A stretch of DNA of 64,000 bases from Phycisphaerae bacterium (lineage in GTDB: Bacteria > Planctomycetota > Phycisphaerae > UBA1845): NCBI GenBank assembly GCA_963666835.2, contig CAXXGO010000001.1, positions 160,001-224,000 of the forward strand, written 5' to 3'. Each line of letters starts with the position of its first letter. Positions within the stretch are counted from its first letter, which is position 1. Under the pieces are notes generated by a model that saw only the letters and a list, made by a program, of their open reading frames with translations, ran no database searches and was not told the origin of the DNA. The position numbers and the translations under genes are program-made. Of this stretch, positions 1 to 64,000 are shown one piece after another.

Positions 1-602
1 TCCACAATGATTTCCGACTGATGTTCGTACTGGAGGGGCAGCACGTCGATTGGGATCCCAAGCGCCGCATAGGTTTGCGCGACCTCGGAGGAGACCGCGC
101 GGTTTTCGTTGCCGTCGGAGATCAGAACCAGCCGCTTGGAAGTCTGCGCCGGGAAGAGCCCTAGACCGAGCTTTAACACGGAAGCGATGTTGGTTTCATG
201 ACGCCGGGTAGCCGGGGGAAGCCGGTCGGTGGTGAGTCCCGACTTCGGAAGCTGCCACACGGATGGCCGTCCGGCGAATCCGACGCCCGCAACGAGGTCC
301 TTGCCCGGCCGCATTGTCTTGGTGGCGGCGTTTATGAAACCCAAGGCCTCGTTTTCCAACCAACCGGGGATACTGCCGGATGTGTCGAGGGCGAAGACTA
401 CTGTTTGGTCGTCGGTGGTACGGACCCATTGTGGGTCTGCCAGCGCGACAATAAGCACGACAACTACGAGGCACCGCAAACCAACGGCGAGCTTTCTCCT
501 AACCGTTCCCAGAGCGGCGAGAGAGCGACGAGTGAGCAAGACAATGACCGGCAGAATCGCCACAAGAGCGAAGTAGCCGGGCTGTCCGAATTCGACAAAC
601 AT
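1..602 (-). CDS. VWA domain membrane protein with BatA-like N-terminus, 5' part (runs off the left edge)
   Basis: Manual translation from ATG at 602: MFVEFGQPGYFALVAILPVIVLL...VVFALDTSGS (MIDAS DxSxS)...HETNIASVLKLGLGLFPAQTSKRLVLISDGNEN. No stop before base 1, so it is absent from the ORF track. Confidence 0.85.
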   Translation of the reverse strand, partial: MFVEFGQPGYFALVAILPVIVLLTRRSLAALGTVRRKLAVGLRCLVVVVLIVALADPQWVRTTDDQTVVFALDTSGSIPGWLENEALGFINAATKTMRPGKDLVAGVGFAGRPSVWQLPKSGLTTDRLPPATRRHETNIASVLKLGLGLFPAQTSKRLVLISDGNENRAVSSEVAQTYAALGIPIDVLPLQYEHQSEIIV

Positions 603-794
603 TGGTAGCGGCGGCATCGTTGATCTATTATAGGCGCCGGGGGTGTGCATTGGAACGGTCAATCTGCCGGGTGGCCGGGTGCCGGGTGCCATGCCCCACG
701 CTTGCGTGGGCATGTAGAGAGCCGATGGGTGGCCGACGCTGGCGCGGACGATAGCGCCCGCACATGGCACCTCTCGTGTGATGAGGTGAGACGC

Positions 795-1292
795 ATGGAA
801 CCGAAGATACCAGACACAGCGGTTTGCCTCGGTTGCGGTTACTCCCTCAGAGGGCTGCCGGAGGAGCGATGCCCGGAATGTGGGCGTTCGTTCAGTTGGA
901 ACGATGCGACCACATACCGCGTGCAAAAGGCTGCGTCGAGCCGATGCTGGTTTGATATCGCCATCCAGGGCTCGCTGATTCTGGCGACGGTTCTGCTGTG
1001 GTTTCGCGTGCTGACGACAACACGCCCAATCTCGGGGTATGGTGTCTACGGGCGTATCGTGTCACTTGCGGCGATTTGCTTCTCGATACTGAGTCTCCGC
1101 CGTCTTGGGTATGGACCCGCCTCGCGTCGCAACCGCGCGGCTGAAGTGTGCTTACTCCTGGTTCTCTACGCCATGTGGTTTGTTCTGTATTCGCCATGGC
1201 GCTTCCGGGATGCGTTTTCGTCTTGTTTCCCATCGTTGCAGTCAGCGTGGCCAGTCACGTTCTTCACCGATGGCGCTCCGACCGGTTGGTGA
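795..1292 (+). CDS. Zinc-ribbon membrane protein
   Basis: CLGCGYSLRGLPEERCPECG followed by about three hydrophobic segments; GAGGTG Shine-Dalgarno (SD) before ATG 795. Confidence 0.7.
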   Translation: MEPKIPDTAVCLGCGYSLRGLPEERCPECGRSFSWNDATTYRVQKAASSRCWFDIAIQGSLILATVLLWFRVLTTTRPISGYGVYGRIVSLAAICFSILSLRRLGYGPASRRNRAAEVCLLLVLYAMWFVLYSPWRFRDAFSSCFPSLQSAWPVTFFTDGAPTGW

Positions 1293-1460
1293 TAAGAGGT
1301 AGACCTGCCTCGCAGGCGGGTGGCGACCTTCAGGTCTTTCGGGTCGACACCCAGGACGATTGAGGGTCGTCGGACATTGGATGAAGTGTAACATGCGTGC
1401 GATTGCAGCGCCAGGTATGGCCAGGCAAGCGTGGGCCATGGCCCCCGGCAGGGTGCCGGG

Positions 1461-2228
1461 CTAACAAGGTGCGTCCCGCACAGGCTCGGTTTTGAAGGCT
1501 TCGTCTCGCTCCCGCATGCACCTATACCATTCCTCGTCACCATAGAGTTTATCTGCGCATTTGGGGCACACGCTATGACTGAACTCCGCTTCGGAGTGCT
1601 CCTTCATGTACACCTCAACCTGCTTCCAGAAACCGTCATCGTCTCGAATCTGCTTGCAGCTAGCACAGATGGGGATAATCCCCCGAAGAGTCTTGATCTC
1701 GTTGAGGGAGCGCTGTAACTCGCTGTTGGCGTTATCGAGGGCGACGTTCTGCTGGTGAAGCGCCAGGTCGCGTTCAATGAAGCCCTGCAACTTGGTCATA
1801 AGCTCCTCGTGCAGAGCCGAGTGATACGACTCGCGTTCGCTGAGTACACACAGCGTACCGAAAACCCCGCCGCCAGGAAGGGTGATCGGAAAGCCAAGGT
1901 ATGAGATCATGTTCAACTTGATGTCGGGATTCCGGCTCCACTCGCGGTCCTTGAGGGCGTTGGGTACGTGCAAGCGGCTCCGCGTGTTGATCACTCGTTC
2001 GCAGTACAAACCCGACCCGGGCAAGTGCTCGCGGTCGCCGGGGTGGTAGGGATTCCCCTCTGTCTGACTGGCGACCAGGACCTCGATTTCCTCATGATCG
2101 ATTCGCATTATCAAGCCGGCGGGGACGCCCAGGAGCTTCGCCATGATGTCGACGACCGATTGCCAACCCTTGATGAGCTGCTCATGCACTTCTACCACCG
2201 TATCTTGAGCGAATCCGATGTCCTCCAT
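1461..2228 (-). CDS. GAF domain protein with C-terminal CxxC...CxxC zinc-binding output domain
   Basis: GAF motif YLGFPITLPGGGVFGTLCVL, a coiled coil, then IPICASCKQIRDDDGFWKQVEVY...FSHSVCPKC; AGGAGG SD. Confidence 0.85.
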   Translation of the reverse strand: MEDIGFAQDTVVEVHEQLIKGWQSVVDIMAKLLGVPAGLIMRIDHEEIEVLVASQTEGNPYHPGDREHLPGSGLYCERVINTRSRLHVPNALKDREWSRNPDIKLNMISYLGFPITLPGGGVFGTLCVLSERESYHSALHEELMTKLQGFIERDLALHQQNVALDNANSELQRSLNEIKTLRGIIPICASCKQIRDDDGFWKQVEVYMKEHSEAEFSHSVCPKCADKLYGDEEWYRCMRERDEAFKTEPVRDAPC

Positions 2229-2360
2229 AATGCACCTCCTTCGCGTAGACAATGCCTTATCGGCGGGATACGGGGATCAGCCCATTGTTTCTCGACTTGA
2301 CATTTGCCAGACACCAGGACCCAGAAGGCCATAATGTTGGCAGCTCCGTGCCGATCCGAG

Positions 2361-3734
2361 TCAGAGCGGCTCTTCTAACCCAAGCTCGTCAATCCTCTTA
2401 TAAAGCGTGGTGCGGCTGATCTTGAGGAGCTTGGCGGCCTTCGTAATGTTCCAACCGGTTGCCTGCAACGCCTGCGCCGTACGTTCTCTTACCAGGTGTG
2501 CGTTAGCCCTGTGACGCCGCTTTGGCAGAAGCGATCCGGCCGGCAACGTCTCTTGCGAAGTGCCTGAAACAACTTCGGCAGGAAGATGCGGCAAGCCAAT
2601 GAGCCCGCTTTGACATTTGACAAAGGCATACTCAATCGCGTTTTCCAGCTCCCGCACGTTGCCGGGCCAACTGTGGTCCACCAGTGCCGACAATGCCTCC
2701 TTATCGACACCTTCGATGGGGCGATTAGTCTCTTGCCGGAATCCCTGCATGAAGTGCTGGACCAACAACGGAATGTCGTCTCGGCGTTCTCGCAGAGCCG
2801 GCAACCGGATCGGGACCACCCGCAGGCGATAATACAAATCCTGCCGAAACGAGCCGGACCTCACCACGTCGGCCAGCGTGCGGTTCGTGGCGGAAACGAC
2901 TCGGAAATCAACGGGGATTGACTTGTCACTACCCACGCGCTCGATCGTGCGTTCTTGGAGCACGCGCAGTAACTTGACCTGGATCAAAGATGAAATGTCC
3001 CCGATCTCATCCAGGAAGATGGTACCGCCGGCCGCCGCTTCGAATCGCCCCTTCTTGTCCCGGACGGCGCCGGTGAAGGCGCCGCGAACGTGACCGAACA
3101 ACTCGCTCTCGAGAAGGCTCTCAGCCAATGCCGAGCAGTTGACCGCAACGAACGGGTTCTTGGATCGCGTACCGTGATAGTAGTGAATCGCTCGGGCAAC
3201 AAGCTCCTTTCCGGTTCCACTCTCCCCCTCGATCAGGACGGTGGCATCGGAATCGGCAACTTCCTCTACCAGGCCGAACACCTCCTGCATCTGTTTGCTC
3301 TTGCCGACGATGTTGTGCAACTTGTACTTGCGGCCCAGGTCGCGTTTGAGTGATACGATTTCCGTAACGTCCCGAAACGACACGAGCCCCCCAACCTCGC
3401 GATCCTGAGCATCTCGAAGAACAGATGTGCTTACGGCAAGCACTCGGCGTACGCCCGACACGAGGTTCATTTCGACCTCGTAATCCCGAATCGGCTCCCG
3501 TTTCAGAATAGACTCGAACAGGACGGACTCGGGGCCACAGAACCTCTCGCCCAGCACGCAAAGGCACCCCTTCATCAGGGCTTTGTCGCGGGTTACGCCC
3601 AAAGTGTCGCAAGCCACTCGGTTGATACCCGTAATGCGCCCTTGGTCATCCAGGGTGAGAATACCCTCGGACAGGCTGTCGAGAATCGATTGGACGTTGT
3701 GGGCGGCCGTGCCCAGTTCTTCGTTCGTATCCAT
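2361..3734 (-). CDS. PAS-domain sigma-54-dependent transcriptional activator (NtrC/Fis family)
   Basis: N-terminal PAS domain, Walker A GESGTGKE, GAFTGA, Walker B FLDEIG, WPGNVREL, C-terminal Fis HTH. Confidence 0.95.
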   Translation of the reverse strand: MDTNEELGTAAHNVQSILDSLSEGILTLDDQGRITGINRVACDTLGVTRDKALMKGCLCVLGERFCGPESVLFESILKREPIRDYEVEMNLVSGVRRVLAVSTSVLRDAQDREVGGLVSFRDVTEIVSLKRDLGRKYKLHNIVGKSKQMQEVFGLVEEVADSDATVLIEGESGTGKELVARAIHYYHGTRSKNPFVAVNCSALAESLLESELFGHVRGAFTGAVRDKKGRFEAAAGGTIFLDEIGDISSLIQVKLLRVLQERTIERVGSDKSIPVDFRVVSATNRTLADVVRSGSFRQDLYYRLRVVPIRLPALRERRDDIPLLVQHFMQGFRQETNRPIEGVDKEALSALVDHSWPGNVRELENAIEYAFVKCQSGLIGLPHLPAEVVSGTSQETLPAGSLLPKRRHRANAHLVRERTAQALQATGWNITKAAKLLKISRTTLYKRIDELGLEEPL

Positions 3735-3883
3735 GGCGACTGTTCACCTACTCGACAGAATAGACATACTGAACAGTATTGTCCAATATAGCCGGACAAA
3801 CTGGACAGGTCAAGGCCAACGGTTGCGACCGCAACCTATTGTCAATCCAGTAGTTATGCGCCTTGGCCGCTGTGCGCCGGTTC

Positions 3884-3899
3884 TGGCACGGTGGTTGAC
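3884..3899 (+). promoter_or_regulatory. Putative sigma-54 -24/-12 promoter of the thioredoxin gene
   Basis: TGGCACG-GTGG-TTGAC versus consensus TGGCACG-N4-TTGC (-12 element deviates); divergent from the activator gene. Confidence 0.5.
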
Positions 3900-3978
3900 A
3901 TATACCCGGTGTGAGATTCGTAGACCACGCGCCGCCGAAGAGTGTTCGGTTTCGGCGCCATTACGAAGGAGAAGACCA

Positions 3979-4302
3979 ATGTCTAGCGCTACCGTCAAGC
4001 AACTTGATAACTCAGATTTTGCTGCGGCCGTGGAGAGCGGCGTCACCCTCGTGGATTTTTGGGCTCCATGGTGTGCTCCGTGCAAAGCGATGGGGCCGGT
4101 CCTCGAGCAAGTGGCGGATTCGCTCGATGGGCAAGTCACTATCGCGAAAGTCAACGTGGATGAGAGCCCGGAATTGGCCGCCGAGTTTCGGGTGCAGTCC
4201 ATTCCGCTGCTCGTTTTGCTCAAGGACGGGCAGGAGCTCGACCGCGCGGTCGGCATGCTCCCGCCGAACAAGCTCCTCAAGATGATTGAGAAGGGCCGCT
4301 GA
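3979..4302 (+). CDS. trxA: Thioredoxin
   Basis: VDFWAPWCAPC, AKVNVDE, VQSIP; 107 aa; AAGGAG SD. Confidence 0.93.
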   Translation: MSSATVKQLDNSDFAAAVESGVTLVDFWAPWCAPCKAMGPVLEQVADSLDGQVTIAKVNVDESPELAAEFRVQSIPLLVLLKDGQELDRAVGMLPPNKLLKMIEKGR

Positions 4303-4469
4303 CACCGCTTGCCCGCATGGGGCAGGGCGTAACGCATCAGGCCCAGACGTACCGACAGGTGTTTTGGATAAACAGGTGAGCCTCTTGAGCCAGTGAACGC
4401 GTGTTTCCACAGCGAAGAGGCAGGTTGGCTGCCCACTGAGGCAGCGACATACTCAACCGGAGAAACATT

Positions 4470-5090
4470 ATGAAACGTACACTACGCCGAGGAAGTTATG
4501 GGGTATTTATTTTGGTGTTTGCGGGGATACTCACGGGTTGCGCCACGGAACGATCTGCGCGTTTCGGGCTGATCAACGGGAATGACAAGCCCCGCCTGGT
4601 CAGCGAAAGCGAGATGCCCCGCGGGGGCTCCACGCTGGACTTCACGTTCACCGATAGTAGTGGGCACAAGCGGACGTTCTCAGAGGCGCGCGGTGTCGTT
4701 ACTGCCGTCGTCTTTCCGGAATCCTCATCCTGGCCCGAATGCACGCGATGTCAGAGGCTCGAAGAGCTTGCGAGCCGGGTCGCCAGATCGAGGACTCCGG
4801 TAACGGTCATGAGCATCGTCACTCCCCCGCAGCAATGTGAAGACGTTCGAGCCGAGTTTGCTGAATGCGGCATTAAGGGATACTCCCAGCTCTTGGCGCT
4901 GTGTGACGATGAAACACGAATCCGCGAACTGTTCGGGACGGACGTTATCGGGAAGTTCTTTGTTTTCGATTCCTACAGCGACATCGTTGCCAGCGGCAAA
5001 CTGACTGAGATAGACGAACTCGAGCGGGCGATTCGCAAGGCCGTGGAGCCCCATGAGGAATACGTGTGGAGCGAGGAGGTGCGCGACTGA
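4470..5090 (+). CDS. Lipoprotein with thioredoxin-like (redoxin) fold
   Basis: Lipobox ILTGC; LDFTFTDSSGHKRTFSE...WPECTRC (CxxC)...LCD pattern of TlpA/AhpC-like redoxins. Confidence 0.6.
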   Translation: MKRTLRRGSYGVFILVFAGILTGCATERSARFGLINGNDKPRLVSESEMPRGGSTLDFTFTDSSGHKRTFSEARGVVTAVVFPESSSWPECTRCQRLEELASRVARSRTPVTVMSIVTPPQQCEDVRAEFAECGIKGYSQLLALCDDETRIRELFGTDVIGKFFVFDSYSDIVASGKLTEIDELERAIRKAVEPHEEYVWSEEVRD

Positions 5091-5361
5091 TTCCGGCGCG
5101 GCTTCGACAGGCCGTGGCTGGGCCGCCGGCGAAGTTTGCCTTGGCGGGCAGGTGACTGCCATACTGGTCAGTCATCTGCCCGCTCGTGTGGTATGCGTTC
5201 CATTATGGCATTCTCAAGGCCTGCGATTCTTGCGCTTATGTCAGATCAACCACCGTCCATCGTTAGGGCTTGATATAATACGTACAAGTATAGTCGTTCG
5301 TTGTGGAGACCGCGAACGAGGGCCAATCACAGCGTTCTCTTTTCGCAAAGTAGGTGCAATC

Positions 5362-6936
5362 ATGTTGCGTCGCCCATTCTGTTCATTGTCCATCGGTGTC
5401 GCCGCCCTTATTGTCGGCGGCGTCCACGGCTGCCATAGACCAGACCGAACACGGCAGTTGGCGGTAACGACAAAGCCGGCGGAAGATCACTCAGAGGCTT
5501 CAACCCAGGCAGCTTCTTCAAAACCATCCGACGGCTCCGCTCATTCCCTCAGCAAGAAACCGCTCCATGAGAGGCTTCTCGCCGACGCTCTCCTTGTGGA
5601 CGAGTATGAAGGAATCGCCGAGAACTGCCTCATCTGTCACTCCGGTCACGCCGACGATCTTATCAAAACGGTGCACTGGAATTGGAAGGGCGCCGTTACT
5701 GACATCGAGGGGCTCGCGGGCCAAGTCCACGGCAAGCGAGACCTGATTAACAACTGTTGCATAGGGGTCTCCTCGAACGAAGGCCGCTGCACCGCGTGTC
5801 ACCCGAGTTACGGGTGGAAGTCCGGCACTGACGAGTCGTTCTTCACCGACCCGGCCAACATCGACTGTCTTGTATGCCATGACACCACCGGCAAGTACCG
5901 TAAGCACCCGACGGCCGGCGGCGGAGGCGGAATGGCGGCTTTGCTGGTGGACAATACGGTGGTTCCGGTTGAGCCCGCAGACCTCACTGAGATTGCGTAC
6001 AATGTCGGGAAACCCACGCGGGCCAATTGCGGATTGTGCCATTTCTATGCGGGCGGCGGTGACAATGTGAAGCATGGCGATCTCTCATCGGACCTGATTG
6101 CGCCGGCGGCGGCAGACGACGTTCACATGGGCGGGGAGAACTTCTCCTGCCAGGAATGCCACACAGAATCCAACCACAGGATTGCCGGCACTACTGCCAT
6201 GTATGGCCACGAAGGAGAAGTATCATGTACGGACTGCCACGACGATAACGAATCGCACACGGAAGGCGATGAGCAAATCGCCGCCGTGCTGAACCGGCAT
6301 ACGGAGCGCGTGGCTTGCCAAACCTGCCATATACCGAGGTTTTCACGCAGCCAGGCGACGAAAGTCGAGTGGTATTGGGATGAAGCCGGCGAGGACCGCG
6401 CCGATAGCCCGACGCAATTCGGTAAGCCGACTTACAGCAAAGGGAAGGGGCGCTTCGTCTGGGCGAAGAACGTCAAGCCTACGTACTTGTGGTTCGACGG
6501 TAAATGGAAGCGCATGGTTGTGAATGCTCTAGACACATACAGCCAGGCCGGCACGGTTGCCGACCCGGTTGTCGTCGCCGCGCCAACGGCTTCAATCGAC
6601 AATGAGGATGCGAAGATCTCCCCGTTTAAGAAGCTGGCCGGCCGACAGCCGGCCGACACCGTCAACAAGCGGCTGCTTGTACCGCACCTATTCGGCGACG
6701 GGCCAGGACCGAACCCGTATTGGGCGGAGTTTGAATGGGATCGGTCGATTGCCGAAGGTACGGCCTACTCCGGCCAGCCCTATAGCGGCCAATACGGCTT
6801 TGCGAACACTGTCGCCTACTTCAGCATCAATCACGAGGTCGCACCAAAGGAAGCTGCGTTGCGCTGTAACGACTGCCACGGGGACGAGGGGTTCTTCAAG
6901 GCGTTGGGCTATGATAAGGACCCCTCGCGGGATTAG
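5362..6936 (+). CDS. Octaheme c-type cytochrome, tetrathionate reductase (Otr) family
   Basis: Eight CxxCH motifs (CLICH, CTACH, CLVCH, CGLCH, CQECH, CTDCH, CQTCH, CNDCH); Otr-like motifs HWNW, GK..INN.C, GGGDNVKHGDL, DVHMG, INHEVAPKE.AL.C; lipobox-like VHGC. Confidence 0.85.
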   Translation: MLRRPFCSLSIGVAALIVGGVHGCHRPDRTRQLAVTTKPAEDHSEASTQAASSKPSDGSAHSLSKKPLHERLLADALLVDEYEGIAENCLICHSGHADDLIKTVHWNWKGAVTDIEGLAGQVHGKRDLINNCCIGVSSNEGRCTACHPSYGWKSGTDESFFTDPANIDCLVCHDTTGKYRKHPTAGGGGGMAALLVDNTVVPVEPADLTEIAYNVGKPTRANCGLCHFYAGGGDNVKHGDLSSDLIAPAAADDVHMGGENFSCQECHTESNHRIAGTTAMYGHEGEVSCTDCHDDNESHTEGDEQIAAVLNRHTERVACQTCHIPRFSRSQATKVEWYWDEAGEDRADSPTQFGKPTYSKGKGRFVWAKNVKPTYLWFDGKWKRMVVNALDTYSQAGTVADPVVVAAPTASIDNEDAKISPFKKLAGRQPADTVNKRLLVPHLFGDGPGPNPYWAEFEWDRSIAEGTAYSGQPYSGQYGFANTVAYFSINHEVAPKEAALRCNDCHGDEGFFKALGYDKDPSRD

Positions 6937-6991
6937 AATAACACCGGAAGGAAGACCGGCGAGCGACACAGGAACTCCTCGGGCAGATTGC

Positions 6992-7014
6992 ATGCCCCAC
7001 GTTTCCTGGGCATA
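6992..7014. terminator. Hairpin between the convergent cytochrome genes
   Basis: ATGCCCCA-cgtttcc-TGGGGCAT stem; no U-tract. Confidence 0.3.
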
Positions 7015-7246
7015 GTGCGGATTGGCATCGCGCCAAGTAGGGTTGGACGTGCCCTGGTTGCCGCCCCACTGTTCGCTCGTACGAGAGTGCTGGGTGCGGC
7101 GCCACGGTCCACATTAGCGCGGACCTTTGCGTCCAGGCATTGAAGTAGGCGGGGCAGGCACGAACCCGGAGGATCATGCCTGCCCCGTAGGAGATAGTTC
7201 ACCTATATCGACTGTCGCGCAGTCGAGTACCTCTCGGCACTTGCCT

Positions 7247-8653
7247 CTATTCCGGCTCCGGTCCCGTAGCCCCAATGGCACTCATTTGCGACTCGGTAAG
7301 CGGTGTAGCAAACAGCATCTGATTCCCCTCGGTCGGACCGGTGTCATAATTCATCCACAAGGTCGGATCGCTTTCTGCTGCGGGCGTTGTCGGATCACCG
7401 GTGTAGTCGAGCCAAGCGAACAAAAAGGCTGTCGCCCAGTTCTCCGGCACGGGCACAATGCCACTTACTGACGTGAGTCTTGCAGCCCCTTCCTCGGTGT
7501 CATCCCAGGAGGCAATCGTAACCGTTCCAGCTTCATTGTACTCAGTAATAGCCTCAATGTCACCGCCGAAGTTGGCATGGCAGTCAGCGCAGACCCGACC
7601 CTGGTGAGCAATCGAGTGCGCGTAGTATGGAGCAATCGCAACGAACTTCTGTTGTTCGTTCACGACGCTCTGGAAGGTAGCTCCGTACACCTTGTCTTTA
7701 CCCTCTCTGTTGACCAGGAACACGAAGTCGCTGACCTTGGAGAAGGCACGTTTGTTGTTATCCATGGCGAGTTCACTGTCGAAGTGACAGTTGTAGCAAC
7801 TGAGCACCGACTGCATGTGACAGGCGGAGCAGTCGAGAGTCGCCAGGTGCGTGGCGTGTTCTGTTACAGTGGTGGGGGGGGCGGTCGCGCTGCCACCCTC
7901 GACGTGGCAATCCTGGCACGCCGCGTGTGGGTAATCCGGGTCCAAGAAAGACGTGTACTCGTTACCGTCGCCATGCATGTCCACTAAGCCGTGACATGCC
8001 GTGCATGCCATGCCCGCGTCGCGGTGTACATCGGTGAACAAGGCGGCCTCAGATGTCTGGCGGCTGTGACACCCCGAGCAGAGGGCATCGTCGATGCCTT
8101 CGGAAGGATCATCGAGGTTAACGTGGCAGTTCTCGCAGCTTTCGCTCCCAGGCCACTCAACCGGCGGGTCTGCGTTCTCAAACCGCGACTTATCGTGGCA
8201 TTGGTCGCATGCCAATTCGTCGTATGGGACATTGGTTACCGTCTCGAACCCACCGTTGGCCGCGCTGTAAAACGTCTCCATGCCGCGGAAGTTGTCGTCA
8301 TGCAGACTTGTTGGGAAAGTGTCCTCCGGGCCAATCACGGCCTCTACGCATACGCCGTCGTCACACTCTTCGCCTTCCGCGCAATCCGCATCCGTTTCGC
8401 ACTCAGGCTCCGGCGCGGCCGTGCACACTCCATCGTCGCATACTTCGCCTTCTGCACAATCGGCGTCGGTAGTACACTCAGGCTCCGGTGCGGCGGTACA
8501 AACACCATCATCACACACTTGGCCTTCTGCGCAATCCGCGTCGGTCGTACACTCGGGGGTCGGCGTCGTAGGGCAGCCCACCGTCAACAGAACGCACACA
8601 AGTGGCGCGAGACCCAACGCCACCAATCTGAAAACTGCTCGTCTTCTTAACAT
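7247..8653 (-). CDS. Octaheme cytochrome c lipoprotein with three N-terminal Cys-rich repeats
   Basis: Lipobox LTVGC; three copies of ECxTDADCAEGxxCDDGVC; eight CxxCH motifs (CDQCH, CENCH, CSGCH, CTACH, CQDCH, CSACH, CYNCH, CADCH). Confidence 0.88.
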   Translation of the reverse strand: MLRRRAVFRLVALGLAPLVCVLLTVGCPTTPTPECTTDADCAEGQVCDDGVCTAAPEPECTTDADCAEGEVCDDGVCTAAPEPECETDADCAEGEECDDGVCVEAVIGPEDTFPTSLHDDNFRGMETFYSAANGGFETVTNVPYDELACDQCHDKSRFENADPPVEWPGSESCENCHVNLDDPSEGIDDALCSGCHSRQTSEAALFTDVHRDAGMACTACHGLVDMHGDGNEYTSFLDPDYPHAACQDCHVEGGSATAPPTTVTEHATHLATLDCSACHMQSVLSCYNCHFDSELAMDNNKRAFSKVSDFVFLVNREGKDKVYGATFQSVVNEQQKFVAIAPYYAHSIAHQGRVCADCHANFGGDIEAITEYNEAGTVTIASWDDTEEGAARLTSVSGIVPVPENWATAFLFAWLDYTGDPTTPAAESDPTLWMNYDTGPTEGNQMLFATPLTESQMSAIGATGPEPE

Positions 8654-9068
8654 GCCATGTTCTCCCTGTTTGCCTTGATTAGCCGTGTATCACTCTGCGA
8701 CCGGCCGGATCCGTCTGACCAAGTCGGAGCATACAATCTCCGTTTCCGGCGTAGTAGATTGAAAGGTCATTCGTCTTGCAGGACCACCTCCCTGATGTCC
8801 GCTTCCAAGGGCTGCGGCCCGGTTTCTTGTCTTGAGCCCATCGGTGCCCAGGCATCCGAGCCGGGGCGAGAACTCCTCCCGGGCGCGATCGACGAATCGA
8901 CTACTAGAATCATCAGCTAAACCGATCAAGAGGTCAATAGGTGTGGACTTCGTCGGGCGGCCCCCCGGCGAGCCGCGGCAGGCGCCGCCGCCGTACCTGG
9001 CGTGGAATGTTGATTCCTGCGGCCTGGAGTGCGAGAATACGCCGCTACGCTCAACCAAAGGGGTTTTG

Positions 9069-9377
9069 ATGGGCAAAGGCCGACCAACAGAACGTATTCC
9101 CTCCCGGGTTCTTCAGGAAGTAGCTCCGGTACTCCGCGTGCCGGCCCATCCGCACCGCCTTCGAATCGTAGAGATTCTGATGCTCGAGTCGGTCTCGGTG
9201 GCGAAGCTGGCTTCGATGCTCAAGCTCGAGCCCCCCGTGGTCAGCCAGCATCTCGCCCAGATGCGAGCCAATCGGATTGTGACCCCACACCGCGAGGGCA
9301 AGCAGGTTTACTATGAAGTGATCAACCCCAACGCCACCAACCTGATCAATTGCATCCGGGCGCACGGCGCGGGATAG
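9069..9377 (+). CDS. ArsR/SmtB family transcriptional regulator
   Basis: AHPHRLRIVEIL...VSQHLAQMR...REGKQVYY; C-terminal Cys in LINCI. Confidence 0.85.
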   Translation: MGKGRPTERIPSRVLQEVAPVLRVPAHPHRLRIVEILMLESVSVAKLASMLKLEPPVVSQHLAQMRANRIVTPHREGKQVYYEVINPNATNLINCIRAHGAG

Positions 9378-9448
9378 CGTTTTCTTGACTGCCTGACGTG
9401 GCCCGAACGTACGTATGACCTATTCTTGTTAACATGGAGGATTATGAG

Positions 9449-11209
9449 ATGGCCGTTTCGAAGATGAAACAGTGTTTCCGTGGTCCAGCCTGCGCGGCTA
9501 TCACGATCGTGCTGCTTGCCGGCTTGGCGGGCTGTCCGACAGCACCCCCAACCGATGACAACGGCGATAACGGCGGCGGAGACACCCCGGTGGTAACCTG
9601 CGTTGCGTTATCTACGACGAGCTTCGATACGGATACGACCCTCCCTGCCGGTTGTTATATCGCAGAGTCGTCCGTTTCCGTTAATGACGGGGCTACCCTT
9701 ACTCTCGATCCGGGAGTCACGATCAAATTCCAGCAGAACGTGGAAATGACGGTCAGCGCCGGCGGGAAGTTGTCAGCGGTTGGTACCGCCGCCGAGCCGA
9801 TCGTGTTAACTGGGGAAGAGGAGATTCGGGGATACTGGGGTGGTTTGCGCTTCTATCAATCGAATTCCACCGTGAACCAACTCGACTACGTGACAATCGA
9901 GTACGGCGGTGGATATCATAACGCCAATCTGTATCTCGATGGCACCTCCAGCTCTCCCGTCCGCCTGAGCATCACCAATTGTCTGTTGCAGAACAGCGAG
10001 AGCTACGGCTTCGACTTCGACGACGACACGGTCATTGAGGAGTTCAACGGTAACACCATCACCGGGAACACCTTGGGCGCTGGATACGTCTCGGCCGAGG
10101 TGGCCGGCTATTTGGACGACACCAGCACTTACACCGGAAACGACAATGATGTTGTTGAGATTTGGGGCGGTACGGTGAAGACGGAGAAGACGTGGGCAGG
10201 CATCGATGGGGATTATCTCGTTAGCGGCAGCCTGTCCGTTTCCGCGGCGCTGACGGTGTCTCCGGGAGCGCAACTGGTATTCGAAGCGGGCGAGGAGATG
10301 AGTGTGTACTCGGACGGCTCGCTGGCGGCCGTCGGCACCGCGGATCGGCCGATCGTGCTTACCGGAGAAGAGGAGACCCGGGGATACTGGGGCGGGCTGC
10401 GTTTCTATCAATCGAATTCCACAGCGAACCAGCTCGACTACGTGACAATCGAGTACGGCGGTGGATACCACAACGCCAACTTGTATCTCGATGGGACTTC
10501 CAGCTCTCCCGTCCGCCTGAGCATGACAAACTGCCTGCTCCAGGGCAGTGACACCTACGGCTTCGACTTCGACGACAACACGATCATCGAGGAGTTCAGC
10601 GGGAACACCATTACGGGCAACACCCTGGGTGCCGGATACGCCTCGGCTGAAGTGGTCGGATACTTGGACGACACCAGTACCTACACCGGCAACGACAAGG
10701 ACGTCGTCGAAATCAGGGGCGGAACGGTGAAGACGGAGAAGACGTGGGCGGGTATCGATGGGGATTATCTTATCAGCGGTAGCGTGGCCGTTTCCGCGCC
10801 GCTGACGGTGTCGCCGGGAGCGCAACTGGTTTTCGAAGGGGGCCAGGAGATGAGTGTGTACTCGGACGGCTCGCTAGCGGCCGTCGGCACCGCGGATCAG
10901 CCGATTGTCTTCACCGGTGAAGGAAAGACGTCGGGATACTGGGGTGGGTTGCGCTTCTATCAATCGAACTCGGCCTTGAACCAACTCGACTACGTGACAA
11001 TAGAGTACGGCGGGGGGTATCACCGGGCGAACCTCTATCTTGACGGCTCATCCAGCTCACCGGTGACGTTGGACGTGACCAACAGCACGTTCCGGGGCAG
11101 CGCCGAGTGGGGTATTTATGCTGATACCGATACGACCCTGAACGAGGACGTCGAAGACGCGAATGTGTTCATTGATAACGTCGGTGGAGATTATTTCCAC
11201 GAGGTTTGA
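9449..11209 (+). CDS. Acidic surface lipoprotein with tandem 184-aa beta-helix-like repeats
   Basis: Lipobox LAGC; GYWGGLRFYQSNS...LDYVTIEYGGG three times at 552-bp spacing; GGAGGA SD. Confidence 0.8.
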   Translation: MAVSKMKQCFRGPACAAITIVLLAGLAGCPTAPPTDDNGDNGGGDTPVVTCVALSTTSFDTDTTLPAGCYIAESSVSVNDGATLTLDPGVTIKFQQNVEMTVSAGGKLSAVGTAAEPIVLTGEEEIRGYWGGLRFYQSNSTVNQLDYVTIEYGGGYHNANLYLDGTSSSPVRLSITNCLLQNSESYGFDFDDDTVIEEFNGNTITGNTLGAGYVSAEVAGYLDDTSTYTGNDNDVVEIWGGTVKTEKTWAGIDGDYLVSGSLSVSAALTVSPGAQLVFEAGEEMSVYSDGSLAAVGTADRPIVLTGEEETRGYWGGLRFYQSNSTANQLDYVTIEYGGGYHNANLYLDGTSSSPVRLSMTNCLLQGSDTYGFDFDDNTIIEEFSGNTITGNTLGAGYASAEVVGYLDDTSTYTGNDKDVVEIRGGTVKTEKTWAGIDGDYLISGSVAVSAPLTVSPGAQLVFEGGQEMSVYSDGSLAAVGTADQPIVFTGEGKTSGYWGGLRFYQSNSALNQLDYVTIEYGGGYHRANLYLDGSSSSPVTLDVTNSTFRGSAEWGIYADTDTTLNEDVEDANVFIDNVGGDYFHEV

Positions 11210-11352
11210 CAGGTAGATCAGGTGTTGGCTTTCATGCGGATAATGGGCGCCGTCCATCGGGGGCGGCGCCCATCCTATGGGTCCGTGCCGGTGCTTCTCG
11301 CGAGGGTGCGTTCTTTCCGAGGAGCGCGGTAGTGGCCACGCGCCGGACATGG

Positions 11353-12795
11353 CTACCCTTTCCGCGTCGCGCGCGGTTTCTTGGGAAGCCGGCGGAAGGC
11401 CTGCATTACGAGCTGGCGCGCTTGCTGCCGGTCCACAATAGGCTTGGGATAATCGAGGTTTGCTGACGGCGGCTCCTGGGGACGGTGGATTCGTGGGGCG
11501 CGCAGTCCTGACAGTTCAGGGACGAAGCGACGGATGAAGTCACCATCGGGATCATAACGGCTGCTCTGGTTGAACGGATTGAAAACGCGGAAGTAGGGTG
11601 CTGCGTCAGTACCGGTCGAGGCCGACCACTGCCAACCGCCGTTGTTGCTGGCGAGATCGCCATCCACAAGATGCTGCATGAAGTAACGCTCGCCCCATCG
11701 CCAATCGATGAACAGGTCCTTGGTCAGGAACATGGCAGCTACCATTCGCAAGCGGTTATGCATCCACCCCGTTTGAACAAGCTGGCGCATGCCGGCATCG
11801 ACGAGTGGGAACCCAGTCCTGCCGGCGCACCACGAGTCGAACTGCTTGTGTTCGTATCGCCAAGGCAACTTATCTGTTTCAGGTTTGAAAGGGCGGTGCT
11901 TGCACACCCGCGGGAACCCGATCAGGATATGACGATAGAACTCGCGCCAAATCAGCTCGGCGATCCATGTCGAGATGCCCGGCTTACCGGAGTCGACTCG
12001 GCCATCGTTGGCGGCGACTGCGGTTTCCAGGCATTGTCGTGGTGAAATCACGCCGGCACTCAGATAAGGTGATAAGGTACTGGTGCCATCGAGAGCCGGG
12101 AAGTCTCGGTTCTTGTGATAGCTTTCGATGCGCTCGCCGGCGAACTTCTTCAAACGCCTGGCCGCCTCCTTCTCTCCTGCAGGCCAAAGATCGGGCCTAG
12201 CCCCTGCGGTGAAGCCCCGCAGCTCATCGGGCACCGGATCTGGGTCGATGTTCAACACGGCCTGACGCCGCGGCTTCGACCAGATGCGGGGCGGACCGTG
12301 TTCTTCCAGCGCTGCACACCACTTACGCTTGAACGGCGTGAACACGGTATACCAACCGCCTGAACCGGTCTCGATTCCCTCAACATCGAGGATCGTCTGA
12401 TCCGTGAATGACCGGACCTGCATGCCCTCCTTCTCGAAGCGACTCTTGACCACCCGATCTCGCTCGATTTCGTTGACTTCGTACTCGCGGTTGAAGAACA
12501 AGGCGCTGCACCGGTTCTGCCTGGCAACCTGCAAGAGCTTGGTGGGAACAGACGTGAACCGCCCCGTGCGAACCATCTTGAGTGGTATGTTCAATCTCGC
12601 CAAGGCTTCAGACAACGCGCGGACATTGCGAAGCACGAAATCCACCTTCATGCTCCCCCAGTCGTGATCGGCCCATTGCCTGGAACAAACCACGAACACG
12701 GCAACGACACCCTCGTCCGCGGCCTTGCAGGCATGGTGCAGCGCGGTGTTGTCCTGAACCCGCAGATCGGATCTGAACCACATCAGCGCTCGCAT
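11353..12795 (-). CDS. phrB: Deoxyribodipyrimidine photolyase (class I CPD)
   Basis: WFRSDLRVQDN, TSTLSPYL, LIWREFY, GWMHNRLRM, NNGGWQWSASTGTDAAPYFRVFNP. Confidence 0.95.
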   Translation of the reverse strand: MRALMWFRSDLRVQDNTALHHACKAADEGVVAVFVVCSRQWADHDWGSMKVDFVLRNVRALSEALARLNIPLKMVRTGRFTSVPTKLLQVARQNRCSALFFNREYEVNEIERDRVVKSRFEKEGMQVRSFTDQTILDVEGIETGSGGWYTVFTPFKRKWCAALEEHGPPRIWSKPRRQAVLNIDPDPVPDELRGFTAGARPDLWPAGEKEAARRLKKFAGERIESYHKNRDFPALDGTSTLSPYLSAGVISPRQCLETAVAANDGRVDSGKPGISTWIAELIWREFYRHILIGFPRVCKHRPFKPETDKLPWRYEHKQFDSWCAGRTGFPLVDAGMRQLVQTGWMHNRLRMVAAMFLTKDLFIDWRWGERYFMQHLVDGDLASNNGGWQWSASTGTDAAPYFRVFNPFNQSSRYDPDGDFIRRFVPELSGLRAPRIHRPQEPPSANLDYPKPIVDRQQARQLVMQAFRRLPKKPRATRKG

Positions 12796-13009
12796 GGTCT
12801 ATTCGCGTCCTGACGCATGTTCGAGGTCGATATTCAACTCGTTACCCATGTATTGGGCATGAGCACTTGTCCTTCGGCGGTCTTTATCGCTTATACGATA
12901 CGCGCTTTCGAGAATCACCACCATCCTGCGGATACCACGACACCGGCGGTGATTGCAGACTGCGAAGCCCTACGGGACCGCTATGAACGGACAAGTGATC
13001 ACGAGGTTT

Positions 13010-13963
13010 TCAGGCAGCGGCTGAGGACAGCCAGTCGGGCGGACAGATTTCCCCGAGGATGTCGTGGGCGGTGGCGGCGGAGGCTTGGTTGAAGACCTCC
13101 TCTTCGCGCGGGGCACTGAGCACGAAGTCCCCGGCCACTTCGAAGCCGCCGACTAAGCCCTTGGCCGCAGCCGTAGAGTGCCGCCGGTCGCGGGGGAAGA
13201 CAAACAGGCAGACTTCGTCCTCCGGGGTAGCGATCAGCAGGTTGATACTGCGGTGTTGGGCGTCGCCGTCGAGCCATCGCTGGGCGGCGGTGTGGGCGCG
13301 GTTCAGGCCGTCATCTTCCAGAGTGAATCGGCAGACCCCCGTCGGATAGAAATCCTGCCGATCGGCGTGGAGATGCTCGATCGGCATCGGTGCGGTCGTT
13401 ATCTGATAGTGCAGGTGCCAGGGGATACTCGCCCCGGCTCCCGGCCCGTTGAACAGCACGCGAAACTGCCCGGCGGTCTGCATGTGCAGGTCAAGCATCG
13501 CTTCGAGAGCATGTCGGGTGTAATGCTGGTCGGTGTGCTCGGCGGACATAATCGTGAAGTGGTTCGGCTCGATCCAAGCGAAATTGGCCCCGGCAAGGTA
13601 GTCACGCCCGGCCAGTTCCAACGGCAGCAGGATCTCCCGGGGATGACACTCGGCGATGTTCTCGGCGCACAGGAAGCAGTGCCGCCCGTACGGGTCGCGC
13701 TCATCGCGGAACAGCTTGCTCTCGTCGCGCTCCGGGTTGAGGATGCCGCGGCTTTCCAGCTCGCCCACGTCGCCGCGGATCTCACGGTGGGGCATCCAGC
13801 GGAAGCGATAGTTGACCCCGCAGCGGTGGTCGATGTCTTCGCGCACGGGCATGTCCGGACAATCCGGATCGATCAGCAGGAAACCGTCCATTCCCTGCTT
13901 CGCCCAGGTGTCCGTGAGTCTCTTCGAGAGTTTGGTTTTAGGGGCTGCGAATCCGCTACCCAT
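13010..13963 (-). CDS. HIT-superfamily nucleotidyltransferase/phosphorylase (DUF4922 / GDP-glucose phosphorylase-like)
   Basis: CFLCAEN, HFTI...H.DQ, FNGPGAGASIPWHLHYQ (HxHxQ), GGFEVAG; overlaps the upstream GT gene by 8 nt. Confidence 0.65.
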   Translation of the reverse strand: MGSGFAAPKTKLSKRLTDTWAKQGMDGFLLIDPDCPDMPVREDIDHRCGVNYRFRWMPHREIRGDVGELESRGILNPERDESKLFRDERDPYGRHCFLCAENIAECHPREILLPLELAGRDYLAGANFAWIEPNHFTIMSAEHTDQHYTRHALEAMLDLHMQTAGQFRVLFNGPGAGASIPWHLHYQITTAPMPIEHLHADRQDFYPTGVCRFTLEDDGLNRAHTAAQRWLDGDAQHRSINLLIATPEDEVCLFVFPRDRRHSTAAAKGLVGGFEVAGDFVLSAPREEEVFNQASAATAHDILGEICPPDWLSSAAA

Positions 13964-15368
13964 GTACCACCTTCCCCTCAGCCGACACGCCCAAGTCGCT
14001 CAACAGTTTCTCCGTCAGGTGACGCCAGGTAAAGTAGGGTACCGTGATTTCCCGCGCCCTGGCTCCCCGGCGAGCCCGCTCGTCGTCGTCTTGAAGCATG
14101 CGGATCAGCGCAGCGGAGAACCCCTCGATGAAGTCGGCCGGCACTACGGTCCCGCCCTCCCCGACGAGCAAATGCCTGGTCGCGTCGTGATCCGGCAGGG
14201 ACACATGTTCGGGGTTAGGGCCGAGAAGGTACTCACACACAAAAGGCACGAGGTTCGACGCGATTACCGGCTTGCCGGTGGCGGCGGCCTCTTGGGCGCT
14301 CATGCCGAAGCCCTCCATTACCGAGGGCGTGCAGAAAACGTCCGTGACGTTGTAGAGCAGCGGCAAGATATCCCAGACCGAGCCGAGGACGATGACGTCG
14401 TCCTTCAGATCCAGTTCGTCGATCAGTTTGAGCAGCGAGTCGTGCAGAGCTTCGGCGTGCGGATCGATCGAGACCATCAGCAGCGCCTCGGGAATCTGCT
14501 TCTTGGCCTGGGCGAAGGCTTTGATTAGGACGTCCTTGCGTTTGGTCTTGTCCGTGCGACTGACCTCAGTGACAAACTTGCGGCTCTTGAGGTCGTCAAT
14601 GGCTCGTCCGGACTGCTCGGCGAGGAACGTCCAGACCGGCTCGATCTCCTCCGCCGACCGCGGGCGATAACGCTGTTCATCGATGCACGGCGGCAGGAAA
14701 TAGCGGGCGTCGTAGCCGTAGTCGTCCTTGAACGTGTCGCGGATCGCACTCGAGGTGGCTACGCCGCCGTCGATCGACTTGAGCAGTTCGTGCTCTTCGG
14801 CGATCCGTTCGTCTATGCGGAGATTCTCCCACGTGGAAGGGTCCATGTTGCGTTTCTTCAACGCTCCGAGCGAGTGCGGAACCCACACGTGCGGCAGGCG
14901 CGGCTCGTTGGCTTTGTTAATCAACACGCCCAACTTTCCGGCATCCCAGTAATGGGAGATGATGACCTCGTATGTATCGCCGTCTTGGGTCAGCCGGCGG
15001 GTCAGATCTTCGGCGAGGGCCGGGAGCTGTTCGTTCATGTCCTCCTTGCGGATGAACTTGGGAGTGCCGTCTTCGACGTACATGATGCGGGCGTGGCCCG
15101 ACGGATGGTAGACGGTACCGGTCTGCATCTTACCCGTCTTGGGGTGCGGGTACCCGCCGCGGTTGGCGATGGTTACGCGGTAGCCCTGGGCGATCATGGC
15201 CTCGGTGAACTGATTGACGTAGACGTTCTGCCCCCCGGTGTCAGGCATGCCGGGAACAACCTGCCACTCGTGCACGCCGTGGTTGGTAATCATGAGGATG
15301 TGGGTACGACCGCTCTGGGTGAACGTATCGTGGCCCTCGCCGGCGTGCGGATTTCCTGTAGTCCCCAT
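13956..15368 (-). CDS. GT4 glycosyltransferase, sucrose-/mannosylfructose-phosphate synthase-like
   Basis: PDTGGQNVYV, SHYWDAG, PHSLG, EGFGMSAQEAAA (E-x7-E). Confidence 0.85.
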   Translation of the reverse strand: MGTTGNPHAGEGHDTFTQSGRTHILMITNHGVHEWQVVPGMPDTGGQNVYVNQFTEAMIAQGYRVTIANRGGYPHPKTGKMQTGTVYHPSGHARIMYVEDGTPKFIRKEDMNEQLPALAEDLTRRLTQDGDTYEVIISHYWDAGKLGVLINKANEPRLPHVWVPHSLGALKKRNMDPSTWENLRIDERIAEEHELLKSIDGGVATSSAIRDTFKDDYGYDARYFLPPCIDEQRYRPRSAEEIEPVWTFLAEQSGRAIDDLKSRKFVTEVSRTDKTKRKDVLIKAFAQAKKQIPEALLMVSIDPHAEALHDSLLKLIDELDLKDDVIVLGSVWDILPLLYNVTDVFCTPSVMEGFGMSAQEAAATGKPVIASNLVPFVCEYLLGPNPEHVSLPDHDATRHLLVGEGGTVVPADFIEGFSAALIRMLQDDDERARRGARAREITVPYFTWRHLTEKLLSDLGVSAEGKVVHG

Positions 15369-15445
15369 AGGTGGAGTCCCTTATCGCAAGAAGTAGTTCT
15401 GAAAAACTCAACAACAGCGAACGAGTGGCCCCGTCCGCAGGGGGC

Positions 15446-16195
15446 TCAGCAGCATCCGGCCTCGAGCCACCCGTGGGCTTTTAAGCCCTCATGAATCCCC
15501 GCGGCGAACGACGCCGTCGCGTGATAGACATGAGGGGCTTTGAACTGTTTCAGTTCGTCGGCGGAGTTGCCGACGGCGATGCCCTTGAAACCGAGTTCGG
15601 TACGCATCATGTCAAGGTCGTTCCCCGTGTCGCCGCTGGTGATGACGTTTTCCGGGGGAATGCCGAAATGTTGCGCCACATACCGGACGGCCTCACCCTT
15701 TCCGGAACGGATCGGCAGCAGGTCAAGGAATCTGCTCGCCGAGTACACGACTTTCGCCCGAAGTCCGGCGTCGTCGAGCCGCTTGTGGAGCTCGTCCAGG
15801 CGTTGCTCGACGTTTTCCTCGAGGTAGTAGCTGCTCTTGAACGGCGACTGCCATTGGGCATCCTGCATTCGCGCCTCGGGGATCTCGCGCAGGATCCCCT
15901 CGACGGTCTGCTTGTCCCAGTCTTCGGCAATGACCTGATGCCAGGATTCGTCGAGGCGGTATTCCCCGTCCTGGCGATAATACGTGTCCGTACCGACCAT
16001 GCAGATGCAAACGTCGGCCCGCCGGGTGAGTTGTTTCTCGGCGTAGAAGTCTTCGATTGATTTGAGGTGTCGGCCGGTGGAAAAGGCCACCAGGATGTCG
16101 CGAGCCTCCAGGGCATCCCACAGGACGCTCATGGCCTCGTCGTCGCCAATGAAGGTCCCGTCCAAATCTGTCGCCAGCAGGCGTTTCATTGACAT
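15446..16195 (-). CDS. HAD-IIB phosphatase, sucrose-/mannosylfructose-phosphate phosphatase-like
   Basis: ATDLDGT, STGR, FKSSYY, LDLLPIRSGKG, GDTGND. Start could be 16204, 16195 or 16189. Confidence 0.88.
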   Translation of the reverse strand: MSMKRLLATDLDGTFIGDDEAMSVLWDALEARDILVAFSTGRHLKSIEDFYAEKQLTRRADVCICMVGTDTYYRQDGEYRLDESWHQVIAEDWDKQTVEGILREIPEARMQDAQWQSPFKSSYYLEENVEQRLDELHKRLDDAGLRAKVVYSASRFLDLLPIRSGKGEAVRYVAQHFGIPPENVITSGDTGNDLDMMRTELGFKGIAVGNSADELKQFKAPHVYHATASFAAGIHEGLKAHGWLEAGCC

Positions 16196-16399
16196 ATCAG
16201 GCATTCTTCCGAGTGCTCCTGACGCGAATTATCATCCCAGACCGCGCGTTTCAATGCACGACACTCTGGTATATCGGCACCTCGCGGCGTCGGCGTACTA
16301 ATCGTCCGGGCGTTTTTTTGCCGCCGAACCGGCTGCCCCGCGAGCGCCGGATTACATGCAATATCGGACCGGCGGTGTTCGGGAATCCAGGCTATATGG

Positions 16400-16700
16400 C
16401 CGGGTGCCGGGTGCCATGGCCCACGCTTGCGTGGCCATTAAGGTCTGTCTGTAGGGAAGATGCCCGGGCTGCGCGAAGGCAGCGGCAGGTCTCGTACCTC
16501 GACCGTGCCCTACACCCGGGGTGCCGGGTGCCATGGCTCACGCTGCGTGGCCATGAAGGTCTGCCTGCAGGGAAGATGCCCGGGCTGCGCGAAGGCAGCG
16601 GCAGGTCTCGTACCTCGACCGTGCCCTACACGCGCATGCGCCGCCCTGGCTATGCCACCGGCGTTATCCGACATACTGCGGGCAGGATGCCTGCGCTGCG
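16400..16700. repeat. REP cluster, two ~116-bp units
   Basis: GGCAGGTCTCGTACCTCGACCGTGCCCTAC at 16484 and 16600, each preceded by a GGGTGCCATGGC...GTGGCCAT palindrome; variants near 680 and 1420. Confidence 0.8.
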
Positions 16701-16717
16701 CGATTATCGAAGCGGAG

Positions 16718-18199
16718 CTACGTCGATAGCAGGCAGGCCTCTTCCAGGTCGTGCTCGGTTTCTGATTCGCTCAAACCATTGCGGTGCGGGACACTCACGC
16801 GGGACGGCAAGCGCTCGATGCGCGCCAGGACTTGCTGAGCAACGCCTGTCCAGGTGAAGCACGCTCGGGCCTTCTGGGAACCGTACTTGGAGAGCTGACT
16901 GGTTACCCGAGAATGCTGGAGCACCGAACAGATCGCGTGGCCAAACGCCTCCGGATCAAATGGGTTGGCGTAGATGGCCTCCAACCCCCAGGCCACCTGT
17001 TCCCAGAGTCCGCCTTCGGTGGTTACCACCGTGGGCGTACCGCAGGCCATGGCTTCGACGGCCGTCATTCCGAACGGCTCGTATCGACTGCTCAGGGCAA
17101 AGACATCGGCAATCCGGTAGTAATCGGGCAACTCGGCTTCGGTTATGAAGTCACGGAAGATGATGCGATCGGCGATTCCGAGTTGTTTGGTCAGGTCTTT
17201 CAGTTCGCCGATCTGCTCGCGTTCGCGCTCGCTCGGATCAGTTGAGCCGATGGCCAGGACCAGCCGGGCATCTTTCACCCGGTCGAACACGGCCGGCATG
17301 GCCTTGATGAGCAGGTCATAGCCTTTGTTGTGGGCCATGCGACCAAGCGCCATAACGATAGGTCCTTCGAAGCCGTACTCCTGCTTGAGGGCCAGCCGGG
17401 ACGCCCGAGACACGGGGAAGAAACGAGTGTCATCGTAACCGGGCGGGATCACGTAGATCTTCTGTCGGGGAACGTCGTACTCGTTTCCGCAGAGAATGTC
17501 GCGCTGCTGCGAAGTGGTGGCGATTATGCCGTCGGCTTCGTCGAAGATGACAATCTCCTCGCGAATCCTCTTGCGGAAATTGTACTTGCGCTCGAGTACT
17601 TCGGGGTCTTCATCCATGTTGTCCCGCTTCCACGAACCGATGGAGTGCGGGGTGTGGACGTGGGGGATGCCCAGGCTATGAGCCAGGCTGCGACCGGCTA
17701 GTCCGGCGTCCCAGTAGTGACTGTTGATAAACGCGTAGCGCAATCGCCGTTTCTTGACAAACTGCTGCACGTTGGCGACCCATTCCGGGATGCTCTCGCA
17801 CAGGGTCTCTTTCGGGATGAACTCGTCTCCCCCGCAGGGGAACCGCAGCACCCTGACCCGCTCCGCCACTTTTTCGCTTTCAGGCTGGCCTTCGAACCGA
17901 CGTGTCAGAATGTCCACGTGGTAGCCCATCCGTCCGAGACACTTGCTCAGCTCCAGGACGTATACCACTTGACCGCCGGTGTCCGGCTTGCCCAGTTCCG
18001 GATCCGCTCCCACGTATCCGTGTGTGGAGATCATCATAATCCGCTGTCTGCTTGCCACGTCGGACCTCCTTGCTGAAGCTTCACCCTTCGCCAGGCGCGG
18101 TGGAACTTTCGAGTTGAGACCACCAAGCGGGTCATCGGAAGGGTTCGTGCCGCATACCTTACCAACCGGTATCGTTCGCCGAGTTTCGTTGCTGCTCAT
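16718..18199 (-). CDS. Mannosylfructose-phosphate synthase-like GT4 glycosyltransferase (MfpsA/SPS family)
   Basis: ISTHGYV...DTGGQVVYVLEL, INSHYWDAG, HTPHS.G.WK, NKGYDLLI, SRYEPFGMTAVEAMACGTP. Confidence 0.88.
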   Translation of the reverse strand: MSSNETRRTIPVGKVCGTNPSDDPLGGLNSKVPPRLAKGEASARRSDVASRQRIMMISTHGYVGADPELGKPDTGGQVVYVLELSKCLGRMGYHVDILTRRFEGQPESEKVAERVRVLRFPCGGDEFIPKETLCESIPEWVANVQQFVKKRRLRYAFINSHYWDAGLAGRSLAHSLGIPHVHTPHSIGSWKRDNMDEDPEVLERKYNFRKRIREEIVIFDEADGIIATTSQQRDILCGNEYDVPRQKIYVIPPGYDDTRFFPVSRASRLALKQEYGFEGPIVMALGRMAHNKGYDLLIKAMPAVFDRVKDARLVLAIGSTDPSEREREQIGELKDLTKQLGIADRIIFRDFITEAELPDYYRIADVFALSSRYEPFGMTAVEAMACGTPTVVTTEGGLWEQVAWGLEAIYANPFDPEAFGHAICSVLQHSRVTSQLSKYGSQKARACFTWTGVAQQVLARIERLPSRVSVPHRNGLSESETEHDLEEACLLST

Positions 18200-18607
18200 A
18201 CTATAACGCGCCGATTTCAGACTGTAAACCAACAGGGGTCCGCTGCCCTCGTGGACTCGTCGGAAGGTCGTCCAGCCTGCCAACGAGCGTCACGTTGATG
18301 GCATACTGTCGAGTGAAAAGTACCCTTGGCTCTTGCAGGGCTCTCGTGAGAATACCGAGCGCCCGCCCATGCCATGGTTATCGGTCAACAATCAGGACGG
18401 ATCGAGTCCCGAGAGTATGTATCGCGAATGGGCGAACCGTGACGCTCCCACGCGAATGCCTGCCGAACGATAGGGTGGGCTTCACGTGCATCTGTAGCGG
18501 GCGCCATTGATCCGGTGCGCGGCGCGGTCCGCCCGGTTTTCCATCCCGCGTATCGTACGTTGACAGAAGTAGCGATGACTTCTTGCCTGTTATTGGGAAC
18601 GTCACCC

Positions 18608-19042
18608 ATGCCGGATCGGATAGTGCCGCCGCCGCCACCGCCGTTTGCTCCGATGTCGCCGCCGCCGCCCCCGTTTCCCGTCGAAGCGGTTCCCGTGGCG
18701 CGGCCTGTAAACGGTATTCAGGCAGGACCCCCGCAGCCGGTCCGAGGGCCCACGGAGCCGTTGGCGGTGTTTTCAGCAGTTTGCGGGCTCACGGCCGTGA
18801 TTCCGATCGTATCGCAGGTCGTCGGTCTGGTGCTCGGCGTGGTCAGTCTCGGGCGAATCCGCCGGGCGAAGAAGCATGGCGTCCAACTGTCCGGGATGGG
18901 ATGGACGATGACCGGGCTTATCAGCAGTGCCGCGGCGCTGGCCGGTTGGATCGGGTTTTTCGTCGTAATTGGGGTCCTGCAGGCGCACCTCTCCGAATCG
19001 GCCTCCGCCTTGAGCGAGTTGGCCCGGCACACCACGCCGTAA
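18608..19042 (+). CDS. DUF4190-like membrane protein with Pro-rich N-terminus
   Basis: Poly-Pro tract, then LAVFSAVCG...GLVLGVVSLGRIRR...LSGMGWTMTGLI. Confidence 0.7.
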   Translation: MPDRIVPPPPPPFAPMSPPPPPFPVEAVPVARPVNGIQAGPPQPVRGPTEPLAVFSAVCGLTAVIPIVSQVVGLVLGVVSLGRIRRAKKHGVQLSGMGWTMTGLISSAAALAGWIGFFVVIGVLQAHLSESASALSELARHTTP

Positions 19043-19194
19043 ACATCGGTCGCAGACTTTTGTGACGTTACAATGTCACTGTGAGTCGGCAGTTTCCCAC
19101 CGCTAAAGCGATGAGCCACCCGACCGAGTCCCCCGCCTCTAAAGAGGCGGGCCGCCCGACCCGAGAGTGATGGGGCTCTGACACGTGGTGAACC

Positions 19195-19350
19195 GTCTCG
19201 TCAGGGACGCAGGCATGTAGCCACGGGTGGAGCGCAGCGGGACCCGTGGGGCGATTCTCCCCGCGCCTGCTCCCGTCCTGAAGGGCCGGAGGACGGCTAC
19301 CGACAGGGCGCGAAGACGGCGGCAGGTCTCGTACCTCGACCGTGCCCTAC
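19195..19350. repeat. REP-like elements downstream of lpdA
   Basis: TAGCCACGGGTGGAGCGCAGCGGGACCCGTGG (family also near 52050, 61927, 62200) plus a GTAG-REP copy at 19321-19350. Confidence 0.7.
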
Positions 19351-19447
19351 AAGAAGTGACAATAAGGTGACATAGATGCCCGGCACGACGGGCAACGTTG
19401 CAGCAGGTCTTGCACTTCGACCCGATCGACCCTTACATGACAAACTG

Positions 19448-20839
19448 CTAGCGCGAGCGCATCCTGGCCGCGTCGCCGACTGTCTCTGAGAGGGTCGGAT
19501 GCGGATGGATAAGCCACTTGAGGTGTTCCATCGTGGCCCCGAGGCTCAGCGCCATCGCGCCTTCGGCGATCATCTCGCCCGCGTGGACGCCCGCCAGCCC
19601 CATCCCGATAAGGCGCTGCGAAGACTTCTCGAAGATCAGCTTGGTCACCCCGTCGGTACGTCCCAGTGCGACGGCTCTTCCGCACGCGGACCAGGGGATC
19701 TTCTTGATCGTAATCTCCAAACCTTCAGCCTTCGCCTCCGTCTCGGTGCAGCCCACCCAGGCTATTTCCGGATCGGTAAAGACCACTGCGGGGATGGCCT
19801 GCGGCGCCGGACACGGGTCGGCACCGGCGAGAACACTCGCGACAATCGCACCCTCGTGCTGCGCTTTGTGAGCCAGCATGGGATCACCGACAACATCGCC
19901 GATCGCATAGATCCCCGGCGCGGTGGTAGCGAACTGCGCATCCACGCTGATGAACCCCCGGTCGCCCACCTCGACCCCGGCCTTGTCCAACCCGAGGTCT
20001 TGAGAATTAGGCGAACGACCAACGGCCACAAGCACCTTGTCAAACGACAAAGCGTCCGGCGGGTTCTTGCCGTCGAACTCCACCTCCACCCGAGCTCCCG
20101 CATCCGTCATCTTCGTGACCCGGGTTTCGAGGCAAATCTGGGCGAAATCCTCCTTCAGCCGCTTCACCAGCGGGCGGGCGAGATCACCGTCCACGCCGGT
20201 AAGTAGCGCCGGCAGCATCTCCACTACCGTTACGCGCGAACCCAACCCGGCGTAAGCCTGGCCAAGCTCCAGCCCGATGTACCCGCCTCCGACTACCAGC
20301 AACGTCTCCGGAACGTCCTCGAGCTGCAGCGCCCCGTACGATGAAAGCACCCGAGGTGATTCCGGCTGGATCCCCTTGAGGACGAACGGGCGCGAGCCGG
20401 TAGCGATGATCGCACGCTGGAACCGAACCGGGCCGGGTTCGTCACCGTCGACTATCACCGTTCGATTGTCCTCGAACCGTGCCCGACCTCGCACGCGTTG
20501 AACTTTGTGCTTTTTGCACAGCGCGTCCAACCCGCCGGCCAGCTTCGCGACGACTTGTTTCTTCCATTCGCGGACTCGGTCGACGTCGATCCGAGGCGTC
20601 GCGAAAACTACCCCGTGTTCCTCGCTCTCGGACGCGGCCCGGATCGTATGGATCAAGGACAGATACGTCTTCGACGGAATACACCCGTGATGAAGGCACG
20701 TGCCGCCCAGGAACGGCGATTCTTCGGCGATGGTCGTCCGGAGCCCATGCTCGGCCGCGTGAAAGGCGGCATGATAACCACCGGGACCGCCCCCGATTAC
20801 GAGTACATCGGTATCCCGAACAGGCTGATCGTTACTCAC
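19448..20839 (-). CDS. lpdA: Dihydrolipoyl dehydrogenase
   Basis: VIGGGPGGY, GGTCLHHGCIPSK, GGGYIGLE, PMLAHKA, IHPHPTLSE; GTG start after AAGGGAG. Confidence 0.93.
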   Translation of the reverse strand: MSNDQPVRDTDVLVIGGGPGGYHAAFHAAEHGLRTTIAEESPFLGGTCLHHGCIPSKTYLSLIHTIRAASESEEHGVVFATPRIDVDRVREWKKQVVAKLAGGLDALCKKHKVQRVRGRARFEDNRTVIVDGDEPGPVRFQRAIIATGSRPFVLKGIQPESPRVLSSYGALQLEDVPETLLVVGGGYIGLELGQAYAGLGSRVTVVEMLPALLTGVDGDLARPLVKRLKEDFAQICLETRVTKMTDAGARVEVEFDGKNPPDALSFDKVLVAVGRSPNSQDLGLDKAGVEVGDRGFISVDAQFATTAPGIYAIGDVVGDPMLAHKAQHEGAIVASVLAGADPCPAPQAIPAVVFTDPEIAWVGCTETEAKAEGLEITIKKIPWSACGRAVALGRTDGVTKLIFEKSSQRLIGMGLAGVHAGEMIAEGAMALSLGATMEHLKWLIHPHPTLSETVGDAARMRSR

Positions 20840-21158
20840 CGGTGAATCTCCCTTCCTGTCGTCAATCCATGCCGCGGCAATCGTGCGCCGCCGCCCGCCC
20901 GGCGAGAACATCTTCGCACCGAGCACCCGCCGCACAGAAGGCCCCAGTTTAGAGCGGCTCACCCGGGAAGAAAAGCCCGATTTCGGGGTCCGGCGCCGGT
21001 CCGTAGAGCGGGCCTCTGTGGGTGTCGATCGACTTGTTGACCCGTGGTATGATTCCGCCGCCGTCGTGACACTTACCGGTCACTCATGGTATGGCGTGCG
21101 AGTCATCGGCGACTCATGTAAAGGCTGCATTCCGTTGGACAATCCTCGCCGATCCGAC

Positions 21159-21398
21159 CTACAGGATATCATCGAGAACGTTGGACACCGGCTCATAGCG
21201 GCCGCAGTCGTTCTCCTCGTATAACAGTTGCTCCAGCACGTTGAGGTCATCGTAGGCCGACTGCGAGATCGTTTCCTCTCCGAAACAGTCGGACACAATC
21301 GGACCGACCAGCTCGCCCAACGGGCACCCTTGGAACATAATCGACCCCGTTCCCAGCAGCATCGCAAGCGCCGCGCCGCCTTTCCGTCTTCCACGCAT
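21159..21398 (-). CDS. Small putative lipoprotein (79 aa)
   Basis: Basic N-terminus, hydrophobic stretch, FQGC lipobox-like site, acidic mature part with two Cys; GAGGA SD. Confidence 0.6.
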   Translation of the reverse strand: MRGRRKGGAALAMLLGTGSIMFQGCPLGELVGPIVSDCFGEETISQSAYDDLNVLEQLLYEENDCGRYEPVSNVLDDIL

Positions 21399-21577
21399 GG
21401 ACAGTTCCTCCGCGTTCAAGCTGACCGACCCACAATGCCTTCCGGTTCACCCGAACTCGGAGGACGCGGCCGCGCAAGAAACACTCCGCGAGCTTGACGA
21501 CTGCGAATCATCATGTCAATCCCTGAGGGAAGCCGTTAGTGCGGTTTCTGGAATGGCTGGAAGACCATCCTCTTCCC

Positions 21578-23302
21578 TCAACCCGGGAATTGCAGGTCGA
21601 GGATCTGGAGTTCGACGGTCCGGCGGTTGTTGAAATCGTTGATGATCGGCTCAAACGCCACGCGGCAGCGGCGGTGTTGCTTGAGGTCTTCGGCATGCTC
21701 GCCCAGACCAAAGCCGATGCCCTTCAATACCGCCCCGTCCTGGCGGAACGTGGTCTGGAGGTGGTTCTGCTGACGGCCGACGCAGCGCGGCTCGGCGGCA
21801 AGGTCGACCCAGCCGGTGGCGAGTCTGGGTTTGGGGTTGCCCTGGCCGAACGGGCCCAGCCCGAGGATCGCTTCGGCGGTCGGGAGCGTCATTTCCGGCA
21901 GGTCCACCTCCGCATCGATTCGCAGCTTCGGAACCAGATCAGCCCCGGTGAGCCGGTTGTTGGCTACGTCGACGAACGCTTCCGTGAAAGCCTTGATGCG
22001 GTTCGCATCGATTCGCAAACCGGCCGCCATCGCATGTCCGCCGTGGGAAACGAGATGTTCGCTGCAGGCCTCCAGGGCGGAAGCCAAGTCGAAGTGCCTG
22101 ATACTACGCCCGGAGCCCTGCCCTTCGCCGTTGTTCAACGAAATGAGGATTGTCGGACGCTGATATCGATCGACAACCCGGGCGGCAACGATTCCGATGA
22201 CTCCGGCGTGCCAGGATTCAGATGCCAGAACAATGGCACGGCGAGCATCACTGGCCAAACCGTCGCGTTCCACTATCTCGTGAACCTGCCGGGCGATCTT
22301 CCGCTCCGTTGCCTGGCGTGATCGATTATGCTCTTCGAGGTACAGGGCGATTTCGCGGGCGCGGTCCGGATCGGCGCGGGTGAACAGCTCGACGGCTAAG
22401 CGGGCGTGGCCCATCCGCCCGGCCGCGTTGATGCGCGGGGCCAGCTTGAAGCCGACGTCATACCCGCTGACCTTCTCGCCGGTCAGCCCGACGGCATCCA
22501 TCAGCGCAACCAGCCCCGGTAGCCTCGGTTCGGTCAACGCCTCCAGACCGTGCCGCGCGATAATGCGGTTCTCGCCGCGCAGGGGGACCACATCCGCAAT
22601 CGTCCCGAGGGCGACCAGCGGCAACATATCGAGCATGAGAACGCGCAGCTCCGGCGTCACTCGTTCGGCGCCGCTGAGCAGTTGGGCTATTGCCCACGAC
22701 AGTTTAAAGGCGACCCCCGCACCGCATAGGTCCGGATTGGGGTAAGAGCCGTCAAGCGCCGGGTGGACGATCCCGTCGGCTTCGGGCACGCGCTCCTGCG
22801 GCAGGTGATGGTCCGTGATAATGAGCTTGACGCCGCGCCGGCGCAGAATCCGAGCCTCGTCCACGGCTGTGATCCCGCAATCGACGGTGATGATCATCCC
22901 GGCGCCGTCGTCCGCGATCCGCTCGACTGCCTCGCGGTTCAGGCCGTACCCTTCGTCGATCCGGTGGGGCACGTAAAAGGAAACCTCGGCTCCGGCGAGG
23001 CGAAGGGTATGCCAGATAATCGCAAGCCCGGTAATGCCGTCTACGTCATAGTCGCCATAAATGACTATCTTGTCGTTGGCCCGGACAGCCTCGACGATGG
23101 CCGCCGCCGCCTGAGCGGTCCCCGGCAGGAGATTCGGCGGATACAGGTCCTTCATCTGCGGCGTAAGGAATTCCCGGCATTGTTCATCCGCGGATATCCC
23201 GCGGTTAAGCAACAGTTGGGCGACGATCGAGGGTACTCCCCACCGACGGGCGGACGCCTCTTGCTGCGGCGATCGCGTGGAAATCAGCCAGTGCTTCCCC
23301 AT
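21578..23302 (-). CDS. recJ: Single-stranded-DNA-specific exonuclease RecJ
   Basis: YGDYDVDG, TVDCG, ITDHH, LGTIADVVPL, PRINAAGR, GSGRS, GGHAMAAG. Confidence 0.96.
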   Translation of the reverse strand: MGKHWLISTRSPQQEASARRWGVPSIVAQLLLNRGISADEQCREFLTPQMKDLYPPNLLPGTAQAAAAIVEAVRANDKIVIYGDYDVDGITGLAIIWHTLRLAGAEVSFYVPHRIDEGYGLNREAVERIADDGAGMIITVDCGITAVDEARILRRRGVKLIITDHHLPQERVPEADGIVHPALDGSYPNPDLCGAGVAFKLSWAIAQLLSGAERVTPELRVLMLDMLPLVALGTIADVVPLRGENRIIARHGLEALTEPRLPGLVALMDAVGLTGEKVSGYDVGFKLAPRINAAGRMGHARLAVELFTRADPDRAREIALYLEEHNRSRQATERKIARQVHEIVERDGLASDARRAIVLASESWHAGVIGIVAARVVDRYQRPTILISLNNGEGQGSGRSIRHFDLASALEACSEHLVSHGGHAMAAGLRIDANRIKAFTEAFVDVANNRLTGADLVPKLRIDAEVDLPEMTLPTAEAILGLGPFGQGNPKPRLATGWVDLAAEPRCVGRQQNHLQTTFRQDGAVLKGIGFGLGEHAEDLKQHRRCRVAFEPIINDFNNRRTVELQILDLQFPG

Positions 23303-23543
23303 GTTGTCCCTTCGTGCGCGGGTCCGTCGATCGTGGCGACGACGACCAGCGGAGTCTACAGTTGAACTGATCGGTGGTAAAGCGGTTGTCGGATTTCGTC
23401 GATTGTTGAGTTCGGCGTGGTCGTTGCGTTCGGGGCAACCGCCGGGCTCTTGATTGCCCAAGTGGACCTCTCTATACTCAGGCAACTGGGACGCTGACAT
23501 CCCCAGGAAGCACCCCAAGTATGGGGATCTAGGAGACAACATC

Positions 23544-23942
23544 TTGTCGACGGCACTTGATGGAAAGAGTATTCTGATTGTCGATGACGATCCGGACATG
23601 GTCACGGCGATTCGCGCGGTGCTCGGTGATACCGGCGCTACTCTCGAGACGGCCATGGACGGTAATGCGGCTATCGAGAAGGCTTCGGAATGTGACCCTG
23701 ATCTGGTCGTGCTGGACGCCATGCTCCCCAAAAGGAGCGGGTTCCTGGTACTCGAGAAGCTTAAGGGACCGCGGAAGAAGAAGGGTGAGAGGCCTTTGGT
23801 CGTGATGATAACAGGCAATGCCGGGAAGCGCCATCAGGTCTGGGCCCAAAGCCTCGGCGTGGACGGATATCTCACCAAGCCGTTCCGAATGGAACGCCTC
23901 GTAGAATCGGTCGAGAACCTGCTGACGACCAGCGCCGACTGA
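23544..23942 (+). CDS. Single-domain response regulator (receiver)
   Basis: ILIVDDD, PDLVVLDAMLP, VMITG, YLTKPF; TTG start after AGGAGA. Confidence 0.88.
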   Translation: MSTALDGKSILIVDDDPDMVTAIRAVLGDTGATLETAMDGNAAIEKASECDPDLVVLDAMLPKRSGFLVLEKLKGPRKKKGERPLVVMITGNAGKRHQVWAQSLGVDGYLTKPFRMERLVESVENLLTTSAD

Positions 23943-24083
23943 CTAATGCGACAATAGCCAACGGCCGGTCTGCGGTGGACGCCGAATTGCGATTCGGGGT
24001 CCACCGTAGCCGGGCGTTTTCTTTTCCACTCCCGACCTGCGAAAAGCTCGGTCGGTTTCTGCCTTGGTAACACCGGGTGACTG

Positions 24084-24851
24084 TCAATTGGGCGATGCAT
24101 CCTGCGCCGCCCCGGCCAGGGCTCGTGCGTTCTCGAGGATTATCTGGGTCATATGCCCCACAGCCCGGCGGCGCTGGTCCATCTCCATATACACGTCCTT
24201 AAGAGCGAAACGAATTGCGGTACGCGACCCCAGTTCGTCCACTTGCCCGAGGAGCTTCTCCAGAGCTTCGGCGGCACCTTCCGGGTCGTCGTTCATCAAG
24301 TACAGCTCCACGATAGCCTGGGTGGCCATCATGACCGCCTCCTGTGATCCGAAAGCCACATCCCGCCAGTTCGTAACATACTCGAGCCGGTCAGTCATTC
24401 GCACCAGCTCTCGCCGTTCCATTTGGCGCTCTCGCTCCATAATCAGACGTTCTATTTCGAATTCATGGCGTTCGATCCCATTCTCCAACTGGGTCAACTT
24501 CCGGGACACGCCTTCTATTTCGTCCAAGCGCCCGTCTGAGACTATAGCCTGCCTGATAACGCGAAGCTCGAGCTGTTCGGAACGCAAATCGTACAGCTCG
24601 TCCTGCAGGCGTTCGAGCTTCTTCTCAAGCTCCTCTTGAGCGACTTTCTCTTCCAGTTCCGTGCGGATCTGGTCTTCATAACGCTCACGAGTGGCTTGCT
24701 GCATCTCCTGCTCACGATGTTCGCGGGCTCTACGAATCTCCCGTTCGCGGGGGTCTGCCCTGTCGGGTTGGTCAGCCCAACTCGACGCCACAGGCACCGC
24801 AACCAGGCACAACATCATCGTAACGGTAATAGCTCTGAGGGTCGGGATCAT
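24084..24851 (-). CDS. Secreted coiled-coil hypothetical protein, third gene of the ECF module
   Basis: Signal peptide ending ASSWA; E/R/Q-rich helical sequence; AGGAGAG SD. Confidence 0.75.
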   Translation of the reverse strand: MIPTLRAITVTMMLCLVAVPVASSWADQPDRADPREREIRRAREHREQEMQQATRERYEDQIRTELEEKVAQEELEKKLERLQDELYDLRSEQLELRVIRQAIVSDGRLDEIEGVSRKLTQLENGIERHEFEIERLIMERERQMERRELVRMTDRLEYVTNWRDVAFGSQEAVMMATQAIVELYLMNDDPEGAAEALEKLLGQVDELGSRTAIRFALKDVYMEMDQRRRAVGHMTQIILENARALAGAAQDASPN

Positions 24852-25410
24852 GCGTTTCTCTCCTATGTTCAATCACAAGACTCGGGGTTCGGTAACGTAG
24901 CCGGGAGGTTTTCGTCCCGGATGGATGGGCGAAAGAGGGTAGCGATGGTACGCGAGCGGCGGCCACCCCGGACGCTCGGTTCCTCGCGGCGTTTCCGGGG
25001 CAGATTAGCGGCGTTTTCGAATAACCGACGAAACTAAAGGCACCCGCCACTGTCTGAGGTCCACCGAGTACCGGAGGAATCGCCTCAGGCGTTTCCGGGG
25101 CAGGTCGCCACACCGCTATCAGCAAAGCCAAGCCGGCCGCCGTTGCTAACCCGGTCCGTGCCCAGAAACTGCTCCGCCGCCGGCGCGGTGGGGCCGCCGC
25201 TTCGGTCGGCGAAAAGACAAACGGCGGAACAACGCTGTCGTAGGTTCGGCGAAGGGCCTGAAGCCCCAGTCCGAGTCGTTCCAGTTCGACGGCTTGATTC
25301 GCGCACGAGGGGCAGTGTTGCAGATGGTCGGCCACGCGCTGTTCGTCACGCTCATCGAGTTTTTGACCGAGTCTCTCGGCCAGGAGTGTGGTACATTCAG
25401 CGCAGTCCAT
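24772..25410 (-). CDS. Zinc-finger (zf-HC2) transmembrane anti-sigma factor
   Basis: MDC...HLQHCPSC, then TM segment ATAAGLALLIAVW. The 3' end overlaps the next gene and is uncertain. Confidence 0.75.
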   Translation of the reverse strand: MDCAECTTLLAERLGQKLDERDEQRVADHLQHCPSCANQAVELERLGLGLQALRRTYDSVVPPFVFSPTEAAAPPRRRRSSFWARTGLATAAGLALLIAVWRPAPETPEAIPPVLGGPQTVAGAFSFVGYSKTPLICPGNAARNRASGVAAARVPSLPSFAHPSGTKTSRLRYRTPSLVIEHRRETHDPDPQSYYRYDDVVPGCGACGVELG

Positions 25411-25903
25411 CGGAAGCCTCCCTTGACGTTACGTTGGCCTGCAGGTTGGCGATCGCCTTGTGCAGGTTGCTCTTGACGGTTCCCTGCGGACATCCGAGGG
25501 TCTCCGCGGTATCCCGCGTCGACATCCCCACCAAAAAACGCAGCACCGTCACTTCGCGTTGCCGGTCGGGCAGCGCGTTTATGGCTGCATGAAGAAGCAA
25601 CTGCGGCAGCTCCGGCGGTCCGTGCGATCGGATCTGCGGTTCAACGGCGGCAAGTTCACCGGTCCACTCGACGGGCCTGTGCCGACCGGTCTCCCGGCAG
25701 ACTCGCACCGCGAAACCCGCCGCCCAAGTCCACCACGATACTCCGCTCCGGCGGTCCGCTCGGCGAGCCCACGCTCGTGTTAACGACTCCTGGGCGGCAT
25801 CACTCGCTCGATCCGCGCTGCCCAAAAGGGCCAGGCACAGCCGGTAGACCCGAGCTGAGAGGTCGGCGAAATCAGGCAACTCAAAGTCGCTTTGTCTTTC
25901 CAC
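25397..25903 (-). CDS. ECF RNA polymerase sigma factor
   Basis: Region 2 VYRLCLALLG...ASDAAQE; region 4 LPDRQREVTVLRF...TAETLGCPQGTVKSNLHKA. Start uncertain (GTG at 25903 or 25990). Confidence 0.85.
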   Translation of the reverse strand: MERQSDFELPDFADLSARVYRLCLALLGSADRASDAAQESLTRAWARRADRRSGVSWWTWAAGFAVRVCRETGRHRPVEWTGELAAVEPQIRSHGPPELPQLLLHAAINALPDRQREVTVLRFLVGMSTRDTAETLGCPQGTVKSNLHKAIANLQANVTSREASDGLR

Positions 25904-26176
25904 CTTAGGTCCCGCCGCTGCTTCCCGTTTGTTAATGCGAGTCCGAACGGATTGGTTCACCTCGGGCTCGGCAGAGCAGCCGAGAGCCACGCAAGTTCCG
26001 GAAACTGCCTGGGTTAAGAACCTACTAACTTAGCCGGCCCGGATCCTCACCCGTATGAAGGCCGTGCGCGTCAGTACCGCCGCGGATTAAGCCGACATAG
26101 AATCGGAGCACGATAACCCGGATTGTGCGCCGGGGGCAGTGTTACTGAAGAAGCACCCTATCGAGAGGTCCGGTCA

Positions 26177-29068
26177 ATGGGAAGCCTACGTAAACCCAGT
26201 CACAGCCGACAGATAAGCGGGCTGCTACTGGTGATGTTCCTGGCAGAAGGAGCCTCGATCCTAGGGGACGAGCCGGGCCAACTGCCGGATCAGCAGGTGC
26301 CGAACCTTGCAGTTGCGCAAGACGCCCTGATGGGTGGTGAATACGAGCGGGCGATCGAAGTCTACAGCAAACTGATGGACGACCCGGAAACCGCGCCGGC
26401 CGCCGCTATCGGTGTGGCCCGCTGCCGGATGCGTATCGGCGATTACGAAGAGGGTATCGCCGGGCTGGAAGCGGAACCCGCCCCGGATTCCGCCGAATGG
26501 CACTTGGTGCTGGCCAAGCTGCTCCGGCTGGTGGGGCGTTACGACGAAGGTTTGGAACACGTCCGCGCGGCCGTTCGACTCGACCCAGGACATCCCGGTT
26601 CGCGCTTGCTGGTCGGGAGCATGTTGGAAGCGCTGGGGCGGCGCGACGACGCCATCGAATCCTACCGGTGGTTCGACCAACAACTGCGGAAGCGGTCCGG
26701 GCTGCCCCGCGATGCGGAGTGGGTGACCGACACCGCCGTCGGCTTCTTGCGCTACACGGTGCTTACGGAATCAGATCAGTTGGTGCCGCGCACCAGGCAC
26801 GTCCTGCACGAGATGTTGCAGATGGTCTATGAACGGGTGGACCGCACGTGGTGGCCCGCCCGAATCGCCGCCGCCGATCTGCTCCGCGAACGATTTAATA
26901 ACGATCCGCTGGACGGCAGCGTAGCGGACTACGAAGCGGCTTTGCTGGTCAGCAGCAACTTGCCCGAAGCCCACGTCGGACTCGGAGAGGTCGCCTTACA
27001 CCGATGGGATTTCGACGAGGCCGAGCGTCGTGCGGAACTTGCCCTCGAGGTCAACCCCCACTACCCGCCGGCCATTCACCTGCTGGCGAAAGAGCGGCTG
27101 CTCGAGCGACGCTATGCCGAAGCCGCGCAGGTTTGTGACCGAGCCCTGTCATTTAATACGCGAGATGTCGTTGCGCTGTCACTGTCCGCAGCGGCCGCCG
27201 CTTGTCGGTATGATGACGCCGAAGTCGCCCGCGCCCGCGCTCGGGTAGCAAAGATCAACCCGCGGTCTGCCGTATACCACCGCATTCTCGGCGATGCCCT
27301 GGCGGGGATCCGGCAGTACGCCGCCGCGGAAGCGGAGTACCAAAAGGCAATTGAATACGAACCCACCGATGCCAACGCCCACACCGAGCTCGGGTTAACG
27401 TACATGCAATGGGGCCTCGAAGACAAGGCCCATAAAGTGCTGGACCGAGCTTGGGAGCTCGACCCGTTCAACGATCGCACGCTCAATACGGTCAAGCTGC
27501 TGGAGTCTCTCGAGAGCTTCGCCCGCCTGGAGACGCCCCACTTCACGATCCGGTCCGATCCGCAGCGCGACCCGGGCTTAGCCGAGTACATGGCCGAGTA
27601 TCTCGAGAGCATCTACGCAACCATCACCGGCGATTACGAAACGACTCTGTCGGACAAGACCATTATCGAAGTATTCCCGACCCAGTCGGATTTCGGAGTA
27701 CGCATCACCGGCAAGCCGTGGATCCACACCGTGGGTGCCTGCACGGGCCGGGTGATCGCCATGTCCTCTCCGCGAGGGTCGACGCAGCTTTTCGGCCCCT
27801 ACGATTATGCTCGCGTCCTCCGCCACGAATTCACCCACACCGTCACGCTGGCGGCGACGCAGAACCGGATTCCCCACTGGTTTACCGAAGCACTGGCCGT
27901 ATCGCAGGAAGAGAGCCCCCGAAGCTATGAATGGTGTGCTCTGCTGGCCCGGGCGATTCGCCGGAACGAGCTGTTCACCTTGGAGTCGATTGACTGGGGC
28001 TTCATCAGGCCCAGACGTCCCCACGACCGAACGGTAGCCTATGCCCAAAGTGAGTGGATGTACGAATACATCGTCGAGCGCTTCGGCTATGACACGATCA
28101 ACGCGATGTTACGCCGCTATCGGCTCGGGCAGACCAGCGAACAGGTCTTCAAAGAGCAGATGGCCGTCACCCCGACCGAGTTCGACCGCGACTTTGCCCA
28201 GTGGGCCAGGCAAAGGGCTACGCCTTGGGGGTTCGATATGGAACCGCCCGAGGATGCGAGCGCCCTGCGAACTCTGGCCGAGAAGGAGCCGGACGATTCA
28301 GTGGTTCAGGGACGCTTAGCGCGGGCGGAGTTGGATGACGGGGATCCCGAGCGAGCGTTGGCGGCGGCGCGCCGCGCGCTGGAACTCAACGAGAATGAAC
28401 GCGCGGGGCTCGAAGTGCTGTTGACCGTGCTGTCCGGCTATTTCCTCGAGAATCTATCGGAACCGGTCCGCCGCGGTTACGAGAAAGAGGCGCGGCTGGC
28501 CGCCACACGGCTTACAGCAGTCGATCCGGACAGTGCGCTGGCTGCGGAGGTTCTCGGTACTTTGGCGTTGAGCAGCCGGGATTGGGAAGAGGCTATTGTC
28601 TCTTTCGAGCGTCTTCAGCGCATTCGCCCGATGAACCCGGCGAGTTGGCAAGGCCTGGCCGGGATATACTTAGAACGTGGAGAGGATGACCTGGCTCTTT
28701 CGCAGTTGCTGGAACTGGTTCGGTTGGGCGAGGCCGATCCTGAAATCCCGGCACACATCGCAGGTATCTACCGGCGGCGGGCTGACCTGCGCGAGTCGCG
28801 ATACTGGTATGTCCGGGCGCTTCGAGTCAATCCGTTCTCGGTGAAGGTCCACGACGGACTCGGCGACACGGAGATGCAGTTGGGTAATACCCAAGCTGCT
28901 CTCCGCGAGTACGTGATGTTGACTCGGATCGAGCCGAAGAAGGCCGGGCACTTCGAGAAAGCCGCTTTCGCGGCGGCCAAGATTGGTGACGAAAGAACGG
29001 CACAGGATCTCGCCCGGCAGGCGGTGGCGCTGGATCCGGACTCTGCGGCTCGGACGCTGGTACCGTAG
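26177..29068 (+). CDS. Secreted TPR protein with central gluzincin (peptidase MA-like) domain
   Basis: Many TPR-like helices flanking RHEFTH...WFTEALA and AYAQS. Confidence 0.85.
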   Translation: MGSLRKPSHSRQISGLLLVMFLAEGASILGDEPGQLPDQQVPNLAVAQDALMGGEYERAIEVYSKLMDDPETAPAAAIGVARCRMRIGDYEEGIAGLEAEPAPDSAEWHLVLAKLLRLVGRYDEGLEHVRAAVRLDPGHPGSRLLVGSMLEALGRRDDAIESYRWFDQQLRKRSGLPRDAEWVTDTAVGFLRYTVLTESDQLVPRTRHVLHEMLQMVYERVDRTWWPARIAAADLLRERFNNDPLDGSVADYEAALLVSSNLPEAHVGLGEVALHRWDFDEAERRAELALEVNPHYPPAIHLLAKERLLERRYAEAAQVCDRALSFNTRDVVALSLSAAAAACRYDDAEVARARARVAKINPRSAVYHRILGDALAGIRQYAAAEAEYQKAIEYEPTDANAHTELGLTYMQWGLEDKAHKVLDRAWELDPFNDRTLNTVKLLESLESFARLETPHFTIRSDPQRDPGLAEYMAEYLESIYATITGDYETTLSDKTIIEVFPTQSDFGVRITGKPWIHTVGACTGRVIAMSSPRGSTQLFGPYDYARVLRHEFTHTVTLAATQNRIPHWFTEALAVSQEESPRSYEWCALLARAIRRNELFTLESIDWGFIRPRRPHDRTVAYAQSEWMYEYIVERFGYDTINAMLRRYRLGQTSEQVFKEQMAVTPTEFDRDFAQWARQRATPWGFDMEPPEDASALRTLAEKEPDDSVVQGRLARAELDDGDPERALAAARRALELNENERAGLEVLLTVLSGYFLENLSEPVRRGYEKEARLAATRLTAVDPDSALAAEVLGTLALSSRDWEEAIVSFERLQRIRPMNPASWQGLAGIYLERGEDDLALSQLLELVRLGEADPEIPAHIAGIYRRRADLRESRYWYVRALRVNPFSVKVHDGLGDTEMQLGNTQAALREYVMLTRIEPKKAGHFEKAAFAAAKIGDERTAQDLARQAVALDPDSAARTLVP

Positions 29069-29430
29069 CTCGCCGTTCTCTCTTCTCGGTCGCTATCGCC
29101 AAGTCGGTCCCGAGCAGGCATCGAACAGGGCAAGTTCTCGGGCGTTGGCAACTGAGCAAGGATCCCCAGCTCGAGACCCGCAACCCAGGCTCAGGCAAAG
29201 CCGAAGAACAGATACGACCTCGAGGCTCTTGGTCTCGGACCCGACGGATGATAACCTGCTCACTCGAACCGTCGGTGGGCGCGGGTGTCGACTCGCCGAC
29301 CGCTTTGCCTTGGGGCTGCGGGCGGCCTGTGGAAACACCCCGGCCGCCCAGAGGCGGGGACGGGACTAATGCCGGGGTCCGTGACCGCGGCAATGTCCGA
29401 TAATGCGACAGTGGGCATCAGGAAGGGTCT

Positions 29431-30324
29431 GTGGCTACTGAGTTATCCGGTTATCGCATCATTAAGCAGATTGGGGTCGGTGCCAGGTCGAAGATAAGCC
29501 TCGGCACGGAACTCAAGACAGGGCGACAGGTGGCGATCAAACACGTCGTTCGCAATTCGGCGGACGACGACCCCTTCATTGCGCAGGTCGAAACTGAATA
29601 CGAGGTTAGCAGCAACATCAGCCACCCGGCCCTTAGGCACAGCTATTACATCAGTCGCGTCCGTAAGCTCTTGCAGACAAGAGAGATCTGGCTGGTTATG
29701 GAGTACATCGACGGGCTGAACCTCGAGGACGCCCGCCCGAACCGGCTGAACACCTTTCTCAATGTCTTCAGGAAGGTGGCGGCGGGGCTCCAGGCGATGA
29801 ACGATGCCGGCTACGTCCACACCGACATTAAGCCGACGAATATCATGCTGGCGTCCGGGGGGATCGTGAAACTCATCGATTTCGGCCAATCCTGCCCCAT
29901 TCATCACCGGAAAGAGCGTATTCAGGGTACGCCCGACTACATCGCCCCGGAGCAGGTTCGACGCATGCCGCTGGATCAACGCACCGATGTCTTCAACCTC
30001 GGCGCCACCATGTACTGGGTGTTGACGTCGGAAAAATATCCGACGGCCATTCGCGGCACCGATTCTCGCGGCGGGATCAGCCTCGTGACTTCCGATCGAC
30101 CGATTGCCCCGATTGAACTCAACGATAAGATCCCGCTGGGGCTTTCGAAGTTGGTTATGGAGTGCTGCCGCGATAACCCGACGGAGCGGCCGAATGACAT
30201 GAAGCAGGTTGGCGCCCGGTTGGCGGTCGTGCAGAAGTTGTGGCGGAAACACCTGGAAGGACTGCGCGGTGAGCGGGCGGCGGGACCCGAAAGTGAGGGG
30301 GACTTCGCTCCCCAGAGTGAATGA
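29431..30324 (+). CDS. Cytoplasmic Hanks-type Ser/Thr protein kinase
   Basis: GVGARS, VAIK, HTDIKPTN, DFG, GTPDYIAPE, DVFNLG; no TM segment. Confidence 0.92.
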   Translation: MATELSGYRIIKQIGVGARSKISLGTELKTGRQVAIKHVVRNSADDDPFIAQVETEYEVSSNISHPALRHSYYISRVRKLLQTREIWLVMEYIDGLNLEDARPNRLNTFLNVFRKVAAGLQAMNDAGYVHTDIKPTNIMLASGGIVKLIDFGQSCPIHHRKERIQGTPDYIAPEQVRRMPLDQRTDVFNLGATMYWVLTSEKYPTAIRGTDSRGGISLVTSDRPIAPIELNDKIPLGLSKLVMECCRDNPTERPNDMKQVGARLAVVQKLWRKHLEGLRGERAAGPESEGDFAPQSE

Positions 30325-31178
30325 TGAACGACGCCCCTCAGGTCGCTGAGTTGTTCCACGAGGTGGCTCAGCTCAACTACGATGATCCTCTCCGGCAAGG
30401 CTCCTTGCTGGAGTTCCCCAATTACGGCCAGGTCGTGATGACCGGCGACCTCCACGGTAACCGCCGCAATTTCGACAAGCTCCAGAAATACTGTGATCTT
30501 GAGCGCGCCGGTGCCCGTCATGTCATGTTGCACGAGATCATTCATGAGGACGTCACAGCGGCCGCCGCCCACGATATGTCGCATGAGGTGCTCTGCGCCG
30601 CGGCGATGTGGAAACGCGATTACCCGGACCAAGTCCATTTTCTTCAGAGCAACCACGAGCTGGCCCAGCTTGGCCGGCACGAGATCACGAAGAACGGCCG
30701 GATCGTGACGGTCGATTTCGAGGAAGGTATCGCCAAGAGCTACCCCAAGCAGACGGATCTGGTGATCGAAGCAATCGATGCGTTCTTGCGCTCGTATCCT
30801 CTAGCCGGCCGCACGCGGAACCGCGTCTTCCTTTCGCATTCGCTCCCGAGCCCGCGCAACCTGCCCTGCTTCGACGCCCAGGTACTATCGCGAGTTCCCA
30901 CGGACGCCGATCTGGCCGATCGCGGCTCCGGACACATGCTGGTCTGGGGGCGCTACCAGACGGATGCGACTCTGGAAGCTCTGGCCGACCTATTGGACGT
31001 GGATTACTTCATCTGCGGTCATCAGCCCCAGGAGATGGGCTATGACGTCGTCCACGATCGCCTGATTATCCTGGCGAGCGAGCATAACCACGGGGTATTC
31101 CTGCCGGTGGATCTCAACAAACCCACTAATCTCGAGAAGCTGGTCAGCAGTATACGCCGGTTTGTTGCCGTCGCGTGA
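30321..31178 (+). CDS. Calcineurin-like metallophosphoesterase
   Basis: GDLHG, SNHE, SHS, ICGH; start overlaps or abuts the kinase stop. Confidence 0.8.
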   Translation: MMNDAPQVAELFHEVAQLNYDDPLRQGSLLEFPNYGQVVMTGDLHGNRRNFDKLQKYCDLERAGARHVMLHEIIHEDVTAAAAHDMSHEVLCAAAMWKRDYPDQVHFLQSNHELAQLGRHEITKNGRIVTVDFEEGIAKSYPKQTDLVIEAIDAFLRSYPLAGRTRNRVFLSHSLPSPRNLPCFDAQVLSRVPTDADLADRGSGHMLVWGRYQTDATLEALADLLDVDYFICGHQPQEMGYDVVHDRLIILASEHNHGVFLPVDLNKPTNLEKLVSSIRRFVAVA

Positions 31179-31182
31179 GGGA

Positions 31183-31734
31183 TCAACCGCCGCTCTGACC
31201 GTCGCCGCCGTGCCGCCTTCCGGGTCCGTGCCCGGCGCCACCGCGCCGGCACCCTTCCGAGCCCGACTTGCCCCACCTGCTACAGTCGCGACAGCACTTC
31301 CTGCTGCACTCGCGCACCTTCGCGGCGCACAGGCCGTACAGTTGCTTCTGTTGCTGGGCAGTCAGATGCCCCCGCACGGTTATCAGATACTCGGCCACGC
31401 GCCGTTCGACCCGATTGTGGGCTTCAATAACCGCCTCTACGCGCTGGCGAATCTCGTCGTCGCCGGCATCTTCTTTCTCGAAGGTGGCCGCCAACTGTGA
31501 ACGCGCGTCGTGAAGTTCCCCTTGCAGCAAACCCAACTCTTCCGCAAAAACCGGATCCTGCTCCTTGATCGATTCGGCCTGCTCCGGATTCAAACCCAGA
31601 CGATCGGCAATAGGTGACAGAACTACGTCATTGCCCGCCGGACCTTGCGAGCGCATGGCCACCGTACCCACCAGGCTGCCCCCAAAGCAAAGCGCCGCCA
31701 CCAGGACGATTCCGATTGTGGTCTTCGCAATCAT
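31183..31734 (-). CDS. Periplasmic heavy-metal sensor / Spy-CpxP-CnrX-like protein with Cys-rich tail
   Basis: N-terminal TM, LGLNPEQ and HLTAQQQ (LTxxQ-like) motifs, tail CSRKCCRDC; ATGA overlap with the anti-sigma gene. Confidence 0.75.
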   Translation of the reverse strand: MIAKTTIGIVLVAALCFGGSLVGTVAMRSQGPAGNDVVLSPIADRLGLNPEQAESIKEQDPVFAEELGLLQGELHDARSQLAATFEKEDAGDDEIRQRVEAVIEAHNRVERRVAEYLITVRGHLTAQQQKQLYGLCAAKVRECSRKCCRDCSRWGKSGSEGCRRGGAGHGPGRRHGGDGQSGG

Positions 31735-32216
31735 GACGGCTCGCCTCCCACGACCGACTCCTCAGGCTCCAGTCCGCCGGATAAACCGGTGGCGGATCCG
31801 GCACCGAGCTCGATCCACTCCAATGCTCCGGCCATGCCGTGTAGTGTTGCGGGGCGCCCGCCGTTCGCCGAAGTCCTACCGGCCGGGACGAGATATCCGG
31901 CAACCACCCCCAGTCCGATGGCCAGGGCGATCGATGCGGCCAACCGAACCGGTACCATGCGGAACATCGCCCAGCCCGGCGGTTTCGCCGACGGTTGCCG
32001 CTCGTCCTCAACGGAAGCCAGAACGCGCGCGGTCAGGTCGCAACCCGAAACGTCCGGTTGCCAGCTATTCAGGGCGTTCCACGTTTCTGACATTTCAGCA
32101 TAAGCGGCGGCACAGGTCGCACAGCCTTCGAGGTGGCTGCGGAAGTCCCGCTGCTCGGAAGGCGACAGGTCTCCCGAGACCAGCCGAAGTACCAGACATG
32201 TCTGTGGACAAGTCAT
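31731..32216 (-). CDS. zf-HC2 transmembrane anti-sigma factor
   Basis: MTC...HLEGCATC; TM segment LAASIALAIGLGVVAGYLV. Confidence 0.85.
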   Translation of the reverse strand: MTCPQTCLVLRLVSGDLSPSEQRDFRSHLEGCATCAAAYAEMSETWNALNSWQPDVSGCDLTARVLASVEDERQPSAKPPGWAMFRMVPVRLAASIALAIGLGVVAGYLVPAGRTSANGGRPATLHGMAGALEWIELGAGSATGLSGGLEPEESVVGGEPS

Positions 32217-32237
32217 CAGAACGATCTCCAAGACTGA

Positions 32238-32264
32238 AACGAGCCGCTTTCCCGTATCCTGCGG
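32238..32264 (-). promoter_or_regulatory. Putative ECF promoter upstream of the anti-sigma gene
   Basis: Minus strand reads CCGCAGG-atacgggaaagcggct-CGTT (16-nt spacer); same motif at 32867 and 33248. Confidence 0.6.
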
Positions 32265-32271
32265 TTCATTC

Positions 32272-32829
32272 TCACGGTTTTTTGTACTCCTTAAGGGCTT
32301 TCCTGAGGTTCGCGTAACCTCGGGTGAGCAGCGATTCCACCGCCGATTCGGACCAACCGGTGGCCTCCACGACCGTCCTTTGGGGCAAACCCGAGAAACG
32401 GTGCAGAACAACGGCGAGCCGCTGTCGTTCCGGTAATGCGGCCACCGCGGCGCGGACAGCCGCAGCGCGATCTTCCTGTTCCACCGTCGTGCTCGGGCAC
32501 GCCGCCACCGGCTCCGCGACGTCGGGCGGGTCTCCCGAGAAGGGCCTTTGCTTCTTGAAGGCGTCCAGGCAGAGGTTCACGACAATGCGGTACAGCCAAG
32601 TGGTGAACCGAGCGGTAGGGCGATAACGCTCCGCCGACCTCCACACGCGAAGAAAGACCTCCTGGCCGATATCCTCCGCCAGAGTCATGTCACCCGTCGT
32701 CCGGCAGGCGATCTCCAAGACCCGGTGCTGATGCCGCTTGACGAGTTCGGCAAGTGCAGACCGCTCCCCCGCAGCCACTAAGGCCATCAGCGCCTCGTCA
32801 CTCGGACCGTCGGTCAGCACATCTGACAT
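32272..32829 (-). CDS. ECF RNA polymerase sigma factor
   Basis: AEDIGQEVFLRVW, FTTWLYRIVVNLCLD, LPERQRLAVVL, SESAVESLLTR. Confidence 0.92.
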   Translation of the reverse strand: MSDVLTDGPSDEALMALVAAGERSALAELVKRHQHRVLEIACRTTGDMTLAEDIGQEVFLRVWRSAERYRPTARFTTWLYRIVVNLCLDAFKKQRPFSGDPPDVAEPVAACPSTTVEQEDRAAAVRAAVAALPERQRLAVVLHRFSGLPQRTVVEATGWSESAVESLLTRGYANLRKALKEYKKP

Positions 32830-32866
32830 TATCGCATCGCCAGAAACCGGAGTCTCTCGAACGCAT

Positions 32867-32894
32867 CCGCAGGATACCGCAAAGGTCACTCGTT
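32867..32894 (+). promoter_or_regulatory. Putative ECF promoter (distal), pointing toward the Cys-rich gene
   Basis: CCGCAGG-ataccgcaaaggtcact-CGTT (17-nt spacer). Confidence 0.5.
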
Positions 32895-33247
32895 ATACAA
32901 ACAGGGAGAAAGAACCCGAAACCACGCGCGGCGCGGGTGCCCACCCCGGCGTTTGTCGGGCGCGGGTGCCCCATCCATTCCGGCGTTTGTTGGCCAGGAA
33001 CAGCCGCGCCGATTCCCCGCCGGAATGGGTGGGGGAGAGACCAGCCTCCGGCAGGCACTCGCGTTCTGCTCGATTCCCCACCCTTCGCCTCGGGCGTGGC
33101 GCGCATGCCGCATGTTCACCTGTTTACGGGGCTCTTTTGTCTACTGCGATATCCCGCAAGGCGAAGGACGGGGCACCCTCACGGGCCGGTCGCCCTTTGA
33201 TTTTCGGGCTGCCGAGTCACCGCAACCATGAAAAAACCCGGCATCGA

Positions 33248-33274
33248 CCGCAGGGCGGATCGGGCTCGGTCGTT
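33248..33274 (+). promoter_or_regulatory. Putative ECF promoter (proximal) of the Cys-rich gene
   Basis: CCGCAGG-gcggatcgggctcggt-CGTT (16-nt spacer), ~70 nt before ATG 33344. Confidence 0.55.
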
Positions 33275-33343
33275 CAACCCTCGGAAACGCAAGGAGCTCT
33301 CGCGATGGCGGCGAGCGGTTGGCAGCTTTGTTGGAGGAAGATC

Positions 33344-34255
33344 ATGAAAGGTATTTCGTTAACCTGTGCGGCGCTGGCGGCCTCAATACTCCTGACGGTC
33401 GGGCAGCCGACTCGTGCCACGGATGTGACGCCGTGCGGTCACGAGCGAATCGAAGGTGTGGTCTCTGCGGTAGACCTGGTAGCCCAGCGGCTGGTAGTGG
33501 ACGATGCGATAATTCAGATCTCGGACGAGACGAAGATCCACGGCACCCAGAACAAAGCGGATCTGGTCGATATCCGCGTCGGTCAGACCATCGTGGCGAT
33601 CGGAACAACCAAAGACGGCGTCCTGGCCGCCGCCCGGTTGAAGGTAAAACCCGGGAAAGGCCACCCCGAGTGCGGCGAATCCTGCGGTTTCGGCAAAGGT
33701 CCGTGTGCGAAGACCCCGCGTCGCAGCTCGGTCGACGATGTACGCGCGAACCCCTCGTGCCGGGGCGGATGCGACCGCTGCCCAAGCCAATGCGCGAAGG
33801 CTGAACGCCCGTGCGACGGCAACTGCCCCGGCGGTTGCACCTGCTCGGCGGCGAACTGTCACTGCGGCGGTGACTGCCGATCCGCGAAAGGCGGAAGCTC
33901 CTGCGATAGCGACTGTCCGTACTCGAAGGGCAAGTGCTCTTGTGAAGAAGACTGCCGTTGCTCAGAAGGCAAACGTCCCTGCAAAGGCGATTGCCACGGC
34001 GACTGCACCTGCTCAGCGGCGAAGTGTCAATGCGGCGGCGACTGCCGATTCGCGAAGGGCGGAAGCTCCTGCGATAGCGACTGTCCGTACTCGAAGGGCA
34101 AGTGTTCCTGTGAAGGAGACTGCCGCTGCTCAGAAGGCATACGCCCCTGCAAGGGTAATTGCCACGACGATTGCGCCAGCTCAGCGGCGAAATGCCACTG
34201 CGGCGGTAAGGGCAAGTGCCACCGGCACGGCGCGGCAAGACGATCTCGCGGTTAG
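33344..34255 (+). CDS. Secreted DUF5666-like OB-fold protein with metallothionein-like Cys-rich tandem-repeat tail
   Basis: GGAGG SD; signal peptide; IEGVVSAVD...TKI...DIRVGQTIVAIG...LAAARL; about 39 Cys in the last ~195 aa, in 56-aa (168-bp) repeats. Confidence 0.75.
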   Translation: MKGISLTCAALAASILLTVGQPTRATDVTPCGHERIEGVVSAVDLVAQRLVVDDAIIQISDETKIHGTQNKADLVDIRVGQTIVAIGTTKDGVLAAARLKVKPGKGHPECGESCGFGKGPCAKTPRRSSVDDVRANPSCRGGCDRCPSQCAKAERPCDGNCPGGCTCSAANCHCGGDCRSAKGGSSCDSDCPYSKGKCSCEEDCRCSEGKRPCKGDCHGDCTCSAAKCQCGGDCRFAKGGSSCDSDCPYSKGKCSCEGDCRCSEGIRPCKGNCHDDCASSAAKCHCGGKGKCHRHGAARRSRG

Positions 34256-34638
34256 ACTCGCAACCTGCCCAGGCTCCGGTCGCCGCAAGCGGCGACCGGG
34301 GCCTTTACTTATGCGCAACCGGACCCCACGCCGTTGCGGAAGCAGCGACGGATTGCCCTGCCGCGTCTTCCCCAATGAACCCCATCATAGAAGGCGTGAT
34401 CAAAGGGGCTCAATAACGAAGCCCCGAATAAGTTGGCCCGGATCATTCATCCCAGCGAAGTATGAGCCGCAAACCAATGTGGCGCCAGAGCTTGTTCCTG
34501 GCGTGGAAGCCGCTGTGTTACCGTTACGCCATCCGCGAGGGATGGCGCCACAGTGAGTTACGCGCGTTCATGCAAACGTCATAAGTGACTCGGGTCCGGC
34601 GCCGCCCACGATAATGGGCCGCACATCCCCGCCCACGC

Positions 34639-37596
34639 TTACTTGCCGCCGCGCTGCTCTAACAGGGCGGCAAGCTTTGTGCGGCCTTTCAGCTTCGCGT
34701 AATGCAGCGGTGTAAAACCGGCCTGGTCCGTTGCATTGACCGCAGCGCCGTTGTCCAGAAGGACCTCAGCCAGCGCGGTCAGCAGAGTATCCACTTCCGG
34801 CTCCGAGGGCCCCTGAGAAGCCGCAATGATAAGCGGCGTTGCTCCCGTCTCACTCCGGGCGTCCGCCTTCGCTCCATCGGCGATAAGCTGCCTGGCAGTA
34901 TCCACCTTGAACCGTCGGGCCGCAGCGTGCAGCGGCGTTTCGCCCATCGCATCGGTTGCGTTCACCTTGGCCCCGAGCTTCACTAGCTCTCCAACGAGCT
35001 TCTTGTGGTTGTTCATCGCGGCATGATGAAGCGGAGTGCGCCCCGCGTGATCCGCGGCCATGATGTCAGCCCCGGCTTCCATCAGCGGCGCGAGCAGCTC
35101 AGAACACCCTTTCACGGCCACAACATGAAGCGGGGTGAAGCGCTGGTCGTCGCGTGCATTCACCTCAGCCCCGCCGGCAATCAACATCCGGGCAGTTGCC
35201 GCGCGGGCTTGGCGTGCTGCTCCTGTCCGGTGGGCCGCGGCCAGCAGGTGCAGCGGCCGCTCGCCACGCTTATTCGACGTGTTCGGTGAAGCATCCGCGG
35301 CCAACAGACTCTCGACCGCCGCCGTACGTATCTCCGCAGCGGCGATGTGCAGCGGGGTATTACCGCGCTGATCCCTGGCAGATACCAGGTCCGGATTATC
35401 GACCAGCAAGGCGTTGATAGCCGGCGCATCTTCCGCCCGCACCGCGGCGAACAAATCGCCCGCACTATCGGCGAATGCCGAAGGACCCCCGACTATCGTG
35501 AAGACCACAGCTACAATGAGGAGTTCCGCCTTATTCATCTTGTTCCGCCTGCGTAACCGGTCGGTAGTCCGCGGCGAAGATGCCGTTGCGCTGGCTATCA
35601 TCGGGAACCGGTGCCGGAAGATCAAAGTGCCCAAGGTCATAATCAGCAGGGCCATTGCCGCCGCTCCCCACTCGGAAACCGTTGGAACGGCCTCGCCGGA
35701 GTTCGGGAGAACCGTAAAGACCGCGTCACTCTCGTCCCAGCCCCCGAAGGCGCCGCCGCCGTACACCGTCCGGCACCGTACCTTGTGGTTCGCACCGTCA
35801 GTAGTCGGAACCCAGACCGTTGACGTGGCCCCGGTGGGGGACTCGACCGTAATGTCGAACCACGTCGTATTATCTTGCGTCAAGGTAAGATCGTCGATCC
35901 AGACCGTGTCCGGTTGCGTAGTCGTGTTGAAGTCCTTGTCGTATTCCCATTTCAGCGTGTGCGGACCTGCGCCCAAAGTCGTCGAATAGTAGGTCCACGC
36001 GACCGAGCCGGACTCCGAGAACTGCAGAATGTCGTCGATGTAGAAGTTGAAATCGTCGTAGCCGTCCTCGGTACCGACCCGATACCAGAAACTCACCTCG
36101 CCGCCATCGGCGGAGCGCGTCATCCAGCTCACCTCATCGTCGTCGATAGCACCCGAGCGGGCAGCGTATGTACCCCCGTGAGCGGTACCCGATGCCACAA
36201 ACCAGGGTACATCTCCGCCGGTTACGAACTCCGCCGCGAGGCTACCGCTCTCGAAGCCCTCGGTGGTTACCGTGTTCTCCCCGTAGTTGGACGAATACTG
36301 CACCTGGAACGCCGTACTGGAGTTGCCCGTCCAAGATACGGTTGACGAGACGCCAGCCTCCAAGGTCTCACCGCCGTTCGGCGATACTACGGTCGTAGCC
36401 GGCTTCGCCAACGCGACATCCCACCGCGTGGCGTCACCCGCGTGTACTACCAGATCCGGAAACACCGCCGTGTCGTAGCCCTTCGCCTCGACCGACACGG
36501 TGTACGTGCCCGGGAGCAGCATGCGGTGATAATCGCCCACGTCCGGGTCGGTGTATACCGCGTGATCCCGTCCTTCTATCGTGACAGTTGCCTGACGCGG
36601 CAGGCCGGTGGCAGCGTCCGTAACGATACCCCGTACACCGATGAGCGCCGTCGCCATGTAAGCCAACATGGAATCGCGGTTGTTATTCCAATAGGTCGGC
36701 AACTGAGAGGCCGCGGGGTACGGCGACTGATCGTTGCTTATCTCCAGCGTTACCTCGTTGCAGCCCAAGTAGTGGTAGTTCCAATCCTGCATTCCCTGAT
36801 CGATTCGGTACCATGCCGCCCCGTTCGTAATCCCGTGATACCACGACCCATTCCACATCGGCGAGTTGTGTTGAGAGTATTCTTCGCTGATGTAAACGAA
36901 CAAGTCTTCGTCCGGGGACGGCGTGAACACACTCGCCCCTTCAGGGTTGTTGTCAAGCGGATAATTGACCACCAGAGCTCCCGTGTGGATGTTGGCCGAA
37001 AGCGTGAACGATTCGCCGAAACACCAGTTCATCACGACTCCCGTCTCGGCTGCCCGGCCGGCCGGAGTGTTGTTCGGGCTGGTGTAGGGATCGGGGAAAT
37101 CGCGGTTCAAATCTACGCCGTTGGCGTTTCGCCTCGTGCGGGTGCCGGCCATGTACCCGTCGGGGTTCATCAGCGGCATGATCCAGATGTCCATCTCATC
37201 GACCAGGTGGGTGATGTCCGGATCGACGCCGTAGTTGTCTGTGAGATGGTCAATCAGATACAAGCACATCTCGTTACCGACGATTTCGTTGCCGTGCATG
37301 GTCGAGATGTACTTGAACTCCGGCTCATCCTCTTCTGCCGGCACGTTGTCGCTGATGCGCAAAGCCCAAAGCTCCCGGCCTTGCACACTCGAGCCCAAAT
37401 CGTAAAGCTGGCAGATTGACCCGTGATCCGCCACCGTGTCGGAGAGGAACTGGCCTATCTCGGTGTGGCTGCGGTAGGTCTGCGCCGTTACCGGCGCGGT
37501 CCCGCAGGCCATTACCGCCAAGCCCGCCAGAACGCGTATGCCCAGCGGGCACCGCTTACTCGTTTGTGCAAGATCTAGGGAATGACGAATATGCAC
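34639..37596 (-). CDS. M14 zinc carboxypeptidase with IPTL-CTERM-like sorting signal, in frame with a signal-peptide-bearing ankyrin-repeat protein
   Basis: MHGNE, RRNANGVDLNRDFPD, NIHTGALVVNYP, GMQDWNY, EVTLE; VPTVSEWG+TM+RHR; then MNKAELL... (ATG 35538) and repeated TPLH ankyrin units. Confidence 0.85.
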   Translation of the reverse strand: MHIRHSLDLAQTSKRCPLGIRVLAGLAVMACGTAPVTAQTYRSHTEIGQFLSDTVADHGSICQLYDLGSSVQGRELWALRISDNVPAEEDEPEFKYISTMHGNEIVGNEMCLYLIDHLTDNYGVDPDITHLVDEMDIWIMPLMNPDGYMAGTRTRRNANGVDLNRDFPDPYTSPNNTPAGRAAETGVVMNWCFGESFTLSANIHTGALVVNYPLDNNPEGASVFTPSPDEDLFVYISEEYSQHNSPMWNGSWYHGITNGAAWYRIDQGMQDWNYHYLGCNEVTLEISNDQSPYPAASQLPTYWNNNRDSMLAYMATALIGVRGIVTDAATGLPRQATVTIEGRDHAVYTDPDVGDYHRMLLPGTYTVSVEAKGYDTAVFPDLVVHAGDATRWDVALAKPATTVVSPNGGETLEAGVSSTVSWTGNSSTAFQVQYSSNYGENTVTTEGFESGSLAAEFVTGGDVPWFVASGTAHGGTYAARSGAIDDDEVSWMTRSADGGEVSFWYRVGTEDGYDDFNFYIDDILQFSESGSVAWTYYSTTLGAGPHTLKWEYDKDFNTTTQPDTVWIDDLTLTQDNTTWFDITVESPTGATSTVWVPTTDGANHKVRCRTVYGGGAFGGWDESDAVFTVLPNSGEAVPTVSEWGAAAMALLIMTLGTLIFRHRFPMIASATASSPRTTDRLRRRNKMNKAELLIVAVVFTIVGGPSAFADSAGDLFAAVRAEDAPAINALLVDNPDLVSARDQRGNTPLHIAAAEIRTAAVESLLAADASPNTSNKRGERPLHLLAAAHRTGAARQARAATARMLIAGGAEVNARDDQRFTPLHVVAVKGCSELLAPLMEAGADIMAADHAGRTPLHHAAMNNHKKLVGELVKLGAKVNATDAMGETPLHAAARRFKVDTARQLIADGAKADARSETGATPLIIAASQGPSEPEVDTLLTALAEVLLDNGAAVNATDQAGFTPLHYAKLKGRTKLAALLEQRGGK

Positions 37597-37914
37597 GGTT
37601 CAGTTTGCCTTTCCGGGGGCCCATCTACGGGCGTCAGGAGTGATCGGGCGGTTGGGCTGATCCTCCGCCGACGAATCGAATTCGCGCTCCCCCCAACTAT
37701 ACCAGCCCTTCCAAGAAACAAGTCCCCATTGTAACAAAGCGGCACACCTGTCGCAACGGTTGATTCTGTTGTAAAGGCATTCTTCCGTGCGCCAAACGGG
37801 CCTGGCGCTAGCGCCAGCGGGGGTGGTTTCGCTGGGAAGGTCAACGGGGGGACCCTCGCCGCCCTCCTCGCAACCACGGCTGGACGCGCGCCGGCGCAGA
37901 AATACGGACGTAGA

Positions 37915-38130
37915 TCAGCCGCTGGACGCATCGGCCCCGCCATCCGTTGATGCCGGCGAACTGCCGCCTTCGGCGAACCATCTGCGGACGTCATCCGCCG
38001 TCGCCGGCGGGATCTTCGTCAGGCTGTTCTGCACCCACAGACCCCGCTCGCGGCAGCGGTCGATGAGCTGTCGAGATGTTACGCCAAGCTCCCTGGCCAG
38101 CTCCTTGATTTTTACTCCGCTCTTTGCCAA
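37915..38130 (-). CDS. Small stand-alone IF-2 N-terminal-like HTH protein
   Basis: VKIKELARELGVTSRQLIDRCRERGLWVQNSLTKI matches the IF2_N pattern; GAGGA SD before TTG. Confidence 0.65.
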   Translation of the reverse strand: MAKSGVKIKELARELGVTSRQLIDRCRERGLWVQNSLTKIPPATADDVRRWFAEGGSSPASTDGGADASSG

Positions 38131-38369
38131 TTCCGGATCGTCCTCTCCGCACTTACCCACGGCGCCGGTGCTGGAACGTCACGCCGATCTTGGGTGATTC
38201 TTGGTTCAACATTTTTCGCCCCGTTCGCACGTCGGGCGACGGAGTTGGCAGATTATAACAGTTCACGAGATCGCGCCTCTGCAAGACGATGTCCTTCTGC
38301 CGCACAATGGCAGTTCCGTACGGCACGATCGAGGCCCTACGCCTACAGTCAACAGCGCGCAACCCCCTC

Positions 38370-38560
38370 GTAGGGCACGGTCGAGGCACGCGGGTGCCCC
38401 GTCCATGCCGGCGTTTGTTGCGCTGAAATGCCGCATCGCCCCGCCGTCGGCATGGGTGGGGGACGGATTGGGTAGGGCACGGTCGAGGTACGAGACCTGC
38501 CACGAAGGCCCGCGATGCGTGAAGACCTCGTAGGGCACGGTCGAGGCACGAGACCTGCCG
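38370..38560 (+). repeat. GTAG-type REP copies
   Basis: GTAGGGCACGGTCGAGGNACGAGACCTGCC at 38472 and 38530; partial copy at 38370. Confidence 0.8.
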
Positions 38561-38726
38561 CAAAAACGCATGCTGTCCAAGCCGAACGCTGTTGTACGAC
38601 CCACTTCGGGGTTGGTGCGGAAGGGGGCTTTGTGTGCCCCAGGGTGGCACTAGAGCGGCTGCGCCGCTTCGTTTACCCTGGGCTTTGCTGTTCAACGCCT
38701 TGGCGTAGGTTCAAAAGGCGCAGATC

Positions 38727-39290
38727 GCGCGAAGACTCACGGCAGGTCTCGTTCCTCGACCGTGCCCTACACCCGCCGATGCAGCCCTACCCATACCGGC
38801 GGCGTTATCTGTCATACTGTAGGCAGGATGCCTGCGTTGCGCGAAGACTCACGGCAGGTCTCGTTCCTCGACCGTGCCCTACACCCGCTGATGCAGCCCT
38901 ACCCATACCGGCGGCGTTATCTGTCATACTGTAGGCAGGATGCCTGCGTTGCGCGAAGACTCACGGCAGGTCTCGTTCCTCGACCGTGCCCTACACCCGC
39001 TGATGCAGCCCTACCCATACCGGCGGCGTTATCTGTCATACTGTAGGCAGGATCCCTGCGTTACGCGAAGACTCACGGCAGGTCTCGTTCCTCGACCGTG
39101 CCCTACACCCGCTGATGCAGCCCTACCCATACCGGCGGCGTTATCTGTCATACTGTAGGCAGGATCCCTGCGTTACGCGAAGACTCACGGCAGGTCTCGT
39201 TCCTCGACCGTGCTCTACACCTGCCCGTGCAGCCCTACCCATAACGGCGGGGTTATCTGCCATACTGCAGGCAGGATGCCTGTGCTAAGC
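38727..39290. repeat. Tandem array, 5 x 112 bp, one REP per unit
   Basis: GAAGACTCACGGCAGGTC starts at 38731, 38843, 38955, 39067 and 39179; units are near-identical and the last is diverged. Confidence 0.92.
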
Positions 39291-39345
39291 GAAAGACGCT
39301 GGTGCAGGCGGGATGCCTGAGTTACGCCGGCTGAGCAGGGCGAAC

Positions 39346-40383
39346 CTAAAACGGGGTCATTACCGGTTCACCGCGAACGGCTATGACCATTGCCACTGCC
39401 GCGGCACCGGTTAGAAGAGGGAGCACGACACCATACACGACGATAATGCCGGTGGCGTGCCACGGCGAGCGGACCAATTGCCGGGTGCGGTCGCTCAACA
39501 AAGACCCAATCCACCCGGCGGCCGTGAGCACCGCTACACCCACCACGGCCAGGTCGCGTCCCAGCCGATACTCCGGCGGAAGGCTGGAACGGAAGCTGTC
39601 CGTCAGGAACTCGTATCGGAGGAAAACCTCGATCCCCATACCGATTCCGACCAGGATCGCCATGTGGATAAGGCGATGGGCTTCGTAGTTTGCCGCGGCG
39701 ATAATCGTCCGCGGAACTCGGGCGAAGTCCGGCAAGCGGCGGCGCATCCGAAAGCGAAGTCCGATCAGGCCGGGACCGGCCCAGGCGGCTAAAGCCCAAG
39801 CCACAATGGGGCAACAAAACGACAGAAAAGTCCACGACGGCTCGAAACGCAACCGGTTGGTGGTTACGGTCGTCGGGGCACGCAGGCCTTTGGAATACAC
39901 ATCCTCGTCGATATGGTCTTCGTACCGGCAGAACCGTCCGCCGAATCCGGTAACGTAGATGAACACTCCACTGTCGATCCGGGCTCCGGAGACATCCGTG
40001 TGGAAGTACTGGGTCGAGGTTTGCACGACCAGTCCATCACAAACCGCGCCGCACCCCAGAATCATCGCAGTTGCGATAAGGGCGCAAAGGCCCGCGCGGT
40101 TGAGAGAGCGACGAAAGTCGCGCTCCCGGTCCAAAGCCCACCACCACCCCGGAGCACGCTTGCGGAGCGGAGCCCACAGGCTCGAAAAGAACCACTTTCC
40201 GGAGTCGACGGCCTGCCAGACCTGACGGCGGTAGTCGGCCGGGACCCCGCGCAGGCCGCACTCGGGGCAATCGGGCGGACCCTCCGGGTTAGGGAGATTA
40301 TGACCGCAAGCCGCGCACCGCCGGCGGGCCTCCGCCAGGAGTCGATTCACGGAAGCTCTCTTGTCGGCTTCGTCGATCGGCAT
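39346..40383 (-). CDS. Zinc-ribbon multi-pass membrane protein
   Basis: CAACGHNL...CPECG followed by about five hydrophobic segments. Confidence 0.7.
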   Translation of the reverse strand: MPIDEADKRASVNRLLAEARRRCAACGHNLPNPEGPPDCPECGLRGVPADYRRQVWQAVDSGKWFFSSLWAPLRKRAPGWWWALDRERDFRRSLNRAGLCALIATAMILGCGAVCDGLVVQTSTQYFHTDVSGARIDSGVFIYVTGFGGRFCRYEDHIDEDVYSKGLRAPTTVTTNRLRFEPSWTFLSFCCPIVAWALAAWAGPGLIGLRFRMRRRLPDFARVPRTIIAAANYEAHRLIHMAILVGIGMGIEVFLRYEFLTDSFRSSLPPEYRLGRDLAVVGVAVLTAAGWIGSLLSDRTRQLVRSPWHATGIIVVYGVVLPLLTGAAAVAMVIAVRGEPVMTPF

Positions 40384-40440
40384 CCCTCGGGCTCACCTAC
40401 TCGATCCGCGCGAGGCGGTTGCTCTCACGTTTCGCCGGGG

Positions 40441-41121
40441 TCACGCTGACCGAGGCTTGACACATTCGGGAGTATCGTTGGCCGGATTGCCGACCGCCCG
40501 GCCCACTGGATAGGCCGTCATCTCCTCGGCTGAATAAGGTACCAGCAACTCGCGCAATCCGGCACCCGGGCTCACCTTAGGGTCGAGCCAGGTTTCGAAG
40601 TCTCTTCGCCGCAAGATCACCGGCATGCGGTTGTGCAGCGGGCGTAGCAGCTTGTTCGGCTCCGTTGTTATTATGGTACACGAATCCAGCTCGGAGCCAT
40701 CCGCGCCCGCCCAGTGTTCCCACAGCCCGGCGAACCCCAGCGGGCCGCCGTCGCTCATCCGGATGTAATACGGCTGCTTGCCCTTCATCCCGGGCACCGC
40801 TTGCCATTCGTAGAAACCGTCGGCGACGACGAGACACCGGCGACGTTCGAAGGCCGCCCGGAATGACGGCTTGTCCGCAATGGTCTCGGCGCGGGCGTTG
40901 ATCATCCGCGCCCCGCTGCCCGGATCCTGAGCCCAGGAGGGCACCAGCCCCCAGAACAGCAAATCGAACCGCCGACGGGAACCATGCGGAGGTATCCGCA
41001 CTACCGGTGCCGGCTGGGTGGGTGCGATATTGTACCGGGGGACCACGTCGGGCGCGTCGGCCAGCTCAAAGAACTCCGCCAGCACCTCACCCGACGAAGT
41101 CAACGAGAACCGCCCGCACAT
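40441..41121 (-). CDS. SOS response-associated peptidase (SRAP/YedK/HMCES family, abasic-site crosslinking)
   Basis: MCGRF N-terminus, RYNIAPTQ, INARAET, RRCLVVADGFYEW, HNRMPVIL. Confidence 0.95.
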   Translation of the reverse strand: MCGRFSLTSSGEVLAEFFELADAPDVVPRYNIAPTQPAPVVRIPPHGSRRRFDLLFWGLVPSWAQDPGSGARMINARAETIADKPSFRAAFERRRCLVVADGFYEWQAVPGMKGKQPYYIRMSDGGPLGFAGLWEHWAGADGSELDSCTIITTEPNKLLRPLHNRMPVILRRRDFETWLDPKVSPGAGLRELLVPYSAEEMTAYPVGRAVGNPANDTPECVKPRSA

Positions 41122-41185
41122 GTCTCAATCCTTATTGACTGGCTCCCGCTCCGGAGGGAGCCGCGGCCTCCGGCGCGTGGACCGT

Positions 41186-42859
41186 CTATTCCTGGCGGGT
41201 GACGCGCAGGGCTTCCTCAACGGTGGTCAGACCCTCACGGATCTTCTCGATGGCGTCATCCCGCAGGGTGATGGCGCCGTTTTTGATGGCATACTCCTGA
41301 AGTCGCTCCATCGAGGCCATCTCCATGACCAGGGCGGACAGCCCGGCGTCGAAGGGTACGAATTCGAAGACCCCGACCCGATCGAAGTATCCGGTCCGCA
41401 TGCACCGTGAACAGCCTGCCCCGCGGTAAATCTCAACACCCGTTCGATCCAGCGGGATGTTCATAATCTGTCGTTCGGTGCGGTTCGGAGTGTACGGCTT
41501 CCGGCAGTTCGTACAGATCTTTCGGACCAGTCGCTGGGCCATGACCCCGATCAAACCGCTCGCCACCAGGTACGGCTCACATCCCATTTCAAGCAGCCGG
41601 GTAACCGACCCGACGGCCGAGTTCGTGTGCAACGTGGCAAACACCAGGTGCCCGGTCAGAGACGCTTCTAAGGCAAGGTGTGCCGTCTCCTCGTCGCGAA
41701 TCTCGCCGACCATAACCACGTCCGGATCGTGCCGGAGAATACTGCGCAGCGCGCGGGCGAAGGAAACGCCGTACTCGGCATCCACGGAAACCTGATTTAC
41801 TCCCGGGATGTGGTACTCGACCGGGTCCTCCACCGTAATGATGTGTTTGTCCACAACGTTAATGCACTGCAGCGCCGCGTATAGTGTCGTGCTCTTGCCA
41901 CTCCCGGTCGGCCCGGTGAGCAGGATAATCCCGTAGGGCCGGCGGATCAGCCGCTCGAACGCCTGCCGGAGCTCCACCCCCATCCCGAGGTTCTCCAACG
42001 TGAGGCGTGAACGATCGGAGGATAACAGCCGCAGAGTCGCCCGCTCACCCCGGGCTACCGGAATGATGGCGACCCTAACGTCCACCTGCTGATCGAAACT
42101 GCGGTGGCTGAAACGCCCGTCCAGCGGCTTGCGCCGCTCCGTAATGTCCAACGAGCACAAGACCTTTAAACGCGACAATAACGCCGCCGAAACATCCAGC
42201 GGATAGGCCCGCACTTCCACCATCCGCCCGTCGATTCGCAGACGAACACGCAGCCGGTCGTCCTCCGGCTCCAGATGGATGTCACTCGCCCGGCGGTCCA
42301 CGGCCTCATCCAGAATGCTGTCCAACTGCTCGACCATGCTGAGCCCGGTCGCCGAGGTGGTGGCCACACTGGCCGAAGTGGGAGCCGTGGGGCGCATTCG
42401 CGCCCCCTGAGCGCGAGCCCCCCCATAAACTTCGTCGAGGGTCTCAACGATCTGATAACGCGGGCTCACCACCAGTTGCACCGGACGGTCGAAGCGAGAG
42501 GCTACCGCCGCCTGGACCGAAGGGTCCACCGGATCCGCTACCGTAGCAACAAGCTGTCCGGCCACCTCACCGAAGAGCAGGCAGATCTTCTGCCGGGCGA
42601 TATTTTCGGGGAAGGTAAGTGCCCACGCCCGCGATGGGCGGCGCCGCGTTAGATCCAAGTAACGAACGCCGCTCAAGTCCGCATAGACCCGGGCGACGTC
42701 TATCTCGCTTATCACGTCATGGGCTTGCAGAATCTCGACGATCGGCAGGCCCATTAACTCCGATTCTCGGCGCATCGCGGCCAGGCCGACGGGGGTCAAC
42801 GTGCCCTCGTCCAGCAAACTCGAGACAATTCGCTGCTCGGCAGACTCTGCGGCAATCAT
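41186..42859 (-). CDS. GspE/PilB family secretion/pilus assembly ATPase
   Basis: ASDIHLEP, TGPTGSGKSTTLY, TVEDPVE, LRHDPDVVMVGEIRD, TGHLVFATLHTN, CxxC...CxxC. Confidence 0.93.
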   Translation of the reverse strand: MIAAESAEQRIVSSLLDEGTLTPVGLAAMRRESELMGLPIVEILQAHDVISEIDVARVYADLSGVRYLDLTRRRPSRAWALTFPENIARQKICLLFGEVAGQLVATVADPVDPSVQAAVASRFDRPVQLVVSPRYQIVETLDEVYGGARAQGARMRPTAPTSASVATTSATGLSMVEQLDSILDEAVDRRASDIHLEPEDDRLRVRLRIDGRMVEVRAYPLDVSAALLSRLKVLCSLDITERRKPLDGRFSHRSFDQQVDVRVAIIPVARGERATLRLLSSDRSRLTLENLGMGVELRQAFERLIRRPYGIILLTGPTGSGKSTTLYAALQCINVVDKHIITVEDPVEYHIPGVNQVSVDAEYGVSFARALRSILRHDPDVVMVGEIRDEETAHLALEASLTGHLVFATLHTNSAVGSVTRLLEMGCEPYLVASGLIGVMAQRLVRKICTNCRKPYTPNRTERQIMNIPLDRTGVEIYRGAGCSRCMRTGYFDRVGVFEFVPFDAGLSALVMEMASMERLQEYAIKNGAITLRDDAIEKIREGLTTVEEALRVTRQE

Positions 42860-42909
42860 GGCAACAACTGACCATAAGCGGGAGCCCTCACCTTACGCAG
42901 GGCGATCCC

Positions 42910-44520
42910 CTATCCGAAGCCGAGTACGAGAACCAAAGCGTCGTCGTCAGGCTGAGCCCCGGCCAGATGGTTCGACCACGTCAGCCCAATGCGCGACAGA
43001 ACGTCCATGGCCGTCCCCCAGGCGGCGCGATCCAGAAACGTATCGTGCAAGCGGTTATCGCCGAGCGTCTCTCCGGCGGAGTTAGTCGCCTCCACCAGGC
43101 CGTTGGTATGACACACCAGCCGGAATGAGTCCGGCAGATCCACCCGGGTGCCCTCATAGAGGTAATCCCGATCGATCCCCAGAACCAGCGAGGGCTGGTC
43201 CAGAGTTATCAACCGCCCCGGCGCTATCATCAACAGCGGCGCCATGCACCCGGCGTTGATGTACACCAGCTTCCCGGATGCCATGTCAATCCCGACGTAC
43301 GCACACGGAATCACCTGCCGGGCTCGCGAGGAAGCCACCATGTGGTTCAGCTCGTTGAAAACCGGGGCAGGGTCCATTAAGGACTCTTCCGCGACGGCCA
43401 ACGCCGCCCGAATCCCCGCGCGAATCGTAGTAGATTGCACGATACCGTTTATGCCCTGCCCGCCGCCGTCGACTACGAGACAACACGCCCGCTGTTCATC
43501 GAGGTGCAACACATCACCGAAATCGCCACAGCGCGCCCGGCCCGGATAGCACTTCAACGCCGTGTCGAACGAGTCGTTGGACGCGGCCGGATAGCTTAGT
43601 GACGCCTGCACGCGCCGCAGCATGGTCATCCACGCCACGCCCTCGCGCGCCGCCGACCGCACTAGCCGCCGAGAAGCTTCCCCGAGCATTGCCCCCAGTT
43701 GCGCCCCGGCCGCCATGCAATATTGCAGCGCGGAGGCTTGGAACGGCTTCTTCGCCGTCGGTCGGTCGACATACAACACCCCGACCACCTCACCCCGGAA
43801 CGTCAGCGGTGCGACGACGGCCGTCGCCGCAAAGCCCAGCTTCGGATTGATCTTCGACGCCGACTGCGGATACCTACCGGCCACCTGCTGCAGCACGGGA
43901 GCCATCAAGAAGGATTGACTCACCGATTTGGCCGAGCCATCCACCGGTCGGCGCATGGCTCGCTGGGCCAGCGGGCGCATGTCCGTCTTCTTCTCTCCGC
44001 GCAAAGCGATGATCGCCCGATCCGCCTGGACGTCCAGAACGATCTGCCCTAACGCCGCTTCCGCGATGTCTTCCGGGCGGGCCATCAACGCCTGATCGCT
44101 CCACAACAGCGCCAATTGCTCCATTTGCGCATTAGTCATGGAGATCGGGTGCCGGACCTTGGCCCAGTCACAATCCGGCGGGTCGGTTTGGTCGGTACTG
44201 ACGAAATCGGGATCGAGTTTCTCGGTGCCGGAATCGTCGAGGAACTCCAGTACGTGTTCCCCGACCCGGATCACGTCGCCCCCGATTAGCAGCGTCTCGG
44301 CGATGAGTTCACCGTTGACGTACGTCTTGTTCCGGCTGCCCAGATCGCGGATTCGGAATCGCCCGTCCGATTCCATATCGATGCGCACGTGCTCGCGCGA
44401 GATCAACTCACCATCGAAGACAATCTGACAGGTCGGGGCTCTGCCAATCACGAACCCTTCGGTATCAAGAGTACGCGTGACAAGCTGGTGCGATTCGTCG
44501 ATGTAGCGTAGCAGAGCCAT
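42910..44520 (-). CDS. FHA-GAF-SpoIIE (PP2C-like) domain protein
   Basis: FHA motifs IGR...SREH...DLGSRNKT; GAF motif GVLYVD; PP2C-like CGDF, YINAG, HTNGLVEA, DDD. Confidence 0.85.
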   Translation of the reverse strand: MALLRYIDESHQLVTRTLDTEGFVIGRAPTCQIVFDGELISREHVRIDMESDGRFRIRDLGSRNKTYVNGELIAETLLIGGDVIRVGEHVLEFLDDSGTEKLDPDFVSTDQTDPPDCDWAKVRHPISMTNAQMEQLALLWSDQALMARPEDIAEAALGQIVLDVQADRAIIALRGEKKTDMRPLAQRAMRRPVDGSAKSVSQSFLMAPVLQQVAGRYPQSASKINPKLGFAATAVVAPLTFRGEVVGVLYVDRPTAKKPFQASALQYCMAAGAQLGAMLGEASRRLVRSAAREGVAWMTMLRRVQASLSYPAASNDSFDTALKCYPGRARCGDFGDVLHLDEQRACCLVVDGGGQGINGIVQSTTIRAGIRAALAVAEESLMDPAPVFNELNHMVASSRARQVIPCAYVGIDMASGKLVYINAGCMAPLLMIAPGRLITLDQPSLVLGIDRDYLYEGTRVDLPDSFRLVCHTNGLVEATNSAGETLGDNRLHDTFLDRAAWGTAMDVLSRIGLTWSNHLAGAQPDDDALVLVLGFG

Positions 44521-44616
44521 ACCCAATTACTATAGTCGGCCTCACTTCACTGGCAAGGGGGCTCCGCAAGACCGTTCTGATTGCGTTTCCCGCAAACTCG
44601 GCGCAGATTGGGGCTC

Positions 44617-45396
44617 ATGGCAACTGAACCTCCAATGAAAGACGTGCCGGACCTGTTCGATTCGGCAGAACGCTACGATAAGTCGATCAATTGGGAGGCC
44701 CGCTTTGGCCGTGAGCTACCCATGCTGCAAAAGGTGCTCGGCCCCCCGCGTGCGCAAGGCCTGCTGGATGCCGGTTGCGGTACGGGGCGACATGCCCGCG
44801 CCCTTGCCGGTCTCGGCTACACCGTCGTCGGGGCGGACCTCAGCGCAGACATGATCCGCATTGCCCGGCGTGACTCGGCCACCGCAGCGCCGTCGCCGGA
44901 GTTTGTCATCGCTGCCTTCGAGGGCATGCAGGATGTTGTCCAACGCGAGTTCGACGGGCTGTATTGTCTGGGCAACGCACTCGCCGCCGCCGGAACCCGC
45001 GAAGCGGTCCGCCGGGCGCTCGCGGAATTCGGCCTTTGCTTACGCCCGGGCGGACGTCTGTTCTGCCAAATACTGAACTTCGCCAGAATGCGGAGAGAGC
45101 AGCCTTGCGTACGCGGTCCGCGCCGAGCGGTCGTCGAGAATCGGGAGTATGTCTCCGTGCGGCTCTTCCACTTCCGTGAGGATCAGGCCGAGGTTACCAA
45201 TGTCACTTTGTGGCATGACGGCGATTGGCAGAAACGCGCCCACTGTGCGTATCTCTACCCGATGGAACTTGGCGAGTTCCGAGCGTTCTGCGAACAGGCG
45301 GGCATGCGGGTCGACTACGTCTGGGGAGACTACGCGCGAAGTCCGTTCGATCCGGAGCGTTCCGTGGATCTGCTATTAGCCGCTACGCGGTTGTAG
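44617..45396 (+). CDS. Class I SAM-dependent methyltransferase
   Basis: LLDAGCGTGRH, GADLS, FDGLYCLGN, LRPGG. Confidence 0.9.
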   Translation: MATEPPMKDVPDLFDSAERYDKSINWEARFGRELPMLQKVLGPPRAQGLLDAGCGTGRHARALAGLGYTVVGADLSADMIRIARRDSATAAPSPEFVIAAFEGMQDVVQREFDGLYCLGNALAAAGTREAVRRALAEFGLCLRPGGRLFCQILNFARMRREQPCVRGPRRAVVENREYVSVRLFHFREDQAEVTNVTLWHDGDWQKRAHCAYLYPMELGEFRAFCEQAGMRVDYVWGDYARSPFDPERSVDLLLAATRL

Positions 45397-47029
45397 GTGC
45401 CGCGGGGACCCGTTCGGGGACCGTACCGCGGGCTTGTCGAGCGACTCGAACGTTGTACGGAGCAACCGGGCCGTCGGACGAGTCGGACCGGCAATGCACC
45501 CCCAGCGACTCGGTCCGCTCCAGCGCGGACATCGCCACCAATCGGGCAACGGCGAGTTTGTTCTGCGTCTCCCAGCCGGTCCGGTCGTCGAAGGTCTTAT
45601 CCAGCGTGAAGCGCTCCCAGAACTTGAGGATATCACACGTCTCCGCCAGCCGTTCGCCGCTCCGGACGATCCCGACGTTACGCCACATCACGCTGCGAAG
45701 AGAGTGACAGATATCTGCCAGGTCCAATTCCGTGCGGGCGGATTCGGGGTTCTTGCTGACCGCATCGCGCACCGGCGCCGCCTGGGGTAGCTCGGCCCCG
45801 CGGCGAACCGCGGTTTGCCCCGCCAGCTTGCCGAAGACCAGCCCTTCCAGAAGCGAGTTGCTCGCCAAACGGTTCGCCCCGTGTACCCCGGTGGATGCCG
45901 CTTCTCCGCAGCAAAGCAGACCTTCTACGGAAGTAGTCCCGTCCACGCCGGCCTCTACCCCGCCGATCATGTAGTGCGCGCTGGGACGGACCGGGATCAG
46001 GTCACGAGTTACGTCAATATCGAAGTCGGCGCAGAGCTTGGCAATCTGAGGGAAACGATCGGCGAAACCGGACATGTGCCGGACATCGAGGAAGACGCAG
46101 TTCGAGTTCGTGACTCTGATGTGCTCGACAATTGCCTGGCTGACCACGTCGCGCGAAGCCAGCTCCGCCTCCGGATGATATCCGGGCATGAACCGGTCCC
46201 CGGCTCGGTCAACCAGATACGCGCCTTCACCTCGTACCGCCTCGGAGATCAACGCCCGCCCCGCACCCGCTACGTAAAGCGTGGTCGGATGAAACTGCAT
46301 TAAGTCCATATTGCGGAGGGCGGCTCCCGCCCGGTACGCCGCAGCCAGCCCGTCGCCAGTGGCCATCGGCGGGTTGGTCGTCTCCCGCCAGAGCTGCCCG
46401 CACCCCCCGGACGCCAGGATGGTTTGCTTCGCCCAAATCAACTGATGTCCGTGGCTGCGATGAAAGGTGACCGCACCCCGGCATACCCCCTCAGTGGTGA
46501 CCAGATCGATAAGGAAGCAATGCTCAAAAACGCGAATATTGGCGCTGGCGGCGATCCGCTCGGTGAGGGTGCCCACCAGAGCTTCCCCCGTCCGGTCGCC
46601 GTGGGCGTGCACTACCCGGTTAAGCGAATGCCCGCCCTCGCGTGTCAACGCCGGTACCGATCCGCAACGGTCGATCGGCAGCCCCCAATCCGCCAGTTCC
46701 TTGATACAGCTCGGCCCGTTGGTGACGAGGATCTCGACCGCCAGGGGGTCGTTCAGCCCGCAACCGGCGCGTATCGTATCGGCCGCGTGCCGCTCCGCAG
46801 AGTCGCCGGAGTCCAGCGCCGCCGCGACCCCGCCCTGAGCGTGACGGGTCGTGGAATCCTGCAGATCCCCTTTGGTGAGCATCACCACCGGACCGGATTC
46901 TGCGGCCTCGAGCGCCGCGCGCGCTCCGGCGACCCCGCTTCCGATAACCAGGACATCGGTAAGGGCATTGCCCGTGCGGGTCGAATCGAAGTCTGTCAGG
47001 TACCGTCGGATATCCAGTAGCTCGGCCAT
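45383..47029 (-). CDS. nadB: L-aspartate oxidase
   Basis: IGSGVAG, AQGGVAA, REGGHS, QFHPT, LISEAVRGEG, SAHYMIGG, GVHGANRLASNSLLEG, ESLGVHCRSD. Confidence 0.93.
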   Translation of the reverse strand: MAELLDIRRYLTDFDSTRTGNALTDVLVIGSGVAGARAALEAAESGPVVMLTKGDLQDSTTRHAQGGVAAALDSGDSAERHAADTIRAGCGLNDPLAVEILVTNGPSCIKELADWGLPIDRCGSVPALTREGGHSLNRVVHAHGDRTGEALVGTLTERIAASANIRVFEHCFLIDLVTTEGVCRGAVTFHRSHGHQLIWAKQTILASGGCGQLWRETTNPPMATGDGLAAAYRAGAALRNMDLMQFHPTTLYVAGAGRALISEAVRGEGAYLVDRAGDRFMPGYHPEAELASRDVVSQAIVEHIRVTNSNCVFLDVRHMSGFADRFPQIAKLCADFDIDVTRDLIPVRPSAHYMIGGVEAGVDGTTSVEGLLCCGEAASTGVHGANRLASNSLLEGLVFGKLAGQTAVRRGAELPQAAPVRDAVSKNPESARTELDLADICHSLRSVMWRNVGIVRSGERLAETCDILKFWERFTLDKTFDDRTGWETQNKLAVARLVAMSALERTESLGVHCRSDSSDGPVAPYNVRVARQARGTVPERVPAAPTTA

Positions 47030-47224
47030 GGCGCGGCTCATGGTAGGCAGGGGGGGATTCCACCGCAATCCCACCCCACCGGGCACTTGTGCACGCCTGC
47101 TGACGTTCGGGGGCACCGAATCGGGCACACCACCTCTAAGACCGTCTTACCCAATGACCGATATTATGGGCGTGGGGAATCCCCGTACCGGCGGTCCGGC
47201 GATAAGCGATCCGGATGCGAACTC

Positions 47225-49885
47225 ATGACCACGACCGTGCGCACGATTGTCTGTCTAGCCTGGGCGATGAGTATCTGCCCGGGCACGCTCGGTGGAACAT
47301 CTGATGAAACCGAGCCGGCCTCGGCGCGCGTCGTTCACCGGTTCGATTTCGATGAGCGCGCCGCCGGGAACCTGGAGGACATTCCAAGATACTGGCTCCC
47401 GCTGCGCCCGCCGGGGTTTCCCAGGTTCGCCGTCGGGGAGTTTGACTTCGAAGTGGGGCGGGCGGCGCCCCCGTCGTTCTACTTGGGATGTAACGGGCGA
47501 CAAGTCGCATATCAATACAACGGCCCCGAAACACGCGTGCGGGCCAACAGCGCATACCGGATCGAGGCATTCGTTCGACCGGATCGCCTGGTCAGCGCCC
47601 GAGCGTGTCTCAGTGCCCATTTTCTGGACAAACACGGACGAATCCTCCTGGATACGATGGTGCGATCCCAACACGTCGGGGGTGCCTCGGGGCCGAGTGG
47701 ATGGTCTCGATTGGAACTGTATCTTCCGGCTGCCCCCAAGGAGGCTGCAAGGGTGGGGTTGGTCGCCTGGATCCTCCAGGAGCCGCTATGGGACACCGCG
47801 GCGCTTCCTAAGTGGCATATCCCCCGGGTCGACGTGCAGGCCGGGGCCTGGTTCGACGACATCACGATTCACGCCTTGCCTCAAGTGGAATTGGGCACCA
47901 GTGCCCCCGGCAATGTCCTTACGGCCGATGGTCCCCAAGAGCTTCGGATCGTCCTGGCAGACAATGAATCGGAGGGACTGACGGGGCTTCTCAAGATCCG
48001 AGCCGCGGATGGCGACCTCGTCGAGCGCCGTTCGTTGGTCGTCGTCACCGAAGAACATGTCGAGCCCACGGTTATTCCGGTGGACCATCTCGATCCGGGG
48101 CTCTACGTGGCTCAACTTCAAGTACTCTCAGGCGATACGGAAGTGATCTCGCGTAGCTTAGCCTTCGCCCGGCTGGCCCCGTCGTATCGCGTCGGGGACG
48201 GTAATGCCCGCCCGTTCGGAGTGGTAGTCGAGCCGGGCTCCCGGAGTGACAGCGAGACCGAGTTGAATCTGCTGCAGCGTCAAACGGTCCGTTCGGTTAA
48301 GTTGCCCGTGTGGACGGGTCTGGCGCAAGACCCGCCGACGCCGGCCCAGCGCCGCGCCGCGGACCATCTTATCCAGGAACTCGTCCGGGAGGGGTTCGCT
48401 CTGACCGGGGTGTTCTACGGATCCCCGAGCGCAATCATGCGCAACGCCGGCCCCTACCCGCGCCCGCTGCTCGACCTTCTCAGCGACAAACCCAGCTTAT
48501 GGCAAGAGCACATGGCTGCCGTCGTGGCTCCCAACGCCGGAACGTTTCGTTGGTGGCAGGTAGGCCCGGATGGTCCCGATGGGCCGGTGAACACGGAGAA
48601 GCTCTCAACTGCGGTGGGCCGGTTGCGCGAGGCGATGAGCCGGTTTATCACCGTGCCCCAACTGTCGACTTCGGCGGCCATGTCGGTCGAGCCGGCGTCG
48701 GAGAAACTGCCGGTTGAGCAGATCACACTGGCCGCCGGTGCGGAGATCCCCCCAGGCTGGCTGGCTTCCCAACTCGCCAGGTTCGCCGAACAGGGCTATG
48801 ACCGAGTATCGTTGTATATTGAGCCGCTTTCCGCCCAGGAGTATCGCCGTGTACCCCGACTGGCGGATTGGGCTCGGAGAATCCTCACCGCGAGATTCGC
48901 CGGGGTGGATACGATCTTTGTGCCACAAACCTGGCATGTACGGGACACGGCCTTCGGTCGGGTGACCGAACCCACCGAAGAGTTCATCGTCCTCCGCACG
49001 ATCGCCGATGTGATCGCCGATACGATTCCCGCCCAGCACGTTCGGCTCGGCTCCGGAATCGAGTGCTTCGCGTTCCGCGAGGGCGACTCGGTCATCCTGG
49101 CCGTCTGGGACGCTCAGGCTCCCCCCGAAGGTCGCAAGTTCCCGGTGCAACTGGGACAGGCTCAACGCCAGATCGATCTGTGGGGACGCTCGACCCGCTT
49201 GCACCACGACGAGCACGGTCGGCAGATTCTGCACCTGTCCTCCGCACCGATTTTCGTCGACGGCATCGAACGGTGGCTCATCGATCTGCGCACCTCCCTC
49301 AACATCCGACCCGACAAAATCGAATCCGGGACGGAACTCGCCCATCACCAGGTCGAGTTCGCTTACTACGGTTCCAAACCCGTCTCCGGAGACGTTTTTC
49401 TCGATGCCCCGGAACCCTGGGAGGTCAGCCCGCGGGCGCTTAGCTTCGCCATCATGCCCCAGCGAACCGAGACTCTGCCCATACAAGTCCGCTATCCCCA
49501 CAATGAGGTTGCGGGAGTCAGGGACGTGGTTGCCAAGCTGTCTTTGAGCAGCGACGACTACTACCTGGAGGTGCCGTTGTCGATTGAGATCGGCCTGGAA
49601 GCCGTCGAGGTCTCGGGGCTGGCGGTGATCGAAGGAACCGACCTGGTCGTCCGACACACGCTTACCAACCGTTCAGACGAGGTCATTCACTTTCGGGGCG
49701 CCGCCCAAGTCTCGGGTCGGCAACGGCAGTATCGCCCGTTCTCCAACCTCCAGCCGGGCGACACGCAGACCGCGGTCTATCGATTCGCCAACGCTCAGAA
49801 CCTGGCCGGGAGCACAGTCCGCGTCGGCCTGCGGGAAATGAACGACGGCCCCCGCACGCATACCTTGGAACTGACCGTTCCGTGA
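47225..49885 (+). CDS. Large secreted hypothetical protein (CBM-like N-terminus, Ig/NEW3-like C-terminal domains)
   Basis: 886-codon ORF with signal peptide; AWFDDI jelly-roll motif; DAPEPWEVSP NEW3-like segment. Confidence 0.7.
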   Translation: MTTTVRTIVCLAWAMSICPGTLGGTSDETEPASARVVHRFDFDERAAGNLEDIPRYWLPLRPPGFPRFAVGEFDFEVGRAAPPSFYLGCNGRQVAYQYNGPETRVRANSAYRIEAFVRPDRLVSARACLSAHFLDKHGRILLDTMVRSQHVGGASGPSGWSRLELYLPAAPKEAARVGLVAWILQEPLWDTAALPKWHIPRVDVQAGAWFDDITIHALPQVELGTSAPGNVLTADGPQELRIVLADNESEGLTGLLKIRAADGDLVERRSLVVVTEEHVEPTVIPVDHLDPGLYVAQLQVLSGDTEVISRSLAFARLAPSYRVGDGNARPFGVVVEPGSRSDSETELNLLQRQTVRSVKLPVWTGLAQDPPTPAQRRAADHLIQELVREGFALTGVFYGSPSAIMRNAGPYPRPLLDLLSDKPSLWQEHMAAVVAPNAGTFRWWQVGPDGPDGPVNTEKLSTAVGRLREAMSRFITVPQLSTSAAMSVEPASEKLPVEQITLAAGAEIPPGWLASQLARFAEQGYDRVSLYIEPLSAQEYRRVPRLADWARRILTARFAGVDTIFVPQTWHVRDTAFGRVTEPTEEFIVLRTIADVIADTIPAQHVRLGSGIECFAFREGDSVILAVWDAQAPPEGRKFPVQLGQAQRQIDLWGRSTRLHHDEHGRQILHLSSAPIFVDGIERWLIDLRTSLNIRPDKIESGTELAHHQVEFAYYGSKPVSGDVFLDAPEPWEVSPRALSFAIMPQRTETLPIQVRYPHNEVAGVRDVVAKLSLSSDDYYLEVPLSIEIGLEAVEVSGLAVIEGTDLVVRHTLTNRSDEVIHFRGAAQVSGRQRQYRPFSNLQPGDTQTAVYRFANAQNLAGSTVRVGLREMNDGPRTHTLELTVP

Positions 49886-50192
49886 GCACGAGGGCTCGCC
49901 GAGCGTGCCGTGACCGACTCGCCGCCCCGCCGTTTTCACAACGAACATCGCCCATTCGATTCCATTTGGACAGTATGATTAGCAGCACGCATTACATGGT
50001 GACGCTTGCGGAGGTCTGCAAAGAAAGTCGATTGTCCGCAATTGGTGACTGGCGTCTTGCCTTCGGTGATCCTATACTTATCGGCAGCGCTGTCGTGGGG
50101 GGCAGCGCGTGGTGCAAGATAGTTAACCCGCGGGGCATTTCACACAAAGCCGCCCGGCGGACGATTAACTAGTGAATGGAGGTACGCAGGTT

Positions 50193-51008
50193 ATGTCCAG
50201 ACGTGTCTTTGCGGTGGCGGTATTGGCGGCGGTATGGTTCGCGGCGGCGGCTTCGGCCCAGACGTTTACCAAGAGCTCCAGCCCCCTCGGCTCGGCAGCG
50301 CACACGAAGGCTCCGCAGGATGTCGCGAGGATGTTGCTTCGTCAGAAGGTTGATGTCATCGAGTGGGACGAGAAGCCCTTCGAAGAAGTAATCATGTGGC
50401 TGCGCGACGATATGGGCGACGACAAAGTCAATGTCATTCCTAGGTGGAATGCCCTTGACGTCGAGGGCGCCGATCGTGATGTCGCCGTGACTCTTACGCT
50501 CAAAAACGTCACCGTGGCGGTTGTGCTTGACGAAGTGTTGGATCAGTTGAGCGAGGACGGTCAGCTTACGTATCATGCATACGGCAACACCTTGAAGATA
50601 TCCACGAGGTCTGATTTTGATCGCAAGCTGGAATCGCGCGTCTATGAGGTATCCGATCTCCTCTTTGAGATTCCCGACTTCGGCCGTGATGCCCCGACCG
50701 TTGACCTGGAGGCCGCAGCCCGAGCCGGCGGTAGTGGTGGTGGCAGCAGTGGTCAGAGTATTTTCAGCGGAAGCAGCAGCGGTGGCTCAGAGGAACTCGA
50801 GCAGGAAGAACAGGCGCTTGAGGATCGGATCGCCGCTCTTCAGACCCTGATCCGGGACACAATCGCGCCCGAGTCCTGGGCCGGCGAAGAAGGACAGGCC
50901 GGCGGTGGCGGGCTGGGCCGCATCCGCGTCTTCGACAACCGGGTTCTTATTGTCCTCAACACTGTCGAGGTCCACGAGGAACTCGCCGGGTATTTCGTCC
51001 GGAAGTAA
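50193..51008 (+). CDS. Secreted secretin-N-domain-like protein lacking the barrel domain
   Basis: Signal peptide; VTLTLKNVTVAVVLDEVL; RVYEVSDL; Gly/Ser linker; LIRDTIAPESW; LIVLNTVEVHEEL; GGAGG SD. Confidence 0.7.
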   Translation: MSRRVFAVAVLAAVWFAAAASAQTFTKSSSPLGSAAHTKAPQDVARMLLRQKVDVIEWDEKPFEEVIMWLRDDMGDDKVNVIPRWNALDVEGADRDVAVTLTLKNVTVAVVLDEVLDQLSEDGQLTYHAYGNTLKISTRSDFDRKLESRVYEVSDLLFEIPDFGRDAPTVDLEAAARAGGSGGGSSGQSIFSGSSSGGSEELEQEEQALEDRIAALQTLIRDTIAPESWAGEEGQAGGGGLGRIRVFDNRVLIVLNTVEVHEELAGYFVRK

Positions 51009-51108
51009 GGGCACCCCGAGGTATTGTTATCCTGCACGCGGTCGACCGGGGAATCTCGGTCCGGGGTCGGTTTGTGGGCTGACCGGTCTGCCGGCCCGAT
51101 CCGGCAAC

Positions 51109-51191
51109 TGGGCGAGGCGGGACTCGAACCCGCACGTCCTTTCGGACAAGGGATTTTAAATCCCTTGCGTCTGCCATTCCGCCACTCGCCC
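51109..51191 (-). tRNA. tRNA-Leu (anticodon TAA)
   Basis: Acceptor stem GGGCGAG/CTCGCCC plus discriminator A; anticodon arm AGGGA-TTTAAAA-TCCCT; long variable arm GTCC-GAAA-GGAC; T arm GCGGG-TTCGAGT-CCCGC; CCA not encoded. Confidence 0.96.
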
Positions 51192-51429
51192 CGGCGGTTT
51201 GCCGGTCGAACAAACCGCGCCTACTCATCCGACCGTCCCGGCTATTGTTGTACGCCGTCCCATGCCTGGCAAGACCGCCGACCGCGCGGTCTGTCGACAA
51301 ACCGTTCCCCCAACCGGTCTCGACGTTCCGGGGCAGCTACATGACCGTTTTGCCATCGGGCGTTCGGCAGGTAGTATCAACCAGCAACGGAACTTCCCGG
51401 TCATCCGAGACCACCTTGGAGGAGGTTAT

Positions 51430-51807
51430 ATGCGATACGTGCTTGCCGTTGTTCTGATCGCGGCGGTTGCCATCGGGGTCTACGTCTACCGGCACGACGC
51501 CGCCAGCAGCCAAGTTAAGAATGCGACCTTGGGAATCGCCGACGACATGGCACTTTTCGAGCCGGAACGAGCCGAAGTCCGCATCTTGATAAGCCGTTAT
51601 CACGAGCAGGCCTTCAACAAAGCCCTGGACATCGTAAAGGACTCCGGGCACAAGTTCGACGCGGACGCCTATCTCGGGGAGATCTTCACCTTGATCACCG
51701 CCGATCTGCGGGAAAACGGGCGTGGTTCAATCGCCGACAAGATCGACGCCGAAAAGGGCACGTTCTCGATCGCGATCGGTGAGTACCATTGCAAGAGAGG
51801 CGGATAG
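51430..51807 (+). CDS. Small membrane-anchored hypothetical protein
   Basis: GGAGG SD; N-terminal TM segment; 125 aa. Confidence 0.7.
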   Translation: MRYVLAVVLIAAVAIGVYVYRHDAASSQVKNATLGIADDMALFEPERAEVRILISRYHEQAFNKALDIVKDSGHKFDADAYLGEIFTLITADLRENGRGSIADKIDAEKGTFSIAIGEYHCKRGG

Positions 51808-51959
51808 GGAAGGTGTCAGGATGATCTTCCAGCCATCCGAAGAGTCATTCTGGCCGGGTGGCCCGTCCTTTTGTCTTTGCCGTACGGTCCGGACTTTTGC
51901 GGGCCGTTCAATGGCACTCCCGCCGGACGTGGGGGAGCCGATGACCAGCGGTCGACAAT

Positions 51960-52215
51960 CGCGGCAGGTCTCGTACCTCGACCATGCCCTACGAACTAAC
52001 CTCGGCGGGTCGCCATGCGGGCAATCGTTCCGAAGGGGCGTAGGCGTGCAGCTACGGGTGGAGCGAAGCGGAACCCGTTGGTGAGATTCGCCCCTGCATG
52101 CTCCCGTCCCCAAGGGCCGGCGGAGGGTGGACCTCGAGGCAGGCTGGAAGCCTACGCTACGGGGTGTCCCGAAGGGCCGGCGGGCAGTCTCAGGGATCGC
52201 CCGCCAGCCTGAATG
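51960..52215. repeat. Mixed REP cluster between convergent genes
   Basis: GTAG-REP at 51963-51992; GGGTGGAGCGAAGCGGAACCCG; CAGGCTGGAAGCCTACGCTAC (also at 62121, reverse variants near 53950-53985). Confidence 0.7.
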
Positions 52216-52249
52216 GACACTGAGTAGGTCGGACTCTCCCCGACGGAAG

Positions 52250-53806
52250 CTACCAGGAGTAATGAACCGTATAGTTGATGACCACCTCGCCGTCCGCTTT
52301 CACCGTGATGGGGAAGTGAATGGTGCGGGAGTCGATCTTCTCAAAATCCTGCGTATTCCTCGTGATTTTCCAGTTCGTCCAGCGATAGAGGTTCTCCTTG
52401 ACGATCACCTTGACCGCCTCCTCTTTGTGGTTGCGGACCTTGATCCTGATGGTCTCCTCCATCCAGTCCCGTTGATTGTCAACGCTGAAATCCACCTGCT
52501 GCCGCTCGCCCACCACATCAAAGGCACTGCCGAGCTTGATCAGAACCTCTTCGTCCTTGGGCGTGTGGTCGATGGTGTCCTCGCCGATGAACTCGAGGGT
52601 CTCGTCGGCCGGGTCGAGCTTGCTCACGCGAATGCGCCCGGACGGCAAGGGCATCCCCATCCCGATCTTCTTCTCGTTCTTGAGCCGCAGATAGACGTCC
52701 ACCTTCTTGTTACACTGGACGCCGAAGTTGCGATCCGTCATTGGCTGCCCGTAGTAGCCGTAGCGCGACTCTAAGCCGTAGTAAACCAGTACCTTCTCGC
52801 ACGGAACCTCGCGGGCGGTGGGGAACAGCTCGAGCTGCTTAGTGGAGTTGTCCGGCAGGCTCGTCGGCCGGCCGAGAGTGTACATGTGGTACTCAAAGAA
52901 GGACTTCTCCTCGAACCCGCCGTCCATGTCCGCCTCGGCCATCGCAAACCTGGCCTTCCCCGCAGGGTGCCGGCGGCTCGGCTGCGGAGCCCGATTTACA
53001 TCACCCGCGATCAGCTTCAACTTCGCATCGCGGTACGTCGCCCCGGATTGATTGACGATACTCACCCAAGCGCCGAAATCGAGCAGGCCGCTGTTGGCGT
53101 CCTTTCCCTCGGTAAACACGATGTTGTAGTCCGCCCACCACGTAACGGCCTTCGTCTCATACGTCACCCGGGCGCGATGCGTGCCCGGCCGGTTGGTGGC
53201 CACATCCCAAACCAGGGTCGGACGCGTGATCAGACCGCCCGGCAGCTCCGGAAACTGCACGTTCGAATAGCCGTTGATCACCTGCACGGCCCCGTCGTCG
53301 CCTTGCAGAATCAACCCGCCGGCCGCGCTCAACAGCTTCCCGGTGAATGTCGAGATCCTGTCACCTTGCGCCTGCTCGACCGTGATAACCCGATCAAGAA
53401 AACGCTCCATCAGCTTCTCGCTGCTGACCAGATCGAACTCGTAGTTCTGCTCCAACACCCGGGTCGTTTCCAGGTCGGTCAGCGACTCGAACGAAACGGT
53501 CGTCGGGTCAATCTGCGAGGCGACATCGACAAAACGGACTTGGTTACGCTTGCCGGCAAGCTCGATGTCCCGCTCCTGCTTGACGACGGCGTATCCGGGA
53601 ATCACCTGTCGATACTGCGAGGGAGAATACCCCGCGAGCAGGCCCGGCTGATAGACCTCCGCGGGAATCGCTCCCGGCCTGGCGGTGCTGTAGATGGTTA
53701 GATTAGTGGCTTCGTCCGTCGCCCGGGCATCCGCCGCCGTGGCCGCCGCGATCGCCAGAGCCAAAACAAACCGCACGCCGCATCTTCGGGAAGATCCGAG
53801 AATCAT
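52250..53806 (-). CDS. DUF4139 domain-containing secreted protein
   Basis: LTIYS, IDPTTV, LEQNYEFDL, ITRPTLVW, WWADY, FEYHMYTL, GMPLPSGRIRV, FIGEDTIDHTPKDE. Confidence 0.85.
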   Translation of the reverse strand: MILGSSRRCGVRFVLALAIAAATAADARATDEATNLTIYSTARPGAIPAEVYQPGLLAGYSPSQYRQVIPGYAVVKQERDIELAGKRNQVRFVDVASQIDPTTVSFESLTDLETTRVLEQNYEFDLVSSEKLMERFLDRVITVEQAQGDRISTFTGKLLSAAGGLILQGDDGAVQVINGYSNVQFPELPGGLITRPTLVWDVATNRPGTHRARVTYETKAVTWWADYNIVFTEGKDANSGLLDFGAWVSIVNQSGATYRDAKLKLIAGDVNRAPQPSRRHPAGKARFAMAEADMDGGFEEKSFFEYHMYTLGRPTSLPDNSTKQLELFPTAREVPCEKVLVYYGLESRYGYYGQPMTDRNFGVQCNKKVDVYLRLKNEKKIGMGMPLPSGRIRVSKLDPADETLEFIGEDTIDHTPKDEEVLIKLGSAFDVVGERQQVDFSVDNQRDWMEETIRIKVRNHKEEAVKVIVKENLYRWTNWKITRNTQDFEKIDSRTIHFPITVKADGEVVINYTVHYSW

Positions 53807-54034
53807 GATCCTGCTCCTTGCTTCTGTGGTGACTTCGTACCACCCGCAACGAGAATCGCGGGCGGGATATGTCTTCTTTGACACGTCGGAAACGCCGCGG
53901 TTCCTAAGATCCCGACGTTTTCTCCACTTAGTCGGACGGCCTGCAGCGCAAGCTTCCAGCCTAGTAACGCAGGCTTCCAGCCTGCCTCCCATGCTAAGGG
54001 GACAAGATCCTCACCGACCATTCCGGCAACCGTC

Positions 54035-55366
54035 CTACTGCTTCTCGATCCGCTCGCGCCCGCCCATGTACGATCGCAGAGCCTCGGGGATCGTCACGGT
54101 CCCGTCCGCGTTCTGGTACAGCTCCAAAACCGGAATCAACACCCGCGGCGAGGCGATGACCGTATTATTGAGCGTATGGCAGAAACGCACCTTCTTGCCA
54201 TCGTCACGATAGCGCAACTTCAGCCGGCGGGCCTGGAATTCGTAGAAACGTGACGCCGAGTGGGTCTCGCCGTAGCTATTCCGCGAAGGCATCCAGGTCT
54301 CGATATCAAACTTCTGCACCTGCCCCATGCCCAGGTCGCCCGTGCAGACATTCACCACCCGATAAGGTAGCCCCAGAGCCTGCATCACATCTTCGGCGTT
54401 TCGCAGGATCTCCTCATGGAACTTCTTGCTCTGCTCTACATCGTTGCGGCACACGACCACCTGCTCTACCTTGTCGAACAGGTGGATACGGTACAGTCCG
54501 TGAGTGTCCTTCCCGGCCGCCCCCGCCTCCCGGCGGAAACACGTACTCATCGCGCACGTCTTGAGCGGTAGCTCCTCCTCGTCCACGATCTCGTCGGTTC
54601 GATAGGCGGTCAACGGGACCTCGGCCGTACCGACCAGAGACTTCGTATCCCGCTCGCAAAGGTAGGCCTGGTCCCGCCCGGTCGGGAAGTACCCCGTGCC
54701 GTACATGACGTCCTCCTTTACGAGCACGGGCACGGTCATGGGCACGTAGCCGCGTTGCACCATCATGTCTTGGGCCAGACGCAGCACGGCCTGATGGAGA
54801 AGGGCACCGTCGCCCCGGAGGATGTAGTTCCGCGCTCCGGCCAGCTTCACCCCGCGCTCGATATCGATAATCCCCAACTCCTGCCCCAAAGCGACGTGAT
54901 CCAGCGGCTCGAAGTCGAACTTGCGGATTTCGCCCACCGTGCGCAGCTCGGTGTTCTCGGTATCGTCCTTGCCGATCGGTACGTCCGGATCGGCCGGCTG
55001 GGGGATGGTGAGCATAAGCTGCTCGAACTCTTCGAGGATCGGCCCCTCGGCGTCTTCCAGCTCCTTCATCTTCGGCTTCAGCTCGCCCAGCTCCGCCTGG
55101 ATCCGATCCGCCTCGGCCTTGATGTCTTCGGCGGACTTCCCGGCCTCCATTTCCTTCCGGTAGGCCGGAGACTTCGCGTTCCGCAGCATGCCGACCTTCT
55201 GCCCGCTCTCTTTGACGGTGGTCCGCATTTCGTCAAGCTGCTGCTGCAGCTCCCGCCGCCGCTGATCGACCTCGACAAGCCGATCTACATCGCACGTAAT
55301 GTGCTTATCGACCGCGGCTTGTTTGACCAGTTCGACGTTGTCTCGAATGAACTTGATGTCCAGCAT
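54035..55366 (-). CDS. serS: Serine--tRNA ligase
   Basis: MLDIKFIRDN, GTAEVPL, CFRREAGAAGKDT.GLYR.H.F.KVE, FQARRL, HTLNNT. Confidence 0.96.
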   Translation of the reverse strand: MLDIKFIRDNVELVKQAAVDKHITCDVDRLVEVDQRRRELQQQLDEMRTTVKESGQKVGMLRNAKSPAYRKEMEAGKSAEDIKAEADRIQAELGELKPKMKELEDAEGPILEEFEQLMLTIPQPADPDVPIGKDDTENTELRTVGEIRKFDFEPLDHVALGQELGIIDIERGVKLAGARNYILRGDGALLHQAVLRLAQDMMVQRGYVPMTVPVLVKEDVMYGTGYFPTGRDQAYLCERDTKSLVGTAEVPLTAYRTDEIVDEEELPLKTCAMSTCFRREAGAAGKDTHGLYRIHLFDKVEQVVVCRNDVEQSKKFHEEILRNAEDVMQALGLPYRVVNVCTGDLGMGQVQKFDIETWMPSRNSYGETHSASRFYEFQARRLKLRYRDDGKKVRFCHTLNNTVIASPRVLIPVLELYQNADGTVTIPEALRSYMGGRERIEKQ

Positions 55367-55494
55367 AGATGCCGTGCCTCTCCGCGATAGACTCCTGTCG
55401 CAAAGCCGTATTTCGACGATGGGGTGGGTAATGTCAAGGGCGGCGGTGACGGGCGACTCACCGCCTGTGCGAACGGCGCACCTCGCGCCATCTG

Positions 55495-55926
55495 TGCCAC
55501 CTGGCCGCAAGCTGGCGCCCGATTTCCGTGGACTCCTCGGTTGTGGCCCACTGGCGGGCGAGGGTGACAGCCTCGTAGGGCACGGTCGAGGAACGAGACC
55601 TGCCACAACGACTACGCCGCGCCGGTTTCGATCACTCACCGACCTTGTGAGGTGTGCGTCTTACGCCACTCGCGCCACCTAGCCGCAAGCTGCCTCCCGA
55701 TTTCCGTGGACTCCTCGGGCGTGGCCCACTGGCGGGCGAGGGTGACAGCCTCGTAGGGCACGGTCGAGGAACGAGACCTGCCACAACGACTACGCCGCGC
55801 CGGTTTCGATCACTCACCGACCTTGTGAGGTGTGCGTCTTACGCCACTCGCGCCACCTAGCCGCAAGCTGGCGCCCGATTTCCGTGGACTCCTCGGTTGT
55901 GGCCCACTGGCGGGCGAGGGTGACGG
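55495..55926. repeat. Tandem 178-bp duplication (~2.4 units) of a gene 3' end plus a REP
   Basis: GCCACCTRGCCGCAAGCTG recurs near 55496, 55674 and 55852; REPs at 55575 and 55753. Confidence 0.88.
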
Positions 55927-56401
55927 AGCGTCTCTCGCCCTGGAAGTCGTATTCCGCCACCGGCGGCAACGCCTTCACATTCACAATGTCGGCGAAACGA
56001 ACGCACCGCGCCGGCCTCAACAACCGCCGATACGCCACCGCACCGTTACTTACGGCCACAAACGACGGCCGGTGGCGGGTCAAGTACCTCATACCCAGTG
56101 CCGCCAGAAGGAGCACTCCGCAGAACAACAGTGGCATGTATCGCTGGCTCGTACTAGTCGGCGGAAACGTCGGCCTGAACGTGGACATAGTCATGCCGAG
56201 AACCGACAAACCGATCCCCAAGTAACCCAACATCGCTCCATAGCGTGCCTGGCGCGTATCGTGCTGATTGGCATGTCCCTCCAGGGCCCGCGGGGTGGAC
56301 CAGACCATCATGGTCTCGTCGTACTCGAAACCGCACTCCGGACAAGCATGGCTCGCAGGAAGACCGGTCAGATCGTACCGACATACAATACACCGCGACA
56401 T
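55814..56401 (-). CDS. Zinc-ribbon membrane protein
   Basis: CIVCRYDLTGLPASHACPECG; two TM segments; short C-terminal beta domain. Confidence 0.7.
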   Translation of the reverse strand: MSRCIVCRYDLTGLPASHACPECGFEYDETMMVWSTPRALEGHANQHDTRQARYGAMLGYLGIGLSVLGMTMSTFRPTFPPTSTSQRYMPLLFCGVLLLAALGMRYLTRHRPSFVAVSNGAVAYRRLLRPARCVRFADIVNVKALPPVAEYDFQGERRSVTLARQWATTEESTEIGRQLAARWREWRKTHTSQGR

Positions 56402-56547
56402 TGGAATCTCGCCTATGCCCTAAACAGCTCAATCCGGGGCCATTCATACCCGAACTCATTCGGCCTCATTCGCTATTAGGAGGACACCGTACCGCTTAGG
56501 CCGCGTCGAGTCGAGTCGCAAGACCTGGCACCAAGCGTGGCACCGCC

Positions 56548-56781
56548 GTAGGGCACGGTCGAGGCACGAGACCTGCCACAACGGCGCGCGAAGACCTTGT
56601 AGGGCACGGTCGAGGCACGAGACCTGCCACAACGGCGCGCGAAGACCTTGTAGGGCACGGTCGAGGCACGAGACCTGCCACAACGGCGCGCGAAGACCTT
56701 GTAGGGCACGGTCGAGGCACGAGACCTGCCACAACGGCGCGCGAAGACCTTGTAGGGCACGGTCGAGGCACGAGACCTGCC
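56548..56781 (+). repeat. Tandem array of 51-bp REP units (five REP copies)
   Basis: GTAGGGCACGGTCGAGGCACGAGACCTGCC at 56548, 56599, 56650, 56701 and 56752, with the identical linker ACAACGGCGCGCGAAGACCTT. Confidence 0.92.
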
Positions 56782-57822
56782 ATCGAGGCCGCGATGGTTC
56801 GAGTCGCACGCATACGTGCCACACGTATGTCTCGCGGAACCAGCCCGTCAGGGCGGCAGCTCTGCGCAGCCCGCGGCGTCAGCCGCGGGATCGCATCGCA
56901 CGTCAACCCAAGCCCCCAGGGGCGGCACTTCGATGATCGAAAAGCTCCCGGTGGTCGGCAACGTGCTTCGCGTATGATGTTGAATAACCGATGTCCGATT
57001 CGAACCTCGATGCCCTCTGCCGCCCCCGAGGGGGCTTGGCGCGAAGTGACCGCACAGTTTCCCCAGGCTTACGCCCTGGGGCTAAAGAACCTGTCGCCCC
57101 AAGGGGCTTCGCTTACGACACGGTCGAGGCACGAGACCTGCCACAACGGCGCGCGAAGACCTTGTAGGGCACGGTCGAGGTACGAGACCTGCCACAACGG
57201 CGCGCGAAGACCTTGTAGGGCACGGTCGAGGCACGAGACCTGCCATCGAGGCCGCGATGGCTCGAGTCGCACGCATACGTGCCACACGTATGTCTCGCGG
57301 AACCAGCCCGTCAGGGCGGCAGCTCTGCCCAGCCCGCGGCGTCAGCCGCGGGATCGCGTCGCACGTCAACCCAAGCCCCCAGGGGCGGCACTTCGATGAT
57401 CGAAAAGCTCCCGGTGGTCGGCAACGTGCTTCGCGTATGATGTTGAATAACCGATGTACGATTCGAACCTCGATGCCCTCTGCCGCCCCCGAGGGGGCTT
57501 GGCGCGAAGCGACCGCACAGTTTCCCCAGGCTTACGCCGTGGGGCTAAAGAACCTGTCGCCCCAAGGGGCTTCGCTTACGACACGGTCGAGGCACGAGAC
57601 CTGCCACAACGCCGCGCGAAGACCTTGTAGGGCACGGTCGAGGTACGAGACCTGCCACAACGGCGCGCGAAGACCTTGTAGGGCACGGTCGAGGCACGAG
57701 ACCTGCCATCGAGGCCGCGATGGCTCGAGTCGCACGCATACGTGCCACACGTATGTCTCGCGGAACCAGCCCGTCAGGGCGGCAGCTCTGCCCAGCCCGC
57801 GGCGTCAGCCGCGGGATCGCGT
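56656..57822. repeat. 463-bp higher-order tandem repeat (~2.5 units) of REPs and palindromic MITE-like segments
   Basis: GCCGCGATGG(T/C)TCGAGTCGCACG recurs with ATG at 56794, 57257 and 57720; internal inverted repeat AAGCCCCCAGGGGGCGGCA / TGCCGCCCCCGAGGGGGCTT. Confidence 0.88.
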
Positions 57823-58509
57823 GGCGCGAAGACCAACGGCAGGTCTCGTACCTCGACCATGCCCTACACCCGCGTGCGGTGCCCTATCGGTACGGCGAGC
57901 GTCAGCGACCCGCCGCAATCGGTACGGCGAGCGTGAGCGCCCCGCCCTTGGCCGGCACGTAGCGATCTAGCCACACGGGATGGCCACTCCCTGACGGTCG
58001 GGGTACTGTTCCTCTCCACGCGCGAAGACCAACGGCAGGTCTCGTACCTCGACCATGCCCTACACCCGCGTGCGAGGCCCTGCAGGGAGGCGCGAGACCC
58101 GATGATCATTCACCAGACAACGACAAATCGGAGCGGATGACAACCATCCATCATCGGCTCCCCCACGTCCGGCCAACAATAGCTCGGGCGGTTCTCGACC
58201 GGGCCGGACATACGTCAACCTCAAGAGGACGTGGGCCACCCGGCCGGTAAGTAAAGGCAGGTGAATCACCTGCTCTACCCGTCGGCCTACCGGCCCGGGC
58301 GCGCTTCGCCTGCCTGCCCCGGCCTTGCCACCAATACCGTTGTATCCGCCTGGCGCATCTGGTAAACTGGGCAACTCGCGGGTCTGGAGGGAGCAAGCGG
58401 GGCACCCCGGGTATCGGACTGTAAGGGAGCCCCCCAACCCACAATCGACGGATGAGAAGACATCAGGCCGGGGCAGCAGCAACCTCGAACCACTTTGGAG
58501 GATTAAACT

Positions 58510-61500
58510 GTGCGTAGAGTATCCCACTCGAAGGTTCCGGTGGTTCTTGTGTTGACCGCTCTTACCGTTGCCGCAGCCCGTGGGGAAGTCGCCACGCAGC
58601 AGGAAGCAACTCAGGTTTGTCAGAACTGGTTAACTTACGCGACCGCTCAAAACGGGGGCTGGGCCAAGGCATCACAGCCGGAAATCACCGGTATTCAAGA
58701 TATCATCGCCAACGACGGGAGCACCGTCCTGGGCCGGTGCTTTTCGATCGCCCCAAGCGGGTTCGTAATTGTGCCTATCTTGAAGGAACTGCCACCGGTC
58801 AAGGCGTATTCCGACCGGTGCAATCTGGACGTCACCCAAACGGGGGGCATCGCTCAACTCGTCCGCGAGCTCCTCGAAGACCGCGTGCGCCTCTTCAAAG
58901 AGCGATACGGCAGCTTAGCCGCCGTCCAACCGGCCCGCGCGGAGGCGCTCTTCGGGCAACGGCACCGCCAAAGATGGGAACAGCTTCTGGTCAGCTCGGA
59001 TCAGTTCGATCCCAACCTCGGTCGCGAATCTGAAGGCACCTTCGCTCAAGCAGGTCCTATGCTGACAAGCAATTGGCATCAGAGCAGCCCGTACTACAAT
59101 TCGTGCCCATACGGCGACGGAGACCAGACCATCGTCGGCTGCGTGGCCACGGCGGCCTCACAGTTATTGCGATATCACGAATGGCCCCCTAACGGCGTAG
59201 GCAACCACAGCTATTACTGGGACGGAGACGATTCCTGCGGGGCGTCGGCGCCGTACCCGGGAGCCGGTATCGTCTCCGCAGACTTCTCCGACGACTACGA
59301 TTGGGCCAACATGCCCGACGACTGTTCCGGCGGCTGCACCGCCACCGAGGAAGACGCCCTGGCCGAGCTGTGCTACGAAGTCGGCGTGGCCTACGAGATG
59401 GACTACGGCGCGTGCGCCTCCGGCGCCTTTACGATGCAAGCGGCGGTGATCTTCCCGAGGTACTTCCGCTACGCTCCCGGAATCGACGTGGAAAACCGCT
59501 CCGATCACACGGCCGCTACGTGGTTTACAACCATCCAGGATGAAATCAACGCGGGCCGGCCCATGCTCTACGGCATCTCCAGGCACGCCATCGTCTGCGA
59601 CGGATGGCGCGACACCGGCGGGCAGGACGAGTATCACATGAACTACGGCTGGGGCGGATCACAGACTGCCTGGTTCGCGATTGACGATCTCCACTGCACG
59701 TGGGAGGGCTGCGACCCGATGGTCGAGAAACTGGCTCGATACATCGAACCCTGGCAGCCGGCCGATCCGGACTGCAACGCCAACACCATTCCCGACTACC
59801 AGGACATCTGGGACGGCACGAGCCTGGACTGCAATACCAACGCCATTCCCGACGAGTGCGATATCGCGGACGCTGCGAGTGCCGACTGCCAACCTAACGG
59901 CATCCCGGACGAGTGTGATATCGCGGATCTCGTCGTTCCGGAAACGGTTCCCGCTTGTGACGCCGGCGACGACGGCGAGGCCTGGTGTGATGACCTGGAG
60001 AGCTACGCGCTCGGCACGATCTTCGGAAACAACTGGGCCGGCTGGGGTGAAGACCCCGGCGCCATGGGGACCGTCACCGATGACCAGAACCACACGCCCG
60101 GCGGGTCCAAGTCGCTCGAAATCGCGGAACATGACACGGTGCGGCTCTTTCAGGGCTATGACCTGAGCGAATCGTCCGCCTGGATTCTGAGCTTCTGGGT
60201 TTACATCCCTTCGAGCATGACCGGCACGGCGCATTTCATTCTAAACCCCGATTACGTCGACGGCGGGGCGGGAACCACCTGGGCGATGAACCTCGAAATG
60301 AACACGGCCGCGGGGACCATTAACAGTAACGAGGCCTTCGCATCCCTGCCTTTGGCTACCGATGCCTGGGCCGAGATTCTCCTCGAGATCGACTTCGCTC
60401 ACGACTCTGTGGCAATCTACTACAACGACGTCTTCCTCGCCCGCCACACCTGGACCAACGGCGGCGGGTCGCTGAGCCTTTCCGCGATCGACCTCTGGAG
60501 CCCCGACTCCAGCGGGCACTACTACGATGATCTGGCCTTCTACGCCACAACCGGAGTGGACCTGAACGGGAACGGAACGCCCGACGAGTGCGAAGACTGC
60601 AACGACAACGGCATCGCCGATGCCGAGGACATCGCCGGTCTGACCAGTTCCGACTGCAACGGCAATAACACGCCCGATGAGTGCGAAGTGCCCCCGATCG
60701 ACCTATCCGGCGCAGACTGCAACGGCAATCTGGTTCCCGATGAATGTGAGCCCGACACGGACGGCGACGGGCTAATCAACGACTGCGAGACGGACGACGA
60801 CAACGACGGCGTGCTCGACGAAGATGATACGTTGCCGCTCAACCCCGACGTTTGCGAAGACGTCGACGGCGACGGATGCGATGACTGTGCTATCGGAACG
60901 GACGACTTCGGGCCCATGCCGGATAACGACCCGACCGCGGACGGGGCGGACGGCGACGGTGACGGGCTGTGCAACGTCGGGGACAACTGCAACCTTTACA
61001 ATCCCGACCAACTCGACTGTCAACCTAACGGCATCGGCGACGTCTGCGATATCGCCTATTGCACCGTCGAAGCCTGGTGCAACGACTGCAACGAAAACAA
61101 CGTACCCGACGGTTGTGACATCGCCGCCGGCACGTCCACCGACAACAACGCCGACGGGGTTCCGGACGAATGCGGCGCCAACCCACCCGCGGCGGCACCT
61201 TCACCGCACGATAGCCCCAAGAACCGCTATGTCTCCTTCGATCCGAACCATCCGGGAACTAACGTCGCATTCCGAATAGAGCTGACCGCCGGCGATTACT
61301 TCCCCGGCTCGGTCGGCACCGGAGGCTGGGTCGGTGAGCCGGACGGTGATGCCATTTCGCGCGTGGTTGACACCGCATACTTCAGCGACGCTTGGCCGGC
61401 GGTGGTTCATGTGGGCGACTGTCTGATCGGACCGGCGGCCACCTACGCAGTCACGGCCACCACCGACGCGGTCAACTTCTCCGACCCGCTGACCGTGACC

Positions 61501-61770
61501 ACCATCTCGCAACCGGGCGTGAAGTACTGGGCCGACGTGGTGGGGGATTTCTCCGAAACATGGACTGCGCCCAACGGTATCGTCAATATGAGCGACCTCC
61601 AGGCGGTTTTGCAGAGTTTCTCCGGGGCGGCTACCGCACCACCGCTGACCTGGGCCGACCTGGACGGCGAAGTGCCAAACGCAATCGTGAACATGACCGA
61701 CGTGCAACAGGCCGTGGGCGGGTTCAAAGGCGAGCCCTATCCGTTCAGCGATCCGGCGGATTGCCCATAA
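58510..61770 (+). CDS. Secreted C10 (streptopain/SpeB-family) cysteine peptidase with prodomain, DCN/TSP3-like Ca-binding repeats and dockerin-like C-terminus
   Basis: WHQSSPYY, VGCVATAASQLLRYH (catalytic Cys), HAIVCDG (His), YHMNYGWGG; repeated DCNxNxxPDEC and DxDxDG motifs; GGAGG SD before GTG. Confidence 0.9.
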   Translation: MRRVSHSKVPVVLVLTALTVAAARGEVATQQEATQVCQNWLTYATAQNGGWAKASQPEITGIQDIIANDGSTVLGRCFSIAPSGFVIVPILKELPPVKAYSDRCNLDVTQTGGIAQLVRELLEDRVRLFKERYGSLAAVQPARAEALFGQRHRQRWEQLLVSSDQFDPNLGRESEGTFAQAGPMLTSNWHQSSPYYNSCPYGDGDQTIVGCVATAASQLLRYHEWPPNGVGNHSYYWDGDDSCGASAPYPGAGIVSADFSDDYDWANMPDDCSGGCTATEEDALAELCYEVGVAYEMDYGACASGAFTMQAAVIFPRYFRYAPGIDVENRSDHTAATWFTTIQDEINAGRPMLYGISRHAIVCDGWRDTGGQDEYHMNYGWGGSQTAWFAIDDLHCTWEGCDPMVEKLARYIEPWQPADPDCNANTIPDYQDIWDGTSLDCNTNAIPDECDIADAASADCQPNGIPDECDIADLVVPETVPACDAGDDGEAWCDDLESYALGTIFGNNWAGWGEDPGAMGTVTDDQNHTPGGSKSLEIAEHDTVRLFQGYDLSESSAWILSFWVYIPSSMTGTAHFILNPDYVDGGAGTTWAMNLEMNTAAGTINSNEAFASLPLATDAWAEILLEIDFAHDSVAIYYNDVFLARHTWTNGGGSLSLSAIDLWSPDSSGHYYDDLAFYATTGVDLNGNGTPDECEDCNDNGIADAEDIAGLTSSDCNGNNTPDECEVPPIDLSGADCNGNLVPDECEPDTDGDGLINDCETDDDNDGVLDEDDTLPLNPDVCEDVDGDGCDDCAIGTDDFGPMPDNDPTADGADGDGDGLCNVGDNCNLYNPDQLDCQPNGIGDVCDIAYCTVEAWCNDCNENNVPDGCDIAAGTSTDNNADGVPDECGANPPAAAPSPHDSPKNRYVSFDPNHPGTNVAFRIELTAGDYFPGSVGTGGWVGEPDGDAISRVVDTAYFSDAWPAVVHVGDCLIGPAATYAVTATTDAVNFSDPLTVTTISQPGVKYWADVVGDFSETWTAPNGIVNMSDLQAVLQSFSGAATAPPLTWADLDGEVPNAIVNMTDVQQAVGGFKGEPYPFSDPADCP

Positions 61771-61899
61771 CGGGTGCAGTTGCGCTTCTCGCTCGCGACG
61801 AGGCGGAATATGTATCAAACGTGTTTGGCATTGATCCCGAACGAGCCGGGCGCCGGCGCGGGAGTATCTCCATCGCCCCCACAGGCGTACACCAGCGCG

Positions 61900-62240
61900 C
61901 AATGGCCCCGAAGGGGCCAGGGCGCGTAGCCACGAGTGGAGCGAAGCGCAACCCGTGGGGACGGTCGATTCTCTCGACATGCCGTCCCGAAGGGCCGGAG
62001 GATGGCAGTCTGTAGGGCAGGTCGAGGAACGAGACCTGCCGCAATGGCGCGTGTCGCGCGACGACCTGGGGACGATCGAGCCCACAAAGATGCCGTCCCC
62101 AAGGACGGCAGTTCTCGAAGCAGGCTGGAAGCCTACGCTACGGGGCGGAGGATAGCAGTGTTACGGCGCAGGCGTCCCCCACGGCGAAAGCCATGGGCCA
62201 CCCGTCCACAACTGGAGCGAAGCGCAACCCGTGGGGGCAG
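61900..62240. repeat. Mixed REP cluster
   Basis: TAGCCACGAGTGGAGCGAAGCGCAACCCGTGG; GTAG-REP at 62012; CAGGCTGGAAGCCTACGCTAC at 62121. Confidence 0.7.
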
Positions 62241-62339
62241 CCGGGAATTCAATTGAATACGGCAAGCGGGAACGCTATGCTGGCACGTAACAGGTTCGCT
62301 GATCCGCGCCCATACCACGGGCACCGGGAGAGAACGATC

Positions 62340-63713
62340 ATGTTGCGTCAAACCGTATTGAGCGTTGTTTTCGTGGTCGGCACGAGCGCTTTTGGCCAGG
62401 AGATCAGATGGCAACCGGTTAGCGCAAGCGGTACCGGGTTGGTGTTCGACATTGTCGATCACGCAGCCCTCGAGGGCACTCCGACCGAAATCCGACTGAA
62501 CCTCAGCGGCAATGACGTTGTGGTGACGTTAGAGTTGCACCTCAGCGGCTGGGGCAGCGCCCCGGGGACACCGGATCTCATCTCATACCAAGGCACGATA
62601 GACTCGACCGGCTATGACAACGGCCTGGGGGCTGCCTTGAACCCCTTCGGCTGGCCGACTCCCGATCCCGAGCTGGGGGCTTTCATTGACACGCAGCACC
62701 TTGATTTCGTCTTCCCCGAGCAACCCCTGCAGGCCGTTGCGGTGGTAACGCTTGACTACGAATGGGGCGCCATGAGCATGTCCGGCCCCACCGTGGACGA
62801 CGGTGGCATCTACTACGGCGGCACGTTGATTATCGAGATCCCTGAGGGATCGCGCGGCACGTTCACTATCGACTGGAACCCGTCGGATGCGAAGACGTTT
62901 CTGGTCGATAGCGATGCCCAACTGATCCCCGGCCTGGTGAAAACGTCCGCTCTTATCACGGTGCTCGACTGCAACGAGAACGACGTACCCGATGGTCGCG
63001 ATATCGCCGAGGGAACCAGCGAAGACTGTAACGACAATTCCGTTCCCGACGAGTGCGACGTTGCCGAGGGCACCAGCCCCGACATAAACGGCGGCGGAAT
63101 TCCCGACGAATGCGAGATCGTCCCACCGGTTGCCGCCCCGCCGGAGCACGACGTTCGCAAGAATCGCTACGTGTCCTTCTCACCGGGGAACGAGGGCTTC
63201 AGCACGGCACTTCATATCGAACTTATCGCCAGCGGGGTGTATCCCGAGTCAATTGGGCGAGCCGGCTGGCTAACCGAGCCGACCGCCGAGCACGTTTCTC
63301 GCATAGTCGCAGAACCGTACTTCAACACCGCCTGGCCCGACGTGGTCCACGTCGGCGATTGCGAGATTGCCCCTGCGGCCACATACGCGCTTCGAGTCTC
63401 GGTCAACGGCACCGGCTTTACCGACTCGCTCGAACTGGACACTATCACCCGACCATTGCCGAAAAGCTGGGCGGACGTGGTCGGCAGCTTCGGCATCCAA
63501 GGATGGTCCGCCCCCGACGGCATCGTCAACATGAGCGACATCCAAGCGGTTCTGCAGTGCTTCACCGGGTCACCATCCGCCCCCCATAGAACCTGGGTCG
63601 ACCTGGACGGCGAGGTACCGAACATGATCCTGAACATGACCGACGTCCAGCAGGCCGTCAGCGGCTTCAAAGGGCTCCCCTACCCCTTTAGCGCACCCGC
63701 CGATTGCCCCTGA
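62340..63713 (+). CDS. Secreted protein with possible cohesin-like beta-sandwich, DCN repeats and the same C-terminal domain as the C10 peptidase
   Basis: Signal peptide ending SAFG; YYGGTLIIEIPEGSRGTFTIDW; DCN repeats; KNRYVSF...WADVVG...GIVNMSDIQ...DLDGEVPN...PYPF..PADCP. Confidence 0.8.
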   Translation: MLRQTVLSVVFVVGTSAFGQEIRWQPVSASGTGLVFDIVDHAALEGTPTEIRLNLSGNDVVVTLELHLSGWGSAPGTPDLISYQGTIDSTGYDNGLGAALNPFGWPTPDPELGAFIDTQHLDFVFPEQPLQAVAVVTLDYEWGAMSMSGPTVDDGGIYYGGTLIIEIPEGSRGTFTIDWNPSDAKTFLVDSDAQLIPGLVKTSALITVLDCNENDVPDGRDIAEGTSEDCNDNSVPDECDVAEGTSPDINGGGIPDECEIVPPVAAPPEHDVRKNRYVSFSPGNEGFSTALHIELIASGVYPESIGRAGWLTEPTAEHVSRIVAEPYFNTAWPDVVHVGDCEIAPAATYALRVSVNGTGFTDSLELDTITRPLPKSWADVVGSFGIQGWSAPDGIVNMSDIQAVLQCFTGSPSAPHRTWVDLDGEVPNMILNMTDVQQAVSGFKGLPYPFSAPADCP

Positions 63714-64000
63714 CCACCTGCTGAAACCGTTACCCGTCGGGCACGAAGCCGCTTCGCCGGCGACGTCCACTTGAAACACGATCCACTTGCGTACCCGGGC
63801 GAAATCGGGCAAGGTGTTTGGTCGGTTGTGGGTGCTCCGACAAATGGAGCCGATCGGTACTCTCCGACCCTTCGCCGGGGACGGGTGTACCGCGTCGAAG
63901 GTAGCTGACGGCACGTTCGCGGAGTGATGGGAATGCCGATTGTTGATTCACGGACAGGAAAGGCGACACGCGAGTATTCAACCGCCGAGCTGCGGGAAAC

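Follow-up and report, generated by a model that had tools for sequence, protein, structure and literature searches.

What does the ECF sigma factor at this locus control, and could its output be an exported, cysteine-based metal sink? We asked this of a 64,000-nt stretch of a Phycisphaerae genome (hereafter the window), in which a first-pass annotation had described a sigma/anti-sigma/sensor triad divergent from a gene for a secreted, metallothionein-like protein (the Cys protein). The three open reading frames of the triad are in place, with Pfam matches that agree with their description:

31183 to 31734, minus strand: Metal_resist (CnrX/NccX/Spy-like) membrane-anchored periplasmic protein, 183 aa (PF13801)
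31731 to 32216, minus strand: zinc-finger (ZAS, HxxxCxxC) single-pass anti-sigma, 161 aa (zf-HC2, hydropathy)
32272 to 32829, minus strand: ECF sigma factor, 185 aa (Pfam Sigma70_r2 and Sigma70 r4_2)
33344 to 34255, plus strand: Cys protein, 303 aa (open reading frame divergent from the triad)

The best NCBIfam match of the sigma factor is PRK05602, at 174.8 bits and below the cut-off of 208. The anti-sigma scores 25.3 bits against the Pfam zf-HC2 cut-off of 22.2 and has one hydrophobic helix (hydropathy 2.24 over 19 residues); its stop codon overlaps the start of the Metal_resist gene, whose product scores 33 bits for PF13801 (cut-off 29.2). The family profile of this third protein, a likely co-sensor, finds NccX (E 3.5e-5) and CnrX (E 4.7e-4) as its best PDB matches, and the triad as a whole is found again in relatives. 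The sensor's Cys tail, noted earlier, is ruled out as a conserved site: the C-terminal Cys/Gly/Arg tail is lineage-specific, only the window's own protein out of 47 homologues has the CxxxCCxxC, and 25 of the 47 partners have tails without any Cys. A Cys at profile position 140 is conserved in 30 of the 47, and the CnrX His/Met site is not kept.

The triad had been likened to CnrH/CnrY/CnrX. What it shares with CnrYXH-CnrCBA of Cupriavidus metallidurans, classified as ECF291 (PMC6851896, PMC7826278), is an ECF sigma, an anti-sigma in the membrane and a periplasmic homologue of CnrX/NccX. We nevertheless do not regard it as CnrYXH, because the anti-sigma is of another type (zf-HC2 at +1, whereas CnrY is described in these sources as a class II anti-sigma at -2) and because four of the five CnrX ligands (His42, His46, His119 and Met123) are missing: the sites of His42, His46, Glu63, His119 and Met123 carry L, A, D, Y and V in the window protein. 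Among the 47 homologues, His is not one of the six commonest residues at the His42 and His46 sites, and Met is present in 4 at the Met123 site. Moreover, CnrYXH controls an RND metal pump, whereas the heavy-metal RND operon (TIGR00914) of the window's genome lacks the promoter motif described below (best upstream score 9.9 bits). Among the group descriptions of Casas-Pastor 2021 (PMC7826278), ECF281 has the window's layout, with a zinc-finger one-helix anti-sigma at +1 and a heavy-metal resistance protein at +2, but a different predicted promoter (GGAACTT / GTCTAA, against CCGCAGG / CGTT here); ECF290 and ECF111 also have a heavy-metal protein at +2. The predicted promoter of ECF289, CCCAAGGA / CGTCTxA, resembles the window motif, yet its anti-sigma is a vWA-DUF3520 protein rather than a 161-aa zf-HC2 protein. 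The taxa listed in those descriptions for ECF281, ECF289 and ECF111 do not include planctomycetes, and no secreted Cys-rich output is named there for these three groups or for ECF290.

The analysis adds a conserved motif, CCGCAGG-N16/17-CGTT, which likely marks the regulon of the triad sigma. Three copies at the locus are predicted ECF promoters:

32235 to 32264, minus strand: P1, between the sigma and anti-sigma genes (23.1 bits)
32867 to 32897, plus strand: P2a, 17-nt spacer, just past the sigma start and facing the Cys gene (18.9 bits)
33248 to 33277, plus strand: P2b, directly upstream of the Cys gene (26.7 bits)

Scored with a matrix trained without the window sites, P2b is the joint best site of the whole 6.0-Mb genome; matches to the motif core number 166 across its 6.02 Mb. 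Of 43 loci in relatives, 29 carry the motif ahead of the anti-sigma gene, and the P2 slot (a motif directed away from the sigma gene) is kept in 17 of 40. In metagenome loci, P1 accompanies close sigmas in 9 of 12 cases and P2 in 7 of 14, as against 1 of 57 and 0 of 51 for distant ECF controls. Strict-motif counts over whole genomes are 37 in 16 triad-bearing relatives versus 27 in 44 others, a comparison that is partly circular and carries no weight here. On its own strand, the region upstream of sigma carries no motif copy, the best score in any locus being 9.9 bits, which leaves positive autoregulation of sigma without support. A search of the sequence upstream of sigma would miss the motif, since its copies follow the sigma gene or lie on the other strand.

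P1 would drive the anti-sigma and Metal_resist genes and so provide negative feedback. It also modifies the earlier view of the triad as a single minus-strand operon: with a promoter-like motif between sigma and anti-sigma, the triad is probably not transcribed as a single simple unit. We consider it highly probable that the motif is the promoter of the triad sigma, so that P1 would give negative feedback and P2 the output. The link from sigma to the Cys gene is well supported, because two motif copies precede that gene and one is joint best genome-wide; the Cys protein is thus very probably an output of the sigma, as first proposed.

Other genes also stand behind the motif. At the other top site of the genome, the motif is followed by a gene for a secreted, Cys-tailed TPR protein, which shares 40% identity with a member of the triad's gene cluster in locus L032, and then by a gene for a NapH-like Fe-S protein; the same TPR and NapH-like pair follows the motif in L076. 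In L037, L042 and L047 the motif is followed by close homologues of the Cys protein's OB domain, which pass the DUF5666 gathering score, and in L037 the DUF5666 gene occupies the slot matching that of the Cys gene. Motif-linked genes in other genomes include those for a two-HMA protein, an OEP/CusB/AcrB pump with HMBD and YHS domains, a ferritin-like DUF2202 protein and a DUF4405 cytochrome. The HMA and efflux targets occur in one genome each (an RND metal pump lies behind the motif in one relative, G018), and neither HMA nor DUF2202 was found in the window's own genome. The motif makes an uncharacterised sigma/anti-sigma/Metal_resist triad a defined, testable regulon, and would place several orphan secreted proteins, together with DUF2202, DUF4405 and DUF5666 genes, in one response.

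What kind of protein, then, is the output at this locus? Its parts are as follows:

33344 to 33670, plus strand: predicted Sec signal peptide and DUF5666-like OB-fold domain (hydropathy, Pfam, structure model)
33671 to 34255, plus strand: Cys-rich tail, 39 Cys in 194 aa, ending at the stop codon
34271 to 34304, plus strand: terminator-like 15-bp hairpin with a short T-run after the Cys gene

The first-pass picture of a signal peptide, an OB fold and about 39 Cys holds well. The reading frame is in place (with an alternative in-frame start at 33305), the signal peptide, which lacks a twin arginine, is predicted from a hydropathy scan, and residues 34-101 are modelled as an OB fold (pLDDT 84); a single-sequence model of the mature protein reaches a pLDDT of 41.7, too low to be informative. 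The DUF5666 score is 22.7 bits, against a Pfam gathering score of 27. The nearest Foldseek matches of the domain are PilY2 (E 6.6e-4) and CusF (E 9.6e-4, TMq 0.50). The domain thus resembles the periplasmic Cu(I)/Ag(I) chaperones CusF/SilF in being a small exported OB fold, but identity is 14% and PilY2 scores equally well. CusF binds Cu(I) through a His/Met/Met/Trp ligand set, and that site is absent here, the domain having 0 Met, 0 Trp and 1 His.

The tail matches its earlier description. It holds 39 of the protein's 41 Cys (from residue 110 onward, 20% Cys), with 6 His and 4 aromatic residues, and the protein has 9 CxC and 15 CxxxC. A tandem repeat at 33796-34206 (168-nt unit, 2.4 copies, 86%), absent from that description, encodes 56-aa units with hardly any hydrophobic residues. 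Each unit has 13 Cys, seven in one block and six in another, and one Cys is gone from the third copy. Between repeats 1 and 2, 15 of 24 mismatches fall at third codon positions and all 13 Cys are conserved across 11 non-synonymous codons, and a 98%-identical protein from a relative carries 5 changes, none at Cys. Given this third-position bias and the sparing of every Cys, the gene behaves as coding. The composition is metallothionein-like, as proposed (rich in Cys, with clusters of CxC and CxxxC and a scarcity of aromatic and hydrophobic residues), and differs from that of the other 20 of the genome's 21 secreted Cys-rich ORFs: the densest 100 residues hold 24 Cys and 1 hydrophobic residue, versus 9-19 and 13-37, and CxC per Cys is 0.23 versus at most 0.09. 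The tail matches no family model in Pfam (E 0.1) or NCBIfam (E 0.01), known metallothionein families included.

No homologue of the tail was detected beyond the 98%-identical protein. That protein was the one match in a word-index search of 3117 candidates (166-531 residues), and none of 60 relatives gave a match. Among 1.84 billion representatives there were 33 matches, 32 of them to the OB region, and a whole-protein search of the ESM Atlas returned only weak DUF5666 look-alikes at 0.77. The first-pass annotation had named homologues lacking the Cys tail as evidence against its proposal, and for the OB domain such homologues exist: the 11 inspected of the 32 have Gly/Arg-rich tails with few Cys. 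The four-gene synteny that it suggested checking finds no support, no such homologue of the tail having been detected. Equivalent slots in relatives hold unrelated secreted Gly/Arg/Cys-rich proteins; in the divergent slot, 9 of 17 have at least 4 Cys, none has more than 8, and 15 of 17 have at least 14% Gly. Large Cys-rich neighbours occur in 5 of 17 first loci (one of them, L036, with a distant sigma and no motif) versus 0 of 27 later loci, which rules them out as the typical output.

In the mechanism that we favour, the ECF sigma is likely held by the zinc-finger anti-sigma and likely tuned by the CnrX-like partner, and would switch on the motif-bearing promoters. One product would be the Cys protein, with its OB fold and predicted export, and its 13-Cys repeats would likely hold soft metals (Cu(I), Ag, Cd, Zn) in thiolate clusters outside the cytoplasm. 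We put the chance that the Cys protein is an exported metallothionein-like sink under sigma control slightly below even, and give about even odds to a metal signal, or one of envelope stress linked to metal, together with a tail that acts as a metal sink. Should the tail bind metals, this would be a bacterial metallothionein that is exported and built of several domains, and its Cys count suggests a capacity of roughly 10-20 ions. Bacterial metallothioneins are known as small proteins, so the class would become wider; the protein would also reveal how a thiolate sink can persist in the periplasm, and could serve as a scaffold for capturing metals. Speculatively, the NapH-like Fe-S membrane protein of the same regulon may supply electrons that keep the exported thiols reduced. 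The fullest version, which we regard as doubtful, is an undescribed planctomycete ECF regulon whose exported products are modular metallothioneins of high capacity, left unmodified and evolved independently of one another in a hypervariable slot. In the window, such a metallothionein would be joined to a CusF-like OB domain and would have converged on the blocks of fungal Cu-thioneins, while a co-regulated Fe-S/heme membrane protein would keep periplasmic thiols reduced.

Known systems offer partial parallels. Bufferins under SigF/NrsF are described as ECF-controlled, Sec-exported, Cys-bearing proteins that bind periplasmic copper (PMC11626156), traits of which Cys is present here and ECF control and Sec export are predicted. 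However, bufferins are reported there to require an MNIO (DUF692) enzyme, and bufferin identity is rejected by 0 MNIO (PF05114) matches in the 92%-complete genome (the Caulobacter control was positive); the window protein is also far larger and has an OB domain. The fungal Cu-thioneins TmMT/CnMT, as described in PMC4755600, share tandem 7-/6-Cys blocks, CxC, CxCx3CxC and Gly/Ser/Lys-richness. Csp1 illustrates that exported Cys-based Cu stores exist in bacteria, but is described as a Tat-exported four-helix bundle, and SmtA and MymT as small proteins (PMC7558416). No sequence homology to TmMT, CnMT, SmtA, MymT or Csp1 was detected, and the window protein differs in its signal peptide and folded N-domain.

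The strongest competing explanation, which we judge rather unlikely, accepts the regulon and makes the tail a thiol/disulfide element, which would either buffer redox state or crosslink a patch of the envelope through disulfides. It would be made in response to oxidative or thiol stress, with the zinc-finger anti-sigma or the partner's conserved Cys as the sensor. The genome encodes VKOR twice as well as DsbD, and the signal has no twin arginine; the tail would thus likely be unfolded when it reaches the periplasm and meet oxidising conditions there, and all 40 mature Cys could pair as disulfides. The abundance of secreted Cys-rich ORFs, the position-140 Cys (kept while the CnrX His/Met site is not), the membrane electron carriers among regulon partners (Fer4_5, DUF4405) and the Cys-rich wall proteins described from Planctomycetales (PMC8567305) all fit this explanation. 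The odd number of Cys per repeat and the further loss in the third copy do not, and neither do the dense CxC and missing hydrophobic core that set the tail apart from the genome's other secreted Cys-rich proteins. Disulfides within CxC are strained.

That the regulon instead comprises secreted, disordered Gly/Arg/Gln-rich envelope-stress proteins (a Spy/CpxP-like response), with the Cys expansion a recent and incidental repeat amplification, seems to us unlikely. The divergent slot is indeed more constant in Gly-richness than in Cys-richness, some members having 0-2 Cys (L043, L048, L112); the Cys-free partner tails, a weak LTXXQ match in Pfam and the orphan status of the tail point the same way. 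Against this stand the retention of every Cys between repeats 1 and 2 and in the 98% relative, and the unrelated 21-54-Cys proteins in the motif-bearing loci L021, L026, L029, L032 and L076. Very improbable is a Cys gene that is a chance neighbour outside the sigma's control: no whole-protein homologue adjoins any triad and the two start codons lie 514 bp apart, but two motif copies precede the gene, and in L037 the matching slot holds a DUF5666 gene that also follows the motif. As to the intergenic region itself, a structured RNA was rejected (no Rfam match at E 1, folding z = -0.29), and the region holds a 17-bp inverted repeat.

The four genes claimed in the first-pass annotation were all found at the places and with the domains described, together with copies of a predicted ECF promoter motif, CCGCAGG-N16/17-CGTT:

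32829-32272, minus strand: ECF sigma
32264, minus strand: motif copy between sigma and anti-sigma (P1)
32216-31731, minus strand: single-pass zf-HC2 anti-sigma
31734-31183, minus strand: Metal_resist protein (the partner)
32867, plus strand: motif copy before the Cys gene
33248, plus strand: motif copy before the Cys gene
33344-34255, plus strand: Cys protein, 303 aa, with a hydrophobic N-terminus

A 15-bp hairpin lies 3' of the Cys-gene stop. Between the two plus-strand promoters, the stretch 32930-33173 contains a direct repeat of 13 nt (spacing 29) along with inverted repeats of 17 and 15 bp, with no Rfam match and a folding z of -0.29.

Among the 43 relatives' loci for which upstream sequence is available, 29 carry the exact motif core ahead of the anti-sigma gene, and in 17/40 the core points away from the start of sigma (P2); upstream of sigma on its own strand, the motif is absent from every locus (best 9.9 bits). 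For a control set, 75 of 80 metagenome loci were scored, with 5 partial matches excluded. Where sigma identity was at least 45%, P1 was present in 9/12 loci and P2 in 7/14 (7/10 and 7/12 without two close loci that duplicate earlier ones), as against 1/57 and 0/51 for distant ECFs. The source genome (6.02 Mb) holds 166 core matches, and the 33248 site ranks joint first genome-wide at 26.7 bits under a matrix trained without the window sites. By connecting the sigma module to the Cys gene, the motif makes sigma control of the protein very probable, as judged from sequence. In the circuit that we infer, sigma would act through P1 on the anti-sigma and partner as negative feedback and, besides this arm, on output promoters. 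At the promoter slots of loci L025, L056 and L058, CGTC replaces CGTT, which may mean that sigma and the -10 box co-vary. Two near-identical motif-like matches at a contig end (G000:C1:2168186-2168280) adjoin a stretch that resembles a CRISPR repeat.

The triad is conserved, whereas the Cys tail is not. The shared synteny earlier proposed for testing held for the triad (sigma in 17/17 first loci fetched, partner in 16/17, anti-sigma in 15/17) and failed for the tail: the Metal_resist protein was matched in 16/60 relatives and the Cys protein in 0/60, and 32 of its 33 matches among 1.84 billion representatives fall on the OB region. The 11 such matches inspected carry Gly/Arg-rich tails, DUF2202-like domains or extra OB domains, with few Cys; one OB-domain homologue is labelled Planctomycetota and one relative is a Phycisphaerae MAG, which together suggest the taxon. 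A profile search was positive in 30 of 401 class-level genomes, and 26 new genomes from it, plus one locus from another search, make up the later loci.

The predicted outputs are mostly secreted. An exact P2 faces a signal-peptide ORF in all 17 loci that have one, a figure partly built in because only such ORFs were listed, compared with 11/23 loci lacking it. Most P2-slot proteins are small and Gly-rich with a recurring RDGSC-like motif, 9/17 have 4-8 Cys, and in L037 the slot is occupied by a DUF5666 protein. Large Cys-rich secreted genes lie 3' of the partner gene in 5/17 first loci and 0/27 later ones; four of the five sit behind P1 without a separate promoter, and in one of the five loci, L036, sigma is distant and the motif absent. 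The source genome's other top-scoring site, on contig C6, heads a distal regulon unit (L104, G000:C6:1960887-1963391). Its first gene encodes a secreted, Cys/Lys-tailed TPR protein that shares 40% identity with the product of a triad-clustered gene in L032, and its second a membrane protein of NapH-like Fe-S type; these two genes also follow the motif in L076. Of 43 distal strict-motif matches chosen, 41 were fetched; 12 sit before recurring secreted families, and many others, within long frames, look like chance. The motif is missing at the genome's heavy-metal RND operon, where the best score is 9.9 bits, and at its P-type ATPase, where it is 10.9 bits.

Among 48 hand-picked proteins, mostly drawn from 121 candidates, Pfam identified DUF2202 (six), DUF4405 (five), Fer4_5 (two), a two-HMA protein, an OEP/CusB/AcrB pump and a ZIP transporter, and placed neither the large Cys-rich proteins nor the small RDGSC ones in a family. 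According to the parts of the sources consulted, DUF4405 binds heme b (bioRxiv 2024.03.13.584918), and ferrosome clusters also contain DUF2202 and DUF4405 (bioRxiv 2020.01.10.902569). One family, of small secreted proteins or lipoproteins in which RLRDGSC-like motifs recur, follows the promoter in L022, L025, L038, L040-L042, L044, L047, L048, L051 (where the motif is in tandem copies), L064 and L069; those scanned matched no Pfam or NCBIfam family. In L076, the gene at 2959-3912 lies behind the motif and encodes a secreted protein, unrelated to the Cys protein, whose N-domain looks folded and whose 22 Cys include CxxxC repeats in tandem; it reads as a convergent counterpart of the Cys protein.

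The Cys protein has 39 Cys from residue 110 onward, mostly in a tandem repeat of 168 nt: two complete copies of 56 residues, each holding 13 Cys, and an incomplete third. Because 15/24 mismatches between copies fall at third codon positions and a 98%-identical protein retains every Cys, the gene behaves as a coding gene under selection. Each repeat is divided into one block of 7 Cys and one of 6, and CxCx3CxC falls within the second; this arrangement resembles the account of TmMT in the abstract of PMC4755600, a resemblance rather than homology. The densest 100 residues have 24 Cys and 1 hydrophobic residue, against 9-19 and 13-37 in the 20 further secreted ORFs of the genome that are Cys-rich, in which CxC and CxxxC are far rarer; the five other motif-linked Cys-rich proteins are likewise low in hydrophobic residues (1-8). 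The OB domain (DUF5666 match sub-threshold; no Met or Trp) was modelled well (pLDDT 84) as an OB fold whose closest structural matches are PilY2 and CusF. Large acidic Cys-rich repeat proteins are numerous in the source genome (116 frames reach at least 15 Cys per 100 residues), and no HMA domain was found there.

We consider the Cys protein real, predicted to be exported, very probably sigma-controlled and part of a newly delineated regulon. Its most likely role, tentatively, is that of a metallothionein-like metal sink, as first proposed. A redox or disulfide role is rather unlikely; the genome's VKOR and DsbD speak for it, and these and the Sec-type signal of the protein speak against a thiolate role. 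A disordered stress protein is more doubtful still.

Likening the triad to CnrH/CnrY/CnrX proved mistaken, because the anti-sigma is not CnrY but of another type and the partner, while homologous to CnrX/NccX, keeps of the CnrX ligand sites only an acidic residue at Glu63. In the partial descriptions consulted, ECF281 has the same gene order but a different promoter, and the ECF289 promoter resembles the motif; GCAGG and CAGG are both absent from the part of the PMC7826278 supplement examined; the supplement's tables may bear on group assignment. SigF/NrsF with bufferins is a functional analogue of the sigma module and Cys protein, and no MNIO was found in the source genome. The titles and abstract openings searched, which extended neither to subscription journals nor to the survey of planctomycete ECFs, describe no such regulon and no exported bacterial metallothionein of this type.

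A second triad of ECF sigma, zf-HC2 anti-sigma and secreted coiled-coil protein lies 5 kb away (24084-25990, minus strand), with a core motif match, probably chance, inside its third gene at 24606. At 34639-37596 (minus strand), a 985-aa ORF encodes an M14 carboxypeptidase with a weak IPTL-CTERM match at residues 636-652, followed, with no intervening stop, by another segment like a signal peptide and by ankyrin repeats; it is perhaps two fused genes. Finally, about 38260-39050 holds long direct repeats, apparently non-coding, detected as identical translations of overlapping ORFs.
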